A stretch of 64,000 nt of DNA. Source: a virus. Its lineage: Duplodnaviria > Caudoviricetes. Each line of letters starts with the position of its first letter. The first letter of the stretch is position 1. Position numbers and translations under genes: made by a program. Below the pieces are notes generated by a model. It was given only the letters and a program-made list of their open reading frames with translations, had not been told where the DNA came from and searched no databases. Positions 1-64,000 of this stretch are shown here, piece by piece. The stretch is from the IMG/VR virus record IMGVR_UViG_3300012979_000034, positions 1 through 64,000 of that record, one strand, 5' to 3'.

Positions 1-179
1 TAAAACTAAATATAAAAAAGCAAAAATGAATATCTCTATTAAAATAATTACTATAAATGAGTAAATAAAATTTTTATCCATATAGCATATATTTTAAATA
101 AAACTAAAAAGAAAAAAAGAACAAAACAAAACAAAGATAGAAACAAATTAGTAAATTTTCTATTTTAGAATAGCTTTAG

Positions 180-590
180 CTATTTCTTTTTAGGTTGTTT
201 TTCGCTATCCTTTTTATTAGTACTTTCGTACCTTTTTTGCAGATTCGGTAAATGTTTTTTTACTAAATCTTTTAATTCAATATTTTGTGAATTATCACTC
301 ATAATTGAATTTAAACTAAAGTCGTTTTTTACAAAAACTGCAAAATAAAAATTCAAAAACGTATCTGCTAACTGATTATATTTTTCTTTATTAGCTAAAA
401 GAGAATAAGTGTTGAGAGATTTAAAAGTTTTAGAGATTGTTTTTCTTATTTGCTCTCTCTCGCTCTTTTGTTTGTCTGCATCATCAGAGGTAAAATACTC
501 TTTTTTGTAAATATGTTCTTTTGTTTTTCCCTTTGCACTTTCAGTTTTACCAGCAAAAGAATCTAACAAATTTTTCAAATTTTCTTTCAT
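180..590 (-). CDS. hypothetical early protein (136 aa)
   Basis: ORF directly downstream of a Bacteroidota-type promoter at 695-725. Confidence 0.75.
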   Translation of the reverse strand: MKENLKNLLDSFAGKTESAKGKTKEHIYKKEYFTSDDADKQKSEREQIRKTISKTFKSLNTYSLLANKEKYNQLADTFLNFYFAVFVKNDFSLNSIMSDNSQNIELKDLVKKHLPNLQKRYESTNKKDSEKQPKKK

Positions 591-694
591 AATCTTTCAA
601 ATTTGATTTGTTATTAAAATAATAAACCTAATTTAAAAAACTTTGTTTCGTTTTGTTCAGTATTTCAAAGAACGCTTGTGAATTAATCACATTG

Positions 695-725
695 CAAAAT
701 TAATGCTTTTTTTTATTCCACCAAA
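695..725 (-). promoter_or_regulatory. Bacteroidota primary-sigma promoter
   Basis: minus strand TTTG (722-725), 19-nt spacer, TAATTTTG (695-702); matches the -33/-7 consensus TTTG...TAnnTTTG. Confidence 0.75.
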
Positions 726-963
726 ACATTTTGAAAAAAAAATGTACTTTTTTTTGAAAAATTTTTTTTGTAAGTTTTTTAATAATTCTAACTATTTGAT
801 TTTTAAAACTTTCCGGTCTATTTTGTAAAAAATTATTATTTTTGACCTATAGCTAACTTAATAGCTGACTTAAATTAAATTTTCTATAATTTATAATTTC
901 CCACCAACCTTCCCCGCTGGCGTTGTCCGCTATACTACTCTATTGGTATCTTGCCAACCAGTG

Positions 964-975
964 GGCCATTAATGG
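964..975. promoter_or_regulatory. GGCCATTAANGG putative operator, copy 1
   Basis: GGCCATTAATGG; one of 8 intergenic copies in the first 12 kb. Confidence 0.55.
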
Positions 976-1187
976 ACTGACCTGAAGGCTAATTTAGTAG
1001 GGATTGGCAAATTGTCGATGGGGCCCAGGCAAATGGCCAGCATCATTCGTAGCTTATTGGCTTTATTGGTATGTTTGGTTCGAGTTCAGGCTGCAACTTT
1101 GGTAAGCTCTAGATGTACCATAACTTTAGTAAGCTTATTAGGTTCCAAGCAATGGTGTTAGCCAAGGTGAAAGCCTAGTAGTGTTAG

Positions 1188-1199
1188 GGCCATTAAAGG
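1188..1199. promoter_or_regulatory. GGCCATTAANGG putative operator, copy 2
   Basis: GGCCATTAAAGG. Confidence 0.5.
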
Positions 1200-1503
1200 T
1201 CTTATCTATATACCCCTATATCCCCCTATCCCTATGGCCATTATTAATAAAAAAATTTTGGGCCAACTTGGCGCTATAATTAAGGCCGTGGCTAGCTATA
1301 CTTCAATATTGGTATGTTCAGTATGTATATGTCAGCTAAGGTCAATTCATTAATGGTATCTTCTAGAATTTTCTTTTTTAGTAGAGTAGTAATTTATAAT
1401 TAACTTATTGAATTCTTTCTAGAGTTTAGGATTTCTACCCAAGAAATGCCCCAAAATTGAATTGAATGAGTGCAATAATTTTCAATCTGAGGAAAGCTTC
1501 AGT

Positions 1504-2687
1504 GGTTCCTATGAAAAGGTCCGAAAATACTGGTAGCGCTGGAGGGACTTTCGAAAGGTCAGCCCCAGAGGGTTCTCGAAAAGGCTATAACAGGTTCAGT
1601 CACTAAGGCCCCATCCGAAGGTTCTTGAAAGAGGGTTCTTCGAATTAGGCTCCAATTGAAAGGTATGATAAAGGCTTCCATACAGGCTTCAAAAACGGAT
1701 TGTAAATTAGGTCAATTCAAGAGGTTCAGCCAACAGGCTCAATTCGATTGTTCCTGTAATATGTCACATATAGTGGTTCGATAAAAAAGCTACATTCGAT
1801 TGTTCATAGCATAAGGCTCTATTCGAATGTTCCTAGAATTAGGCCCCAATTGATGGTTCCTAGAACAAGGCTTCCATTGAAAGGATCTAGCATAATGTCA
1901 CATTCGATTGTTCTCGAATAAAGCTTTAATCGATTGTTCTCGTATAAGGCTACATCCAACAGGATGAAAAGAAAGGTCATATCCAACAGGTTGAAAAGAA
2001 AGGATCAGCCAATTGGCTTCAAAATGGATTGTAAATTAGGCTCCTCTCGATTGTTCCTAGCATGTGGTCATTCCTTAAGGTTCCAATTGAATGGGTTCGA
2101 AAGGGTCCTTTCCCCAGGTTCGATAAAAGGCTCTAAACGAATGTTCTCGAAAAAGGTTCGACTCGATTGTTCCTGGAATTAGGCCCCAATAGAATGGATC
2201 TAGCATAAGGCTTCCAATCGGGAGTCTATTAATTGGGTCACATCCAACAGGTCATGGAATTAAGGACGAAAAGAAAGGATCAGCCAACAAGCTCCATTTA
2301 GAAGGATCTAGCATAAGGCTTCAAAATACAGGTTAATGGCATAAGGCTACATCCAACAGGTCGAAAAGAATTGTCTCCATATAGGCTCCTATATTGGTTG
2401 GCATCCTCGGTTCAAAAGAATGGTCCTAGCATTAGGCTACAAAAGAAGGGTCCTAAAAGATTTGTTTAGCCAATAGGCTACATCAGAATGTTTATAGCAT
2501 AAGGCTACACCTTACAGGATGAAAAGAATTGTCCTGTCAACAGGCTCCATAAAACGGGTTCTTGAATTAAGGCCTAATCTATTGTTCTTGAAAGAAGGTT
2601 CCTAGAATAAGGTCATAATCGATTGTTCTCGAATAAGGTCGATTCCCTGAGGCTCCATTCGAATGGTTCTCGTATTAAGGCCTTAGT
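1504..2687. repeat. degenerate ~13-nt periodic array (~90 units)
   Basis: parses by hand into 10-14 nt units (mostly 13-14) starting GG or TGT; recurring words GGATCTAGCATAA x3, GGATTGTAAATTA x2, GGCTACATCCAACA x2, TGTTCTCGAATAA x2; no credible ORF. Confidence 0.85.
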
Positions 2688-2757
2688 GGATATCCTATAA
2701 ATAATTTCATTCTATAAAGGGGCCATAAAAGTCATTAGCCCAAGGACACACAAAGAA

Positions 2758-2780
2758 GCCCTGGAGGATAAGTCCAGGGC
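2758..2780 (-). terminator. hairpin / probable intrinsic terminator
   Basis: GCCCTGGA-ggataag-TCCAGGGC just past the stop of 2796-3233. Confidence 0.6.
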
Positions 2781-2795
2781 CCTTGTTAATAGTTA

Positions 2796-3233
2796 TTAGT
2801 TCTGATTAGGATTATGATAATAGATACTGATAACTTCATCGTTTATGTTAATTGTAGCCGTAACGTTATTAGTAGGGTTTACCAGAATAAAGTGATCAGT
2901 CCAGTCTTCAGGCTTAGGAAGGGAATCCTTAGTTTGACCCTTGAGGTAGTAATGTATTATGTTCCGGAGGGTATCATTGAAATATTTTTGTTGCTCAAGG
3001 TCCTTGTCATAGGTATCGGAATCGATATCCGGAATAGGATATTGTTTGCAAGCAAAGTTATAGTCAAATGATTCATCCTGGTAACGGAGTACTGATTCCT
3101 TGATAATCTTAATGTGAGGGAATATAGCAGATAGTTCACCGACTGCAGTTAGGATAGCAGTATTAATTAGTTCTCCGGTTTCTTTAAGATCATAGCCTTG
3201 AGAATTCTTGGGATTAATAGTAAAGATTTTCAT
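2796..3233 (-). CDS. hypothetical early protein (145 aa)
   Basis: ORF with A-rich leader, co-directional with its neighbours. Confidence 0.8.
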   Translation of the reverse strand: MKIFTINPKNSQGYDLKETGELINTAILTAVGELSAIFPHIKIIKESVLRYQDESFDYNFACKQYPIPDIDSDTYDKDLEQQKYFNDTLRNIIHYYLKGQTKDSLPKPEDWTDHFILVNPTNNVTATININDEVISIYYHNPNQN

Positions 3234-3272
3234 AATGTTAAATGTTTAAATGTTAATGATTATGTTAAAGGA

Positions 3273-3291
3273 GCTGGGCATAGTGCCCAGC
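3273..3291. terminator. intergenic hairpin
   Basis: GCTGGGCA-tag-TGCCCAGC. Confidence 0.45.
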
Positions 3292-3301
3292 CCTATGTTA
3301 G

Positions 3302-3679
3302 TTATTCGGACCAAGCTTTAAGTGCAGTAATTAAGACTTGTTCTTTGTAACCGTTTGAAGGAAAGCCTGCAGTCCTAGATGCATTGTAATGATTAGGTTC
3401 TAGGGGATCGCAATCGTCCCTGTATAAAAGATGAGTATCCAGGTCTTGAAATATTTGTTGGATTTGTTCATCAGTTAGGGATTTGGAAGGCCGATTGATA
3501 AAAGTGAACCGCCAGTAACCGTCAGGTGCATTGGGAGCAGTAAATTGTTCGACCTGGAAAAGGTCAATTAGATGCCTGGTTTGTTTCATTTGTGGAGAAA
3601 CCCAGTCTTGATAAAGAGCATTGGCAAAGTCCTGTGCATTTGCAGGGAAATGTTGAAGCCATGTTTTTAATGTTTGCAT
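3302..3679 (-). CDS. hypothetical early protein (125 aa)
   Basis: ORF downstream of the promoter at 3756-3787. Confidence 0.8.
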   Translation of the reverse strand: MQTLKTWLQHFPANAQDFANALYQDWVSPQMKQTRHLIDLFQVEQFTAPNAPDGYWRFTFINRPSKSLTDEQIQQIFQDLDTHLLYRDDCDPLEPNHYNASRTAGFPSNGYKEQVLITALKAWSE

Positions 3680-3755
3680 AATGTTTAATGTTTGTTGTGG
3701 CCCAGGTTTTAAGGTGGGCCTGGTTAATAATTAATTATATTTAATAATCTTTATG

Positions 3756-3787
3756 CAAATATACTGCTTTTTATTTAAATATGCAAA
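3756..3787 (-). promoter_or_regulatory. Bacteroidota primary-sigma promoter
   Basis: TTTG-N20-TATATTTG on the minus strand. Confidence 0.8.
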
Positions 3788-3869
3788 TATACCATATATT
3801 TTTTATAAAATTTTTATGGGCCCTAAGGATCCCCACCTTTAAGTCCCTAATAATATCAATGCTCAAAGG

Positions 3870-3997
3870 GGCCATTAATGGTCCTATAAGGCTTCTCCGG
3901 CCATTAACGGAGAGGGAATTAGGGCCTTATTTATGCCTTATTTAAATGGCTATCATACATACGTATACACCCATAGCTAGCTAATGGCCATTAATGG
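3870..3997. promoter_or_regulatory. three GGCCATTAANGG putative operators (3870-3881, 3899-3910, 3986-3997)
   Basis: GGCCATTAATGG, GGCCATTAACGG, GGCCATTAATGG upstream of the 3756 promoter. Confidence 0.6.
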
Positions 3998-4414
3998 TAT
4001 ATTATGGGCCCTAATGATCCCAATCCCATAATCCCCAGGGCCTTGACCCCTTTTATATATACTATATATAATATACTAATAAAAAGGCTCCAGGATTTCA
4101 AGGATTTAGGGCCATTTATGGTATTATTTTATGCCTAAAAAGGGGCCTTTTGGGGTACCTGGCCAGGCAACTTTGGTTAGCCCCAGGGATTTGAGACTAT
4201 GCAGCAGACAGGCGCGAAGAGCCCTGTGGTAGTTACAGTTAGAAGGACTGGGACCAGGGGCTGGGATCCCAAATAGGGCATGGCAGCCCCCGGGGATATT
4301 TGAGGATGTTATATTGTATACCGTTTGTTATATTGATTGGTATATTTTGTTTGTACACTATAATAGGCCTATTGTATATATTTGTTATATATTATAGGCC
4401 TATTGTTTAGTTAT

Positions 4415-4795
4415 TTAGAGGAAGTCTGTCCATTTAGTATAATATCCGTAGAATGGTACTAGGTTTTTATCGTGTAGTTCTTGATCCTCATTGTAGTAAT
4501 TTTGTGTTTGTTCGGGGGTGTATCCCTGTAGGTGATGTCTTCTGGAATAGGTTGGTGGGATCATGTATAGGTTCCATACCTTAGTTGTTATTATGGGTTG
4601 GCTGTGGGGATATTGGTATTTCTCCTTGACTGCCTGTACCTTCTCTGTGTTAGCTAGGATGTAGTACTGCTCTGGTCGGTTGTTAGAGATGTCTAATCCT
4701 TGTTCATCTAGTAAGTCTGTAAGCATATCAAAGTCAAATTCCTTTGATAATAGGTTGTGAATTTCTTGACTGTTTAAAATCTCTGGTACTGTCAT
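4415..4795 (-). CDS. hypothetical early protein (126 aa)
   Basis: ORF in a tightly packed run; leader taaaactATG. Confidence 0.8.
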   Translation of the reverse strand: MTVPEILNSQEIHNLLSKEFDFDMLTDLLDEQGLDISNNRPEQYYILANTEKVQAVKEKYQYPHSQPIITTKVWNLYMIPPTYSRRHHLQGYTPEQTQNYYNEDQELHDKNLVPFYGYYTKWTDFL

Positions 4796-4807
4796 AGTTT
4801 TATTTAT

Positions 4808-5266
4808 TTAGGGGTTATATGTATGTGTTAAGTTTAGTCCATCCTTTTCGTTGAAGAAGTCGCAGATAGTCTGGGATAGCTCTGGAGTGATCCATTCCCT
4901 AGTCTCATTGTAGAATGCTTGTCTAGCATTTTGTAAATGTTTCTCTAAGGTTTCCTTGAGATACTTTTCGTTAATAGCTTCGATAGCATTATTGAGACCG
5001 TTTAGGGTAAACTTTTCCGTATGTTTAGCTTCTACTAGGATATATTGATCGCTAGTATGGTAAGCCCAACCAGGTTGTATTAGGTGTTCCTTTAGTTTCT
5101 TAGCCTCGGCTATTGTTAGGCGATTCATTAGATATGGCATAGTTAATCCGTCCGTATCAGGATTATAGTTACCAGGTACCTCTATTAGATAGCTGCTAAG
5201 GACCTCATCCTCGTCAATTCCTGGGTTTTTTGATTTACTGCATAGGTATAATTCAAATGTTGTCAT
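4808..5266 (-). CDS. hypothetical early protein (152 aa)
   Basis: ORF in a tightly packed run; leader taaaactATG. Confidence 0.8.
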   Translation of the reverse strand: MTTFELYLCSKSKNPGIDEDEVLSSYLIEVPGNYNPDTDGLTMPYLMNRLTIAEAKKLKEHLIQPGWAYHTSDQYILVEAKHTEKFTLNGLNNAIEAINEKYLKETLEKHLQNARQAFYNETREWITPELSQTICDFFNEKDGLNLTHTYNP

Positions 5267-5270
5267 AGTT

Positions 5271-5717
5271 TTACCGTTTGTTAAAAAAGGTTTGTACTGT
5301 TTCTAAGTTAATATCATCTAGTTCTGATTTATTGAATTCCTTTAGGAATTTGTCCTTAGCCTCCTCTAGGTATTTGGTTAGGTGTTTATCTTCCCTAGCT
5401 TCTGTTTCAGTCCAAATGTAATCGGATAGTTCACTGAGGGTAATTACCTCAGCTATGGGGGCTAGTGGAGTAATTTGTACATCTATGTCATTGTCCCATA
5501 GTTCGTAGGCTCTACCAACTTGTTCGGCAACATGTTCCTCCAGTTCTTGGTATTTCTTCAAGTCTTCAGAGTTTGTATGTTCAATGATGAATTGCATTAG
5601 TGGATAGAGGTTCCTGTCTGTGTCTGAAGGATCCCATACCTTGTTAGTCTCAAAGGTGTCGGAAGCTAATACCTTGTTCTGGTATATTACTTCGATTTTA
5701 AAGTATGTGTAACCCAT
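5271..5717 (-). CDS. hypothetical early protein
   Basis: start moved to MGYTYF (leader taacactATG), which removes the overlap with the upstream gene. Confidence 0.75.
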   Translation of the reverse strand: MGYTYFKIEVIYQNKVLASDTFETNKVWDPSDTDRNLYPLMQFIIEHTNSEDLKKYQELEEHVAEQVGRAYELWDNDIDVQITPLAPIAEVITLSELSDYIWTETEAREDKHLTKYLEEAKDKFLKEFNKSELDDINLETVQTFFNKR

Positions 5718-5721
5718 AGTG

Positions 5722-6141
5722 TTAAATGTTAATTGGTTCATAAGAAGCTGCCCGTTTTGGAGCATAAGCTGTGATTATATCATCGATAATAGAATCGTCT
5801 GCGCAAGAGAATATGACCGATAAAGGTTTATCGTTTTCATCATATAGTTGATAAGCCTTCTTTTCGATATCTGTTAAAGCATCATATGCAATGACCTTGT
5901 CTATGTTAGAAGTATCGATTTTATCATTGAGTTCCTTTTGTAGAAGCAGGGTAATTGTGTTGATAATCCTTGCAGGAATGCTTGACTTAGGTCTTAAGGT
6001 TTCAAGAGGTTCATAGTCAATCCTTAGATCTGAGATAACCTTTTTGGTAACCTTGTTTTTGATTCGAAATTGTACTACTGATTTTTTGTCTGTAGTTCTT
6101 ACTTTTAAGTAAGGCATGAGGTAAGTGTTAATTGTAATCAT
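5722..6141 (-). CDS. hypothetical early protein (139 aa)
   Basis: ORF in a packed run. Confidence 0.75.
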   Translation of the reverse strand: MITINTYLMPYLKVRTTDKKSVVQFRIKNKVTKKVISDLRIDYEPLETLRPKSSIPARIINTITLLLQKELNDKIDTSNIDKVIAYDALTDIEKKAYQLYDENDKPLSVIFSCADDSIIDDIITAYAPKRAASYEPINI

Positions 6142-6161
6142 GACTATTGAAATTTAAAGTG

Positions 6162-6563
6162 TTAGTTAATTGAGAATTGAATATTGAATAATTCGGGGTT
6201 ATGACCTCCAGTACCAATGAGTTGAATAATGGCATCCCCGTCTGTTATTTGATATATAAAATGTATAAGAACTGATACGCAATCGTCAAGAGCCTTGACT
6301 TGGGCATTCCTATAGTTTTTTTCTGGAGTATTATCAGCAGTGATTTTGCAGTAGTTTAGGTTAATACCCTGTACTGAATAAACTGTTCCGATGTGGGCAT
6401 CGTATGCAGTTATAAGTTCTACCCTGATACCGGCTTGGAATAGTTCTCCCAATTGATCATCAATTGTTTGGAGGTATTCCTTAAATGATTCGCCCTTGTT
6501 GTTTTGTTCTCCATACTGTATTAGTGGAGCAAGAGCACTGGGAAAATTGAAATAGTCCTTCAT
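6162..6563 (-). CDS. hypothetical early protein (133 aa)
   Basis: first ORF after the 6645 promoter; leader (AAAAC)n. Confidence 0.8.
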   Translation of the reverse strand: MKDYFNFPSALAPLIQYGEQNNKGESFKEYLQTIDDQLGELFQAGIRVELITAYDAHIGTVYSVQGINLNYCKITADNTPEKNYRNAQVKALDDCVSVLIHFIYQITDGDAIIQLIGTGGHNPELFNIQFSIN

Positions 6564-6616
6564 GTTTTGTTTTGTTTTGTTTTAGTGTTGTTAGTACTAT
6601 GTTTGTGGGTTCCTTA

Positions 6617-6683
6617 TTAGTTAGCACCCATTTTATTTATATTGCAAAATTAATACATATATTTTAAATATGCAAATTAGCCC
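6617..6683. repeat. 67-bp promoter cassette, copy 1
   Basis: 66/67 identical to 8251-8317. Confidence 0.9.
6645..6676 (-). promoter_or_regulatory. Bacteroidota primary-sigma promoter
   Basis: TTTG-N20-TAATTTTG. Confidence 0.8.
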
Positions 6684-6749
6684 ACCACTTTGTTTAAAAT
6701 AAGTTAAGAGATCATGGATAGAGTCCAGTACCTGGGCATATATTACTTT

Positions 6750-6761
6750 GGCCATTAATGG
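6750..6761. promoter_or_regulatory. GGCCATTAANGG putative operator
   Basis: GGCCATTAATGG about 75 nt upstream of the 6645 promoter. Confidence 0.6.
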
Positions 6762-6857
6762 AAATGATATATTAACAAAATTACCTCCATTAAAGGTTTT
6801 ATGGCAGTTAATGGAGGTAATTCGTAGCATACGCATATTATTGGTATGTTGTTAGTG

Positions 6858-7052
6858 TTATAATTCAAAGTCTATATAGATATCCTTGTTTTTCTTATAG
6901 AACTTTTCATGGTTTACGTCATCGTATTTATAGCACGAATAAGCTTGTTCGCTTCTGACATATTCTCCACGTACCCATACTGGAGCAGTTTCAGTGGGTT
7001 TTAATTTGAAATAGGTTCCTTGGTTAACCTTTCCGATTTTGGTCTTTTTCAT
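6858..7052 (-). CDS. small hypothetical protein (64 aa)
   Basis: protein-like beta-rich sequence (VWVRGEY), coupled to the upstream ORF. Confidence 0.7.
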   Translation of the reverse strand: MKKTKIGKVNQGTYFKLKPTETAPVWVRGEYVRSEQAYSCYKYDDVNHEKFYKKNKDIYIDFEL

Positions 7053-7722
7053 AGTCTTCCAGTTTTTGTTTAAGATTATAATAATTAGGTATATAGCAGT
7101 AGTCTACCTTCCATGATATGTGTTCGATGCGAACTCCTCTATCGGTACCGTCTAAAGATGAAGCAAATATTGAATAGCCACCCATACCTGATATGAAAGC
7201 TTTATTGTTTGATGAGAAGCAATAAGTACGGGAATCTTCAGGATAGTAAGTATCTCGGAAGTTAGATTGTCTATAGCATACGATACCCATAATTGGTGAA
7301 TCCTCTGGGTCAAAAGCTTCGTTCCATCTGTCAAAGAAACTTACTAATTGTGCCCATGTTAGAGTAGCAAATAGTTTTAGTGAAGGGTTTGACCTTTCGT
7401 AATCCATCCAGTACATGAAATTCCGTTCTTTGTTAGAGTTTAACCAAAGTTTTTCATTTGGATAGAAGAATGAAGCATATCCCTTATAGTAATCTATTAG
7501 GGTAGATTGTTTGAGTTTAGATATGTAATTAGTTTCATCTATACCCATAGAATCTAATTCTGTTATTACGAAGCCCAATATGTTATCATGATGATAAATG
7601 TTAGCTAAAGATTCAGAACCGTTTATATCATTGTAATATTGGTTGATGAATACCCATTCGGGTTTTAAGTGGAGCAAGTTGTACTTATGTACAGCCTCCT
7701 TGAGATAATTTAGTTTTACCAT
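7024..7722 (-). CDS. hypothetical early protein (232 aa)
   Basis: long ORF; leader taacactATG. Confidence 0.85.
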   Translation of the reverse strand: MVKLNYLKEAVHKYNLLHLKPEWVFINQYYNDINGSESLANIYHHDNILGFVITELDSMGIDETNYISKLKQSTLIDYYKGYASFFYPNEKLWLNSNKERNFMYWMDYERSNPSLKLFATLTWAQLVSFFDRWNEAFDPEDSPIMGIVCYRQSNFRDTYYPEDSRTYCFSSNNKAFISGMGGYSIFASSLDGTDRGVRIEHISWKVDYCYIPNYYNLKQKLEDYEKDQNRKG

Positions 7723-7730
7723 AGTGTTAA

Positions 7731-7967
7731 TTATTTATAGTTTGTTCTTAACTCTTCTTTTAAAGCTTTAGCTTTTGGACCTCTAAATGTAGAAGCATTA
7801 GCTAAAAAGTACATTACTATAGTTCTAGCATCCTCGAAGTAATAGGGAGCATCGGGTGATGCGGAATCAATTGTTAGCATAGCCTCTAAATAGGGAGATG
7901 CACCTGTATAGGGCCTTGGCCAAGCTTCCTTGATATCCCTGGCAATTTCATTAAGTTTTCGTTTCAT
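7731..7967 (-). CDS. small hypothetical phage protein (78 aa)
   Basis: IAxDIxxxW...PYLxAM...IVxYFLxNAxxFRG pattern recalled from other phage hypotheticals. Confidence 0.75.
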   Translation of the reverse strand: MKRKLNEIARDIKEAWPRPYTGASPYLEAMLTIDSASPDAPYYFEDARTIVMYFLANASTFRGPKAKALKEELRTNYK

Positions 7968-8206
7968 AGTCCAATTAGAAATAAGTCAATTTTAACTGAA
8001 TAACGGCTAAGATCTTCCTCACGAGGATTACAGATAATTGTACCAGGTAAGTTTGGGTCTTTTTCTTTAGCATTTAGTAAATTTTTGCAGGCTTCGTGAA
8101 GATTTTCTTCTAGTGATAAGTTTTTGTCTTTCTTACCGTAAGCCTGAATGAATTCAATGAAGTTTTTGAATTCGTTAGGTTTAAAAAGTAGCATTCTTTC
8201 GACCAT
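7964..8206 (-). CDS. hypothetical early protein (80 aa)
   Basis: first ORF after the 8279 promoter; 4-nt overlap with the next gene. Confidence 0.75.
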   Translation of the reverse strand: MVERMLLFKPNEFKNFIEFIQAYGKKDKNLSLEENLHEACKNLLNAKEKDPNLPGTIICNPREEDLSRYSVKIDLFLIGL

Positions 8207-8250
8207 GACTAGTGTTAAATATTTAAGTTATACAATGTATGAGGCCTCCC

Positions 8251-8317
8251 TTAGTTAGCACCCATTTTATTTATATTGCAAAATTAATACATATATTTTA
8301 ATTATGCAAATTAGCCC
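8251..8317. repeat. 67-bp promoter cassette, copy 2
   Basis: 66/67 identical to 6617-6683. Confidence 0.9.
8279..8310 (-). promoter_or_regulatory. Bacteroidota primary-sigma promoter
   Basis: TTTG-N20-TAATTTTG. Confidence 0.8.
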
Positions 8318-8398
8318 TAAACAAAGTTAAAACCTTTGTTTATAAAAAGTCTGTAGACACAAGTAGAGGGTACGTGTTAGGTACCCTCTAATTACATA

Positions 8399-8410
8399 GG
8401 CCATTAATGG
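8399..8410. promoter_or_regulatory. GGCCATTAANGG putative operator
   Basis: GGCCATTAATGG about 90 nt upstream of the 8279 promoter. Confidence 0.6.
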
Positions 8411-8523
8411 AATTTGTTTAATTTCTAGAACTTCTAATTTTAAATCTACATATTTCATAATAAATACTGCTTACGGATTCTAGAGAATACCCAAAATTCC
8501 AAATTGAAGTAGTTATTTTGATA

Positions 8524-9432
8524 CTAATGAATTAAGAATTGAGATGCAAAAGAATTAATGCCTAGTTGGTTATTTTCATCTTCATTGGTATCTTCATAAA
8601 TGTCTAACTCTGGATCTTCAGAATCTAAATCGATATTTTCTTCGATTTCTCTACGTAGCTCATGGTGTTCTCTACTGGCAGATTCTAAAGCTCCCTTATA
8701 GTTATCGGTTATAGCATTTAGTTCTACCTTATTGATACCCAGTCCCTCTTTTGTAGTATCGATTCCAGTTTGATCTGTAGCAATAACCTGAGGTAAAGCT
8801 GCTATATCATATTTCGTGCTCAATAGTTTAGCATCTTCATTTATTGGTATGTTAGCTATGGAATCTTGTATTATATTCCTTGCTTCCTCTATTGTAATGG
8901 TATTTTCTGTATGGTTTATATTCTGTTGGTTAAATTGGTTGAATATATTGGTTTGATTGCCACCAGTCATACCTCTAATGATAGATTGCAAGGAAGTTGA
9001 AGCTTCTAACCTAAGTTTTAAAGCTTTGTTTAGCTCAGCAGAAATGAAAGGTGTATACTTACCACCTTGAGAAGCTTTGAGTAGCGCTGTTTGTTGTACA
9101 ATTTCCATTCTATCTTCTATAGCCCAGGCAAGTTGTTCACCGAGTAACCCATTTATTAAATCCTCTTGGCGATCTTTATCCCATATTCTAGAATTAATTA
9201 TACCATCTCTCATAAACTCTTTTATATAGCTCGGGTCTATACCAAATTTAATAGCTAAAGAGTTTATATCATATGATACTCCACAAATTAAACCACTATT
9301 CATAAACCATTGATTTATCAAGTAGTTATATAATTTATCCTTAGTATCATCACTATTAGTTTTCTGATACTCTATAGATAAAGCTGTTAACCCCATTGGT
9401 CTAGGGAATCTATGCGTGATATATGTTTCCAT
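8524..9432 (-). CDS. hypothetical protein (302 aa), possibly terminase small subunit
   Basis: helical N-terminus, QTNIFNQFNQQN segment and acidic tail; function is a guess. Confidence 0.7.
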   Translation of the reverse strand: METYITHRFPRPMGLTALSIEYQKTNSDDTKDKLYNYLINQWFMNSGLICGVSYDINSLAIKFGIDPSYIKEFMRDGIINSRIWDKDRQEDLINGLLGEQLAWAIEDRMEIVQQTALLKASQGGKYTPFISAELNKALKLRLEASTSLQSIIRGMTGGNQTNIFNQFNQQNINHTENTITIEEARNIIQDSIANIPINEDAKLLSTKYDIAALPQVIATDQTGIDTTKEGLGINKVELNAITDNYKGALESASREHHELRREIEENIDLDSEDPELDIYEDTNEDENNQLGINSFASQFLIH

Positions 9433-9742
9433 GTAGATAACTTTTTCTCATATCCTCTAATTCATTATAATCTATTTCTTCCAACTCTTGCATAACATAA
9501 TAGTTATATGCTAATACATAAGTGAACATAAATATTTTATTTAGACTTGGAACTTTATATATCCCAACATCATTTCCGGATATAGTCTCTTTAGTGAATA
9601 TAGCTTTACCATCAGTATAAACAGGGCATGAAAGGAGGATTTGATAACCCTCCTTTATTTTATAGGTATACCCGTGCATATCCTTTGCTATATTACCCAG
9701 GTATTTCTTGCCTGAACCTTTTTGTCTTGTTTTCTTCGGCAT
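9410..9742 (-). CDS. hypothetical protein (110 aa)
   Basis: ORF track; packed with its neighbours. Confidence 0.65.
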   Translation of the reverse strand: MPKKTRQKGSGKKYLGNIAKDMHGYTYKIKEGYQILLSCPVYTDGKAIFTKETISGNDVGIYKVPSLNKIFMFTYVLAYNYYVMQELEEIDYNELEDMRKSYLHGNIYHA

Positions 9743-10098
9743 AATATATTATTATTTTCTCTACGTTTAATGATTACCTTGATCCTTTTAGCTTCTTCTG
9801 GATATAATTCAGCTCTTACAGTACATACCTTTTGAGCAAAGAAAGCATTCCATAAGCCTTTGGTCAACGGGTCACCGATTTTAATATTTGAGATTTCCAT
9901 AAACTTTTGGTAAAAAGCCTCTACTATCTCTTTAAATTTATACAAGGGCAATGTTTTAGATACAACCTCATAACCATTATCGGGATTATAAATAGTTTCC
10001 CTAAATTCTTCACCTAAGTGATCAATAAATTGTTGACGTTTAAATTGATAGTTAGGTTGGTCCATTTTAAACTTTTTAACGTATTCTAGTGCGTTCAT
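9688..10098 (-). CDS. hypothetical protein (136 aa)
   Basis: ORF track. Confidence 0.75.
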   Translation of the reverse strand: MNALEYVKKFKMDQPNYQFKRQQFIDHLGEEFRETIYNPDNGYEVVSKTLPLYKFKEIVEAFYQKFMEISNIKIGDPLTKGLWNAFFAQKVCTVRAELYPEEAKRIKVIIKRRENNNILCRRKQDKKVQARNTWVI

Positions 10099-10142
10099 AG
10101 TTAATTTATCATTAATTATATTTGAGATATAGTGAAGTATTA

Positions 10143-10529
10143 CTAGACAACTTGAAATAGGTAACCTCTATGATCATCCTCATAGTATGAGGACCATATA
10201 GCATTTTTGAACCTGTATTTATCCAGGTCAGGTGTACCTAAAGATATTCCAGTTATGTATAGCCTATCGGTTCCTTTAGTAGGTTTATTTATATCCATAG
10301 TGAAAGAAGAATCATAGATACTTAATTCCCCGTATAGCATAATATCTGGGAGACGGTCTTGTTGGGATTCCCTTTGTGGTTCACATAGCATAGTAGGGAA
10401 GCCTACGTCTACGATATCTAATTCATCGAAGGTAGTAGTATCAGGTAATCTTTTAAGATTGAAGCCCTTCTTGTAGAAAATCAGTTTTGATTTACCGATA
10501 AATAAGTTTTTGACTAAACGTTTATACAT
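10143..10529 (-). CDS. hypothetical protein (128 aa)
   Basis: ORF track. Confidence 0.75.
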   Translation of the reverse strand: MYKRLVKNLFIGKSKLIFYKKGFNLKRLPDTTTFDELDIVDVGFPTMLCEPQRESQQDRLPDIMLYGELSIYDSSFTMDINKPTKGTDRLYITGISLGTPDLDKYRFKNAIWSSYYEDDHRGYLFQVV

Positions 10530-10533
10530 GGTG

Positions 10534-10773
10534 TTATATTATTATTATGTAGACATAACCGTGACTAGTATATAGATCTTTAGCATAGTCGGATATTGGT
10601 GAATCCATTATAGTACCCTTATATTTATAAGGTATTGGACTAAGCTTATTCAGGAATTGTTCAAATTCACTGCGGTATGTAAAGATAAAAGGTCTATCTT
10701 TTTTTTCTTGGTTTTCTTTTACGTATTTTCTTTCCATGATATGTGTAATTTGAGACTGTGTCGAGAATATCAA
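10534..10773 (-). CDS. hypothetical protein (start may be 10737)
   Basis: ORF track. Confidence 0.55.
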   Translation of the reverse strand: MIFSTQSQITHIMERKYVKENQEKKDRPFIFTYRSEFEQFLNKLSPIPYKYKGTIMDSPISDYAKDLYTSHGYVYIIII

Positions 10774-10993
10774 GTACTAAAGCTTTGATGAATATATTAG
10801 TTGGTAAGAAAAAATATGAGGTAATATTTTTTTCGTTAACGTACATGTCATAAAGCTTAAAGAACTTGTTCCTGGTTTTAACTTTGATACTCTTTTGAAC
10901 TAGATAGGTTTTAATACATCGTTTATGTAATTCGACCATAGCTTTACGGTCTTTTTCTAGTTCTTTATCTGAAAATACTTTGTACTTTGGCAT
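10694..10993 (-). CDS. basic hypothetical protein (99 aa)
   Basis: ORF track. Confidence 0.7.
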   Translation of the reverse strand: MPKYKVFSDKELEKDRKAMVELHKRCIKTYLVQKSIKVKTRNKFFKLYDMYVNEKNITSYFFLPTNIFIKALVLDILDTVSNYTYHGKKIRKRKPRKKR

Positions 10994-11015
10994 GACTTAG
11001 AATAAAAATAGACAA

Positions 11016-11043
11016 GGGGTTCCCAGGTAACCCCAGGAACCCC
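11016..11043 (-). terminator. intrinsic terminator
   Basis: GGGGTTCC...GGAACCCC stem followed on the minus strand by ttgtctattttt. Confidence 0.65.
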
Positions 11044-11065
11044 ATATCTGGTAGGGGTAAATGTT

Positions 11066-11554
11066 TTATGCAACCTGACCAGGTTTTAAGACCTTCTTCT
11101 GGTAATCGGTGAATTCCTTCTGAGCCTTCTTGAACTCCTTAGAGTTGTGATCCTGAATGCGCATCATCTGAAGCTCTAAGCGATGGAGTTCAGTTCTAGT
11201 CTTTGCCCTCCAGGTTTTGCGAGCAAGCGTATCGGTTATATCTGCAGGATAGAGATATTTTACCTCCCTGCGAGAAGTAACGTTTTCGATAATAGAAGCC
11301 TTCTGAGCAGCAGTGGTTTCGGAAATTACCTTTTCCTTCTTGGTCTTCTTAGCCTTAGGAGCAGCAGAAGTTTCCTTTGAGGTTTCCTTCCTTTTGAGAG
11401 TAACCTTCTTTGGCTTAGACTCAGAAGTGGGAGTAGCAGTAGCCTCTTCGTTAGAGTTTTCAACTGAAGCATTGTTGATAGCTTCCTTAGCAACAGCAAC
11501 TGCATTAGCAGCAGCATCGGCAACGAGTGCCTGGAGTTTGTTTGTCTTTTTCAT
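11066..11554 (-). CDS. Lys/Ala-rich protein with C-terminal KYxYP motif (162 aa)
   Basis: low-complexity basic middle; EVKYLYP...RKTWRAKTR. Confidence 0.8.
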   Translation of the reverse strand: MKKTNKLQALVADAAANAVAVAKEAINNASVENSNEEATATPTSESKPKKVTLKRKETSKETSAAPKAKKTKKEKVISETTAAQKASIIENVTSRREVKYLYPADITDTLARKTWRAKTRTELHRLELQMMRIQDHNSKEFKKAQKEFTDYQKKVLKPGQVA

Positions 11555-11610
11555 ACGACTAAATAAATTAATTAAATAATGTAAAACAATGTATTTTAAA
11601 ATTCACATTG

Positions 11611-11642
11611 CAAAAATAATACATATATTTTAAAAATGCAAG
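11611..11642 (-). promoter_or_regulatory. Bacteroidota primary-sigma promoter
   Basis: CTTG-N20-TATTTTTG (one -33 mismatch). Confidence 0.7.
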
Positions 11643-11753
11643 TATTTTATAAAAAATCTCTCAAAATAATGCTGGGAAAGCTAGGCAGACTACCCAAAGT
11701 CCCCGAAAGTGCAATGCCTGGTTTGCAAATTGGTAAGCTTTTGATATAACGCT

Positions 11754-11765
11754 GGCCATTAAAGG
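11754..11765. promoter_or_regulatory. GGCCATTAANGG putative operator
   Basis: GGCCATTAAAGG about 110 nt upstream of the 11611 promoter. Confidence 0.55.
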
Positions 11766-11775
11766 AATTAAGAGT

Positions 11776-12240
11776 TTAATACCCATATATTTGGGTACCT
11801 CTTATATTATTTCTCTTTATATATCTATATAGGTCCTCTATATCACCTATTAGCTCTTCTGAATCAAATTCATAATGAATAGCTCCATCCTCATAATTTT
11901 CCCGGCGAACCCTATAAAAATTACCATCAATCTGTTCTATTTCCCAATACTCATCTTCTGCTTTAGAGATAACATTTAGAGTATAGTGATAAACCGGTTT
12001 CTCTTCCTTAACCTTGGGTTTTCTCGGAAAACTGTTAATTAAACTGTCATCTATGCCTGATAGTCCGCTTATTACATTATTGGTATGTTTGGTACTATCA
12101 ACCTTAACAACAGGAGTAGGCAATGCCCTACCCTGATATTGGAGATAATTCCAATAACCAGGGATAAGAACAATGCCTACCAAAGCAGGAGCAATGTAAT
12201 TAATGTTCAAATACTTTTTAATCGAGAACATAAGCTTCAT
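11776..12240 (-). CDS. hypothetical protein with N-terminal membrane anchor (154 aa)
   Basis: hydrophobic YIAPALVGIVLIPGYW segment. Confidence 0.7.
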   Translation of the reverse strand: MKLMFSIKKYLNINYIAPALVGIVLIPGYWNYLQYQGRALPTPVVKVDSTKHTNNVISGLSGIDDSLINSFPRKPKVKEEKPVYHYTLNVISKAEDEYWEIEQIDGNFYRVRRENYEDGAIHYEFDSEELIGDIEDLYRYIKRNNIRGTQIYGY

Positions 12241-12484
12241 ACTTTACCTTAGTTTTAACGAGGTTAGCGTTTACCCAGCGCCCTTTTGATTCAGCTTTAT
12301 CTAAATCCTCCTTTTGGGCTTTGGTTATGCCAAAGTATTTATATACCTTTTGCCCTTTAAAGGCTATCCAAAGGATTTTACTTGGTTTATCATAACCGTA
12401 ACCAGCTATATTAGAAGATTCACAGGCAGTAAATTCAATGCCTAGCTCTTTCTCTAGTATTTTTAAATATTCTTTAGTTTCCAT
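12218..12484 (-). CDS. KTSC-domain protein
   Basis: SSNIxxxGYD...LWIAF...YKY..I....L..AESKGRWVN matches the KTSC pattern. Confidence 0.85.
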   Translation of the reverse strand: METKEYLKILEKELGIEFTACESSNIAGYGYDKPSKILWIAFKGQKVYKYFGITKAQKEDLDKAESKGRWVNANLVKTKVKYEAYVLD

Positions 12485-12485
12485 A

Positions 12486-12851
12486 TCAGATAATTAAAGT
12501 GAATTCTGGATGATACTTTATATTTGCTTCCCTAATAGCATCCCAAGCACCTACTACTCCATTTGGGTTTAAACTAATCCATTCATCTTCCATTTTGAAT
12601 AATATGTGACTACATAACATCAATTGATATTCAGATAACATAGCTATTGTAGTTGGCATATCAAGTAAATCCTGATAAATGTGTAAATGAGCATCAATAC
12701 TTTCATCTACTTCATCATTTGTAATCTGCAATAGCTTAGATATTAAGTTATACCTATCATGATCCCTATCCCAGTCAGTTTTTAGCCTATTAAGAGCTTC
12801 AATCTGAATTTCGGCTATAAGCCGAATTACATCTTTTGTATATTTATCCAT
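12486..12851 (-). CDS. hypothetical protein (121 aa)
   Basis: ORF track. Confidence 0.8.
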   Translation of the reverse strand: MDKYTKDVIRLIAEIQIEALNRLKTDWDRDHDRYNLISKLLQITNDEVDESIDAHLHIYQDLLDMPTTIAMLSEYQLMLCSHILFKMEDEWISLNPNGVVGAWDAIREANIKYHPEFTLII

Positions 12852-12899
12852 ATTTCTTATTATAATATTTGATTAATATATCATTTGACCAGGAAAGTT

Positions 12900-13769
12900 C
12901 TACTCAGCATTTGATTTATTTCCTCTAGCAATAGCTTCTTCAATCTTAGGTTTTATAGAATCTGGGAATATTACATCCCTTACCCATCTCATAAAGAATT
13001 TTGAAGGCTTTTTAGTATCATTCAAGAGTAATTGTCTTTGTTCAAATGAGAACTTTAACCTTTCATCCTCTTGCATATACTTAGGGAATTTTGTAAACTC
13101 TACAGTATTAAATGATAAAGCTTTCTTACCAGATTTTACTCTTATTGGTTTCTTCCTATCCTTATATAGGTATGGTACTACCTTATTGGAAGCTGGTCTT
13201 AATATGTTGAACCCAAATAATATCATTGGATCAAACTTATCAGTCTTAGGGTCTTTCCCTCTTTTAATGCACCTTATCATCCAAGACATAGAATCTAAAT
13301 ACTGCTTATTTTCTGTAGGCTTACCTATATCTTTAGGATCAAACGGAAAATCTTTAAAGTAATATAATAAATCCTCAGTTAGTATAAATACAAATCCGAG
13401 ATCCCTTAGATATTTAATTACATCGGTTTGATTTTTACCATCATTAACCATGTTTTCTACTGCTAACAGTATATCTTCTCTTGGTGATTCAGATAATTGT
13501 GGAGAACTGCCATTTGAAGGTCTACCTCTACCAACACTTGGTGCTTTTATAGGTAAGTTACCAACTAACTGATCTATATACTTCTTAAAATTCTCTACAT
13601 CCAGATTATTAGTAAGAGTTACTTCTAGTCTTATCGGACCTTTATGTTGAAACTTTGGACCATTGTAAAATTCTGCTTGTGTTTCTACTAACCTGTCATT
13701 TATAACAGCCCCATTGTCATTTAAAGTAGTAACCCTTAATTTAGGTTTGAATACTATCTCTTCTTCCAT
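12900..13769 (-). CDS. hypothetical protein (289 aa)
   Basis: long ORF. Confidence 0.85.
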   Translation of the reverse strand: MEEEIVFKPKLRVTTLNDNGAVINDRLVETQAEFYNGPKFQHKGPIRLEVTLTNNLDVENFKKYIDQLVGNLPIKAPSVGRGRPSNGSSPQLSESPREDILLAVENMVNDGKNQTDVIKYLRDLGFVFILTEDLLYYFKDFPFDPKDIGKPTENKQYLDSMSWMIRCIKRGKDPKTDKFDPMILFGFNILRPASNKVVPYLYKDRKKPIRVKSGKKALSFNTVEFTKFPKYMQEDERLKFSFEQRQLLLNDTKKPSKFFMRWVRDVIFPDSIKPKIEEAIARGNKSNAE

Positions 13770-13793
13770 AACTAATTATAAATAAATCAACAA

Positions 13794-13825
13794 GGGGCTG
13801 GAAAATTCTTAGTTTATCCAGCCCC
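13794..13825 (-). terminator. intrinsic terminator
   Basis: GGGGCTGGA...TCCAGCCCC stem, T-rich tail on the minus strand. Confidence 0.6.
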
Positions 13826-13860
13826 TACACCTAATAAATAACCAAACTGAAATTAAACAA

Positions 13861-14430
13861 TTAATCTTCCTCCTTCATAGCTTTCTTAGCCTTAGCTTTC
13901 TTAGCCACTTTGGGAGTTTCTTCATTTTTCTTACTAGAGCCCTTTACCTTCTTAACATTTCCACTTGCTTTTTCTGCAGCCTTAGTTGACTTATTTGCTG
14001 TAGGGTTAGCAGCTAACTTTCTCTGTTCAGCTCTGTACTTCTTCTTTTCAGCAGAATTCATCTCCCTGCCATCAATCAAAGGGTAATCATACTTAGAAGA
14101 TACCTTTCTAGCCGGTTTACTATCTTCTGAACTTGCAGATTTCTTTACCTTCTTTTCAATACCATTAGCAATGGTTTCAGCCTTCTTCTGTAAACGTTTC
14201 ATCTGTTTAGGATCCGACTCTGGGTATTTAGCTGCAGCCTTATCACGTTCCTGATTTAACTTCTTTACTAGCTTGGTTACCTGCTTACCATGTGTTTTAT
14301 CCTTAGACCAATCCTTTGTAGGGTCTAGGTGATTTTCCTTAAGATAATTCTCAAGAGCAGTTTTAGCAGCTGCCAATTCTGGAGTTTTGTTTACTGGCTT
14401 CTCAGTAGCCTTTTCTTTCTTCTTTACCAT
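13861..14430 (-). CDS. Lys-rich protein with KYxYP motif (189 aa)
   Basis: very basic; SKYDYP...KKKYRAEQR. Confidence 0.8.
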   Translation of the reverse strand: MVKKKEKATEKPVNKTPELAAAKTALENYLKENHLDPTKDWSKDKTHGKQVTKLVKKLNQERDKAAAKYPESDPKQMKRLQKKAETIANGIEKKVKKSASSEDSKPARKVSSKYDYPLIDGREMNSAEKKKYRAEQRKLAANPTANKSTKAAEKASGNVKKVKGSSKKNEETPKVAKKAKAKKAMKEED

Positions 14431-14484
14431 AAGTTTACTTGTTTTATGTTTATTAAATCTACCTGTAAAAGTGTTTACAATTGA

Positions 14485-14859
14485 TTATAGTTCATCCCTA
14501 AAAAGAAAAGTTTGGATCTCCTTAATTTCTAGGATTTTTACTTCATAGCCATTGAGTTTAAAGATTTCTGGTAATATAACTGAAGCCTCATATTTAGATA
14601 GATTGGTTAACCTAGCATATTTCTTTATACCTTCATATTCATAAGATATTTCTAAGATACTGGATAACATAGTATCATTTAAATCATCTAACTTAGCTTT
14701 TATATTACGTCTTATTTGACGGGCTTCTATATCTAAAGGTTGAGCTTTACCAGGTTTCCCAATTTTTCTAAAATTTGAAGCCATATTCTTTATACACTCA
14801 TATCTACCGAATAGATTAGATATGGTAGATAACCTAGTCATCAATCCTTCTTTTGCCAT
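14485..14859 (-). CDS. hypothetical protein (124 aa)
   Basis: ORF track. Confidence 0.7.
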   Translation of the reverse strand: MAKEGLMTRLSTISNLFGRYECIKNMASNFRKIGKPGKAQPLDIEARQIRRNIKAKLDDLNDTMLSSILEISYEYEGIKKYARLTNLSKYEASVILPEIFKLNGYEVKILEIKEIQTFLFRDEL

Positions 14860-15074
14860 TTTGGTCTTTTAATAGTGGTGTCTTCTTTAGGTAAGATATC
14901 GGTAAGACTTTCCATAATATCATTAGCATATAATACCAAATTATTCAAATAATCTGCTTCCTCAGGATTTTTGGTATTCTCTAGTTTCTCTAAACTAAGA
15001 TTAATTAGATTATCTAATGCAATAATAACTACGGAAATCTTGATAATATCATCTTGGTCCATATTTATAAACAT
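14841..15074 (-). CDS. hypothetical protein (77 aa)
   Basis: ORF track. Confidence 0.65.
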   Translation of the reverse strand: MFINMDQDDIIKISVVIIALDNLINLSLEKLENTKNPEEADYLNNLVLYANDIMESLTDILPKEDTTIKRPKWQKKD

Positions 15075-15079
15075 AATTA

Positions 15080-15103
15080 AAGGGGATTAAGAATAATCCC
15101 CTT
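15080..15103 (-). terminator. intrinsic terminator
   Basis: AAGGGGATTA-agaa-TAATCCCCTT. Confidence 0.6.
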
Positions 15104-15146
15104 AAAATCAATAGGTATAAATCATGGGTTATTTAACTAATTAAGC

Positions 15147-15533
15147 TTAATCCTCATCATCCTCAGTTTCTTCTGCCTCACCAGCTTTTTTAACCTTTGG
15201 AGCACAAATAGTACCGTGATTCTTCTTAGACTTTACAGTTAAGTTACCAGGGATAAAAGATACTGAAGTACCAGTGATCTCTCCATTGTGCATAGCCACT
15301 GAAGTAACTACTACACCTACATGAGCTGATTTCTGCTTGATAGCATAGCCATAATTCTTAACCAAATTACCATCACCCAGGTCGATAACATCAATCTGTT
15401 TAGAATTAGTTCTTTGCTCAGCTGGGCGATTCTTTAGAGCTTCCATACGAGCTGCACGTTTTGCAGCTTTTTCTGCAGCCTTAACATCCTTAGCAGGAGC
15501 TGCAGCCTTAGTTTTGGTTTTTTTCTTTGCCAT
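15147..15533 (-). CDS. hypothetical protein, basic N-terminus and acidic tail (128 aa)
   Basis: ORF track. Confidence 0.8.
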   Translation of the reverse strand: MAKKKTKTKAAAPAKDVKAAEKAAKRAARMEALKNRPAEQRTNSKQIDVIDLGDGNLVKNYGYAIKQKSAHVGVVVTSVAMHNGEITGTSVSFIPGNLTVKSKKNHGTICAPKVKKAGEAEETEDDED

Positions 15534-15587
15534 AATGATATTAATTAAAAAATGAAATTAAATAAAGGTTTGTAAACTGTTATAGTA

Positions 15588-15643
15588 ACTAACGAAGAGT
15601 ATTAGGAGTTTTATTTCAATATAAGCCGATACTCTTCGTTAGT
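15588..15643. other. perfect 15-bp inverted repeat (intergenic stem-loop)
   Basis: ACTAACGAAGAGTAT...ATACTCTTCGTTAGT, 26-nt loop. Confidence 0.8.
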
Positions 15644-15661
15644 AAAACTGCTGAAAATGAA

Positions 15662-16198
15662 TTACTTCTTAGCCTTCTTTGATTCCTTCTTAGCTTTTGG
15701 TAAAGTAATACCTAATTCTTTAGCAATAGCCTTTCTAAGCTTTTCGATATCATCCTCATCGTAATCATCAGGATCAACATCCAAATCCTTGTCATCGCAT
15801 ACATCCTCGAGTTCTTCGAAATCCATTTCAGCCAAAGCCTCAGGAGTTAATTCCTCTTCTTCATCCTCATCTTCATCTTCATCTTCATCGTCGGAATCTT
15901 CCTCTTCTTCATCCTCATCCTCATCGTCCTCTTCTTCCTCTTCATCTTCGGAATCCTCTTCCTCCTCATCTTCATCTTCATCGTCAGAATCATCCTCATC
16001 CTCTTCAGCTTCTTCCTCATCCTCATCATCCTCATCGTCTGAAGAGAATAATTCAGCTGCTTGCTCAGCCGTTAATTTAATAGGAGCAGGGATAATAGTA
16101 ACAGAACCATCTTCATAGGTGATAATGATTACACCGTTAAGTTCTTTACGGGAAACTTCTTTCAGTTCCTTTTGGTTTGATTTTTTTGTTCTAGCCAT
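15662..16198 (-). CDS. highly acidic protein with long Asp/Glu tract (178 aa)
   Basis: about 60-residue D/E tract between two short folded segments. Confidence 0.85.
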   Translation of the reverse strand: MARTKKSNQKELKEVSRKELNGVIIITYEDGSVTIIPAPIKLTAEQAAELFSSDDEDDEDEEEAEEDEDDSDDEDEDEEEEDSEDEEEEEDDEDEDEEEEDSDDEDEDEDEDEEEELTPEALAEMDFEELEDVCDDKDLDVDPDDYDEDDIEKLRKAIAKELGITLPKAKKESKKAKK

Positions 16199-16227
16199 TT
16201 TGAAATTGTTTTAAAATTAAACATATA

Positions 16228-16443
16228 TTAAATAACTCTAATAATCCTTTGTGATAGATTATCTTCCTTGTGTTCATTATTATATTGAATTACCTCTCCT
16301 AGAATGGTATGAAATTCATCTTTAGACTTTATATATAAAGCCTTTTCTTGAATAACATCCATCTTGTCTAAGGTTAATATTTTAAAATTACCGGTAAAAC
16401 CCATTTCGGTAGGGTATTTTACATTAAGCTCAAATTTACTCAT
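16228..16443 (-). CDS. hypothetical protein (71 aa)
   Basis: ORF track, coupled overlap. Confidence 0.65.
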   Translation of the reverse strand: MSKFELNVKYPTEMGFTGNFKILTLDKMDVIQEKALYIKSKDEFHTILGEVIQYNNEHKEDNLSQRIIRVI

Positions 16444-16975
16444 TGCTATATTGATATTTTATTAAGCCTGGTATACCAATTAATCCCAAATAATTAATAT
16501 AATATGGATATTTACCTCTTCGCAAAGTACTATAGTCATCAGAAAATTTCATTGGGTAGATGTAAAATTTTCCTTCTATCCGTCTATTAGTTCTAAAATA
16601 CCCATATCTACTATTGAGTTTAAAGTCTTCCATAGGTACAAAACCCTGAAAAACTAGTTCTTTTACAATATACTTATCAGCCTTAAATTGTGAAGAATAT
16701 ATACCATTTTTTATAATAAAATCCCTATAAAGGTTTATTAGCCTTGGGCATAGTTCTTCAGCTTGTTTAAAATATGCTTTATTAAAGCTCTTATTAGATT
16801 TTTTAAATAAGTGTAGAGCTATGGACCTAATTAAAGGTGGATAACTATACTTATATTTATTGAAAATCTTCTGGTCTGAATCCTTTAGATGCCCATATAT
16901 CCGATACGATAGCCCTAAGGATCTTACCTTTCTTTTTGACAAAATAATGTCCTGGAAAACTTGGTCTATAGCCAT
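16436..16975 (-). CDS. hypothetical basic protein (start uncertain)
   Basis: ORF; 119-nt overlap with the upstream gene. Confidence 0.65.
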   Translation of the reverse strand: MAIDQVFQDIILSKRKVRSLGLSYRIYGHLKDSDQKIFNKYKYSYPPLIRSIALHLFKKSNKSFNKAYFKQAEELCPRLINLYRDFIIKNGIYSSQFKADKYIVKELVFQGFVPMEDFKLNSRYGYFRTNRRIEGKFYIYPMKFSDDYSTLRRGKYPYYINYLGLIGIPGLIKYQYSNE

Positions 16976-17420
16976 AAAAATATTTCTTATATTTTTTATT
17001 AAAAGCCTTTACTCCAGATTTTTCTGCTGTCTTTACTAGGTAAACTATAAAATGTCTCCTACGATGTGAATCATATTTAAACTCTTGAGGATACACCCAT
17101 CTCCTTACATGTTTAGGTTCACCCTTGAAGAATATATATTCTGAGTACTTTTTTGGTACAGTAGTAATACCCTGGTTTATCAACCTACTACCTTTAACAA
17201 TATGGATATATAATTTAACATCTACACCCAAATCATTTATAAGTACATGTTTAGCATGATACCTTGAGTAAAAACCAACACCGCAGTAGTGTTTTTTATA
17301 CATGGAGTACTCAGTTACCTTATCATGATTCTTCCAATATTTATCAGGCCTATATGTCCAAATATAATATAAATCCTTATATATAATTGTGTTATCTCTA
17401 TAAACCCTATAACCTTTCAT
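16857..17420 (-). CDS. hypothetical basic protein (187 aa)
   Basis: ORF, TAATG-coupled to the upstream gene. Confidence 0.75.
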   Translation of the reverse strand: MKGYRVYRDNTIIYKDLYYIWTYRPDKYWKNHDKVTEYSMYKKHYCGVGFYSRYHAKHVLINDLGVDVKLYIHIVKGSRLINQGITTVPKKYSEYIFFKGEPKHVRRWVYPQEFKYDSHRRRHFIVYLVKTAEKSGVKAFNKKYKKYFYGYRPSFPGHYFVKKKGKILRAIVSDIWASKGFRPEDFQ

Positions 17421-17983
17421 TACTTTACCTGAGTTTTTAAGGCAGCTTTATACCATAATCTTATGGATTTTTCATTAGCATCAGGAAATTTCTTTAATAC
17501 TCTCCTTTTGGTTCTCTCTAAATCAAATCCTTTTAAAGCACATTCCCAAGTATAACTTTTCTTAGTACCTTTATAATGACCTTGCTCATCTTTTTCTCTT
17601 TTAGGTTTCTTTTCCTTTTTGATACCTGGTACTCTTTTAGATTTACGAATACCTGATTCTTCATTTTCTACCTCTCCTAAAAAACCCAATCTTAATCTTG
17701 AACTTCTAACTGGATCTGTTGGAGGAATACCAGATTCTGATAGCATCTTATCTGCCCAATCATCATATTTATTAATTAAATCTAAATTAGGCTTATTATC
17801 AGTTTTTTGAATATAACTGATTAGGTCAAATACTCCAGCTTTTAAAGCATCTGGAAAAGGCATACCTAAGATAATAGCCTTTCTTTTTAAGTCTCTGTAA
17901 GTTAGATTAACTCCAGAACCAGCAAGGAATTTTACCTTGTCTGAGTTACCTGTAGGAGCATCTTTTTTTCTTTTTCTTGACAT
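17420..17983 (-). CDS. hypothetical basic protein, possible C-terminal DNA-binding helix bundle (187 aa)
   Basis: first gene after the 18071 promoter. Confidence 0.8.
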   Translation of the reverse strand: MSRKRKKDAPTGNSDKVKFLAGSGVNLTYRDLKRKAIILGMPFPDALKAGVFDLISYIQKTDNKPNLDLINKYDDWADKMLSESGIPPTDPVRSSRLRLGFLGEVENEESGIRKSKRVPGIKKEKKPKREKDEQGHYKGTKKSYTWECALKGFDLERTKRRVLKKFPDANEKSIRLWYKAALKTQVK

Positions 17984-18070
17984 GTTGTTTTGTTTTAGTT
18001 AATTAAACATAGTTCTAGCAGTTTTAATATAGCATGGTGAATCAAGATCCCTTTTATATTAAAATCAATG

Positions 18071-18102
18071 CAAATATAATGCTTTTATTTCATATATGCA
18101 AA
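18071..18102 (-). promoter_or_regulatory. Bacteroidota primary-sigma promoter
   Basis: TTTG-N20-TATATTTG. Confidence 0.75.
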
Positions 18103-18136
18103 TAATCCACTAGAATTTATGCAAATTTTTATGTGG

Positions 18137-19120
18137 TTATAGTTTATCGAATATACTTGGATCAGCTCTCTTCACTCCAGATGGTTTATGTTTTTTCTTC
18201 TTTGGTTTATCTTTTTTAATACCATAAGCCATATCTAAGTTTTTAACCCCAAAGTCTATATTATTTACACTGTTATAATTTATAGCCTTCTGAATCAATT
18301 CCCTATATTCTGGCCAAAACTGCTGACCAAACTTTACTCCCTTAGTCTTATCCATGAATTTAGATACCATAAAACCAAAAGTATCTGCATCATCTTTATC
18401 CTTGAATACATAGATATAAAACTTATTCATCTCACTTATTATGTATTCTGAAGGTTTAACTGGTACTAATAGATAACCATCTTCATATAACTCTTCTGAA
18501 ATCAAGCATATCCACCATTTCTCTAATTTCCTATGACCAACCTTATATTTAAATTTTTCTATAATCTTATCATGTACCCACTCAGGTATTTTGTCCAGTA
18601 GATATTTTATATATATCTTATCCTTTTTATTAGACCTTCTCTTATATGCTGAAGGTTGTTGTAACATCCTTGGTAGAATTCTAAAATTATTCCACCTATC
18701 AAATTCCATAATTAAAGCCAGAGTATCCTTATCCCAAGGATTATCTGAAGACCTTAGATATTTTATATTCCTTTCTATCACCTGGGTTCTGCGATTGACC
18801 AAGAGATTAGTTGAATCTCCAGATTGTTTAGAAGCTTCTACCCTAGTTAATCTTTTCTCTATAACACCTTCTATGTAATCAATGAAACAACCTTCACATG
18901 GACAATCTGGTCTAAATATAGCTTCATGGATATTATAAAAGTCACTAAACATTCTAAAAAATTTCTCAGCTCTTTCCCTAATCTCTATATATTTATAATG
19001 AGCTATTTTTAATATACCACCAGCTTCCCAAGTTGACTTACCTCCAGATAGCTGTAAATAAAGGCTATTCCTTTCTAACTGACTTAAACATTCCCAAGCT
19101 TTTTGTTGTGCTCTATCCAT
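18137..19120 (-). CDS. protein with N-terminal sigma70 region-4-like HTH (327 aa)
   Basis: LSQLERNSLYLQLSGGKSTWEAGGILKI...IRERAEK resembles the region 4 HTH. Confidence 0.6.
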   Translation of the reverse strand: MDRAQQKAWECLSQLERNSLYLQLSGGKSTWEAGGILKIAHYKYIEIRERAEKFFRMFSDFYNIHEAIFRPDCPCEGCFIDYIEGVIEKRLTRVEASKQSGDSTNLLVNRRTQVIERNIKYLRSSDNPWDKDTLALIMEFDRWNNFRILPRMLQQPSAYKRRSNKKDKIYIKYLLDKIPEWVHDKIIEKFKYKVGHRKLEKWWICLISEELYEDGYLLVPVKPSEYIISEMNKFYIYVFKDKDDADTFGFMVSKFMDKTKGVKFGQQFWPEYRELIQKAINYNSVNNIDFGVKNLDMAYGIKKDKPKKKKHKPSGVKRADPSIFDKL

Positions 19121-19122
19121 AA

Positions 19123-19833
19123 CTAATATTGTCTAAAATCTAACACTTTATTGATAGACTCTTCTGTTATCTTAGATTCATCATATTCTTTACGATTTAC
19201 TAAAAGATCATCTGGGTCATAATTCTGATATACACTATATATAACGCTATCAAATGGTAAACTTATCTCCATTTTACCATTTTCTGGAAATAAGAGTAGT
19301 TTTACTTTTTTCGTAGTATGATTAACCTCTAATATATTAGCATCTATACCATCATAGGGATAACCTTTCAAAACTAAGTAATCACCAACTCTCAGATTAA
19401 TCAAATTATCAACAGAAAATCTTTTATTTTCTCTAGACAACCTCTGGAATCTTCTTACTTCTTCCTTTGTTGCAGTTGCTACAATTGAAAAATCATCAAA
19501 GATATCCATATTATCAATCCTTAGCTTTTTCTTCTTAGGATGTAAAGACTCTGGAGACTTTACCCATCCTCTAATACCGTCTATATCCCTTTTCATTTTA
19601 TTCATAAAATCCCTATTAAAAGCTAATTCAGTAGGGATTTTAATAAAACCATAGTTAAACAACAACGGTACTTTCTTATATACATCTTTACTCCTTGAAG
19701 TTTTAGTGAGAATCTTTACGATAGGTATAATAGCTTTACATCTAGTATAACCCTTTTCAATAAGTTCTGATTTTATATTTTCATAAAACTTATTTTCTAA
19801 GTAACATATACAATATACATAAGGTGTTTTCAT
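19123..19833 (-). CDS. nusG: NusG/RfaH/UpxY-family transcription elongation factor
   Basis: NGN-like PLLFNYGFIKI...IDGIRGWV and KOW-like LRVGDYLVLKGYPYDGIDANILEV. Confidence 0.8.
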   Translation of the reverse strand: MKTPYVYCICYLENKFYENIKSELIEKGYTRCKAIIPIVKILTKTSRSKDVYKKVPLLFNYGFIKIPTELAFNRDFMNKMKRDIDGIRGWVKSPESLHPKKKKLRIDNMDIFDDFSIVATATKEEVRRFQRLSRENKRFSVDNLINLRVGDYLVLKGYPYDGIDANILEVNHTTKKVKLLLFPENGKMEISLPFDSVIYSVYQNYDPDDLLVNRKEYDESKITEESINKVLDFRQY

Positions 19834-20348
19834 TGTCTTAGAAGTTTCTTAGCTTCTTTATGTACTAATTTATAACTTACTACTGATTTTACTTTACTAG
19901 CCATGAATATAAAAACATTATGATTACCAAACTTTAAAGTCATGTGAGTTTGGTTTAAAAGAGGTTTAAAGGCTAATAACATATCAGACTGAATAACAAA
20001 GAAAAACTCTTTCTTAGGCATAGAGTTATACCTCATACATAAAATAGGTATCTTATCAGTTCTTTTAGCATCTCTACAAGCTTGTTCCCAAAATTTAACT
20101 ATATCACAACCTTTATTCTCAAGAAGAACATGCTCAAAGCGTATGTCTTTATAGGATTTACATTCTATTGACAGTTTACATCTATGAGCATGTCTAGTAT
20201 CAGTGCAAGTAATATCTGCACCAGCATCTTTATTTCCCCACCATGATCCTGAACCAGCTCTATTTCTTTCAAATTTATAACCAGTCCATTCAGTTAACCA
20301 AGCAGCTACTGCCCGTTCCCAACGATTACCTTTATTCTTAGAATTCAT
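19830..20348 (-). CDS. Holliday junction resolvase (Hjc-like PD-(D/E)XK)
   Basis: SKNKGNRWER...GADI...IECK motif. Confidence 0.8.
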   Translation of the reverse strand: MNSKNKGNRWERAVAAWLTEWTGYKFERNRAGSGSWWGNKDAGADITCTDTRHAHRCKLSIECKSYKDIRFEHVLLENKGCDIVKFWEQACRDAKRTDKIPILCMRYNSMPKKEFFFVIQSDMLLAFKPLLNQTHMTLKFGNHNVFIFMASKVKSVVSYKLVHKEAKKLLRQ

Positions 20349-20395
20349 GTCTAGTACTTTTAATCTATTGTCTTGTATTTTTAATTTACAATAGA

Positions 20396-22108
20396 TTATA
20401 GTACCCTATAGTAACTTAACCCATCCACTTTGTCTACTTGAAGTATTTTAGTATTTGGTAATGGTAAAGATGTATGGTGTGTGATTAAGAATAAGGCTTT
20501 GTTTTCGAAAATATACCTTATTAAGGATATAACGATTTCTATATTATCTTGACTTAAGGATTCGAATACTTCATCTAAGAAAGCTATATTAATACCTCTA
20601 GAAGCTGTTAAAGCCTCATTCATAGCAAATGCCATAGCTAAGTTAACTAACTGTTTTTCTCCACCTGATAACTCATCATATTCTATTATATACTTACCTC
20701 TTTCAATTAAAGTACAAAATTCTTTTCTAGTTGATGATAAATCTATCTCGAAGGCTATCCTAAAACCAAGTATATTAGAATAGCTTTCCAATATCTTATT
20801 CAATATATCTAATGAGGAATCAAATAGATATGCTTTTATACCGTTATTTCCTAATGGATCATCAATTACCCATTGATAGTTCTTTAATTCTAATTCCTTA
20901 TTATGATAATCCTCATCAACTTTACGTAACCTAGATCTAATCTGAGCTATATTTTCTTTATACTTTGGAGATAGGACCTTTAATTTTTCTTCTTTTAGCT
21001 TTAAAAGATCGCTATCAATAGAGGCTATATCATCTGATAAATCATTTGCCTGCTTTACATAATCTTGATAGTTACGATTTATCTCCTCTAACCTTGATAA
21101 ACTATCACTAGTTTTAGTGATTTGCTCATGTATATCTCTAGACCTAATAAAAGAATCCTTTAAGGTTTTCAAAGACTTTTTTGCTTTTACATATTGTTTA
21201 TTTTTTAACATCATGTATACTTCGTCGATAAACGACTCTATTGGTATATTACCAATGCTCTTTGCTTTATTATAAGCCTCTTTTAGTTTGATTAAGCTAT
21301 CCTTCTTCCTTTTAAGTTTCAATTCAAACTGTATCTCAAAATCATCACTTAAATGTTTTTTTACCTCTATTAGCCGTTTAGTAAATTTACTCCTTGTTTC
21401 TTTTAACTCTTTTCTTTCCTGTCTAATTTGCTCTGAAAAGGAAGCTTCTCTTTCTTTTAACTCTTTATAGGTAGCGATGTTTTGCTCCAGAGATTCTTTT
21501 AAAACAGCAGATTCTCTTTCTACTTCATTAATCTTACTAATTAAGTTATTTTTATCCTCTAAAGCAATACCTTTAGCTATGTTTAGGTAATTTAAATCAA
21601 AAACCTCTTCAAAAAGCTTCTTCTTATCACTATTTGGTTCCTGTATTAGCCTCTTTATACCCTGACCAAACATGATAGAATTCATAAAAAGGTTATAAGA
21701 TAAACCTATCACTTGATTTATCTTATCTTGTATAGCTAACTTACCTTTAATGTCTAAGATATCAGCATCTTTCATCAGAAGTACTCTGTCATTACCCTTA
21801 GCACCATCATCTATAGTATCTTTATATTTTTGACAACGTACTACTTTATATGTATGATTATCAACTGAAAAATATACTTCTACTAATACACCTTTATAAT
21901 CTTTTGGTTGTATATCCTTCCAGGTAACTACATCAGAAACCCCTTTTAGACTTTTTCCATACAATCCCCATACTAAAGCAGAAAATATACTGGTTTTACC
22001 TTTACCATTAGAGGCTTTAATTAAGATTATACCCTTATTATTCAAAGGTAACTCTAAATCTGATATTGAACAAAAACCTTTGGCGTGTAATTTTAAAAGT
22101 GTTAACAT
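20396..22108 (-). CDS. sbcC: SbcC/Rad50/gp46-like ATPase
   Basis: NGKGKTS Walker A, coiled coil, LSGGE signature, FLDE Walker B. Confidence 0.9.
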   Translation of the reverse strand: MLTLLKLHAKGFCSISDLELPLNNKGIILIKASNGKGKTSIFSALVWGLYGKSLKGVSDVVTWKDIQPKDYKGVLVEVYFSVDNHTYKVVRCQKYKDTIDDGAKGNDRVLLMKDADILDIKGKLAIQDKINQVIGLSYNLFMNSIMFGQGIKRLIQEPNSDKKKLFEEVFDLNYLNIAKGIALEDKNNLISKINEVERESAVLKESLEQNIATYKELKEREASFSEQIRQERKELKETRSKFTKRLIEVKKHLSDDFEIQFELKLKRKKDSLIKLKEAYNKAKSIGNIPIESFIDEVYMMLKNKQYVKAKKSLKTLKDSFIRSRDIHEQITKTSDSLSRLEEINRNYQDYVKQANDLSDDIASIDSDLLKLKEEKLKVLSPKYKENIAQIRSRLRKVDEDYHNKELELKNYQWVIDDPLGNNGIKAYLFDSSLDILNKILESYSNILGFRIAFEIDLSSTRKEFCTLIERGKYIIEYDELSGGEKQLVNLAMAFAMNEALTASRGINIAFLDEVFESLSQDNIEIVISLIRYIFENKALFLITHHTSLPLPNTKILQVDKVDGLSYYRVL

Positions 22109-23094
22109 GTTTCAGCTTTATTTAGTAAACTTATTAATAAGTTTTTCTTGTCTTTATCTTTCATACCAATTTTCTTCATATAGCGTCTTGCTAGAGTTCT
22201 TTTAGAAAGTTGTTTAGTAATATTATGTTCATTTGTATTACTAATACTAGCTTTCTTAGGTAATACCGTATAATAATTACCATCCTCTATTATATCACTC
22301 TCATTTTCTACATCAATGAATTTAGGGAAATCCTTTAAGGGTAAAAATTTCATATCTAGGTTATCATATAATAACCATACCCCTAATTCACAATCTCTAT
22401 CTGTTCTCCTTTGTTGTAATGGAGCACCTATCATATAAACCTTTTTAGATAACCTTTGGGGTTTATGTATATGACCACATAATACTAAATCGAACCTATT
22501 TAAAATATTCAAATTTAGGTTTTCAACTGAATCTATAACCCTACCATCAGTATCCTTAGCTCCCGGGTAATCAGTATGTAACATTAAAATATGTTTATAA
22601 TCAGGGTCTAATTCCAATTTAGACAAATATTCATTTAAACCTATATTATGGTCTATGTAAGGTACTCCATGAATAACTACTGAAGATTCTGTTAACTTAA
22701 AACTTACATTATCTATATTATATACCCATCTATACCTATTTGATAAGTATGTAATTAAGCTATATTTAGGGTTATTTATTGTATTTACCTCTTTTAATTC
22801 ATGATTACCAGATATAGCTAATAATTCAAAGCTATTACCATCATAAAAATTAGCTTCATCGTCATACTTAGCAAATTCATTATCCATAAGATGAAGTAAT
22901 TCAATACTTATACCATCAGGCTTATGAAAGAAATCACCACAAAACAGAGAAATACAATGATGTTTATTACATAAATCTCTAACGAACGAAAGGACCCTAA
23001 AATGGTTCAAGGTCCTTTCGTTATTCTTATTAAACTTAGCCCAGATGTTTAAATGTAAATCAGAAAAAACAACAGCTAATACTTTTTTACTCAT
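22102..23094 (-). CDS. sbcD: SbcD/Mre11/gp47-like metallophosphoesterase nuclease
   Basis: SDLH, GDFF, GNHE, GHIH motifs; adjacent to SbcC. Confidence 0.9.
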   Translation of the reverse strand: MSKKVLAVVFSDLHLNIWAKFNKNNERTLNHFRVLSFVRDLCNKHHCISLFCGDFFHKPDGISIELLHLMDNEFAKYDDEANFYDGNSFELLAISGNHELKEVNTINNPKYSLITYLSNRYRWVYNIDNVSFKLTESSVVIHGVPYIDHNIGLNEYLSKLELDPDYKHILMLHTDYPGAKDTDGRVIDSVENLNLNILNRFDLVLCGHIHKPQRLSKKVYMIGAPLQQRRTDRDCELGVWLLYDNLDMKFLPLKDFPKFIDVENESDIIEDGNYYTVLPKKASISNTNEHNITKQLSKRTLARRYMKKIGMKDKDKKNLLISLLNKAETC

Positions 23095-23789
23095 AGTTTT
23101 AATTGATACTTTAGAATCAACTCCCTTTCATTTAAACCAAGAGAAGAAATGGTTAATACATCAGTATGACCATATATATTCTCTATAAAACCGTATTCTA
23201 CACTGTCTGTTAATTCAACAAATCTATATAAACCCTTTGGAATACGTTCATAACTACCAACACGTTGATAACCCATAATACCAAGAGCAACCTTCATAAT
23301 ACCTGATATCTCAGCTTGAAAATAGTTGTTAGTTATCCTTTTATGATTATCTTCAGTAAGCCATTGATCTATATAACCTGGTTTAAAATCAAACATTACT
23401 AACAAATCACATTGTTGAACCAGTATCATAGAGCATAATCTAGAGAATTGGTCTAATTCACATGAAGGTTGTTTACCTGCTTGCTTATAAATAAAATAGG
23501 TCAAACTATCAAGGTAACTACGGTCAGAAACAAATATTGGATGTTCTCTGAACAATTTACGTCTTAGATCCAATATCTGATAATCCTCTAAATATTGGGT
23601 TTTAGAATCCCTATCTAACATATCTCTGTGAGAAAGCTCTTTTGTAGAGGGTATTAAATCTGATACAGAACCAGATATAAATTCATAACCCAATGCCTGA
23701 TACTCATCGGCTAACCATTTAGCTATGGTAGTTTTACCAATACCAGATGGACCGGCCATCATAATTCTTTGATACTTAAGGTTTTTCAT
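23091..23789 (-). CDS. P-loop nucleoside monophosphate kinase-like protein
   Basis: GPSGIGKTT and DRSYLD motifs. Confidence 0.7.
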   Translation of the reverse strand: MKNLKYQRIMMAGPSGIGKTTIAKWLADEYQALGYEFISGSVSDLIPSTKELSHRDMLDRDSKTQYLEDYQILDLRRKLFREHPIFVSDRSYLDSLTYFIYKQAGKQPSCELDQFSRLCSMILVQQCDLLVMFDFKPGYIDQWLTEDNHKRITNNYFQAEISGIMKVALGIMGYQRVGSYERIPKGLYRFVELTDSVEYGFIENIYGHTDVLTISSLGLNERELILKYQLKL

Positions 23790-24700
23790 TTTAATAATTC
23801 TTTAAAAGGTTTCATAAATTCATTAGTCATAAAAGATGAAAATGAGTATGAGATACAGATATTCTTGAAACGTTTTTCCTGTATTACCTTTTTCTTATAT
23901 GAATGTATGATATCATTAACTCTAGAATTTGGGTGATTCTTAACAAACCATTTCAAATCTATTAGTTGTTGATTTACTTTCCAAGCTCTTTCTATCTTTT
24001 TATAATCTTTTAAATCCTTATTTTCTAAAGCTTTTTCTATAGAACCGTACTCATCAAGGAATTTTCTAACCTTTACAGGACCATAACCTCTTACACCAGG
24101 GATATCATCAGAATTATCCCCAACTAGTGATAAATAATCAACAGTTTCATAAGATTCATATCCAAATAACTCTCTACAGTTATCAACCCTTACCATAGAT
24201 TCTTTTCTTGGATTAAATATCTTAAGCTTATCGCTTAACAACTGATTAAAGTCTTTATCACTTGAAATTAAGATATATTTATAATCCTTATTATCTTTTG
24301 TAGTTAAATAAAGGTATGCTAGAAAATCATCTCCTTCATAATTAGATATTTTATATTTATCAAAGATATAAGTAATTCTTAGCATCCTTAAAATTGCCAT
24401 TATTTGCTTTTTCTGAGCTTGTAAAGACTCATAATCTACTGATATATTTTTTCGATGAATCTTATAGGTTGGTAAAAGCTTTTCTCGGTATTTAGAATGG
24501 CCATTATCAAAGGATATTACTACTTTATACGGTTCAAACCTAGTTAAATACATGTGTAAGGATTTAAAAAACCCAAATATAGCTCCAGAAGGTTTACCAT
24601 CAGTAGAATGTAGATTCTCAAATTTATGGAAAGACTGGTGAAGTATATTTTCTCCATCTATTAATAGGATTAGCTTAGATTTAGATGATGCTTTCATCAT
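23786..24700 (-). CDS. 5'-3' exonuclease (FEN/RNase H-like)
   Basis: IDG, YEGDD, SSDKD, LVGDNSDDIPGVRGYG motifs. Confidence 0.9.
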   Translation of the reverse strand: MMKASSKSKLILLIDGENILHQSFHKFENLHSTDGKPSGAIFGFFKSLHMYLTRFEPYKVVISFDNGHSKYREKLLPTYKIHRKNISVDYESLQAQKKQIMAILRMLRITYIFDKYKISNYEGDDFLAYLYLTTKDNKDYKYILISSDKDFNQLLSDKLKIFNPRKESMVRVDNCRELFGYESYETVDYLSLVGDNSDDIPGVRGYGPVKVRKFLDEYGSIEKALENKDLKDYKKIERAWKVNQQLIDLKWFVKNHPNSRVNDIIHSYKKKVIQEKRFKNICISYSFSSFMTNEFMKPFKELLK

Positions 24701-25085
24701 ATTCTGAATACATTAGAAGACTTATATTATGAAAAGCTTTATTATAATCCTTGTTTAAGATAGAGAGTACTATATCTTGGAATATTGGGAAGGATTTTGG
24801 CTCTCTGAATGAGTTTTTAAACTGAAGAACATATTTTGATAAAAGTGTATCTTCTAGGTATATTACTCCATTATATGTATTTGGGTATTTATCCATAGTA
24901 ATAGCCATTTCACATACATGGGCTGATTTCTTTAAATCTGATAAACCATTTTTTCTAAAGAATCTTGAAACATATTTAAAAGCCTCACCCTGAAACCAGT
25001 TTAATTTATACTGGGATATAATGGTTACTGGTTCTATATCTAAATCTTCATAATGTGAACCACCAACTTCTCTTAATTTATTCAT
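24681..25085 (-). CDS. DUF3310/SaV-like protein
   Basis: VGGSHY...IEP...WFQGEAFKYVSR...KNGLSDLKKS; start set at MNKLRE. Confidence 0.75.
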   Translation of the reverse strand: MNKLREVGGSHYEDLDIEPVTIISQYKLNWFQGEAFKYVSRFFRKNGLSDLKKSAHVCEMAITMDKYPNTYNGVIYLEDTLLSKYVLQFKNSFREPKSFPIFQDIVLSILNKDYNKAFHNISLLMYSEYDESII

Positions 25086-26229
25086 TATCATCGTCTTCTT
25101 CCTCCTCTGAATTACTAAATGATTCATACTCTACTCCATCTACTGGGAAAAAATTCTCTTTTAAATTATCCAGTTTTTTACGAGTATTACCTATGGTATT
25201 TATACTAGCTTTACGTAAAAGCTTTCTTCTGAGATCTTCATCTTCTTCTAGAAGTTTCTGAAATTTCTCTTCACCACGACATAGCTGTTTATCTCCAAGT
25301 TTATATACACCACCAGAAGATTTTACTATAATTTCATTTTCTACAAAAACATCCTCTAAACCATAATATCTATCAAAACCAACCTCATGGAAAGTAGGAT
25401 TAAAATATACAGGACATTTTGAAATACTTGGTCTTGGTGGAGCTACCTTATTTTTAATTAATCTAACAGTTACTAATTTACCTGCCCTACGTTCTTTACC
25501 CTTATACTTAACAGTTATTGATTTACCTGAATAAAAAGCAGCTCTTATAGCAGCATAGAATTTCAAAGCAGCTCCTCCAGTAGTTGTAGTATTATCTTTA
25601 CCAAAACCAACATTCAAAGCTGTTCTTAATTGGTTAATATATATCTGAGTAATACCTAGTCTATAGAATAATTCTGAGCGTATACGAAAATATTTATATA
25701 AAGCCTTAGCTCTACCACCCATCTCAGCTTTACCCTCTACCATTTTAGCATCTATATTATCTGCACAATCCATAGCTGCTATAGAATCAACTACCAGTAA
25801 TATGGGTTCATTATGAGTTAATTGGGATCTCAAGTATATAGCTAAATCTGCTACTATATCAGCAACATATTCTATTCTAGTATCATTTACTACAGTTACA
25901 TTACTGGGATCAACACCATTAGTTTCAGCCCAAGAATTCATCCAAGATTGTTCTGCATCAACCCATATAACTTTACCACCAAGCTGTTGACAAGCATAAG
26001 CAAAATTATAAGCTATTAAAGATTTACCTGATGACTCTTCTCCAGCTACTTCTAAGATTTTACCAAATGGGATACCTCCACCAAAAGTATAATTAAGCAT
26101 AAAAAATGTAGAGGGTAACCAAAGCCCAGATTCTTTTGTATCTGAAGCTAATTTTACCATATTACCATACTTTTTAAGTATCTCATTTTTGGTTGGTACT
26201 TTTATACCGATTTTACCGTTCTTTGCCAT
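25078..26229 (-). CDS. recA: RecA/UvsX recombinase
   Basis: GEESSGKS Walker A, VVDSIAA Walker B, INQLR, GGAALKFYA. Confidence 0.93.
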   Translation of the reverse strand: MAKNGKIGIKVPTKNEILKKYGNMVKLASDTKESGLWLPSTFFMLNYTFGGGIPFGKILEVAGEESSGKSLIAYNFAYACQQLGGKVIWVDAEQSWMNSWAETNGVDPSNVTVVNDTRIEYVADIVADLAIYLRSQLTHNEPILLVVDSIAAMDCADNIDAKMVEGKAEMGGRAKALYKYFRIRSELFYRLGITQIYINQLRTALNVGFGKDNTTTTGGAALKFYAAIRAAFYSGKSITVKYKGKERRAGKLVTVRLIKNKVAPPRPSISKCPVYFNPTFHEVGFDRYYGLEDVFVENEIIVKSSGGVYKLGDKQLCRGEEKFQKLLEEDEDLRRKLLRKASINTIGNTRKKLDNLKENFFPVDGVEYESFSNSEEEEDDDNE

Positions 26230-26260
26230 ACTTTTTTTAAATGAAGTTAAAAACTAAAGA

Positions 26261-26288
26261 AGGTGGTAACCCATAAGGAATACCACCT
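26261..26288 (-). terminator. hairpin / probable terminator
   Basis: AGGTGGTA...TACCACCT. Confidence 0.5.
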
Positions 26289-26328
26289 CCTCATCAACAC
26301 ATAAAACTTACAAACAAAAGACAAACTA

Positions 26329-27111
26329 CTAAATATCAGATTTGTATTTTTTCTTCTTTTTCTTTACTGGTTCATCATCACTAGATTTCTTCTTTTTCTT
26401 TACTGGTTCATCAGTATCTTCATCAGCAGGAGTTTCATTGAGGAAAGTATTTAACATATACTGTAATTCATCATAATCCTTGATTTGACTGCGAACTATA
26501 GATTCTAGATCAACATTACCCCTGTATTTTGAATCTAATGAGGATGGTTTACAAGCTCTTGCTGAATATGTAGTATCTAACTTACCAGAACCTGAACGTA
26601 TAATCTTAATATCATAACCATGATCTGGGTCTGTCATATCTCCAGCCTCATCCTCATCTAAATATAAATCTACGATATCTTGGTATACTGACCTTGGTAT
26701 TAAAATACCCTTATCTTTACCGTCATAATCAAAGCTACTGCCTTTATCATCAGTATATACCAGACCACCAATTATATACCTACGACGAGGAACCATTTTC
26801 TTAGCTAATTCCTTATCATCGTCATCTTTAGAGTTCTTTAACTCATTGTACTTTTCCATAAATGGGCAAGGCTCATCAAAAGTAGCTGGAGAAATAATAC
26901 CACCTACATCAGGTATATAGAATTGAACAACCTCCATTCCCAATTCCTGATCATCACCTGGGGATTTCATTCTAACTCTAGTAGTACCTTCTTTTGGATA
27001 TACCAATGAGGACCCTGAACCCTTTTCAGTTAACTTTTTCTTCCTTGCTAACATCTTCTCTCTGGTAGTCATACCATCAGAGGAAATTTTCTTTTCTTTC
27101 TTTACTTTCAT
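26329..27111 (-). CDS. single-stranded DNA-binding protein (gp32-like)
   Basis: CPF, DMTDPDHGYDIKIIRSG..DTTY pattern; lies next to recA. Confidence 0.7.
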   Translation of the reverse strand: MKVKKEKKISSDGMTTREKMLARKKKLTEKGSGSSLVYPKEGTTRVRMKSPGDDQELGMEVVQFYIPDVGGIISPATFDEPCPFMEKYNELKNSKDDDDKELAKKMVPRRRYIIGGLVYTDDKGSSFDYDGKDKGILIPRSVYQDIVDLYLDEDEAGDMTDPDHGYDIKIIRSGSGKLDTTYSARACKPSSLDSKYRGNVDLESIVRSQIKDYDELQYMLNTFLNETPADEDTDEPVKKKKKSSDDEPVKKKKKKYKSDI

Positions 27112-27506
27112 AACTTATTACACTCTGAATAAATAATCTCATTAACGGATAGTACTGTTAACTTATTAGTTTTTAATAAATCATTTAATCCTGATGGTAA
27201 ATCATATTGTAATTCCAATTCTTTACCAGCATACAAACCATAAGTAATAATCATACCAATTTTAGTACAATCTCTAAAACACCTATTTAGTTCATCTATA
27301 TAACCAGATTGAACTACAACGCCCTTTCTTGGTAAATCATCTTTAGCAGTACCAGGAATAATAATACCTGTTGAAGTAGTAGTCTCATTATTTGGAGATA
27401 ATACTACTACCCTATTTTCTGGACATATACCTGTACTACTAAGGGCTTCATTTAACTGATTAGCCACTTCGTAAGATACGAAATTCATTTTTACATTCAT
27501 ATTCAA
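27108..27506 (-). CDS. groES: GroES/Cpn10-like co-chaperonin
   Basis: PENRVVV...TTTSTGIIIPGTAK...RKGVVVQSG. Confidence 0.8.
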   Translation of the reverse strand: MNMNVKMNFVSYEVANQLNEALSSTGICPENRVVVLSPNNETTTSTGIIIPGTAKDDLPRKGVVVQSGYIDELNRCFRDCTKIGMIITYGLYAGKELELQYDLPSGLNDLLKTNKLTVLSVNEIIYSECNKL

Positions 27507-27537
27507 TTAGAATTTTATAGTATATATTAATAGTTCT

Positions 27538-27957
27538 CTATTGTTGTTTCCTGAGAGTGGCACTCAGAGTTCTAAGGATGTTCTCCCTATTCTCATAAAC
27601 TCTGCATATTGAAATAAACATATTAGCTTTAGCTGAAGCTTTTAAATAACGTTTACACAGTGAACAATATTTATTATTAGAATTAGCTAAATGGGATACC
27701 TGTTCATTAGAATACCTCTCATTACTTGATTTATAATAAGTCCATACTTTGCTATAAGCTTCTTCTTTTTCACGTTCAAGAGCATCACGTTTTTTAATAT
27801 AATTATCTCTCAGTTTACAAAGTATATAATAACTAGACGGACTATCTTTCAGCTGAGAATTCAATAAATTTTCATTTATAGATAATTCTTTTGCTAAGTC
27901 TATTGTTAATACCTTACCATCTAGTTTAACCTTAATAACCTTAATCTCGGCTTTCAT
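27538..27957 (-). CDS. UvsY-like recombination mediator (putative)
   Basis: helical 139-aa protein near recA/SSB; resemblance only. Confidence 0.5.
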   Translation of the reverse strand: MKAEIKVIKVKLDGKVLTIDLAKELSINENLLNSQLKDSPSSYYILCKLRDNYIKKRDALEREKEEAYSKVWTYYKSSNERYSNEQVSHLANSNNKYCSLCKRYLKASAKANMFISICRVYENRENILRTLSATLRKQQ

Positions 27958-28552
27958 ATTCTTGTAATAGTTTTATACCCTGTTTAATCTTATCATCCCA
28001 GGTAATTTTATAATCCTTACCTAATTCTAAAATACTACTGACTACCTTCTTAGCTTTAGTAGATACAATAGTTACAACACCTTCACCGTCTTCAATACGT
28101 TTCTTTACTGAATCCCAGGCCATATGATTCTTTAGGTCATGATTTGGAAACTCTATATAGTGTTTAAAACCATGTAACATCTTCCATAGTGTATAAGCCC
28201 GGATATCAGATATATCATCAGTACCAGAAATAGAGATAAACTCTTTCAACAGTGAATAATACTGGAACATAGTAGTATCATGGGAGTATATACAACTTTT
28301 CTCAGTAGTTAATATAGACTTTTTCTGTAACTCATCTACTAAAAACTGAAATCTAGTTGAAAGCCTTATCAATTCACTAAGAATACGCTTATTTTCATGT
28401 TCTAACTCAGTCCTAGTAGCTTTTAAGTTACTTTCCATATCCATAAATGATTGTTGTAAACAAGCTGCAAGTACATAAGTAACATTCAACTGAATATTTG
28501 TAATTGATAGTTTAGGGTTAGACTCTAACTCTTTTTTTGTAATCGGTTCCAT
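27941..28552 (-). CDS. hypothetical protein (203 aa)
   Basis: ORF track. Confidence 0.8.
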   Translation of the reverse strand: MEPITKKELESNPKLSITNIQLNVTYVLAACLQQSFMDMESNLKATRTELEHENKRILSELIRLSTRFQFLVDELQKKSILTTEKSCIYSHDTTMFQYYSLLKEFISISGTDDISDIRAYTLWKMLHGFKHYIEFPNHDLKNHMAWDSVKKRIEDGEGVVTIVSTKAKKVVSSILELGKDYKITWDDKIKQGIKLLQEYESRD

Positions 28553-28553
28553 A

Positions 28554-28772
28554 TTATAAAAAACTTTCAGTAACTAACCTATCTGAGGTGGTTGTTTTCA
28601 CAGAATTATTATGAAGTATTAGATTACCACATTTAGGGCAACTTACATAAATAGAATTACTACCATCTCTTAAATTTACATTAACGCAATCCTCATATTG
28701 ATATTCAAATTCTGTATCACATACCTGACATTTAGCAATGAATACCGATGGACCTTTTAAAATCTTCTTCAT
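28554..28772 (-). CDS. small zinc-ribbon protein
   Basis: CQVC...CPKC. Confidence 0.7.
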   Translation of the reverse strand: MKKILKGPSVFIAKCQVCDTEFEYQYEDCVNVNLRDGSNSIYVSCPKCGNLILHNNSVKTTTSDRLVTESFL

Positions 28773-31023
28773 ACTCTTTCATCTCTTTAGAAAAATACTT
28801 AGGATAATCTTTAATACTTATATGTTTATATTTCTTAGCCAGTTCCATATATTCATCAACATTGAAATCAGGCTTTAACATATTATTATAATCATACAAT
28901 GGTATAAATGGTAATTCTTCTGCCATAGTTCTACCTATTTCATAATCCATATCCATTGTAACATCATCTATCTGAAAACCAAAAAATTTCTTAGTTCTTG
29001 GGTTTCTATAGATATTCCACATCGTATATATGGTCCATACATTAATAAATTCAGGCTTACTGTTAAAATAGTTAGCATCATGTACTAAGCAAACTGAATC
29101 CATTTTTGGTAACTTACCTTGCCTCATCATATAATATATTAATATTGAGCCAAATAAACACATATCTGATGCAGCTGATTGACAAGGGAAATTTAAACCC
29201 AATCTTATAGCATAAGCTACCTCATCACTATTGTTTGAATATATTTGTGGTAATCTTCTTTTTCTACCAAACAAAGATTTAAGATAACCGTTTTTCCTTA
29301 AATACTTTTCCTGTTTTTCCTTAAATACCTTTAATTTAGGATGCTCTTCAAAGTACTCATCCATTTGTTTTTGAGCTTCTTCTTTAGAAACTATTAAACC
29401 TGCTTTTGGATCTGATAATTTTACAGCTAGTAAAGCAGCACCAATACCATAAATCAAACCAAACGCTAATTGTTTAGCTTGTTTTCTTCTAGTTTTCCAT
29501 AGTTTAAAATCAGGATGTTTTTCATCTTCATAGATCTTAAGAGTTTCATTATAATCTACTCCATATTTTTTACAAGCAATAGCTAAATGAGGATCTTGAC
29601 CTTCTGCAAAAGCTTTCAGATATGTTTCATCTCCAGATAGGTGAGCCATTATTCTCAATTCAGCTTGGGAAAAATCTGAAGCAAAATATAAAGTTCCTGG
29701 TTTAGCTACTAATTGATTTTTTATATTAGGGTCAACTGAAGTCTTTGGTATCTGTTGTATATTTGGTTCTTGTGAACTTAATCTGCCAGATGTAGTACCA
29801 TGTATTAATAATCTACCATGTAAACAATTATCATCCTGTACTTTTTCATTCCAACCTAAAATATAAGTTTTATACATTTTTTCCAAACCTCTTAATTCCA
29901 TAAGCTTATCTAAAAATATAGCTTTCGGATTATCAGGTTTCTTTACTGTTAATCTTAATTCAACCAAAGTATCCTCAGACGTTGAGGGTTTACCTGATTC
30001 AGTTTTATTTATGGGTTCAAAACCTAAACCATGTTCTCCATACATTAGTAGAGGTAAATCATTATTACTATTTAGGTTGATAGGAGCAATTAATGCTTGC
30101 TCATTTTTAGTAATATATATTCCGGCACGGATATTAGCAATTTTATTCTGCCTACTAGTGATTTTTCTCTTATCTGCTGGATTATTTATATCTAAAGAAT
30201 CTAATTCTTCTTGTATTTTACTTATATATGCCTCTATCCTAGATTGGTTTAAATACTTTTGAAACTTTTTTACTTTTGGTAGATTCATTACCGTATTACG
30301 AGCATCATCTATCTTCGGTTTATAAGTATTGAGTAGTTCCTCATTAAAACCCCTATTTAAATATAAACCAGATTTCTCTACTGAAGTTAATACCCTTGAA
30401 GCAGTCATTATCAGGTTTCTATAAGTATCATACAAACCTAGTGTAATTAACTTATTTTCAAAGAAAATACTTAATCTAAAGGTATAATCAGTATCTTGAC
30501 AGCCATATTTACATAGAGGTTCTAATGGTTTTTCATCCCATGGTATTTTATCAAAGGCATCTTGCTTTTCATAATTACCATGTTCCGGTAAATACCTTTT
30601 GACCATATCTTTTAGTCCATTCGGTTTCTCCTCATTTAGTAAATACTTAGCTAACATACCATCTATAAGTACACCTCTATAGAATATACCATACTTCTCC
30701 ATTATCTGATTATCAAACTTAGCATTCCAGGCTATCTTAGTAATATTCCTATTACAAATAACCTGTTCACCAAAATACTTAAGTTCTTTTAACCAATCCC
30801 AACCTGGTTCAGTATAATCTTTAGTTTCTGGGTGATCTAAGGGTATAGAACAACCCATACCAGGTTGAAATGTTACTGATAAGATTGTTGGTTTAAAATC
30901 CCTATTATAAATTGGTTTAGCATTAGTTTCAAAATCATATGAAGCATATCCAGTTATTTTACAGGCTCTTACAAGTCGTTTCAGTTCTGAATGAGAACGA
31001 ATAATGTGATATTTTGTCTCCAT
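28732..31023 (-). CDS. polA: family A DNA polymerase with 3'-5' exonuclease
   Basis: DFET exo I, DFSQAELR motif A, KQLAFGLIYG motif B, VHD motif C. Confidence 0.95.
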   Translation of the reverse strand: METKYHIIRSHSELKRLVRACKITGYASYDFETNAKPIYNRDFKPTILSVTFQPGMGCSIPLDHPETKDYTEPGWDWLKELKYFGEQVICNRNITKIAWNAKFDNQIMEKYGIFYRGVLIDGMLAKYLLNEEKPNGLKDMVKRYLPEHGNYEKQDAFDKIPWDEKPLEPLCKYGCQDTDYTFRLSIFFENKLITLGLYDTYRNLIMTASRVLTSVEKSGLYLNRGFNEELLNTYKPKIDDARNTVMNLPKVKKFQKYLNQSRIEAYISKIQEELDSLDINNPADKRKITSRQNKIANIRAGIYITKNEQALIAPINLNSNNDLPLLMYGEHGLGFEPINKTESGKPSTSEDTLVELRLTVKKPDNPKAIFLDKLMELRGLEKMYKTYILGWNEKVQDDNCLHGRLLIHGTTSGRLSSQEPNIQQIPKTSVDPNIKNQLVAKPGTLYFASDFSQAELRIMAHLSGDETYLKAFAEGQDPHLAIACKKYGVDYNETLKIYEDEKHPDFKLWKTRRKQAKQLAFGLIYGIGAALLAVKLSDPKAGLIVSKEEAQKQMDEYFEEHPKLKVFKEKQEKYLRKNGYLKSLFGRKRRLPQIYSNNSDEVAYAIRLGLNFPCQSAASDMCLFGSILIYYMMRQGKLPKMDSVCLVHDANYFNSKPEFINVWTIYTMWNIYRNPRTKKFFGFQIDDVTMDMDYEIGRTMAEELPFIPLYDYNNMLKPDFNVDEYMELAKKYKHISIKDYPKYFSKEMKEYEEDFKRSIGIHC

Positions 31024-31048
31024 TAGTTTTATATGTTTGTTATGCTAT

Positions 31049-31074
31049 AATAGGGAAGATTTCTCCTCCCTATT
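31049..31074 (-). terminator. intergenic hairpin
   Basis: AATAGGGA...TCCCTATT. Confidence 0.45.
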
Positions 31075-31090
31075 ATTAAATTGTTTACCA

Positions 31091-31867
31091 TTAAACTAAG
31101 TCGTCAATGTTAGAATTTAGATAATGCCAATCTTTTTTATAAGCATGTAGAGAATCAATTGTATGATATAAATAGCCAGGTTTTATATTAATTTCCCTAG
31201 CAATATATTCCATAAGTCTCCAAGCTAAATATACATCATCTCCAAAGTGCATACAAAAATCTGAGCTCCTTTGGTGATATACTATGTTCAATTGTTTCTC
31301 ACCTCTAGCATTCCATCTGATTAGAAAATCATAATACATTGAACAAGGTATACGATGTTCTCCAGCATAATAATCACTATCAAAATCATGAGGACCAATA
31401 CCATATATACTTAAAACAGCCTTACGAGTACCTGGGTCAGTCTTTAGCAATTGTATAATAGCTTCCAACTTAGTCATCCTAGTACCATTAAATAATACTG
31501 GTTGATTAATACGTTCACAGTATGTATAATCAAAATGACGGTCATTGGTACCTACCAAAAATTGTTCCCACATATCTTCACGTAACTTCCAAGCTTCGCC
31601 AGGATTATTGTATGTTTCATCTGGATCAATTCTCTCCAGGAATTCAGCATCAGCCCATTCTTTAGCCTTTGTATATACAAATAGGTAATCTACATTTTTA
31701 AGTGAAGTTAAACAATACTGTTGACATATTATTTCTTTTGTAATAAAGTCATCAATACCTTCTATCACCTTATTCTGGTAAGTCTTTGGTTTTACTACTT
31801 GACCATAGCTATTGAGTTCTCTGCCCATCTCAGACATTAAATCTCTACAATCTGAATAAATTCTCAT
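31091..31867 (-). CDS. thymidylate-synthase-fold enzyme, dCMP-type (probable dCMP hydroxymethylase/methylase)
   Basis: DPGTRK, IPCS, QRSSDFCMHFGDD (Asp at the E. coli ThyA Asn177 position), SLHAY. Confidence 0.8.
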   Translation of the reverse strand: MRIYSDCRDLMSEMGRELNSYGQVVKPKTYQNKVIEGIDDFITKEIICQQYCLTSLKNVDYLFVYTKAKEWADAEFLERIDPDETYNNPGEAWKLREDMWEQFLVGTNDRHFDYTYCERINQPVLFNGTRMTKLEAIIQLLKTDPGTRKAVLSIYGIGPHDFDSDYYAGEHRIPCSMYYDFLIRWNARGEKQLNIVYHQRSSDFCMHFGDDVYLAWRLMEYIAREINIKPGYLYHTIDSLHAYKKDWHYLNSNIDDLV

Positions 31868-31868
31868 G

Positions 31869-32783
31869 TTACTCTTCTTTATGCTTTAAACTATTTTTAT
31901 GTTTTTTCTTATACAACTTACGCTGTGAAAAAGAGATACAATCCTCTGGATATTCTATATCTTCATATTCTAATAGTAAATCCCTAGCATATAAGGGTTT
32001 ATAAGTATATAGATCAGGTCTAAGTACTTTAAAACTCCTAAAGAATACCTTGAAAGATGAGAATTGTTTTTCTGTACCATTTTGAAACTTATTGAATACT
32101 TCCCATACTTTATCAGTAAATGGGTTTTGTACACCCTTTAATACTTTCTTGAGAGGTTTATAAGTGTGATACATCATCAGGGTTTCTATATTACCATACA
32201 TTTGAGTAGCAAATACATTTACCTGAATAGATTGTTCTGGTCCATATACATATTCAGACATCCTTTGAATTAATAAGAAATCAAATATTAACCTCTTAGT
32301 TATTTCCGATGCCCTCATTATCATAGTAACAACAGGAGTATCTTCCTGGAACCTTTTTGAGAAAGTAGCAGCTATTAAACACTGCTTACCATTATCGTGG
32401 TGGTTATTGAAAGTATAAGTTATGTTGTAATTTTGATTATACTTGTTCTTTAATACTCTAAGCTTAGAACGTAGTAAATCCAGTTTGTTAAAATCAATAT
32501 AATTGTTTAACAGGGAAGTCCATTTAGCTTCTGTATAATTAAACATTCTACCATAATCAAAATCAGGATCAACCCAAGCCTTCCTTATCTTTATAAATAC
32601 ATTGTATGATACAGCTACTCCACTATTAGCTGTAGCTCCAGCTTTAAATAATATTGGGTCTATTCTCAGAAAGGATTCATTTAACTTTTCCCAAGCTTCT
32701 TGTGAAGTTGCGAACTCTAAAGCATGTATATTCTCTTCTGTATTAGTTTCTAGACCCTTTAAAGGTTTATTCCATCCAGACAT
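31869..32783 (-). CDS. divergent thymidylate-synthase-fold paralogue
   Basis: GKQCL, MRASEITKRLIFD (Asp at the specificity position); lacks the RR loop and HxY motif. Confidence 0.6.
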   Translation of the reverse strand: MSGWNKPLKGLETNTEENIHALEFATSQEAWEKLNESFLRIDPILFKAGATANSGVAVSYNVFIKIRKAWVDPDFDYGRMFNYTEAKWTSLLNNYIDFNKLDLLRSKLRVLKNKYNQNYNITYTFNNHHDNGKQCLIAATFSKRFQEDTPVVTMIMRASEITKRLIFDFLLIQRMSEYVYGPEQSIQVNVFATQMYGNIETLMMYHTYKPLKKVLKGVQNPFTDKVWEVFNKFQNGTEKQFSSFKVFFRSFKVLRPDLYTYKPLYARDLLLEYEDIEYPEDCISFSQRKLYKKKHKNSLKHKEE

Positions 32784-33662
32784 TTAATAACCAGTTTTTT
32801 GTCTCCATAAGTTGAGACGTTGTTTTTTAAACATTAATACATATATACTCTCTTGATCAAAACCATTAAGACCCAAGTAACCAAGATATAATAGGAAAGC
32901 TTTTACTACAGCTTCCTGGTAATCAAGTTCTTTTGACATTACCTGTGTTTGCTTCCATGGACGATTCTTAAGCAAATTCCTAGCACAATTCAATTGATAG
33001 ATTACCTGCCACATTAAATATATACCATTGTTAATACGGGAAGGTGATAATGAATGAAACCCGGGAGCATATTGCTTGAATTTATCAAAATCGTTCTGAG
33101 TTTTATTGAACTTACCAGTAAAGATATCTGAACTTACTAACGGGAAACTAAGATGAAGCAAACTATCATATACATCAAAACCACAGTCATTTTGAAGCTT
33201 TATACCAAATGACATCAAATCATTGGTTGAATTTATATCTATACCACCATTAGAATCTGCATAATTAAAAATATCTTCTGGCAATATATTAGAGTATGTT
33301 AGAAGAGCAAAGAAGAATCCAAAAGCATCTGCTTGTTCTTCATTTGCATTTTGAATATGATTTAATACTTGATTATATTCTTTGTTATTGAGCTTATATA
33401 TGTTATAACCAATAGGATTTAAAATCTCATTCAATAGTAAAAGGGACTCATGACCCTCGGTTAACTCTTCTATTATTCTACCTATAAAATCCTTTAGTAT
33501 AACCTGATTCTTGGCAGTATTTATATCAAAAGGGTAAGCTGGTAGATTTTCTATAATACGATAACCCTCTAGCTGTTCTATACCCAAATCAAACATCTTT
33601 GACAGATACTCTTTTGGGTCAGATACCTCTAGAGGGTTTTCTGTAATATTTCTAATATCCAT
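32784..33662 (-). CDS. all-alpha (MazG-like / dimeric dUTPase family) dNTP pyrophosphatase, probable dCTPase
   Basis: EELTE, EEQAD, LKNRPWK, KKQRLNLWRQKTGY. Confidence 0.75.
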   Translation of the reverse strand: MDIRNITENPLEVSDPKEYLSKMFDLGIEQLEGYRIIENLPAYPFDINTAKNQVILKDFIGRIIEELTEGHESLLLLNEILNPIGYNIYKLNNKEYNQVLNHIQNANEEQADAFGFFFALLTYSNILPEDIFNYADSNGGIDINSTNDLMSFGIKLQNDCGFDVYDSLLHLSFPLVSSDIFTGKFNKTQNDFDKFKQYAPGFHSLSPSRINNGIYLMWQVIYQLNCARNLLKNRPWKQTQVMSKELDYQEAVVKAFLLYLGYLGLNGFDQESIYVLMFKKQRLNLWRQKTGY

Positions 33663-34225
33663 TAGTCACCAGAACCAAGTCCATTACTACCTCTGGTACC
33701 CCAAGTAGTAGCCAGATCTTCATATTCTTCTACTGATATCTCTTCCAGTGGTGTAATATAAATAGGTACATGAATAAACTGTAAAATAGAACCAACTTCA
33801 ACAACCTGAGTAGTACTACTAGTATTACAAATACCCAAATGAATTTCACCGGTATAAGGAGAATCAACAATCTCTGCAGTATATACTAAACCCTTTTTAT
33901 AGGATTTACCAGATTTATTTGCAGCCATTAGCATTGAATTTTCAGGCTCTATTAAAACTCTGATACCTGATGGAATCAATACACGTGAATGAGGTCCCAA
34001 GATTATACTGGTTATATATCCGGTACTGTGATTTATTACTGTTCTAACTATACCAACTCCAGTTATATCTGGGCTGATCACAATATCTTCAGCTTGAGCA
34101 TTAGCTGTACGGATATTTTCAATAGTTAAATTACTTGGAATCTTAAAATCCAAACCTGCATCTCCATGATTTGCATAAGAAGGTACTTCAACTTCCCTTA
34201 CCTTACAAAAGCGAATACGATTCAT
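33662..34225 (-). CDS. dut: trimeric dUTPase
   Basis: DAGLDF, NKSG, IVDSPYTGEI, RGSNGLGSG. Confidence 0.88.
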   Translation of the reverse strand: MNRIRFCKVREVEVPSYANHGDAGLDFKIPSNLTIENIRTANAQAEDIVISPDITGVGIVRTVINHSTGYITSIILGPHSRVLIPSGIRVLIEPENSMLMAANKSGKSYKKGLVYTAEIVDSPYTGEIHLGICNTSSTTQVVEVGSILQFIHVPIYITPLEEISVEEYEDLATTWGTRGSNGLGSGD

Positions 34226-34470
34226 ATCTGTTGTAAAATTTTATAATAAGTAATACGTTTTTTGTACTTAAAAGTTATACCTACATTTTCTTCTATAGAT
34301 TTTTTATTCAACTCATCAATCATCTCTTTTACATCTGATTCACCTCTCATGAATAGAGATGATAACCTATCTTCAGCTCTTACATAATAACCTGTATTAT
34401 TCAGATACCTTTTAAAAAGGCTCCAAATATATGGAATAAATATCCTAACTCTTTCCTCTTTCTTCATCAT
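34222..34470 (-). CDS. hypothetical protein (82 aa)
   Basis: ATGA-coupled overlaps. Confidence 0.7.
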   Translation of the reverse strand: MMKKEERVRIFIPYIWSLFKRYLNNTGYYVRAEDRLSSLFMRGESDVKEMIDELNKKSIEENVGITFKYKKRITYYKILQQI

Positions 34471-34844
34471 TTTAATTCTCTATAAATCTTTCTCAGATCC
34501 TTTTGAGGTACTTCAAACTTTTCAGAAGCTTGGTTTATTATATCCTTTCTGTTAACACTTTTACGTTTTAAATTTCTCATAAACTTCTTAATAGCCTGAA
34601 CATCCTCTAAGATATCTAGATCCTTGAAATGTTTTTTCTCATCTAACTCTTTTCTAGTAATGTTTAAATCCTGAGCCATTTTGAAAGCACATAGTTCAGA
34701 ATCTCCACATATTTTACACTCTTTAGTACTTAAATCATACCCTTTTCCAAAACAGGGATCTCCATTAGAACCCAATTGAGTTATATCTATCGGTTCTAAA
34801 GGGTCCTGCTTCTCAAGAATAGGTAGTTGTTGTTTCTTAGCCAT
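34467..34844 (-). CDS. Cys4 motif hypothetical protein (125 aa)
   Basis: CFGKGYD...ECKICGDSELC. Confidence 0.8.
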   Translation of the reverse strand: MAKKQQLPILEKQDPLEPIDITQLGSNGDPCFGKGYDLSTKECKICGDSELCAFKMAQDLNITRKELDEKKHFKDLDILEDVQAIKKFMRNLKRKSVNRKDIINQASEKFEVPQKDLRKIYRELK

Positions 34845-34924
34845 CTTTAATAAAAATTTTGTTATTATATAATAATAGTTTTAAACTTTAGTAGAGAGTA
34901 GGTGTATAGATACAGTTTGACCGG

Positions 34925-35302
34925 TTACCATATCTTGACAGTAAGAAGACCCTCCTTATGAGTATTAATATCATCCAACTCTATCCAAGTATATTGAATA
35001 TCAGAATAGTTTAAATAAAATGGTATCTTTAATGAAGATGGTTTCTCTACAGCCTCTAATAATTTGTTCCTTATAGCATTTAATGCCATATCCAAAGCTA
35101 ACCAAGAAGCATCACTTAAATAAGAACCCATTATTTGATACTGTCTGTACTTAGTAGCAAAATTAAATCCATATTGATACTTAACAGATGAATAACAAGG
35201 GCTAATGTATTGTATATCATTTATATTGATGTAATACATAGTTAAATCCTTATTTAAATCCCTACTATCTACTATATTATCAAAAGTCAATCCTGTTTCC
35301 AT
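34925..35302 (-). CDS. hypothetical protein (125 aa)
   Basis: ORF track. Confidence 0.7.
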   Translation of the reverse strand: METGLTFDNIVDSRDLNKDLTMYYININDIQYISPCYSSVKYQYGFNFATKYRQYQIMGSYLSDASWLALDMALNAIRNKLLEAVEKPSSLKIPFYLNYSDIQYTWIELDDINTHKEGLLTVKIW

Positions 35303-35417
35303 GATATTTATGTTTTAATCCTTAATTTTGTATTAGTTCTCACTTTAATTTCCTCCGGAAAATAAAGTAATACTTATTAGTCTACCCCATAATCTATATG
35401 GTAGTAGGTTTAAAAGT

Positions 35418-35663
35418 CTAGTCTAATATCTTATCAATTATTAGGGATAATGGTAATGCTAATATAAGAATAGGCCAAATTGGTATTATTATATATGAGA
35501 TACCTTCAATAAGTGTATCCTTATATCTTTTAACCTTATTACTAACTAGATATTTATAAATTAAAGTTCCTATAGTTATATATAATATACAACCAAGGTA
35601 AACTGCTAGGATTATCAATAAAGTTTCCATATCAATATCTTGTTTTAAGCCTTGTATTTCCAT
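35418..35663 (-). CDS. small membrane protein (2 TM)
   Basis: two hydrophobic segments; start may be 35630. Confidence 0.65.
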   Translation of the reverse strand: MEIQGLKQDIDMETLLIILAVYLGCILYITIGTLIYKYLVSNKVKRYKDTLIEGISYIIIPIWPILILALPLSLIIDKILD

Positions 35664-35833
35664 TCAAGTTCATCTATCCTTTCTTCCAGTTCTGATATCT
35701 TGGAACGGAGTTGCTCAACCTCGTCAATCAGTTCATTTACCTTATTAGTCAACTGGGTGTTTGTCGGTGGGTATTCACCATAGGTGTTACCATACTGGTC
35801 TGTTTTAGGTGTAAAATTAAGTTTCTCTGCCAT
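35645..35833 (-). CDS. small coiled-coil protein (62 aa)
   Basis: heptad pattern VNELIDEVEQLRSKISELEERI. Confidence 0.65.
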   Translation of the reverse strand: MAEKLNFTPKTDQYGNTYGEYPPTNTQLTNKVNELIDEVEQLRSKISELEERIDELEWKYKA

Positions 35834-35835
35834 AT

Positions 35836-36009
35836 TTATTCCTCCTTTTCAATTAGTTCAATCAATTCTTTATATGCTTCGCATCGATATTTTGCCTCAC
35901 AAGAATTTCTACCATTCCACTCATTATATAATTGCTTTATTTTTTCTATTAACTCTTCTCTTAACCCTTCCTCGATTGCAATAAACGGGTGTTTGTTCTT
36001 CTTTTCCAT
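35836..36009 (-). CDS. small helical protein (57 aa, below the ORF-track cutoff)
   Basis: hand-translated MEKKNKHPFIAIEEGLREELIEK...LIEKEE; fills the gap between genes. Confidence 0.55.
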   Translation of the reverse strand: MEKKNKHPFIAIEEGLREELIEKIKQLYNEWNGRNSCEAKYRCEAYKELIELIEKEE

Positions 36010-37454
36010 AGCTTTTCTAATTGAATAACTTTAAGTTTTTCTTTTTGATAATAGATTCTCCTATGATTCCCGTGTCTTTGTAAATATGGACCTTGGTATT
36101 GAATATCATCAAGGTATACCCTATTTTTAGAAGCATGTGTTCTAACTAATCGGCCTAAAAATTGTATTGACTTTTCCTGGCTATCCATACTAGCTGCATT
36201 AATCATATACCTCAATAATGGGAAGTTCTTACCTCTAGCTACTATGGTAGTAGATATCAATAAATCTACCTTACCTTCCCTGAAGTCAGAGATTATCCTT
36301 TTTCGTTCCTTATCTTTAGTATTAACATGTACCCTAGCAATGGTTAATTTATATTTTGCTAGTTTCTCGTTCAAATAAGAATAAAGATTTTCACAATGAT
36401 TTATATATTTGCATACTACGAGAGCAGGAATCCTGCCATATTTTAAATTATATTCTAATCTATCAGATACAATTTTCATAGAAGTTTTATTATTTGTAAT
36501 CGTATCATCATAGATATCCTTATAATCAACCTTATCTGATTCCCAATTACCTAGCCACCTTTTACTTGGTACCATTTTAACAATAACCTTAGTTGAATAA
36601 CCCATTTTGATAGATTCTGCTAATCTGAATTCTGCTATAGTAGATCCAAAGAAAGCTTCCAAATTTAAGTTCTTAAGTCTATCTCTAATCAACTTACTCA
36701 TATAAATGGTTCCAGACAAACCTATACGAACCCTAGTATTATATAAATGAGTTAACACCTGTTGATAAGACTTATTACCTGCTAAATCTGCCTCATCTAC
36801 TAATACCATGTCTATACTGGTTAATTCTTTTTGATACTGCCTTATATTCCGGGATATGGATTGAACCATACCTATTGAGAAGTTAGACCAATTTTTAACA
36901 TTACCACCTTGTACAAAGGTTATATCCTCATTAGGTAGATACTGTTTAAACTCCTCTCTAGATTGATTTAACCAATCTGAGTCATTTGTTATCAATAAAG
37001 TTTTAAGTTTTTTCTTGAAAGAGTAATATAAAGCTGACATTATCAATGACTTACCAGCATTAACAGTATAGTTAATAACCCCTATGTGAAAATTAGCATT
37101 ACCAACCTTATTAAATAATACTGAAGATACTGCTTTTATTTGTTCTGGTCTTAATTTGTAATTACCTATACTCTTTATCTGAGTATTAACCTCTGGTACT
37201 GGTTTACGAAAATCTTCTATAAAAACATCTAAACCATATTCTTTACACTTATTGTATATTTTTGGTAGTAGCCCTATTCTAAATACACCAGACTTATTTA
37301 TGAAATGAATCATACCATCCCAATTAGGTATTCTCTTTTTTAAATAAAAGGACTGGGGATGCCTTACACTAAATTCATTATATAACTTGTTAGCATACTT
37401 AGCTGGTATGTTTAATTCACACTGATTACAGTTTTGTATTATAATACTTGCCAT
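35961..37454 (-). CDS. SF2 DEAD-box helicase (UvsW-like)
   Basis: TVNAGKS, DEAD, GLSGT, QFLGRLVR. Confidence 0.9.
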   Translation of the reverse strand: MASIIIQNCNQCELNIPAKYANKLYNEFSVRHPQSFYLKKRIPNWDGMIHFINKSGVFRIGLLPKIYNKCKEYGLDVFIEDFRKPVPEVNTQIKSIGNYKLRPEQIKAVSSVLFNKVGNANFHIGVINYTVNAGKSLIMSALYYSFKKKLKTLLITNDSDWLNQSREEFKQYLPNEDITFVQGGNVKNWSNFSIGMVQSISRNIRQYQKELTSIDMVLVDEADLAGNKSYQQVLTHLYNTRVRIGLSGTIYMSKLIRDRLKNLNLEAFFGSTIAEFRLAESIKMGYSTKVIVKMVPSKRWLGNWESDKVDYKDIYDDTITNNKTSMKIVSDRLEYNLKYGRIPALVVCKYINHCENLYSYLNEKLAKYKLTIARVHVNTKDKERKRIISDFREGKVDLLISTTIVARGKNFPLLRYMINAASMDSQEKSIQFLGRLVRTHASKNRVYLDDIQYQGPYLQRHGNHRRIYYQKEKLKVIQLEKLWKRRTNTRLLQSRKG

Positions 37455-37458
37455 AGCT

Positions 37459-38280
37459 TTACTTTATTTGATCCCATATACTTCCCTCTATCTCTTTAGG
37501 TTTATTATAGGTATTCCTATTCTTATACAAACTCTTATTAAAGTGTTCTATAGATTTATCAGACATAAGATTCTGTAAAGATGGGATACCATTACAATAA
37601 CTCAAAGCATCAAACTGAGCGTCTATATAAGTTATACTATCCCAATGTCTTTCATCTAAAAATTCTGCCAATCTATAAAACCATACATACTCTAAAGGGT
37701 TCTCCTCATAAGTTTGATATATTCCTGTTTCTGAAGCTATCCTTTTAATAAAATAATCATGTAACCTTTTAGCTTCATCCTTAAATTGATGTAAATCCTT
37801 TATTTCTGTTACTGCAGCTTCTTCCTCAGTTATAGCATCAGCCATACTTACTAACCTTTGTAACCAATTCCTATAACCTTTACCAATTCTCTTAAACCCT
37901 ATAGATAAATATTCTATAAAACCTTCACGGGTATCTAATTCAAAGTCACTACAAAAGGTATTACAGATATCTGCTAGCTTTTTGCATAAAGCCCATTCCC
38001 TAGTATTTGATTGGGTTATTTTCCTAATACCCCTATGATTTAATTTCATACGTATTGCATATATTAAATCGGCTATTAATTGGGCATCTCCTATGCTTGC
38101 TAGTAAAGTATTTTGTATTTTCTTAGTATCTTTTTTATGTTGTATAAGAACAGCTCTACTAGAAATAGATTTTTTCCTAGCTACCATAAAAAAATTATCT
38201 ATTGGGAAATTTGTTATAGCTAAATAATCCAAAATTTCCTTAAAGTCTTTCCTTGTAATATGTATACCTGGATCCCTCAT
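37459..38280 (-). CDS. hypothetical replication-cluster protein (273 aa)
   Basis: long ORF between helicase and primase. Confidence 0.8.
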   Translation of the reverse strand: MRDPGIHITRKDFKEILDYLAITNFPIDNFFMVARKKSISSRAVLIQHKKDTKKIQNTLLASIGDAQLIADLIYAIRMKLNHRGIRKITQSNTREWALCKKLADICNTFCSDFELDTREGFIEYLSIGFKRIGKGYRNWLQRLVSMADAITEEEAAVTEIKDLHQFKDEAKRLHDYFIKRIASETGIYQTYEENPLEYVWFYRLAEFLDERHWDSITYIDAQFDALSYCNGIPSLQNLMSDKSIEHFNKSLYKNRNTYNKPKEIEGSIWDQIK

Positions 38281-39233
38281 AACTCATTTTTTAATTTTAT
38301 TAAATCTTGATAACTTTGATATCTAGTATTATAAACTAACCTCATAGTAGTAGTTCTACCTAGATCATTAACATCTTTACCTTCTGGTAAAAATACTACC
38401 TTTACTTTTTTATAATTTACTAACTCTAAAGCTAATTTTAAAGCTTGTAATCTGGCATCGGGGTCAAGTAGTATGATGAAGTGGGATGCGGGTGATTTGA
38501 TAAAAGTGTTGAGTTGGTATCTGGAGATTGATTTACCCATGGTGGCAATTCCATGTGAACCAATGGTGAGTGCATTAAATGCTCCTTCGCATACGTATAC
38601 GGTTTTGAAGATATTAAGGGCATCTTCATTAAATATGATAAACTCTTTTCCAAGGCCCGTAATATCTTTATTCGGGTTATTATACCTTGGCCCGTTTCCA
38701 ATAACTTTTCTAGCATTATAGTACCTGAGCTGTCCTCCAGAATAGAATGGTATAATGACGTATCCAAACAAATTCCCTTTATTGCAGTAACCAATTCCTT
38801 GCCTAGACAAGTCCTCAATGGAAAAATGTCTATTGCGTAAATATCCCCTAATCGATTTTACGAGTGTACTTTTACCGAAGCTAAGAAGAGTAAATCCTTC
38901 TGGTAAATAGAAAGGTTTCTTTTCAACAAGTTCAACCTTTTCTTCCCGAAAAGTAAGTTCATTAAAATCTCCATTGTTTAAGAATCTTATTAGTTCTGAG
39001 TATGTTTCAAAATGTTCAACATCCATTATTAATTGAGAAGGATTTGGATGTTCTCCACATCTAAAGCAATTACATCTATATAAGGATAAGTTTACACCCA
39101 TTTTATTCTCCCTATGACAGTAGGGACATATGGGTATTCTCATCCATCCATGTTTATAATCAAAAGCATTTAACCTTTTAACTAAATAGGTTTTTAACTG
39201 GCTTTTAAATTGTTTAGTAATTTTCATATCCAA
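38277..39233 (-). CDS. dnaG: DNA primase (Zn finger + TOPRIM)
   Basis: CPYC...CFRC; VCEGAFNAL; LLDPD. Confidence 0.85.
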   Translation of the reverse strand: MDMKITKQFKSQLKTYLVKRLNAFDYKHGWMRIPICPYCHRENKMGVNLSLYRCNCFRCGEHPNPSQLIMDVEHFETYSELIRFLNNGDFNELTFREEKVELVEKKPFYLPEGFTLLSFGKSTLVKSIRGYLRNRHFSIEDLSRQGIGYCNKGNLFGYVIIPFYSGGQLRYYNARKVIGNGPRYNNPNKDITGLGKEFIIFNEDALNIFKTVYVCEGAFNALTIGSHGIATMGKSISRYQLNTFIKSPASHFIILLDPDARLQALKLALELVNYKKVKVVFLPEGKDVNDLGRTTTMRLVYNTRYQSYQDLIKLKNEL

Positions 39234-39321
39234 CTATCATCATTACCATCGTATGGAGTATCATTAGTAGCTATTAAATATCCACCGATTATCATTATCA
39301 ATAAAACTATAAACTTTAAAA

Positions 39322-40767
39322 TCATATATCTCCAGTTTTAAGTTTATTATACTTATCTGAATCTGCATCTGGGTTTACATTCTTCTTTGTAGTAGATTTA
39401 TTAAAGGCTTCATCTAATTTAGACCCATATACTTCATCATACTTTTTCCTCTGGTCTTTAGTAAATTCTATAGCCCTTTGCCTATCTACATCTACATGGA
39501 ATAGAGCCCTACCTGTTGGTTTACCATCCCTTTGAACTACTACCTCTAATCTTTGTATATCATCTTTATCCTCTTGAGGTGTAGCATTTAATCCAAGAAT
39601 ACATTGGGCATTTCTAATTATTGATATAGCACCAGATATATCATTTTCTTCATATCTAGTTTCTCTATGTTTAGCACCTTCTCTAGTTATATGATGAGCA
39701 GTCCATATACAATCTAGACCCATTTCTTCTGCAAGGTTTTGCATATCTACATACACATTACTTATGCGTTCAAAATCGTCTTTATCATTATTAATTGAAG
39801 CTAGTTTAGCAGCATAATCCACCATTAATACAGATATGTTTATACCCTGGGCTTTAAGCTTTAATATTAAATCCCTTATATATGTACAATCAGTAATCAT
39901 AGCAGGAACTCTTTCAACAACCAATTCAACACCAAATCTAGAGAGTTTTCTCATATGTTGTATCTCTAGCTTATCATAATCTCCAGTGTATAGCTCCTTC
40001 TTAGTCTTATTAATAGAAGATTGAATAAACCTGTCCATTATCTGGCCTTTACCATTTTCTGTATCTATATATAAAACAGATTTTTTCATTCTTAAATAAC
40101 CTCTAGCTATATTTACTAAGAAAAAGGTTTTTCTAGCTTTTGGTTTATCTAATAACACTATAACTGAACCTCTTGAATAACCACCAGCATTGGTTAAATC
40201 ATTTAATTGTCTAAATGGACTTGGTACTACATCGGGATCAGCTTGTCTTTTAAACTGTCTATTTACTACATCCTTAATTAAATACAAAGGCTCATCTTCT
40301 TGTTTAGGTTTAGACCGTTGAAGTATACTTTCTATCTTTTTGCTATACTCTTCATACTGTTCAAAATTACCTAAATCAAAGGAATCATTCAAGTTTTTCA
40401 TCTCTACATATGTAGAAAACTGATATACCTTTTCTTGTATGAAATCATGATCCTGCAGGGGTTCTGAATATAGATTATTTACTATGCTATAGATATTAGG
40501 TATATCATCTACTGTAACCAGGTCTACATAGTTTTTACTTTCTAACAAGTCTTTTATAACCTCTTTTAAAACATTTTTAGAAGGTATTTTCTTGTTCTTC
40601 TTATAGAACTTAGATAAACCTTCTGCAATAACGGAATGTTCAATCAAAACCAAGTAACTTGGTTTTATCCTTTTTAAAGCTAATCCACCCTCTTTATCTT
40701 GGACTATATACCTTAAAATCTCCAATTGAAATTCCGGGCTAAAGCTAAACTTTATTTTATCTTTCAT
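39322..40767 (-). CDS. dnaB: DnaB-like replicative helicase
   Basis: LYIDTEN, MVDYA, QNLAEE..CIWTAH motifs; start set at MKDKIKF. Confidence 0.8.
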   Translation of the reverse strand: MKDKIKFSFSPEFQLEILRYIVQDKEGGLALKRIKPSYLVLIEHSVIAEGLSKFYKKNKKIPSKNVLKEVIKDLLESKNYVDLVTVDDIPNIYSIVNNLYSEPLQDHDFIQEKVYQFSTYVEMKNLNDSFDLGNFEQYEEYSKKIESILQRSKPKQEDEPLYLIKDVVNRQFKRQADPDVVPSPFRQLNDLTNAGGYSRGSVIVLLDKPKARKTFFLVNIARGYLRMKKSVLYIDTENGKGQIMDRFIQSSINKTKKELYTGDYDKLEIQHMRKLSRFGVELVVERVPAMITDCTYIRDLILKLKAQGINISVLMVDYAAKLASINNDKDDFERISNVYVDMQNLAEEMGLDCIWTAHHITREGAKHRETRYEENDISGAISIIRNAQCILGLNATPQEDKDDIQRLEVVVQRDGKPTGRALFHVDVDRQRAIEFTKDQRKKYDEVYGSKLDEAFNKSTTKKNVNPDADSDKYNKLKTGDI

Positions 40768-40895
40768 TATATTACTAGTAATTAAAACGTTCATTATGAT
40801 ATAGTTTACAGTAGAAAAGAGTAGTACTATCCAGTACTGACCATACTCAAGTTTACTATAATCTTCTACCTTCTGGTCAAATTTTTGCAAATTTA

Positions 40896-40927
40896 TTTGC
40901 ATTTATTAAATAAAAGTATTATATTTG
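40896..40927 (+). promoter_or_regulatory. Bacteroidota primary-sigma promoter
   Basis: TTTG-N20-TATATTTG on the plus strand, 28 nt before the ATG at 40955. Confidence 0.8.
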
Positions 40928-40954
40928 CACATATTAATATTAATAAATAACCGC

Positions 40955-41698
40955 ATGAAACAGAACTCTAACGGATATCAAGGATCCGAATTACATCGAC
41001 TAACACCTATGCAAGAGGGTTACGATGTAGAACTATTTAATAGGCTTTATAAAATATGTAGGCCAGTTATTCGTAATCTATCTAAACAGATAGATTGTAA
41101 AAGGTTTAACCTTACTACTGATATAATTGCTTCATATTTTTGGGATAAGATGTTATTTGTATTCAATAAATATTATGGTACGTGTACTGAAGAACATCTA
41201 AAAGCTAGAATATTATCAGCCCTATCTACTTATAAGAATAAACTCCTGAGATCTGCTTACGGAGATATGGCAGATTATAACCAGAGTCTATCAAAGTTAG
41301 AAGATTTATTTGATGATTCTAAGGAAGATACTTCTGAATTTGAAAGAGAGGAAGAGGATGAAACTAATAAAAATAAGCAGTTGATGTTAGATGAAATAAA
41401 GATGTATATGAAAAGGAATCTTTCAGAAGATGCTTATTTGATTTGGGAATGCATGTTTAATCCACCACAGTATATAAGAGAAAGAATGACTAGTAAAGAT
41501 GGCAGGGTTACAGCTTTACTATTAATAGAGTTTTTCGATTTACCAAAGACTAAGAAATCATGCAGGTTTATAAAAGAATGTAAGGATGATATTACTTATT
41601 ATATGCAAAAAGCTGCTGAAGAATTACCTATTATACATAAGCTTCAGGCTAATCTAGAAAACTTACAATTATCTATAGCAGGTATCATGGGTAAATAA
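40955..41698 (+). CDS. putative phage RNA polymerase sigma factor
   Basis: region-2-like FNRLYKICRPVI...FWDK...FNKY...KNKLLR; only credible plus-strand gene; start moved to MKQNS. Confidence 0.6.
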   Translation: MKQNSNGYQGSELHRLTPMQEGYDVELFNRLYKICRPVIRNLSKQIDCKRFNLTTDIIASYFWDKMLFVFNKYYGTCTEEHLKARILSALSTYKNKLLRSAYGDMADYNQSLSKLEDLFDDSKEDTSEFEREEEDETNKNKQLMLDEIKMYMKRNLSEDAYLIWECMFNPPQYIRERMTSKDGRVTALLLIEFFDLPKTKKSCRFIKECKDDITYYMQKAAEELPIIHKLQANLENLQLSIAGIMGK

Positions 41699-41721
41699 TC
41701 TATATATCACTACACATAATA

Positions 41722-41751
41722 AAAGCCGGGACCTTCACAGGCACCGGCTTT
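41722..41751. terminator. bidirectional terminator between convergent genes
   Basis: AAAGCCGG...CCGGCTTT. Confidence 0.7.
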
Positions 41752-41803
41752 CTTAGTAATAAACATAAAATCTAAATCCTATTAATACCGCTATGGTAAA
41801 GAG

Positions 41804-43150
41804 CTATTCTGTTTTTATTATATATCTCAGAGTAATTGAAGGAGGTAACTTTTCTATTACTAAAGAATCTATGCTAGATTCATTATTTACAGCTCCAGAT
41901 AATTGATTATAAGAAGTAGGAACAGCTCCTCCAACAATTCCCTGTGATGATGCAAAACCACCTACTGTACCGCCTACACTAGTATTTCTGTAATCATATG
42001 AAGTTGGTACTACACCATCCCTAGAGTTATCCTGACAAGTTCCTTTAGCTAAACCAACTGAATGTCTATGTCTTGGTAAGTTACTCTCACTAATAGTTAC
42101 ACTATAAGTACCATCACTAGGAGAATACAAATCGCCTATATTAGTAAAGATATATTTATTATTTACCTGTATACCTCCTGCAGAATAACCAACTACTACT
42201 CTACCAGCTGCCTTAGTATATTCAGCCCAACCCTCAGGAATTTCAGTACCTTCCCATAGTATGATTGAACCTATTGGTAATAAGGAATCAGCTATTTCTT
42301 TTTCTAGGGTCTTTTTAAGACTAGATATTTCATAATCTACATATTCCTTAACTGTAGTAGAATTATCAGTTACCAAACCAGCCATCATACTTTCTATATG
42401 ACTAATAGATTGTTTGATCATAGAATGGTTAGCCGTATTATAAGGTAACTCTACTGGGTATTTACCAAAATAAGGGACTATAGCAAAAGGTTCTGATACC
42501 CGGGTCATTGCATTAGTACCAGTTCCATATACACCAACCAATACCCAAGAAGTCTTTGAACTATTGTATGCAGAGCAGGCAGATTTTACTTGGTTCTCTA
42601 GATAATTATAATTAAGGTCATTAGATTCATATACATCATTAGTGTTTATATCTAAAGTCCTTAACTCAGCTGAAGTTGGGTAATAAGGGTCTAAAGCTTT
42701 CTTATACATAGTATAGAAATCAGTAGATGACTCATTCCAATAAGCTACAAAATCAACTGGGTTCTCTACTGGTTCTTCAACCTGAGTATGTACAGCAAAT
42801 ACAAAAACCTCATTATATGAGCCCTTAGTTCCCTGGATATTAGATATTACTATTGAGTTATCTGGAGAAGTAAAGATAGTACCATCTCTGGCAATACAAC
42901 CAAAATTTACATCAGGTTCTTCTGAATCTGTATTTATTTTGGATAGATATCGCCTAGCAATTAAATCTATAGCCTCCTTTGTATAGGATAAACCAGATGC
43001 AGGATTTGGTGTTAAGGTTATAGATGTAGAAGTACTATTTATGGTACCACTACCAAAACCGCAAAAAGGTCCAACACCTATTGGTGAACTGATAGCTAAG
43101 GCTAAATCAGAGGACTTTATTAAAGCTTGATATTGAAAAAAGTTCTTCAT
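41804..43150 (-). CDS. baseplate/short tail fibre protein with collar-like C-terminus
   Basis: LPIGSIILWEGTEIPEGW...LPPSITLRYIIK. Confidence 0.75.
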   Translation of the reverse strand: MKNFFQYQALIKSSDLALAISSPIGVGPFCGFGSGTINSTSTSITLTPNPASGLSYTKEAIDLIARRYLSKINTDSEEPDVNFGCIARDGTIFTSPDNSIVISNIQGTKGSYNEVFVFAVHTQVEEPVENPVDFVAYWNESSTDFYTMYKKALDPYYPTSAELRTLDINTNDVYESNDLNYNYLENQVKSACSAYNSSKTSWVLVGVYGTGTNAMTRVSEPFAIVPYFGKYPVELPYNTANHSMIKQSISHIESMMAGLVTDNSTTVKEYVDYEISSLKKTLEKEIADSLLPIGSIILWEGTEIPEGWAEYTKAAGRVVVGYSAGGIQVNNKYIFTNIGDLYSPSDGTYSVTISESNLPRHRHSVGLAKGTCQDNSRDGVVPTSYDYRNTSVGGTVGGFASSQGIVGGAVPTSYNQLSGAVNNESSIDSLVIEKLPPSITLRYIIKTE

Positions 43151-43173
43151 ATATAATTTAATTTTATTGGCTA

Positions 43174-45798
43174 TTAGTTAGTATGAGATATTATTACTCT
43201 AAATGTAGCAATAGTACCATCTGGTGCAGAGAATGTATATATTCCACTATTAGAAGTAGACCAGAAATATGGACTCTGTCTAGTTATACCATTTGGATCT
43301 GTAAATGTAGTATGGGTATGTGTAGAATTATTCAAACAGGTTACCATTGTACTTGCTTCATCTATTGTAGATTCCTGATCAGTAGTATTATCTCCAACTA
43401 CTACATTGAAAGTATTTGGAGAACATGAGATAGTATAACCAGAAGTAGAAGGCTCATCACCACCACTACCTCCACTATAAGATTGTACTATTATACTACA
43501 CCTTAATGAACCATCCTCTGGTGAATAGAATTGATATATACCAGTAGTTAGATTCAATACTGTACCTACCTCATATGTAAATACATTAGATACATTTGCT
43601 ATCCTATAGTATACTGTAACTGGACAACCAGATTGGGATGTATACATATTACCACCTATATATGGGTATATCTTTACTGAACAGTAATCTGTAGTACTTT
43701 GTAGTTCATAAGTAGCCCGACTAGTAACACTATCCAAATCTCTCCAGGTATCTCCAGAAGATGGTGTAGTGCCTGCAGTATATGGCTCTGGGTAAGTCCA
43801 ACCTTGAGAAGCTGGGTTTACTGCAGATATAACCAATCTGTTAACTATATCAGTAGTACTTTCATATACTATAAAGGTAGTATACTTAGTATGATCAGCT
43901 ACTGATCTTAATGTATAAGTACCTGAAGCATTGAATACCCAATTATGGCCACTGTAACAATTATACACTTCTCCTGTTTCAACACATTCTACATTAAAGT
44001 TAGTACCTATACCTCTTGTAGTAGAACAGGTTACCACAGTAGAAACACTAGTTATATCATCAGTAATCCTACCAGAAGCAGGAGATACAGTTACATTGTA
44101 TACTACATTAGTAGAATCCCTTACTATTAATTTAGCAGTATCTTTTGGGTATTTAGTATCTTGTATACAATAGAATGTATAAGTACCAGATACATACATA
44201 GTAACTGTATCACCATCATGATAAGTCCTATTATTACCAGTACATAAGATCTCCAAACCATCATCTAAACTCGGGTAGTTTGAAGATATATGTATTGTTG
44301 TACTAGCAGACATTACTGAACCTGATTGTGATAATGTTATAGTACTGTTGTCAAATGTTATATTAAATACCCTTTCAGCTTGTGTAATCTCTATTTCGGT
44401 ATATCTAGCAGGGAATTCAGAAAATTCTACTCTCCAAATACCAGCTTGGTTAAAAGGTGTAGTACTAGTATAAGCTGAAGGTTTTAAAGTTGTAACTGTT
44501 CCATCTGGAGCATATACCCTTAAACTTGGATAACTAGTAACAGCAGTTCCGTCAGTTGTAACTACTTTCTTTGCTTTAATAGTAGCAGTAATTGTATTAT
44601 TATCACTTAATACTGTAGCGTTAGTAGTTACAATTAATGTATATACCTTATTAATAACTGTTTCACCTATAGTAATTGTAGCTATTTTAGTAGGGTCTGC
44701 TACTGAACGGAATTTATAAGTTCCAGGTTTTGGTGTATAGTATATTTTATCATACCTAATATTACCATAACTAGAACCATTATCCATAGATACTTGATAA
44801 CCTAGATCGGTATATAACCATCCGGAAGTAACGTTAACATTTAAAGCTACCCTATCTACTTCTCCTATAATAAACTTATGATTATTATCTGCATAACTAA
44901 CCTGTATATCTACACCATCATCTAAACTTACTCCATTGTAAGTAAAGGAAGGTTTTACATAATATGGTAAGTATCTATAGAAAAAGTTTTCCATAGCTTT
45001 TCTAAACATACAGAAAGCTTGAGGAGGTTCATTACCACCTGCTATAGCTGTATTATAATCATCAGCTAATTCTAAAGCTTCTTGTACTGAAGTTATCTTG
45101 CCATCGAATATAACGGATAAACTATCAGCAAAGTAATTACTATCTATATCCGTATAGTGTTCAATAGCTTCAAAATTAACGGTAATGGGTATACATCTAT
45201 TACAGGTATAATACTTATCATAAGTTACCTTAGTATCATAATAATATATACTATCTGCAATAGGTATACCACTATCCCAACCATTAGCATTGTTTATACC
45301 ATTAGTAGCAGAAGCATAGGGGTCACTTATAGTTATATCTATACCATATAATCTAAATACAGTTTTAAAAAATAACTCGGTACCCCTTATCTTACTAAGT
45401 GATATAGAGTATTTTAACAGTTCCCTGATCCTTTTAGTATCAACTATTATAGGTCCACTTTTAGCAATTTCCCAAAGTGAAGCCTTAGCTAATTTTTCTA
45501 GGTTAGTATCAAAACCATTATAATACAAATCCCACTTACGCTTGTCTACGATATTATAATAAGCAAATGGGAGTTCTCCTAAAAACTCCCATAGATAATT
45601 CAAATAAATTTCAGGTGTATTATCAATATCGAACAAGTCTAGTGTTTTTTCAACATCTTTAGTAATAATATCTTCAAAATATGTACCACATATTTCTAGA
45701 AAACTTTCTAAGACGCCCTTACCCTCATTATTTTTATGAGTATCAGTATCTTTAAAATAAGTAGGTAAGAAATCTATTAGACTCTTTAACTTTCCCAT
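43174..45798 (-). CDS. baseplate wedge (gpI/gp7-like) with beta-sandwich repeats (874 aa)
   Basis: LNYLWEFLG...KIRGT..FFKTVF N-terminus; repeated GTY.F motifs. Confidence 0.7.
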   Translation of the reverse strand: MGKLKSLIDFLPTYFKDTDTHKNNEGKGVLESFLEICGTYFEDIITKDVEKTLDLFDIDNTPEIYLNYLWEFLGELPFAYYNIVDKRKWDLYYNGFDTNLEKLAKASLWEIAKSGPIIVDTKRIRELLKYSISLSKIRGTELFFKTVFRLYGIDITISDPYASATNGINNANGWDSGIPIADSIYYYDTKVTYDKYYTCNRCIPITVNFEAIEHYTDIDSNYFADSLSVIFDGKITSVQEALELADDYNTAIAGGNEPPQAFCMFRKAMENFFYRYLPYYVKPSFTYNGVSLDDGVDIQVSYADNNHKFIIGEVDRVALNVNVTSGWLYTDLGYQVSMDNGSSYGNIRYDKIYYTPKPGTYKFRSVADPTKIATITIGETVINKVYTLIVTTNATVLSDNNTITATIKAKKVVTTDGTAVTSYPSLRVYAPDGTVTTLKPSAYTSTTPFNQAGIWRVEFSEFPARYTEIEITQAERVFNITFDNSTITLSQSGSVMSASTTIHISSNYPSLDDGLEILCTGNNRTYHDGDTVTMYVSGTYTFYCIQDTKYPKDTAKLIVRDSTNVVYNVTVSPASGRITDDITSVSTVVTCSTTRGIGTNFNVECVETGEVYNCYSGHNWVFNASGTYTLRSVADHTKYTTFIVYESTTDIVNRLVISAVNPASQGWTYPEPYTAGTTPSSGDTWRDLDSVTSRATYELQSTTDYCSVKIYPYIGGNMYTSQSGCPVTVYYRIANVSNVFTYEVGTVLNLTTGIYQFYSPEDGSLRCSIIVQSYSGGSGGDEPSTSGYTISCSPNTFNVVVGDNTTDQESTIDEASTMVTCLNNSTHTHTTFTDPNGITRQSPYFWSTSNSGIYTFSAPDGTIATFRVIISHTN

Positions 45799-45800
45799 AT

Positions 45801-47525
45801 TTATAATACCTCATTAACTGTTAGTGTTAATTGATTCTCATTTTGGAACAGTGGAAGGTTATAACCAGGATCCTCATAATCGTGATTAGGTTCTGATACT
45901 TTAAATGAATATTTATAACCACTAACATAATCATTAGAGGATATAGATATACCAAAATTAAAACCATTTATGGTATCATTTATATTTAGAGTTCTTCCAA
46001 CTGTACCGGATGTCTGAAATCCACCTAATACTGAACGTACTGTATAAGCTGTACTAGAAGTAAAGGATATAATATACTCCATAGAACCTTTAGCACTGTT
46101 TAAAACATAACTATCAACAATAAGTGGCTTATTACCATAAATGGTAGTAGGCCAAGGCTTCATATAAAACTTAGTTATGTGTAAGTAATCTACGGTAGAT
46201 AAATTATCTATTAAAGCATATATATCAGAAATCCTGACATCACCGCCTATTTCAGCATTCTCTATAGAATAAGCATTTAATAAAGCTGAAGTAACTTGGG
46301 CCTGTATTTCAGAAGCTGTATAGGATTTTTTACCAGTAACATCCATCTCTAATATAATATTTACTACACCTGCTGATTTAACATTTAGCCAGGTACACAA
46401 AGGAGAATGTTGATGTAAATAATTATATACTGTATTACATAGAGTATTGGAAGCTATAGTACCATTATCTGGTGTTATATATACAGTTAGTTTTCTACCA
46501 CATTCATATTCTGCAGCTGCTTTATTTACACCAGATACAGCTTTAGCTAAATCTATAAAATCTTGTTTAGTAATAGCTACACCTAAAGTTTTTACACTTA
46601 GTGGAATATGTTCTTTCAACATCCTAAAGGTTTCATAATCAGAACCACCACCTGCTTGATATAGGTTACTACATGTAGCATCAGATACAGAACTCAATAT
46701 TGAAGCAGGGACTGTATTTATACTACCAGCATTTACATTACCAGTTAAACCCTTTGTAACATAACAACTAGCTGCAGTAATTGTACTACCAGAAGAAGGT
46801 TTCTTACCAAAAGTACCATCACCAAATACTATGGTAACATCTTGGTCTGAACCAACGGTTACTATAAAATGTTTATCAGTTGGTTTTGAATATGCGAAGG
46901 TTGGGACTAAAACCCATGATTCACCATCTACCTTAATACTCATAGTACCATCTTCATAGTAATTACCACTAGCAAAGGTTTGTACACCTAAAGATACTCT
47001 ACCATCTAAAGAAGGGATAACAGTACCTACTAAGCTATTTAATGAAAATGGGCTATGTTGTATCAAAGGTACTCTACAAGTAGTAGTATTAGCATACCAG
47101 GTAACATCCTTAGCTACTAACCAGTTATTACTACTACTATCTATAAAGGATAAACCTTTTGGTATAGATAAGCTAGATGTTAAGTTTTCACTAGTAAGTG
47201 GCCTAGTAATAATTACATCTACCGTAGCAGCAATAGCTCCTCTTGGATGGTAGTCAACAAGAGTACCATGTTTAACAACTGACTCATACCTACGAGCTGT
47301 AGATAAAAAGGATTCCCTAGCATTATTATCAATGTAATAGTGTAGTACTTCGGCAATAGCTGAGAAAAGGGATACCAGTATAATAAAGAGATTACCTTCT
47401 GAAAAATCTGTTATTAACTGATTACCATTTTCATCTTTAATACCAGCTAGGGCATCTAATAGTTTGGTTTTAATTTGTTGGTATGACCTTTGTAAAGGTG
47501 TTAACCATGAATTTGATATTCCCAT
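45801..47525 (-). CDS. baseplate wedge J/gp6-like
   Basis: ESFLSTARR, FGDGTFGKKP, GGSDYE, AITKQDF. Confidence 0.9.
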   Translation of the reverse strand: MGISNSWLTPLQRSYQQIKTKLLDALAGIKDENGNQLITDFSEGNLFIILVSLFSAIAEVLHYYIDNNARESFLSTARRYESVVKHGTLVDYHPRGAIAATVDVIITRPLTSENLTSSLSIPKGLSFIDSSSNNWLVAKDVTWYANTTTCRVPLIQHSPFSLNSLVGTVIPSLDGRVSLGVQTFASGNYYEDGTMSIKVDGESWVLVPTFAYSKPTDKHFIVTVGSDQDVTIVFGDGTFGKKPSSGSTITAASCYVTKGLTGNVNAGSINTVPASILSSVSDATCSNLYQAGGGSDYETFRMLKEHIPLSVKTLGVAITKQDFIDLAKAVSGVNKAAAEYECGRKLTVYITPDNGTIASNTLCNTVYNYLHQHSPLCTWLNVKSAGVVNIILEMDVTGKKSYTASEIQAQVTSALLNAYSIENAEIGGDVRISDIYALIDNLSTVDYLHITKFYMKPWPTTIYGNKPLIVDSYVLNSAKGSMEYIISFTSSTAYTVRSVLGGFQTSGTVGRTLNINDTINGFNFGISISSNDYVSGYKYSFKVSEPNHDYEDPGYNLPLFQNENQLTLTVNEVL

Positions 47526-47547
47526 TTATTTTTAGATTTAATGTTAT

Positions 47548-47952
47548 TTATATTTCGGTGTCATATGTGATCTTTGCAACTCTGCTAGAATTATTAGATT
47601 TAAGTTTATAAGTAAACTCTATATTTAATTTACTACCGCTTCTAGAAATTTCTGATGAAACATATTTTATACGGGTTTCATACTCATTGATAGCAGACTT
47701 AAGGAATTCATCCACTAAATAACTTAAAGCTTGTGTATTAGGTTCTTCTAAACATTCTTCTAATCTAGTACCAAATTCTTCTTGTCTAAACCTCTGACCT
47801 ATTTGATATGTAATCAAGGATAGTAAGTTATTTTCTATTAATTTAGGATCACCATTAACAGGATACCACCCAGTTAAACCACTGGAGTTTTCGGTTATTT
47901 GGATAGGATATAGAGCACCTGACCCAATTAGATCTGCGTACAAACTTGCCAT
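47548..47952 (-). CDS. baseplate wedge gp25/W-like
   Basis: IGQRFRQEEFGT.L...EPN...AINEYETRI. Confidence 0.85.
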   Translation of the reverse strand: MASLYADLIGSGALYPIQITENSSGLTGWYPVNGDPKLIENNLLSLITYQIGQRFRQEEFGTRLEECLEEPNTQALSYLVDEFLKSAINEYETRIKYVSSEISRSGSKLNIEFTYKLKSNNSSRVAKITYDTEI

Positions 47953-47957
47953 GATTA

Positions 47958-48644
47958 TTAATGATTAAAGTTATTATCTTCGTAATCTTCTTTATTAAAT
48001 GAACTAAATGGGCTTGTGTGTGTAGTCGTTGGGATACCAGATACGGCAGTACCAGTAGTAACACCTATGTGTGTATGTGTATTAAAAGATACTTTTAAAC
48101 TATCTATCTCTTTAACTAGTTTATTCAATTTCTCGGTTAACTCAACTATATTTATAACCCCACCGTTATTACCACCGTTTAAGTTTATAGTTCTAGCACT
48201 ACCTATATTGATATCATCCTTAGAATAGATATTTACTTTACCTTGAACATATATGTCAAGGTTACCTGTTTCATCATCTAATATAATAGCAGTACCATTA
48301 GGTGTTACTATACCAGCTCTATTGGGAGAATCTAAATCCATTGGCATTTCTCCAGAAGCCCACCCGTAATATTCCCAAACTGGTTTTGAAGGATCGCCTT
48401 GTTCAAAAGATACCCATACTACATCCCCAATTTTTGGAGCAAAATACTTAAAACCATTATCTAAGGAACCATGTTGACCTTTTGGTAAAGCCCATAGACT
48501 TAAACCACCATGTATAAAACATGAAATCTTCAATCGGTTTTGACATTGTGGATCATCATTATCTACTACATAAGCTTTATATATAGAATAAAATCTACCA
48601 AGACCTTCTATACCATTTTCAACTATAGTTTGTGCAATATCCAT
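47958..48644 (-). CDS. baseplate central spike (gpV/gp5 OB fold)
   Basis: DPQCQNRLKI, PKIGDVVWVSFEQGDPSKP, HTH apex motif. Confidence 0.88.
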   Translation of the reverse strand: MDIAQTIVENGIEGLGRFYSIYKAYVVDNDDPQCQNRLKISCFIHGGLSLWALPKGQHGSLDNGFKYFAPKIGDVVWVSFEQGDPSKPVWEYYGWASGEMPMDLDSPNRAGIVTPNGTAIILDDETGNLDIYVQGKVNIYSKDDINIGSARTINLNGGNNGGVINIVELTEKLNKLVKEIDSLKVSFNTHTHIGVTTGTAVSGIPTTTHTSPFSSFNKEDYEDNNFNH

Positions 48645-48646
48645 AC

Positions 48647-50620
48647 TTATCTAGTTTTTTGATTTGAACTACCGTCTATATTCCTGCTCATTTTCTTTAG
48701 AGATTCTTCAGCCTTTAAAGCTTCTTTAGCATACTTCCTTCTCAACTCTGCAGTAATCTTAATACCTGGTTTTATACTATAACCTATCTTAGAACCATAG
48801 CTTGAAGTAGAGGTAACACCTGTATTCATAAGTACACCAGTCTTTCTCACATCTTCACCAAACTCTCCATTTGCAGCTGCTGTAGATAGTATTACAAAGT
48901 CCATCCTTGATTGAGTAGCTTCTTTCTTGTCACCTAAAGCAGTATAATATACAGCATCCATTCTAGTTGGTACAAAACCTGAAGTACCTTTGGTCTTATT
49001 AGTTTTAGATTTAATAGAACTACCTTCTCCATTAGTAGAACCATCCAGAGAAGCTGAGGCATTTGTTGAAATACTTGGAGATACTCCATTATGTTTAACT
49101 AGTTCAACTAAACAAGTATAACCAGAACTACCTTCTAATTGATGTGTTACTGCTTTTATATACCAAGCTCCTGACCACCTTTTACCGACATTTTGTATGT
49201 TTAAGATTTGAGAAGTAGTTAAAGAAGGATTACCAACAATGGTCATTCTGCATATAAGTTTACGTTCAGTAATCTTACGTCTCTGATTATTTAATAGGTT
49301 CATTCTAGCTTCTACATCACTAATACTAAAAGAATTACCACTACCATACATTCTAGTAAAATAGGCTTGTAATACTTGATATTGAGATACCATTACCCGT
49401 CTTTTTTTCTTCATAAATACGGTAGTTCTAAAACCATTTAAATCACCAGTGACTATTACGGATGGGTCATTCTTTAATCTTAAATAACCATCTCTAGCCC
49501 TTTTTACATCATAGGTTTTTTGATCCATGTTACCTCTGAACATATCGTTCTGGCTAACCTTTTTAGGCATAGTAGAATATTCCCTAGTATCTACTACATA
49601 TTCTCCATAAGCTTCTGGCATAAGACCAGTATCTGGTTCATCAAAGATATGTTTAGCAGCACCAAAATTAGCTTTTAAAAATTCATCTAATTGGTGATTC
49701 TTTGCAGCTAAAGCAAACTTCTTTCTTAATTCTTCTGCACCACCCTCTAAACCCTGGGAAACTTGGATAAGGATTCTCTCTACTTCATGTTTTAGCTGAT
49801 CCTGGTTAGATTCTTCTAATAACCACTGTCTAGTAAGGTAATCATTTCCCATGTTTGATACAGCTCCTTGGTAACCGTACCTATTAGTAACTTTATAATT
49901 ACCTGCAGCTCTACCTCCATGGGCTTTATAAACATTATATTTTTCTCTTACCTCTTCTCTTTTATTAGATTCTGATACTTGATGATTACTAGCTAACTCT
50001 TTAGAATGTTTAGTTTCTACTTTACCTCTTAGATTTGCTGGTAAAGTATTATTATTTACCTTAAGAGCAATCTCTAATTGTTCATAAGGTAACTTACCTG
50101 CCATATAATCCTGATAAGCTTTATAAGAACCAGCATTCCTTTCTTCAGGAGTTTCTCCAGCATATGAATAACCTGATGATAGATCATCTACGTCAGTAGT
50201 AATATCTAGTTCTTTATCACCACCTATACCCATAGAAACACTACCATCTAAATACTTAGTAATATATTGAGTCTGAAAATCTATACTCAATAATTCACCA
50301 TTCTCTGCTTGGTAAGTATAATCCCTAACTACGGGTTCTTGCATTACCCTATTATGTATGTATATAACACCATCTCTACTATCTACATACCATGGTCCAT
50401 TAGGTAAAGCTTGAACTTTCTGTTTTAACTGAACTAACAGATTATTACCAGTTTCACCAATATCACTATTTAATATACTGGCATACTCTTTAGGCATAAT
50501 CTTATAATTCAAACCACTATACTCGTTAGCATAGATAATTTTACTTGTAGTAGTTGGTATTACTGTAGGAGTTTGAATTTCCTTAAATACCTGATTACTG
50601 ATTATTCTAGGTTCTGCCAT
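48647..50620 (-). CDS. baseplate hub, C-terminal part with large insertion
   Basis: IVGNPSL...SGAWYIKAVTHQL gpD/gp27-like end. Confidence 0.75.
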   Translation of the reverse strand: MAEPRIISNQVFKEIQTPTVIPTTTSKIIYANEYSGLNYKIMPKEYASILNSDIGETGNNLLVQLKQKVQALPNGPWYVDSRDGVIYIHNRVMQEPVVRDYTYQAENGELLSIDFQTQYITKYLDGSVSMGIGGDKELDITTDVDDLSSGYSYAGETPEERNAGSYKAYQDYMAGKLPYEQLEIALKVNNNTLPANLRGKVETKHSKELASNHQVSESNKREEVREKYNVYKAHGGRAAGNYKVTNRYGYQGAVSNMGNDYLTRQWLLEESNQDQLKHEVERILIQVSQGLEGGAEELRKKFALAAKNHQLDEFLKANFGAAKHIFDEPDTGLMPEAYGEYVVDTREYSTMPKKVSQNDMFRGNMDQKTYDVKRARDGYLRLKNDPSVIVTGDLNGFRTTVFMKKKRRVMVSQYQVLQAYFTRMYGSGNSFSISDVEARMNLLNNQRRKITERKLICRMTIVGNPSLTTSQILNIQNVGKRWSGAWYIKAVTHQLEGSSGYTCLVELVKHNGVSPSISTNASASLDGSTNGEGSSIKSKTNKTKGTSGFVPTRMDAVYYTALGDKKEATQSRMDFVILSTAAANGEFGEDVRKTGVLMNTGVTSTSSYGSKIGYSIKPGIKITAELRRKYAKEALKAEESLKKMSRNIDGSSNQKTR

Positions 50621-51135
50621 TATTGTCTAGGTTCAAAATATTCTATAATAACTCCAACTTCTCTATCACAACCTCTATCCAAAAAATCTACCATACTAGA
50701 TTTACCATCTTCTAAATCTGAAGCATCACATGGTGGATGAGGTGGTACATGTCTAAGTGATGAAACACTATCTACACATACTATAGTAACATGTGTACCA
50801 GTAGAATTAAATGTACAATTAAAATCTTTTACTCTTATAGATTTTACTGGACTTGATATAAAGTTACCACTTGGGTATACATAACCCCACTGTAAGAATA
50901 TAATCCTGTTTTCCTGTAGTTCATCTAAATCTACTGTATCTGGATCACCTGTCTCAAAAGTTAGAGAAGCTTGATTCTCTTTCTCTTCATCATACTTATA
51001 AGTGAATTTGGTTATATACGCCCCAAGAGGTACACCAGTTAGTTTATTCATCACCGGTGTACCGTCTTCACCAAATATGGCAAGATAAGGCATAGCTATA
51101 CCATCCTCATTAAAACTGTTATTCAATGATGCCAT
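50620..51135 (-). CDS. baseplate hub, N-terminal part
   Basis: FTYKYDE...ASLTF...LQWGY; TAATG-coupled to the next gene. Confidence 0.7.
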   Translation of the reverse strand: MASLNNSFNEDGIAMPYLAIFGEDGTPVMNKLTGVPLGAYITKFTYKYDEEKENQASLTFETGDPDTVDLDELQENRIIFLQWGYVYPSGNFISSPVKSIRVKDFNCTFNSTGTHVTIVCVDSVSSLRHVPPHPPCDASDLEDGKSSMVDFLDRGCDREVGVIIEYFEPRQ

Positions 51136-51400
51136 AAGCAGGTATTCTTATTTTCATCCCAGCTTTTAATTCTGTGAATGGGTTAGAAATATGATTAGCT
51201 TCTGCTAGTATATACCATTTACCTGAATCACCATAAACAGCAAAAGCTAAATTATGTAGAGTCTCACCATCTTTTAGAGTATGGATAGTATCCATATCAC
51301 TAGTAATGATAGTAGGTATATCTTTCTCTAAAGAAGCATCACCTTCATCATATTGTATGATATAGGCTTTATCGTAAGGGCTTGTTCCTATTATTGCCAT
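51119..51400 (-). CDS. LysM/tail protein X-like baseplate protein
   Basis: HTLKDGETLHNLA...YGD...WYILAEAN...LKAGMKIRIP. Confidence 0.85.
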   Translation of the reverse strand: MAIIGTSPYDKAYIIQYDEGDASLEKDIPTIITSDMDTIHTLKDGETLHNLAFAVYGDSGKWYILAEANHISNPFTELKAGMKIRIPAYGIIE

Positions 51401-51405
51401 AATAA

Positions 51406-52338
51406 TTATCCATTTATACCTCTAGTACGGTTCATTTTACTCTCTGGGAGAATATCACCATAGCTAAGATTAGTTGCACTTACTCTTTTAAAAATCAACT
51501 CTTGGGTTGCTACAATTGGGTATAAACCTTTACTTACTAGTTTAACTAATTTACCTTTAGACTTAACCCTTATACTATCAGAAAAGTTCTTTAATGTATA
51601 GGTAGCTGAAGTTAATATGAATAATTGATCCTTAAACATATCACCTTCAGTAACACTTGTACCACTTCCCCACTGAATTCTTATTACTGGTGGAGCTGCC
51701 TGATAAGCATTAGCTTTGGTCCAAGTCTCTAAAAACCTACACTTATTAATTACTTCATCTGGATTAGCCTCGTCAGTAGCATACCATGATATATTGAATT
51801 GTACTATATCCTCTGCTCCAGTATAATGATACATAGGTGTATTACGTCCCATAGATTTAATAGCAGCCCAGGAAGTTTCACCTTTAAACTCTACTGTAGA
51901 TGGTCGATTTTGTATTATGATCCTTTCATAGGGTTTACTAGTAAGGTTATATAAGATAACATCATTACCGATATTTTTATACTGTGAAGCTATTTTATTT
52001 ATCTCATCCTGACCTTTTACTTGAAACTGGGCTGTTAATTTAGAAGAATTCTTTTTCTCTTTAACTAACCTAGTTCTTTTTAACTCTTTAACCTTTCTAT
52101 TACCATCATATTTTGCAGGATCAGCTATAGATTTCTTTTTAACTCCAGTAGAACTATCTGATGGGCCGTGTGTAGTCCTATGTAAAAGTATAGCAACTCT
52201 CCATAGTTTATTAGTATAGCTAGTCTCTAATTCAGTTACTACTGGATTAACGGCAGCATTAGAAAATATATCATGGTAAGCTGAATTAGCTCCTGATATA
52301 TCCATAACATTACCCATTTTTTTAAGTAGATTTGCCAT
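51406..52338 (-). CDS. tail tube initiator / baseplate-tube junction protein
   Basis: position between TMP and LysM; MGRNTPMYHYTG...FNISW pattern. Confidence 0.65.
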   Translation of the reverse strand: MANLLKKMGNVMDISGANSAYHDIFSNAAVNPVVTELETSYTNKLWRVAILLHRTTHGPSDSSTGVKKKSIADPAKYDGNRKVKELKRTRLVKEKKNSSKLTAQFQVKGQDEINKIASQYKNIGNDVILYNLTSKPYERIIIQNRPSTVEFKGETSWAAIKSMGRNTPMYHYTGAEDIVQFNISWYATDEANPDEVINKCRFLETWTKANAYQAAPPVIRIQWGSGTSVTEGDMFKDQLFILTSATYTLKNFSDSIRVKSKGKLVKLVSKGLYPIVATQELIFKRVSATNLSYGDILPESKMNRTRGING

Positions 52339-52343
52339 ATCTT

Positions 52344-54296
52344 TTAATTAAAAATTCCCCAAGTATCTATGTTAATAACATCACCAGTATTTATATCTCT
52401 ATAAGGACTACCATCCAAAGATATAGATACTTTAGCAGGGTCTTTATTACCCTCTTTAAAAGCAGCTTTTACAGCATTCAAAAACCTTTCCTCGTAGAAA
52501 GCTCTAAATTCCTGATTAGACATACCTTCTGTATTTTCCCTAGTAGCTTGAGTATTAGCATCTTGAGCATTAGTATTACCATTGATAGCCTCAATTATAG
52601 ATGGTAAGAAAGCTAACAAACCAGTTATTAGTAAGCCTTGCCAACCACCAAACATAAACATACCAGCTCCAAATACTTTACCTAAACTACCCACTGCTCT
52701 ACCACCTGCAGGTGGTCTAGGGGTAGGTGTTGGTTTAACTGTAGTTCCGGCAGCATACCTATTAGCATAATTACCGGGTACATATTTATTTCCCTTAAAC
52801 GAAGCATATATCCTACCAGTTTTATCTCTACCAAGTCTACCACCCATTGGTAATAACATACTAGTACCAGCTGTCATAGACATAGCAGTATACTGCATCA
52901 TCAAAGCTACTATAGTTCTTAGATGTGATTCTAGAGCTACAGTACTAGAAATCATAGATCTAGTACCAGTATTAGCAGAAGCTATACTTGTATTAAAGTA
53001 ATAAGAAGTAGCTACTACAGTTTTTAAAGTATGGTATACTAATTTAAAACCATTAACTACGGTACCAACACCTATAGCTATAGCACCAGTCTGAACTACC
53101 CAAGCTCCTATACCTTTACTAGAAACTATATCTCCAACCCAATTTATTAATTTTGTAAACTGAGAGATAAGAGCATTGAAAGGTCCAGATAATAGCTTAC
53201 CAAAAGCTACATTCAAGTTATCTATAGCAGCTCTAAACTGATCAAGTTTACCTTGAGAAGTTTGTAATCTTTCCTCGATAAGATTATTAACAGTACCTTC
53301 GGCATCACCTAGCTTATGTATTAATTGAGTCATCTTACCATCAGAGTTCATAATAGCATAAGTAGCTCTTTCACCACGAACTCCAAAGATATTATACATA
53401 GCCTGTTCCTTAGTTATGGTATCTAATGTAGCCATCCTAGCTCTAAGCAAATCCATGGCCCTATCTATACGAATAAGATTACCCTGAGAATCTGTGAGAT
53501 CTTCTTTAGATAAGCCTAACTTCTGTAACCAGTTAGTTCCCTTAACTTTCTGACCTGCGATTGACAAAGTTAAATATCTTACCATGTTTGCTAAAGCAGT
53601 ACCAGCAGATGAAGCTTGAATACCCTGGTCTCCCAATACACCTATAGCTGCAGAAGCCTGAGCCAAGTCTACGTTAGCATTTCTAAAGATAGAACCAGAA
53701 TATTGTAAAGCCTGAGCCAAATCTATCAAGTTCATGTTAGAAGATGTTACAGCTACAGCTAATGTATCTGCTACCTCTTCTGCCTTATCAGAGCTTAGTC
53801 CAAAGGTAGCCATGATATTAGTCATCAAATCGGCTACACCACCTTTGTTACCAAGCTGCATATCAAAGATTGATGCCAATTTAGCTGCTGGACCAAGCAT
53901 AGCTTCTATCCTACTAACACTATTACCAGCCATTGCTAAGTATCTAGCACCAGAAGCAATATCCATATTAGTCAAAGGTGTTTGACGGTTTATATCCTGA
54001 ACCCTTTTCATAATATCTAATTGCTGTTGGGCGGTTGCACCAGCGATCTTTGATGTCATGAATACCTGGTTATTAACAGCAGCAGATTGCTTATATGATT
54101 CATACATACCACCTGTTAACTGTTTACCGTATTCAAAGGCATTACCTAAACCCTGAGTAAGTGCCCGGTTAGCTTGTTGCATATTATTAAGCATACTTAC
54201 ATAGGAATTAGAAACTCTACCAGCTTCAGTAGAGAAGTTATCCCTAAGTACCATTGATATGCCTACTTCAACTAAACCTGTGCTTAATCCAGCCAT
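52344..54296 (-). CDS. tail tape measure protein
   Basis: TP901-like core (LAQALQYSG...LGDQGIQASSAGTAL) and TM segments. Confidence 0.9.
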   Translation of the reverse strand: MAGLSTGLVEVGISMVLRDNFSTEAGRVSNSYVSMLNNMQQANRALTQGLGNAFEYGKQLTGGMYESYKQSAAVNNQVFMTSKIAGATAQQQLDIMKRVQDINRQTPLTNMDIASGARYLAMAGNSVSRIEAMLGPAAKLASIFDMQLGNKGGVADLMTNIMATFGLSSDKAEEVADTLAVAVTSSNMNLIDLAQALQYSGSIFRNANVDLAQASAAIGVLGDQGIQASSAGTALANMVRYLTLSIAGQKVKGTNWLQKLGLSKEDLTDSQGNLIRIDRAMDLLRARMATLDTITKEQAMYNIFGVRGERATYAIMNSDGKMTQLIHKLGDAEGTVNNLIEERLQTSQGKLDQFRAAIDNLNVAFGKLLSGPFNALISQFTKLINWVGDIVSSKGIGAWVVQTGAIAIGVGTVVNGFKLVYHTLKTVVATSYYFNTSIASANTGTRSMISSTVALESHLRTIVALMMQYTAMSMTAGTSMLLPMGGRLGRDKTGRIYASFKGNKYVPGNYANRYAAGTTVKPTPTPRPPAGGRAVGSLGKVFGAGMFMFGGWQGLLITGLLAFLPSIIEAINGNTNAQDANTQATRENTEGMSNQEFRAFYEERFLNAVKAAFKEGNKDPAKVSISLDGSPYRDINTGDVINIDTWGIFN

Positions 54297-54301
54297 GTTT
54301 A

Positions 54302-54478
54302 TTATGTTTTATTTTTTAATTCATTCATTTTTTCATAATACCTATCAGCTACATCTTTAAAGATTTTTCTACTGCGATACGGAAGACGTAAAAAGCTGGG
54401 ATAGTCTAAAACTATCTCAGCTCTAGTTATATATACAAAACGTTCTTCTAATGTTACGCTTCCGTCAGGTAGAAAAAA
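54302..54478 (-). CDS. -1 frameshift extension of tail assembly chaperone (gpGT-like)
   Basis: open frame FFLPDGSVTLEERF...LDYPSFLRLPY...KNKT* with no ATG near its start, entered at slippery T-TTT-TTC (54478-54472). Confidence 0.75.
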   Translation of the reverse strand, partial: FFLPDGSVTLEERFVYITRAEIVLDYPSFLRLPYRSRKIFKDVADRYYEKMNELKNKT

Positions 54479-55215
54479 GATTGAGAAGCCATTATTGGAT
54501 ATTGTACTTTTTCACCAGTACTTGGATTTTCTAAATCGGTTAACCCCTGGAATACTGGATCATAGGTATTTATTATCTTTCGCATCTCTGCCATATCCCT
54601 TACACTGAATAAAGAGAAATTCTGGACCTTCTCAAATTTACCATCAACATTTAACTTAAGGTTTCTGGCAATAAGTTCAGAATTTCTAGTTTTCTTTTCT
54701 TCTGGCAAGGATATTAAAAACTGCTCAGAATTACCCGTTAAAACGTCAAAAGAAATTACTTTACCACTGGTAAGTGTAATTACTTTATCAACTAAATTAC
54801 TTGGCTCTAGATAATAAGGAACAGCATAAGGTTTATTATTTAATTCTTCCTCTGAAGGTACTGAACTGTAGTCCTCGAATACATAGTTATTCAAATCTTC
54901 CTCATAATGCAACTCTTCTTTAGTACCAGGCCAAGTATAAGGTATATCCAAAATTTCACCTAATGAGAAGATCCTAGATTGTATAAGTATACAGTACCTA
55001 TCCAATAATGGTAAAGCTAGGGCATCTTTAACGGTTAATTTACCAGATACCGTAGCATCGGTTTTAACTACAATAGCTGAGATGAACTTGGTTATGTTCA
55101 TCATATTTGATACATCTCTTGGATTAGATAGGATATCCTCATCTTCTCCATTCTGTTCTCTAATAGTATAGCTCTTTGTTGAAGGAGCTATAAAAGTAAA
55201 TGTTCTTAGTTCCAT
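54454..55215 (-). CDS. tail assembly chaperone
   Basis: between tube and TMP; ends over a slippery heptamer. Confidence 0.8.
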   Translation of the reverse strand: MELRTFTFIAPSTKSYTIREQNGEDEDILSNPRDVSNMMNITKFISAIVVKTDATVSGKLTVKDALALPLLDRYCILIQSRIFSLGEILDIPYTWPGTKEELHYEEDLNNYVFEDYSSVPSEEELNNKPYAVPYYLEPSNLVDKVITLTSGKVISFDVLTGNSEQFLISLPEEKKTRNSELIARNLKLNVDGKFEKVQNFSLFSVRDMAEMRKIINTYDPVFQGLTDLENPSTGEKVQYPIMASQSFFYLTEA

Positions 55216-55253
55216 AAATATTAATAAATTAGAATTATGTTTATTACAACAAA

Positions 55254-55293
55254 GATGGGTGAAGACCTAATGTTTGTTAGGACCCCACCCATC
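55254..55293 (-). terminator. terminator/attenuator after the tube gene
   Basis: GATGGGTG...CACCCATC stem followed by tttgttgt on the minus strand. Confidence 0.6.
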
Positions 55294-55326
55294 CACCTAT
55301 ATCAGTTCTACTTCAAAATGGCCAAT

Positions 55327-55788
55327 TTAATATTGGTCTTCGGTACCAACTGAGAACTCTACGTGTTCTACAATGTTGTCTGAAGAGGTGCGGTCAAGGT
55401 CAATACCGTTTATCTTACAAGGCCAAACCTCATTATAAATATGGGTATTGAGTACTGTTGTACCATCTTCGGCTAGTTCATTAACTACCATAGTTTCCCA
55501 AATACTTGAAGGAACATTACCACCACCAGTAATCATATCCTGACAAGCTAGTAACCAATCATGAGCCCAAGTATCTGAACCAGAAGTAGTTTTAAGCTTC
55601 TCTATGATCAAGTTACCAACAGTAACTCTACCTGGAGTTTTTACATCTCTGTTAATATCTCCGTGAGTAACCTGTTCTACTTCTATATCTGGAAGAGTTA
55701 CTTTTTGAGCAAGATATGTATTGATCGGGTGTTTAGGAAAAGCAATGCTAAATAAGAAAGCTTTTCTAGGATTTTTAATCTGTGCCAT
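55327..55788 (-). CDS. tail tube protein (gp19-like)
   Basis: KTPGRVTVGNLIIEK...WP.KI..IDLD; follows sheath. Confidence 0.9.
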   Translation of the reverse strand: MAQIKNPRKAFLFSIAFPKHPINTYLAQKVTLPDIEVEQVTHGDINRDVKTPGRVTVGNLIIEKLKTTSGSDTWAHDWLLACQDMITGGGNVPSSIWETMVVNELAEDGTTVLNTHIYNEVWPCKINGIDLDRTSSDNIVEHVEFSVGTEDQY

Positions 55789-55800
55789 ATCTTCTTAAAT

Positions 55801-57540
55801 TTATTCGTTATTAATTTCTGTGGATATAGTACCAGAAGTCTTATCAATACTAAGAGTAAGACTAATTTCCTGAATAGGTACAATGTCCTTAAATTTCAAG
55901 ATTACTTTATACTTACCCTGACGAACATCGGCTTCATTATTAATTTGAAGGTCATCATAAGAAGAGGCATTCTGATCACCCAACCACTCATATTCGGAGA
56001 TAGCATCTCTAGTAACCAAATCATCTAACTCTGGTTTAACCTCAAGGTACATAGCTGCCCAGGTAGTCCAAATATTTGGTTCCTCTAAGTAAGATTCTAG
56101 AATAGGTCTCAAGAACTTTTTCATATACAGTACTAAACGTACAATAGATAAGAACTTGAAACTGTCTTGTTTTACCTGTGAAGTAAAGCAATGCCAGAGC
56201 ATGGTTTGCTTACCAGCATTTCTAGTATCCCTTACTACCACCATATTAGCATAGTTATTAGCTAACTCATTCAACTCTGAATACCGAGAAGGAGAGCCGT
56301 AATTGATAGATACAGGGCCTTGGCCATCATATATTACACCACGATTTTGGCCAGCAAATGATTTCCAATAACCGTAGTCAGTAGCTGAAGCATCTCCAAG
56401 TCCCATAATCGTACCGATACAATCGGAGTCCGTAAGAATACCGTTATCATTATAATACCGAATACCACCACCAAAATAAGCAACCCACTTAGAATGGCCA
56501 ATAGTATTAGCACAGGACTGAATCCAACTAACAATAAGGTTTTTAGTATTATTCTCTTTAGGTACTTCGATGTAATAGGTATATTCTGCAACTTCATCAC
56601 AAATTTCCTTAATAGCCTTGTGTACCTTTAATTGATCTGCTGTTTGTAGATGCTGGTGTATATGAGAACATGATACTTGATATATATCAGTATAATCCCT
56701 CAAATACTCGGCAGATTCAATCCACTGACTATAAGTTGGAGCAGTACCAGAGTTACCATAAGCAGCTTCTACAGTAACTGAGAAAGTACTTCCCATTGGA
56801 GTACTAAGTACTGTAACTGAAGGTATACTGTTCCCGTCATAACCAGCTTTATCAACCGAATTAGCTAACCAGTTTAGTAATGTGCTAATAGATACTTGAT
56901 TATCATTGCCATCTACTATACCAGGTTCTAGATACTCCGAATTCTGTAAAAAATTAGCTAATGCTAGATAGTCAAACGAAGTATCATTCAAACCTGTTTG
57001 GTCAGCAGCCATAAAGGTTAGTACTGTACCTGACTCTACTACTGTAGTCTTACCTTTACCAAAGATTTGATAGTAGAGGGTATTATTACTTTGATAGAAT
57101 TTTACATGGAAAGTTGGTGAACCATCAACTTCCTGATCATAAGTTTTTGTCCAGAATCCAATTTTGTAAGTAGTATCCCCTTTAGTAAGGGTTAGGATAG
57201 TAGGCAAATTATCTGCAGTTAGTGTACTCTGAGCTTGAATAGGGTTATTTGGTACACTATCTGTAAGGTAACCCTTAGCATAACCCTCTCCAGGAACACG
57301 TATGATACGAAGTTTTGAACCAAGTCCCAGGGCTTTTTCTATATTAGAAGGAGAACCATCTGGAACAACTTCACTACCAAACAATCTCTTGAATTGGGAT
57401 ATGGAGGTCACCAACTTAGTAGGGTCATTAAAAGTGCCCTTAGTAGTACGAGTCAACAAGCATGATACACCGATAGTTGGTGTAGTTTGCTCCAAATTGT
57501 TGTTCTCGAGCTTAAAATTTACTGTTGGAGATAATGGCAT
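55801..57540 (-). CDS. contractile tail sheath protein
   Basis: C-terminal sheath domain (FAGQNRG, FLSIVRL, LESYLEEPN). Confidence 0.9.
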   Translation of the reverse strand: MPLSPTVNFKLENNNLEQTTPTIGVSCLLTRTTKGTFNDPTKLVTSISQFKRLFGSEVVPDGSPSNIEKALGLGSKLRIIRVPGEGYAKGYLTDSVPNNPIQAQSTLTADNLPTILTLTKGDTTYKIGFWTKTYDQEVDGSPTFHVKFYQSNNTLYYQIFGKGKTTVVESGTVLTFMAADQTGLNDTSFDYLALANFLQNSEYLEPGIVDGNDNQVSISTLLNWLANSVDKAGYDGNSIPSVTVLSTPMGSTFSVTVEAAYGNSGTAPTYSQWIESAEYLRDYTDIYQVSCSHIHQHLQTADQLKVHKAIKEICDEVAEYTYYIEVPKENNTKNLIVSWIQSCANTIGHSKWVAYFGGGIRYYNDNGILTDSDCIGTIMGLGDASATDYGYWKSFAGQNRGVIYDGQGPVSINYGSPSRYSELNELANNYANMVVVRDTRNAGKQTMLWHCFTSQVKQDSFKFLSIVRLVLYMKKFLRPILESYLEEPNIWTTWAAMYLEVKPELDDLVTRDAISEYEWLGDQNASSYDDLQINNEADVRQGKYKVILKFKDIVPIQEISLTLSIDKTSGTISTEINNE

Positions 57541-57592
57541 TGTTTTTAATTTTTAAATTATTACCTGGTTTGATAAAGGCTTCTGAGTATTG

Positions 57593-58309
57593 TTATTTTA
57601 TATTAAGGGTATCAACAATATTATCTATACCTTCATCGTTAATGTTATTAAACATTACTGATATATCTTTGATTGGTACTAATTCCATATCATTTTCAGG
57701 ATCCTCTAATATACCATCAGAAATATTATATGAATATACTCTTTCTAGTATACCATGGTTTTCATCATTATGGTCATAGTAGTTACCAACTTCAATAAAT
57801 ATATTATCAGTAGGACTTATCTTACCTTGAGCATATTCACACCTATCATTATAATAGGGTTTTATATAACCCATAGCAGGCAGAGCTTTATACATTATAG
57901 AATGCAATAAACGCATATCTGGTTGGTTATTAGCTACCAAATGTACATCTATTACAATATCTTTTGATGTATAGCTTGAGTATTCTATCCTCTTTGGGTT
58001 ATCTCTGTCATCAGTATTGAGAGCATACTTTTCTATACCTATATGTCCAGGATAATAACCTTGTAAATCTAAGGTAATTCTAGGACACAGTTTCTGACCC
58101 CTAGATAAGTTGTTACCTATACCAAAGATAGCTATAAACTTATCCATAGCTTCACGATCTCTATGGAACTTAGCCTGTGTTTCTGGAGTAGGTAATTCAG
58201 TATTGATATCTAGATAATCATTGGGGTCTAGTGTAAGGTCATTTATTTTAGCAGTATATAATAAAGCATAATATACACTGCGCTCTACTATTTCCTGTGT
58301 ACTTACCAT
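57593..58309 (-). CDS. tail terminator/completion protein (putative)
   Basis: position upstream of sheath; PRITLD. Confidence 0.6.
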   Translation of the reverse strand: MVSTQEIVERSVYYALLYTAKINDLTLDPNDYLDINTELPTPETQAKFHRDREAMDKFIAIFGIGNNLSRGQKLCPRITLDLQGYYPGHIGIEKYALNTDDRDNPKRIEYSSYTSKDIVIDVHLVANNQPDMRLLHSIMYKALPAMGYIKPYYNDRCEYAQGKISPTDNIFIEVGNYYDHNDENHGILERVYSYNISDGILEDPENDMELVPIKDISVMFNNINDEGIDNIVDTLNIK

Positions 58310-58310
58310 A

Positions 58311-58913
58311 TTACATCAATTTTTTAAACTCATTCTGCAGATTAGTTTGTATAGACTTTATCAGACGTCTTTGACCACCAACCTCATCATATACGGGTTT
58401 CCATAAAGGTCTTTTTGGTACATAACCTCTAGAACCTTTATCAACCCTTGAACCAACTTCTAGAATCTTAGCTACCTTTTGTAAAGTTAATAAGCCACTT
58501 ATATGAGAACGAGTTGGTATTTTCATAACCTGATTAGGTAAACCTACATACTGTCTTGAACCAACTTTGGTAGATCTGTAATACTCTACTTTTTCAGTAT
58601 ACAAGCCTACAGAATCAAAATACTGTCCCATTTTATAGTAGATTCTATAATCTGCAGCCTCATTCTGAGCATACTCTTCACTTAATGCGTCCCAGGTTAC
58701 TCCTTTTGGAGGTATACCTCTATTTATACATTCTTTAACCCTCTTTATAACCTCTTTAGCAAAAGAATCAGTACTTTTCTGATAAGCCCGGGCTATAGCT
58801 TGAGGGGTTTCTTTTAATAACTTTAAAGCTTGAGCATTTTTATGGGGGTCAACAAAGATCCTTAACTGACCAAAAGGTAAATCAGTATAAAAGTTTATCT
58901 GAGTAGTAGCCAT
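58311..58913 (-). CDS. neck / tail-completion protein (putative)
   Basis: ILEVGS...VPKRPLWKP pattern and position. Confidence 0.65.
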   Translation of the reverse strand: MATTQINFYTDLPFGQLRIFVDPHKNAQALKLLKETPQAIARAYQKSTDSFAKEVIKRVKECINRGIPPKGVTWDALSEEYAQNEAADYRIYYKMGQYFDSVGLYTEKVEYYRSTKVGSRQYVGLPNQVMKIPTRSHISGLLTLQKVAKILEVGSRVDKGSRGYVPKRPLWKPVYDEVGGQRRLIKSIQTNLQNEFKKLM

Positions 58914-58925
58914 AATAAAAGTTCT

Positions 58926-59219
58926 TTATATTATTGCTGCTAGACCGTATATTAATATACTAAAGATAAGTATAAAGGAAACACCTAACATAGCAAATCT
59001 TACGTCACCTAAATCAGGTAAATCATCTAACTTTTTTTCCTTATATAATGAAATAATATAGGTAAACGGTATAGCACAAAATAAACCAATAAATAAACCA
59101 ATATCTTTAAAGAAGATGATTCCAGTTAAAGCTATTAAACTCGTAATAACAGAGCCGACAAGGAAATGTATTACCTTATCAGCTCCGTACTTATTTATGA
59201 TGTTATTGGTTAACTTCAT
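58926..59219 (-). CDS. small multi-TM membrane protein
   Basis: DKVIHF..G plus 3 hydrophobic segments. Confidence 0.7.
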   Translation of the reverse strand: MKLTNNIINKYGADKVIHFLVGSVITSLIALTGIIFFKDIGLFIGLFCAIPFTYIISLYKEKKLDDLPDLGDVRFAMLGVSFILIFSILIYGLAAII

Positions 59220-59452
59220 TTCTTCATCTTCTTTTTATACTCTTCATCTTTTTCTCTCTGCTCACGATTAGCATCATATGCCTCTCGGTCTTCAATGTTG
59301 TAGAGGAACATATCACGGAGACGTTCGTATGCGCCCTTGATAAAGTCCCATATTATACTGAAACTTTTCCCGTTTCCTCTCCAGACAACATATAAGAATA
59401 CTCCAACGAATAAGATTACAACTAATCTCCATTCTAACCAATAGGGTATCAT
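59216..59452 (-). CDS. small single-TM protein
   Basis: LVVILFVGVFLYVVW. Confidence 0.65.
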   Translation of the reverse strand: MIPYWLEWRLVVILFVGVFLYVVWRGNGKSFSIIWDFIKGAYERLRDMFLYNIEDREAYDANREQREKDEEYKKKMKK

Positions 59453-59598
59453 TTTTTATCTCCTTTCTTATTTTTAAATAACTTATTATACACTCCGATT
59501 ACTAGGTCTCTAAAACCTTCCCGATTTTTCTTACTCATAGCACAAGCCGTAACGACTGAGCCAATAACTAATCCTGCAATAAATCCAAAGTCTTCCAT
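59449..59598 (-). CDS. small single-TM protein (49 aa, below cutoff)
   Basis: hand-translated MEDFGFIAGLVIGSVVTACAM...KKGDKK; ATGA-coupled. Confidence 0.6.
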   Translation of the reverse strand: MEDFGFIAGLVIGSVVTACAMSKKNREGFRDLVIGVYNKLFKNKKGDKK

Positions 59599-59628
59599 TT
59601 TAAAGTAGATTATATTAAAAATTAACAA

Positions 59629-59988
59629 CTAGGACAAGGAGTCCTTGGAACCTTCGGAGTCTGTGTCACGGGAACCTGTTTGGGTTTGGGTCTCCGAATC
59701 CTTGTAGATGCTATTATAGATTTTTTCATAACAAGTATCTATATATCCAAAAAATAATTCTAACCAAATTGCTATATATGCTGAAAGGAAAGATATTGGT
59801 ATAGATATTATGATATCGGATTTAGATAATAAACAGAAAATCAATACACTCCAGAATGTTAAACACTTTATGCAATTAACTATTGGTAATCTTTTATTTA
59901 TTACCTCTTCGATAGCTGAAATCAGCCCCATGTGGTTTATTAATACACATGATAATATCAATAAACCAATATCTTCCAATTCATTCAT
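59629..59988 (-). CDS. membrane protein with CxxCxxFW motif (DUF1360-like)
   Basis: VNCIKCLTFWSVLI. Confidence 0.7.
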   Translation of the reverse strand: MNELEDIGLLILSCVLINHMGLISAIEEVINKRLPIVNCIKCLTFWSVLIFCLLSKSDIIISIPISFLSAYIAIWLELFFGYIDTCYEKIYNSIYKDSETQTQTGSRDTDSEGSKDSLS

Positions 59989-59994
59989 AATTCA

Positions 59995-60471
59995 CTACCC
60001 ATTATTCTGACTAACTTCAGTGGCTTCCGTTTCGAGGGTAAATGATACATTCAAACTACACTCATTAGTAGAAGAGCAACCACAGGATACATTAGCAGCA
60101 TCAGCCAATACTCCACTAGCAGTTACAGTAGGCATATCTGGTGAAGTAACTGGTACACATATTACAGCAACCACTTTTTCTGTCTGCAAACAAGTATTTT
60201 GACAACAACCATAGTTATTATAAACCTGTTCATAAGTTAGGTCGCAAATACAACGAACATCACAACAATACACTTCAGTATTTGGTATAAGACGAGGTGC
60301 ACCAAGTATCTGGACATCTAAGTTTGAAGCTACTGGGAAACCTTCTGGGTTATTTACACACATCTTCTTATTACCACAAGTGTAATGAGTTAAACCTAGT
60401 ACATAAGATGCACTTGTCTCTGTACTCCCGGGAACTGGAGTAAGGAAATTTACATAAGTTTTTCCGTTCAT
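59995..60471 (-). CDS. Cys-rich beta protein (13 Cys/158 aa)
   Basis: ORF track; Cys counted. Confidence 0.8.
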   Translation of the reverse strand: MNGKTYVNFLTPVPGSTETSASYVLGLTHYTCGNKKMCVNNPEGFPVASNLDVQILGAPRLIPNTEVYCCDVRCICDLTYEQVYNNYGCCQNTCLQTEKVVAVICVPVTSPDMPTVTASGVLADAANVSCGCSSTNECSLNVSFTLETEATEVSQNNG

Positions 60472-60520
60472 AGTAATTTAATTTATTTGTTTGGGCAGTC
60501 TATTATTTACACCACTTGCC

Positions 60521-60787
60521 TTATTGTGCTATATCTTGAATCGGATTAATTAGTTCTTCATTCCTTTGCCTTTCTGATATCAGTTCACTTATTTGATTAG
60601 CCATAGTTAACATAGCTTTACCAAACTCCTCATTCTGAATTTGCAAGGCATTAACTTTTTCAACCATATAAAAACTCATTTGAGCTGAACAAAAAGCATG
60701 TTGTTGAAGTCCACATTTAGTACAATCCTTAGGACAAGGTCTTACTTCCTGGGTTTTATCTGGATTTGGGTTTAACTCTTCTGCCAT
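60521..60787 (-). CDS. Cys4 + coiled-coil small protein
   Basis: CPKDCTKC...FC. Confidence 0.75.
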   Translation of the reverse strand: MAEELNPNPDKTQEVRPCPKDCTKCGLQQHAFCSAQMSFYMVEKVNALQIQNEEFGKAMLTMANQISELISERQRNEELINPIQDIAQ

Positions 60788-60806
60788 AATGATATTCTAT
60801 TTATGT

Positions 60807-61013
60807 TTATTTATGAAAATGTTCTATTACTTTGTTACGTACTATAGCATTATCTTTCCAATGTCTTAATGCTTGTGTTACCTTAGCTGCTGAAACATAA
60901 CGGCCTTGTCTACCATGTTCATTAATGAAGTTAATGAAAGCTTGTCTCATTTCATCTACTTCCTGCTGATTTTCAGCCCATATATTAAAAGGGGCTACTT
61001 GAAATGCTTTCAT
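60807..61013 (-). CDS. small hypothetical protein (68 aa)
   Basis: ORF within the cassette. Confidence 0.7.
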   Translation of the reverse strand: MKAFQVAPFNIWAENQQEVDEMRQAFINFINEHGRQGRYVSAAKVTQALRHWKDNAIVRNKVIEHFHK

Positions 61014-61034
61014 AGCTGTCTAGTTAATTATTAT

Positions 61035-61406
61035 TTAATTAATAGGCGGTATCTGCTCAGATTCAGCTACTTCTTCTACATCGGTAGTAAGGGTTGGTAA
61101 TTGGCCCTTATTTACGATAACCTGACGGATAAATTCATAAACCTGAGATAATGTGTTTTGGTTTTGTTTTACCCAATCCATAACTCCATTAGCACCATCT
61201 TTAACTTGCTGTTGCCATGTTGGAGGTATAGGATCAAAATCGGGTAAATTAATATCCTTAGCATAAAAATCATACATCTCTTGGGCTTTTTTAAGATCAC
61301 CATTACAGTACCATTGACAAACCTGTTTCAATTGTACTTTACTAGTTGGCCTAAAATTTTGTATAAATTCCATCCGTTCTTTATTTTTTCTATTTAACCA
61401 TAACAT
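61035..61406 (-). CDS. hypothetical protein (123 aa)
   Basis: ORF within the cassette. Confidence 0.75.
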   Translation of the reverse strand: MLWLNRKNKERMEFIQNFRPTSKVQLKQVCQWYCNGDLKKAQEMYDFYAKDINLPDFDPIPPTWQQQVKDGANGVMDWVKQNQNTLSQVYEFIRQVIVNKGQLPTLTTDVEEVAESEQIPPIN

Positions 61407-61423
61407 CTGAGATAGTATTTATA

Positions 61424-61470
61424 TATAGATTGGGTTGAAAAAAATAAACCTTCCCTCAACCCAATCTATA
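61424..61470. other. perfect 15-bp inverted repeat (intergenic stem-loop)
   Basis: TATAGATTGGGTTGA...TCAACCCAATCTATA, 17-nt loop. Confidence 0.8.
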
Positions 61471-61482
61471 ATCTAAACCATT

Positions 61483-61971
61483 TTAGCGTCCGCAGTTACA
61501 ACTACCTGGGCAACCGCATGGTTGAGGTGAGCTGTAGAGGCAAACAGGTTGAGCATCCAAACTTGAACGACCAGTCAGTCTATCGGAGATAATCTGATTA
61601 TAAGCAGTAGCCATAGCAGAGTTCTCAACACTAGTATTCTGTGAAGTACTCTGCTGTCCCTGGATAGTATCAGCAACTGATTGAGTAATATTGATGTCAC
61701 CCTGGATACGGCGGTTTACTTCACTCTCCAACAAAGCTCCAATATTATCCAACCTCTTGTCAATACCCTCTGAATAAGCTCTGCTAACGTTCTTAGCCTC
61801 ATTAGCTTTAGCTCCAGCCCATGCACCTGCACCAATAGCAAGCACTGCTGCACCTACTGCTACGGTTAAACCTGCAATGGCCGTTCCACTAGCATGCTTA
61901 GAATTCATGGCACCAATTTTAAACTGCTCATACTGAGACAAACCGTACAAACCGTTGGTTGTATTTTCCAT
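61483..61971 (-). CDS. Gly/Ala-rich TM protein with Cys-rich tail
   Basis: AIAGLTVAVGAAVLAIGAGAWAG; ends PCGCPGSCNCGR. Confidence 0.8.
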   Translation of the reverse strand: MENTTNGLYGLSQYEQFKIGAMNSKHASGTAIAGLTVAVGAAVLAIGAGAWAGAKANEAKNVSRAYSEGIDKRLDNIGALLESEVNRRIQGDINITQSVADTIQGQQSTSQNTSVENSAMATAYNQIISDRLTGRSSLDAQPVCLYSSPQPCGCPGSCNCGR

Positions 61972-62096
61972 ACTCTTTCATTTTTAAAGTTAAACATTAA
62001 GTTATATATTATCGAATGCGCATTCTCTATTGTTATAGATAATTACTAAGTTATTAAGTTTCGCTTAACTACTACTTTTAACTCAAATGGGGGGAT

Positions 62097-62801
62097 TTAG
62101 ACTACATCACTTCCATAAGTGAATGAGCCTGTACCAGCATTGCCGTACAGTGTACCGCCAATCTTGTCATACAGGTATCCAACTCCGTCCTTTCTAACAG
62201 GGATGAGGTCATAGACCACATTGTCTCCAACTGTTATCTTGAAACTGTAGTACTTGACAGGGTATCTGTATGGTGTCCTGTAGCCTCCAAAAATTCTGAA
62301 TTCCGTTATCGCAGCAGTAAGTGGCCTTGCAAGTGTCCTACTGGTTATTTCCCCATTCTCATTGCTTGACCATATACCCTCAGTGCTGAACTCCAATGTC
62401 GTCTTTACTCCACTTATAAAACTCCATCCACCGCTTGATGACACATTCCCGACATGAGAGGCAAACATCAACGAGCCAGTGCCTGAAGTATATGAGTAGA
62501 AATCGGTATTCATCTGCTGATAAGGACTTGCCCCGAACAACGCATACCTGTTTTTCGTTGTCCTTGAACTGTCATAGGTCGAAAGGAACTCACAATCCAC
62601 ACATAGATATGTGTTCTTGGCAACTGACAATGGTAGCTGAATGTATTCAGTTCCACTGCTGCCAAGCCATTCCACCTCTGCATCATATGGAAGTGGTGCA
62701 GGTCCACTGCTGTACACAAGAGTGTCACCAAGGTACATCTTGCTAACCTCAGTACTGCCCAAATATATCTTACTGATGTTTTCTGCTCCTTTTCCTATCA
62801 T
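62097..62801 (-). CDS. putative tail fibre tip / lectin-like receptor-binding protein
   Basis: LPYDAEVEWL...DLIPVRKDGVGYLYDK...GNAGTGSF pattern of Bacteroidales phage fibre proteins. Confidence 0.6.
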   Translation of the reverse strand: MIGKGAENISKIYLGSTEVSKMYLGDTLVYSSGPAPLPYDAEVEWLGSSGTEYIQLPLSVAKNTYLCVDCEFLSTYDSSRTTKNRYALFGASPYQQMNTDFYSYTSGTGSLMFASHVGNVSSSGGWSFISGVKTTLEFSTEGIWSSNENGEITSRTLARPLTAAITEFRIFGGYRTPYRYPVKYYSFKITVGDNVVYDLIPVRKDGVGYLYDKIGGTLYGNAGTGSFTYGSDVV

Positions 62802-64000
62802 TGCGTAATTACATAAAGGGTGTTACTATCTTTTGTGGTCAGCGCATTGTAATCTGCCTCGCTGATGCTGATAACTTTTTTGATGGTATTATTGCCCATT
62901 ACATTATAACTCATGTTATAAGTAAGGTTGCATCCATTGCTGGATACTATCGCATCACAAAAGAGAATGAAGCCAGCAGGTGCAGAAACACTAAGTGTAA
63001 AGTCAAAGGATAATACCACATTTTGATATTCTTCCAAAATAGTAGGTTGGAGAAAATAAGGAGAACCTATTCCATCATCCCATTTTACAAAAACTGACTT
63101 TCCAGCATTGTATGCTGCAAGGATGGCATCGTATGCAGCAGAGCCTGGAATGTTTTTCGTACCAGTTTGGGAAATCCCTGAAGCATCAACAGTATAGATG
63201 AAAGCACCCTCAATGGAAAGGTTGCCGCTACCCAAAATCGGTTCATTGTTTATGGTCTTTATATTAGTGCCACTGACTAATTGTGCCTGTTTTTCATTCC
63301 ATGTGGATTTTTCAGCATCAGTTACAAGGCGATGGGTGGAGTCATCGGTTAACTGTTCTAATGAGCTTGGTATTACCACAACCCTTTCCAAAGTCCACAC
63401 ATCGCTAGAACTCACTACATATGTATAGGAAGCACCATCATCCATCAGCCTGTAAAAATAAATAGCTGCTGCCTCTTTTCCATCATAAGGATAGAGAAAT
63501 CCTCCATACTGCAAATCTACATGACCTCCAGAATTTATAGCAGCCAATATCTCTGCATAGGTATAATTAGCCGTATAAGTAATAACACCAGTACCGGCAT
63601 CAGTGCTTCCACTAAGTTCAATGTGCAGATTTGTCGAGATTGTAGGTTTGTCAGTCAAGTCGTTATAGCTGCCGCTGAAATTGCTCTTTGAATTTAGTTG
63701 TGTCTGTATGTTTGAGGTTACACCTGAAAGATACCCTAGTTCAGTTGATGTAACAGGTGATACTGCTACCTTACCACTAGAACTTGAAATTAAAGCTCGT
63801 GAAGCAACTAGATCGACTGAGGCTATAGATGTTGCACCTCCAGTTATTGTATCTTGTTTACTGTTTAATTTTGTATCTACTACTTTTATAGCAGAGTATA
63901 CACCACCTGATGTCACATGGTTAGTACTTCCTTCTATTGGAGCACTATCCATCTCATCTTCATCTGGAACTAGGTAAATTTCAGTATCAGAAGGATTTTC
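62798..64000 (-). CDS. tail fibre-like protein, N-terminus beyond the window edge
   Basis: frame stays open to 64000 (ENPSDTEIYLVPDEDE-MDS); fibre repeats VTSGGVY, FSGSYNDL, SGTNIKTIN, YNAL..KD..TLY. Confidence 0.7.
   Translation of the reverse strand, partial: ENPSDTEIYLVPDEDEMDSAPIEGSTNHVTSGGVYSAIKVVDTKLNSKQDTITGGATSIASVDLVASRALISSSSGKVAVSPVTSTELGYLSGVTSNIQTQLNSKSNFSGSYNDLTDKPTISTNLHIELSGSTDAGTGVITYTANYTYAEILAAINSGGHVDLQYGGFLYPYDGKEAAAIYFYRLMDDGASYTYVVSSSDVWTLERVVVIPSSLEQLTDDSTHRLVTDAEKSTWNEKQAQLVSGTNIKTINNEPILGSGNLSIEGAFIYTVDASGISQTGTKNIPGSAAYDAILAAYNAGKSVFVKWDDGIGSPYFLQPTILEEYQNVVLSFDFTLSVSAPAGFILFCDAIVSSNGCNLTYNMSYNVMGNNTIKKVISISEADYNALTTKDSNTLYVITQ

Follow-up and report, generated by a model that had tools for sequence, protein, structure and literature searches.

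A conserved cassette of a gut myovirus that may modify cytosine deoxynucleotides before replication

The locus and its phage

Does the run of nucleotide-metabolism genes next to the DNA polymerase of this phage serve to modify cytosine before it enters DNA, and is the cytosine of the virion then replaced completely? The window, i.e., the whole stretch of 64,000 nucleotides analysed, belongs to a complete genome of 82.4 kb. The phage is a gut myovirus of the 'Flandersviridae'/Gubaphage type; its sheath, baseplate and tape-measure genes bear out the assignment as a myovirus made from the sequence alone. From its fit to the published description of the 'Flandersviridae' (PMC8008677), its host would belong to the Bacteroidota. 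The phage type is common in the human gut.

Five contiguous ORFs on the minus strand (34225-28732) encode a dUTPase, an all-alpha pyrophosphatase, two proteins of the thymidylate synthase (TS) fold and a DNA polymerase. The sequence-only reading had described precisely this run; its coordinates are exact, and Pfam and AF2 models uphold the identities. The first four ORFs, from dUTPase to TS-1, overlap or abut by 0-1 nt; TS-1 and PolA are spaced by 67 nt. The genes considered here are:

33662..34225, minus strand: trimeric-type dUTPase (187 aa; Pfam PF00692, phrog_135)
32784..33662, minus strand: all-alpha NTP pyrophosphatase, candidate dCTPase (292 aa; AF2 fold match to dimeric dUTPases)
31869..32783, minus strand: TS-2, orphan TS-fold protein (304 aa; AF2 fold)
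31091..31867, minus strand: TS-1, divergent ThyA-family protein with Asp211 (258 aa; Pfam PF00303)
28732..31023, minus strand: PolA, family A DNA polymerase with 3'-5' exonuclease (763 aa; Pfam)
23091..23789, minus strand: P-loop nucleotide-kinase-like protein, candidate dNMP kinase (232 aa; Pfam AAA_28)

To judge from the sequences, the balance tips slightly towards a conserved operon for the pre-replicative modification of a cytosine deoxynucleotide.

The two pyrophosphatases

The 187-aa protein is a dUTPase of the trimeric type, which likely converts dUTP to dUMP and keeps U out of DNA. It is recognised by Pfam PF00692 (1.3e-9; 38.4 bits versus a cut-off of 22) and by phrog_135 dUTPase (6.6e-16), its 57 PDB matches are without exception dUTPases and trimeric, and its motifs 3 (VDSPYTGE) and 5 (RGSNGLGS) align to PDB dUTPases. 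It carries an insertion of about 45 aa, and the NCBIfam model dut scores 54 bits, under its cut-off of 103.

The 292-aa protein is all-alpha in its AF2 model (pLDDT 93.6). An exhaustive VIA search over 48,161 chains places three dimeric dUTPases on top: that of C. jejuni (1w2y, Z 12.1 over 172 aa), a phage dimeric Dut (5myd, Z 10.4) and that of L. major (2yay, Z 8.6); the fourth match drops to Z 6.4. The protein shares with them the all-alpha fold and acidic metal-binding motifs, here the invariant E65/E66/E69 and E108/E109/D112. The identity, however, is 13-19%, Pfam dUTPase_2 reaches 16.6 bits, under its cut-off of 22.9, and the chain is about 60-130 aa longer than those of C. jejuni (226) and 5myd (160) and about 35 aa longer than that of L. 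major (257). Its C-terminal motif, K280-Q-x2-N284-x-W-R287-x4-Y292, is invariant, and phrog_12184 matches the C-terminal 72 aa only (4e-16).

Since the neighbouring gene already provides a trimeric dUTPase, a different specificity is likely. The 292-aa protein is a candidate dCTPase that could supply dCMP. The sequence-only reading went further: it had dCTP destroyed and pointed to the T4 pairing of gp42 with gp56. An all-alpha pyrophosphatase is indeed present, but its likeness to gp56 is weak and confined to the C-terminal K..N..RQ..GY end (hhalign E 7.5e-4, probability 25%). The fold is that of dimeric dUTPases, and the destruction of dCTP is conjectural.

TS-1, a divergent member of the ThyA family

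TS-1 belongs to Pfam PF00303 Thymidylat_synt (52.7 bits). Its best PDB match is the dCMP hydroxylase AfhB (9iqu/9iqc, E 4e-7); MilA is a weak sequence match. NCBIfam TS equivalogs all remain far under their cut-offs of 108-405, the best reaching 60 bits versus 174.6. Sources label the homologues 'thymidylate synthase'.

Residues 199-211 of TS-1 read QRSSDFCMHFGDD. The second Asp therein, D211, aligns to N177 of E. coli ThyA and to the Asp of RSNDVVFGFRND in T4 gp42. A phmmer alignment to solved TS and two MAFFT alignments with the real E. coli and T4 sequences agree on this placement, and the cytosine-type Asp proposed earlier is thereby confirmed. It is invariant across 19 members of the TS-1 family, and Asp at this position is common to TS-1, T4 gp42 and the PaMx74 enzyme. 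Published work shows that the N177D exchange shifts the preference to dCMP and that metavirome contigs with modified cytosine are marked by Asp177 TS homologues (PMC13326640; PMC8670742). The further equivalences to ThyA are C175=C146, S176=H147, R172=L143 (an invariant Arg), R200/S201/D203=R166/S167/D169, R148=R126, Y116=Y94, W100=W80 and H241/Y243=H207/Y209. The chain stops 15 aa past the H-x-Y motif; the long C-terminal region of ThyA and of the PaMx74 5mC enzyme is missing from the TS-1 family. In ThyA this region is required for hydride transfer and, hence, for methyl formation.

TS-1 is a predicted dCMP C5-transferase. Its product cannot be assigned because no published signature (hydroxymethylase, 5-hydroxylase, Xp12-type methylase) is matched: TS-1 has Arg instead of Asp/Glu at position 143, Asp instead of Asn at position 169 and, unlike PaMx74, a short C-terminus. 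The final base, which was thought to be possibly new, can be called neither new nor old. As had been noted for the window, no glycosyltransferase was found, here in the complete genome with Pfam GT1, GT2 and T4 beta-GT models, a set that is not exhaustive, and a search of this genome for a transferase acting on a hydroxymethyl group found none.

TS-2, a second protein of the TS fold

Sequence searches with TS-2 against Pfam, NCBIfam and the PDB gave no match; it falls in phrog_34294, of unknown function. Its AF2 model (pLDDT 91.8), however, has the TS fold, so that the cassette does contain two TS-fold genes, TS-1 by Pfam and TS-2 by fold. Enzymes specific for cytosine, namely AfhB, MilA and T4 dCH, come closest to the modelled fold: VIA yields Z 14.1 to AfhB, 13.2 to MilA and about 10 to canonical TS, and Foldseek 9e-6 for MilA, 1e-5 for AfhB and 6e-5 for T4 dCH.

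Aligned by hhalign with the TS-1/ThyA alignment (E 1.1e-4), TS-2 retains the nucleophile Cys135, Arg157 (=R166), Glu160 (=D169) and Asp168 (=N177). The R126/R127 pair and the 3'-OH binders H207/Y209 are missing; of the four arginines with which ThyA binds phosphate, one is kept and three are lost. Invariant in 49 diverse members are K87, W88, Y95, C135, R157, R164 and D168, of which Arg164 and Lys87 are extras, as is a basic C-terminal helix in this phage. TS-2 would be a second, previously undescribed TS-fold enzyme, for which catalysis is plausible.

Kinase and polymerase

The P-loop kinase-like protein matches Pfam AAA_28 (3.5e-8), phrog_2107 'thymidylate kinase' (9e-8) and, as best PDB match, a domain of adenylate kinase 9 (5e-5). 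It is 28% identical (E 3e-13) to an AAA_28 gene right after PolA in the distant contig L007. These matches make it a candidate dNMP kinase for the modified monophosphate. PolA (Pfam DNA_pol_A 2.8e-66; DNA_pol_A_exo1 7.6e-19) is the presumed consumer of the nucleotide pool made upstream.

Conservation of the cassette

In each of the best 80 IMG/VR relatives, as far as the locus is covered, the genes come in the order dUTPase, NTPase, TS-2, TS-1, PolA. NTPase, TS-2 (one or two copies) and TS-1 recur in the distant contigs L007, L010, L097 and L098 and in the cultured Clostridium phage CPAS-15; the order pyrophosphatase, TS-2, TS-1 reaches cultured Clostridium perfringens phages, and CP3 and CPD4 are among the carriers of the cassette. 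In L096, cut off on the upstream side, TS-2 is still followed by TS-1. Wherever TS-1 is present, TS-2 sits between it and the pyrophosphatase. In relatives, PolA comes next after TS-1, in some of them separated from it by a small variable insert. Between the two lie three small hypothetical ORFs in CPAS-15, a dCMP deaminase in L007 and a deaminase of the same family in L096 and Gordonia SweatNTears; a dCMP-family deaminase was sought in this genome and not found. We read this recurrent cassette as a T4-like pathway for pre-replicative C5-modification of dCMP.

This genome encodes ThyX outside the window, so that dTMP can be made without TS-1 and TS-2. TS-1 also adjoins ThyX in L097; together with the phage's own ThyX, this argues against TS-1 being the dTMP synthase.

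A possible pathway

The pyrophosphatase would hydrolyse a dNTP and leave the monophosphate, with dCTP as the most likely substrate; the fold and metal motifs of the enzyme are evident, and the choice of substrate is surmised. Cys175 of TS-1 would then attack C6 of dCMP, and a group would be added at C5, as the residues present suggest. Hydroxymethyl, a one-carbon group, is somewhat favoured over methyl; the folate-side D169 and W80 are retained in TS-1, and the C-terminal segment on which hydride transfer by ThyA depends is missing. TS-2 may be a partner subunit of TS-1 or catalyse a second step on the same nucleotide. The P-loop kinase and a host NDP kinase could remake the triphosphate, which PolA would incorporate. 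The uracil/thymine branch would be handled separately by the trimeric dUTPase and ThyX.

Alternative readings

That dCTP is eliminated and every virion cytosine C5-modified, as in T4 or Xp12, is unlikely. The parts do match T4 and Xp12/PaMx74 (pyrophosphatase, Asp177 TS homologue, kinase candidate, own polymerase), and, as two dNTPases of unrelated structure are encoded next to each other, one of them may well have a role other than that of a dUTPase. Yet the dCTP specificity is putative, and the genome contains a DNA C5-cytosine methyltransferase (PF00145, 33 bits versus a cut-off of 22; Atlas cosine score 0.98-0.99 to viral C5-MTase clusters; structural TM 0.7 to bacterial ones). The gene was found in all six relatives tested, five of five near-complete ones and MT121964, and is absent from T4 and PaMx74, where it was also sought. 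Such an enzyme has no substrate if every cytosine bears a C5 group; its conservation thus makes total replacement doubtful. Moreover, C-containing palindromes are rarer than expected (GATC 162 versus 282, CATG 181 versus 254, CCTAGG 0 versus 6.5), an avoidance that is not known from T4 and other heavily modified phages. Of the modified-base interpretation, the cytosine-type Asp, both TS-fold genes, the all-alpha pyrophosphatase, the kinase candidate and the linkage to PolA survive; the cytosine replacement is hard to reconcile with the methyltransferase and the avoided palindromes. The conflict with the methyltransferase would vanish if TS-1 made 5-methyl-dCMP (or hm-dCMP) that is deaminated to dTMP/dTTP or drains dCTP, leaving little or no modified base in the virion. 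Deaminases linked to Asp177 TS homologues turn 5-methyl-dC nucleotides into dT nucleotides, and five of seven such homologues made 5mdCMP (bioRxiv 10.1101/2024.12.05.627091); the deaminases ahead of PolA in the related cassettes fit in. We nevertheless give this route a small chance: this genome has ThyX and no such deaminase, L097 likewise combines TS-1 with ThyX, the TS-1 family lacks the region needed for methyl formation, and Xp12-type phages have the route alongside full 5mC substitution, not in its place.

It is very unlikely that TS-2, and possibly TS-1, acts on something other than a free dNMP, e.g., the cytosines of a nucleic acid (DNA or RNA) or a di- or triphosphate. The lost phosphate arginines, H207 and Y209 of TS-2, its invariant Arg164 and Lys87 and the basic helix would suit such a substrate, but no DNA-binding domain was detected in TS-2, and its constant place directly downstream of a dNTP pyrophosphatase points to a mononucleotide. 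Least credible of all is plain housekeeping, with TS-1 and/or TS-2 as divergent thymidylate synthases (dUMP to dTMP) and both pyrophosphatases as dUTPases. The Pfam family and the names of the TS-1 homologues, the dUTPases as nearest solved folds of the pyrophosphatase and the absence of ThyX from five close relatives speak for it. Against it stand the Asp instead of Asn at position 177, invariant in both TS-fold families, the equivalog scores of at most 60 bits, the truncated C-terminus of TS-1, the ThyX here and in L097, and the redundancy of three TS-like genes and two dUTPases.

Comparison with known systems

In its architecture, the conserved cassette corresponds to known systems that modify pyrimidines before replication, such as those of T4 and Xp12/PaMx74. 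The hydroxymethylcytosine pathway of T4 comprises the dCTPase/dUTPase gp56, the dCMP hydroxymethylase gp42 and the dNMP kinase gp1. Pyrophosphatase, TS homologue with Asp at N177, kinase, own polymerase, pre-replicative logic and a C-terminus short relative to ThyA are similar. TS-1, however, is 21% identical to gp42, which has Asp at position 143 in place of Arg, and the pyrophosphatase has the C-terminal motif alone in common with gp56. T4 has a glucosyltransferase and neither a second TS-fold enzyme nor the C5-methyltransferase of this phage family.

The 5-methylcytosine module of Xp12/PaMx74 consists of a nucleotide pyrophosphohydrolase, an Asp177 TS homologue and an in-cis 5mC-selective deaminase. 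The order pyrophosphatase, then TS homologue, is the same, and L007 and L096 resemble it also in the deaminase ahead of PolA, which this genome lacks. The PaMx74 enzyme, 19% identical to TS-1, has the full ThyA-like C-terminal region; in PaMx74 no TS-2 is annotated between the pyrophosphatase and TS genes.

The closest solved relatives of TS-1 and TS-2 are the flavin-dependent dCMP 5-hydroxylases (AfhB of phage HY126, RB69 gp48, DLP3 gp80), likewise short TS-fold enzymes with Asp177. Their diagnostic D169N (PMC13326640) is absent here (Asp203 in TS-1, Glu160 in TS-2), no arabinose or glycosyl genes were found, and their chemistry needs O2, whereas the hosts of phages with this cassette would be anaerobes, presumed or known. 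MilA, the CMP hydroxymethylase of the mildiomycin pathway (PDB 5b6d, 5jnh), differs as a bacterial enzyme of secondary metabolism with a ribonucleotide substrate, about 10% identity and Asp at position 143 (PMC13326640); it is, like TS-1 and TS-2, of the TS fold, it is cytosine-specific, and with Z 13.2 it ranks second among the structural matches of TS-2.

The phage and its gene cassette

The source genome is complete (82,404 bp, direct terminal repeats, CheckV 100%), and the window covers its first 64 kb. Genes for a sheath, a baseplate wedge and a tape measure are present and imply a contractile tail, as expected of the myovirus that the sequence-only reading had recognised. The replication module comprises DnaB, primase, an SF2 helicase, SSB, a UvsX-like recombinase, an exonuclease and SbcCD; about 18 kb consist of ORFs without a family match. 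The 'Flandersviridae' or Gubaphages are described as having genomes of ~85 kb, a contractile tail, a colinear structural block and DnaB-DnaG-PolA followed by a ~20-kb unknown block, with Bacteroides and Parabacteroides as predicted hosts (PMC8008677). In size, in gene order and in its hundreds of 84-88-kb relatives from gut metagenomes, the phage fits this description and is a candidate member of the group.

Five contiguous genes had been claimed, and the ORF listing places them at exactly the claimed positions:

34225-33662, minus strand, dUTPase, 187 aa
33662-32784, minus strand, pyrophosphatase (NTPase), 292 aa
32783-31869, minus strand, TS-2, 304 aa
31867-31091, minus strand, TS-1, 258 aa
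31023-28732, minus strand, PolA, 763 aa

The first four overlap or abut within 0-1 nt and thus form one tightly coupled unit. A megablast search of the cassette block against GenBank phages gave no match.

Two other loci of the window may be mentioned. A 148-aa ORF (24681-25127, minus strand), which overlaps the end of the UvsX gene by 50 nt, matched 'nucleotide kinase' PHROGs; it contains only a DUF3310 domain and no P-loop, and was dismissed as a kinase. Downstream of SbcCD (19123-20348, minus strand), a PDDEXK_15 nuclease (172 aa) is followed by a 236-aa protein. The syntenic pair in the distant uncultured phage contig L012 (L012:10725-11791) consists of PDDEXK_15 and a protein with a weak NusG match, which is consistent with a separate proposal of a phage NusG-like factor.

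The active site of TS-1

Both TS-fold genes proposed earlier are real, TS-1 by Pfam and TS-2 by its modelled fold. TS-1 is a divergent ThyA-family protein: it belongs to PF00303 at the superfamily level (52.7 bits versus a cut-off of 24.3), but with none of the six NCBIfam TS equivalogs does it come near the cut-off (best TIGR03283, 60.2 versus 174.55). It was aligned to the sequences of E. coli ThyA, T4 gp42 and the PaMx74 enzyme taken from public records.

Active-site positions of E. coli ThyA and their counterparts in TS-1
C146: C175, kept
R166/S167/D169: R200/S201/D203, kept
Y94: Y116, kept
W80: W100, kept
R126: R148, kept
H207/Y209: H241/Y243, kept
N177: D211, Asp, invariant in 19 family members
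H147: S176, changed
L143: R172, invariant Arg

The catalytic set of a ThyA-type enzyme (Cys146, R166/S167/D169, Y94, H207/Y209) is complete. Asn177, the mark of enzymes that convert dUMP to dTMP, is replaced by Asp211. In ThyA this Asn reads O4/N3 of uracil. The Asp that had been noticed at this position is thus confirmed by alignment, and it is shared by T4 gp42 and the PaMx74 enzyme. According to published residue rules, N177D means dCMP, Asp or Glu at 143 accompanies hydroxymethyl products, and D169N is the mark of flavin-dependent 5-hydroxy-dCMP synthases (PMC13326640); Asp177 has also been associated with cytosine-modified metavirome contigs (PMC8670742). By these rules TS-1 is predicted to be a cytosine-type enzyme.

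What TS-1 would add to C5 is less easily read. The L143 rule, which discriminates between methyl and hydroxymethyl, is inapplicable, as TS-1 has Arg there and the PaMx74 enzyme of a 5mC phage has Asn. TS-1 ends 15 aa after its H-x-Y motif (HAY) and has no ThyA-type C-terminal segment; a region of ~55 residues is retained in E. coli ThyA and in the PaMx74 enzyme, which makes 5mC. In ThyA the segment that follows H207-Y209 folds over the folate so that hydride can be transferred. Thymidylate synthases deprived of their C-terminal region no longer form thymidylate, yet partial reactions persist. The short C-terminus of TS-1 therefore speaks moderately in favour of a hydroxymethyl-type product over a methyl one.

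TS-2, an orphan of the TS fold

By sequence TS-2 is an orphan: neither Pfam nor NCBIfam nor the PDB sequences gave a match, and a profile search of the PDB with the TS-2 alignment gave no relevant one. Its AF2 model (pLDDT 91.8) displays the TS fold. By VIA it reaches Z 14.1 to the dCMP hydroxylase AfhB (9iqu; 177 aa, rmsd 3.5), 13.2 to MilA and ~10 to canonical TS; Foldseek retrieves the T4 dCMP hydroxymethylase at 6e-5. Judged from the model, TS-2 is closest to the cytosine-specific members of the fold.

A comparison of profiles links it to TS-1/ThyA as well (hhalign E 1.1e-4). Cys135, Arg157 (equivalent to R166) and Asp168 (N177) are invariant in 49 diverse members, and Glu160 (D169) is nearly so; the R126/R127 pair and the 3'-OH binders H207/Y209 are missing in the profile alignment. 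With the fold, the nucleophilic Cys and the R166-equivalent Arg, TS-2 has what defines the TS-fold superfamily. The family comprises 141 clusters at 50% identity.

The dUTPase and the pyrophosphatase

The 187-aa protein is a trimeric dUTPase by PF00692 (38.4 bits, cut-off 22) and by its conserved motifs 1, 3, 4 and 5. In alignments with solved dUTPases its AGLD, VDSPYTGE (motif 3) and RGSNGLGS (motif 5) find their counterparts, and all its PDB matches are dUTPases; with the NCBIfam dut equivalog it scores 54, under the cut-off of 103.

The 292-aa protein gave only weak sequence matches (Pfam dUTPase_2 16.6, under the cut-off of 22.9), and a PDB profile search with its alignment yielded no relevant match. 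Its model is all-alpha (pLDDT 93.6). Foldseek against the PDB found nothing meaningful for it; dimeric dUTPases emerged only from an exhaustive VIA search of 48,161 chains, where they occupy the top three places (Z 12.1 for C. jejuni, 10.4 for the staphylococcal phage enzyme and 8.6 for L. major, a range in which helical proteins can mislead), the next match being 6.4. Two acidic metal-binding motifs and the C-terminal K..N..R..GY end are invariant across the family. Of the earlier description as an all-alpha dNTPase resembling the T4 dCTPase gp56, the first half is upheld by model and VIA; the second stays conjectural, for gp56 shares the C-terminal 43 aa only (hhalign E 7.5e-4, probability 25%). 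No determinant of specificity was recognised in the sequence. The protein may be considered a candidate dCTPase, solely on the grounds of the adjoining separate trimeric dUTPase and the Asp177 enzymes.

Conservation of the cassette

The order dUTPase, NTPase, TS-2, TS-1, PolA is kept in all of the best 80 of 402 IMG/VR relatives, wherever the locus reaches. Of NTPase, TS-2 and TS-1, it is TS-2 that varies least among the nearest relatives (identity ~81%, compared with ~67% for TS-1 and ~50% for the NTPase). More distant uncultured phage contigs retain the core in other surroundings: L007 has NTPase, TS-2, TS-1, dCMP deaminase, PolA and an AAA_28 kinase, L096 has TS-2, TS-1 and deaminase, and L097 has NTPase, TS-2, TS-1 and ThyX. 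In L010 and L098 two copies of TS-2 precede TS-1. TS-2 without an adjoining TS-1 was met in one context only, L012.

Tandem TS-2 paralogues before TS-1, i.e., three TS-fold genes in a row, were seen in MT121964 (L001) and MT836181 as well as in L010 and L098; at the D169-equivalent site one paralogue reads RASD, the other RSSE or RASE.

The cassette also occurs in a cultured phage, CPAS-15 of Clostridium perfringens (MN417334, L004), as kinase, NTPase, TS-2, TS-1 and PolA, with three small hypothetical ORFs between the last two. The gene labelled 'colanic acid biosynthesis glycosyltransferase' (L004:5208-5957) is homologous to TS-2 (hhalign probability 99.3, E 2e-20), and its 214-aa neighbour labelled 'dUTPase' is the NTPase of the dimeric type (E 2e-16). 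What is named 'shikimate kinase' probably represents the nucleotide kinase of the cassette.

The cassettes of the 80 IMG/VR relatives (L016-L095) occasionally contain variable ORFs of 110-250 aa, whose insertion points include the TS-1/PolA and NTPase/TS-2 junctions and the position after PolA; 168 copies fall into a single cluster. Their representatives match ferritin-like/HTH, DUF559 (Vsr-like nuclease) or ProQ-like families, or nothing. They are probably mobile or accessory genes. An ispD/licD insertion has been reported for some 'Flandersviridae' members (PMC8008677); no transferase, IspD or LicD was seen among the inserted-ORF representatives of the 80 nearest relatives.

Genes and sequence signatures outside the cassette

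Two genes in the rest of the genome, beyond the window (L006), bear on the function of the cassette:

80864-81772 (L006:16864-17772), plus strand, flavin-dependent ThyX, 302 aa, with an N-terminal extension (Pfam Thy1 1.3e-29; RHR..S..S.R motif)
77004-78011 (L006:13004-14011), minus strand, DNA C5-cytosine methyltransferase-like protein, 335 aa (PF00145, 33 bits versus a cut-off of 22)

ThyX belongs to a small group of plus-strand genes close to the right end of the genome. Since it is encoded, TS-1 and TS-2 are not needed for dTMP in this genome. ThyX accompanies TS-1 also in L097, but its absence from five close relatives marks it as a recent accessory gene and weakens the argument, which is supportive but not general.

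The methyltransferase-like gene adjoins muramidase and terminase genes. Its product has an Atlas cosine of 0.98-0.99 to viral C5-MTase clusters and a structural TM of ~0.7 to bacterial enzymes; motif IV has SPDCG in place of PCQ. The gene occurs in 5/5 near-complete relatives and in MT121964, and absent from T4, PaMx74, CPAS-15 and a Gordonia phage. C5-methyltransferases require an unsubstituted C5. The conservation of this gene therefore favours phage DNA that replicates with much or all of its cytosine in canonical form, or with partial substitution.

Over the whole genome, GATC is observed 162 times (282 expected), CATG 181 (254), CCTAGG 0 (6.5) and ATGCAT 2 (10.4). The avoidance of C-containing palindromes suggests that the phage DNA is still exposed to restriction. 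The dinucleotide odds ratios are 0.38 for CpG, 0.97 for TpG/CpA and 1.32 for CC/GG. The depletion of CpG might have been left behind by deamination of 5mC, but this reading was discarded, as TpG/CpA is not raised.

Pfam searches of the complete genome detected no GT1, GT2, T4 beta-glucosyltransferase, Tet/JBP, carbamoyltransferase or dCMP deaminase (PF00383). The earlier remark that the window lacks a glycosyltransferase thus holds, by the GT1, GT2 and T4 beta-GT models, for the entire genome.

A possible pathway and its alternatives

Taken together, the folds and catalytic residues described here and the preserved order of the genes lead us to infer a pathway. The pyrophosphatase would convert dCTP to dCMP. 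TS-1 would add a group at C5, with TS-2 acting as partner subunit or as second-step enzyme; a 232-aa P-loop protein and the host NDP kinase would take care of rephosphorylation, and PolA would incorporate the modified nucleotide. That a C5-modified dC is made for phage DNA appears somewhat better than an even bet. The sequence-only reading went further and had dCTP destroyed and cytosine replaced. Complete replacement is at odds with the conserved C5-methyltransferase, which needs its C5 free, and with the avoidance of GATC, CATG and CCTAGG, and we consider it unlikely.

Other readings fare worse. The cassette could manipulate nucleotide pools or serve a route to thymidylate, an improbable role as Pfam detects no dCMP deaminase in the genome and ThyX is present. 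Plain thymidylate synthesis by TS-1 and TS-2 is hardly credible in view of Asp at 177, the short C-terminus of TS-1 and the phage's own ThyX. The idea that TS-2 works on something other than a free dNMP ranks between these two and is quite improbable. A bolder version of the favoured reading, a C5-modified dC made for phage DNA, sees in TS-2 a new catalytic branch of the TS fold. With the pyrophosphatase and TS-1 as partners, perhaps in a TS-1/TS-2 heterodimer, it would make an undescribed cytosine C5 modification that coexists in the virion with motif-specific 5-methylcytosine from the phage C5-methyltransferase. This is speculative, and we would rather bet against it. If true, a phage family that is among the most abundant of the human gut would have a doubly modified, mosaic cytosine complement.

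Significance and relation to known systems

'Flandersviridae'-type phages are reported to rank with the commonest and most abundant ones of human gut metagenomes, and their replication module was published without mention of a base-modification pathway (PMC8008677). Literature searches on Gubaphage or Flandersviridae turned up nothing relevant to a thymidylate synthase or to modification. If the DNA carries modified cytosine, this would bear on the evasion of Bacteroidales restriction and CRISPR systems, on recovery by sequencing and virome protocols, and on the choice of enzymes that could be mined as tools. TS-2 is an uncharacterised enzyme that is testable now, because cultured C. perfringens phages, namely CPAS-15, CP3, CPD4, Clo-PEP-1 and P21, share the NTPase, TS-2, TS-1 trio. 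The conserved C5-methyltransferase, in turn, is a warning that an Asp177 TS homologue does not by itself prove total cytosine replacement.

The kind of system is already known from T4, from Xp12/PaMx74 and from the 5hoC phages. With T4 gp42, TS-1 shares Asp177, but not the Asp or Glu at 143 of the dCMP hydroxymethylase signature (Arg172 in TS-1, Asp in T4). The PaMx74 enzyme likewise has Asp177, but its long C-terminal region is absent from TS-1, and for the in-cis deaminase of the Xp12/PaMx74-type module the whole genome gave no PF00383 match. The 5hoC phages possess AfhB-type enzymes with D169N (AfhB reads RSQN there in a phmmer alignment), whereas TS-1 has Asp203 and TS-2 Glu160 at this site; by the published rules, TS-1 with its retained Asp is not a 5-hydroxylase. 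New relative to the accessible literature are the TS-2 family, fixed between a pyrophosphatase of the dimeric dUTPase type and an Asp177 TS homologue, and the coexistence of such a cassette with a conserved C5-methyltransferase.
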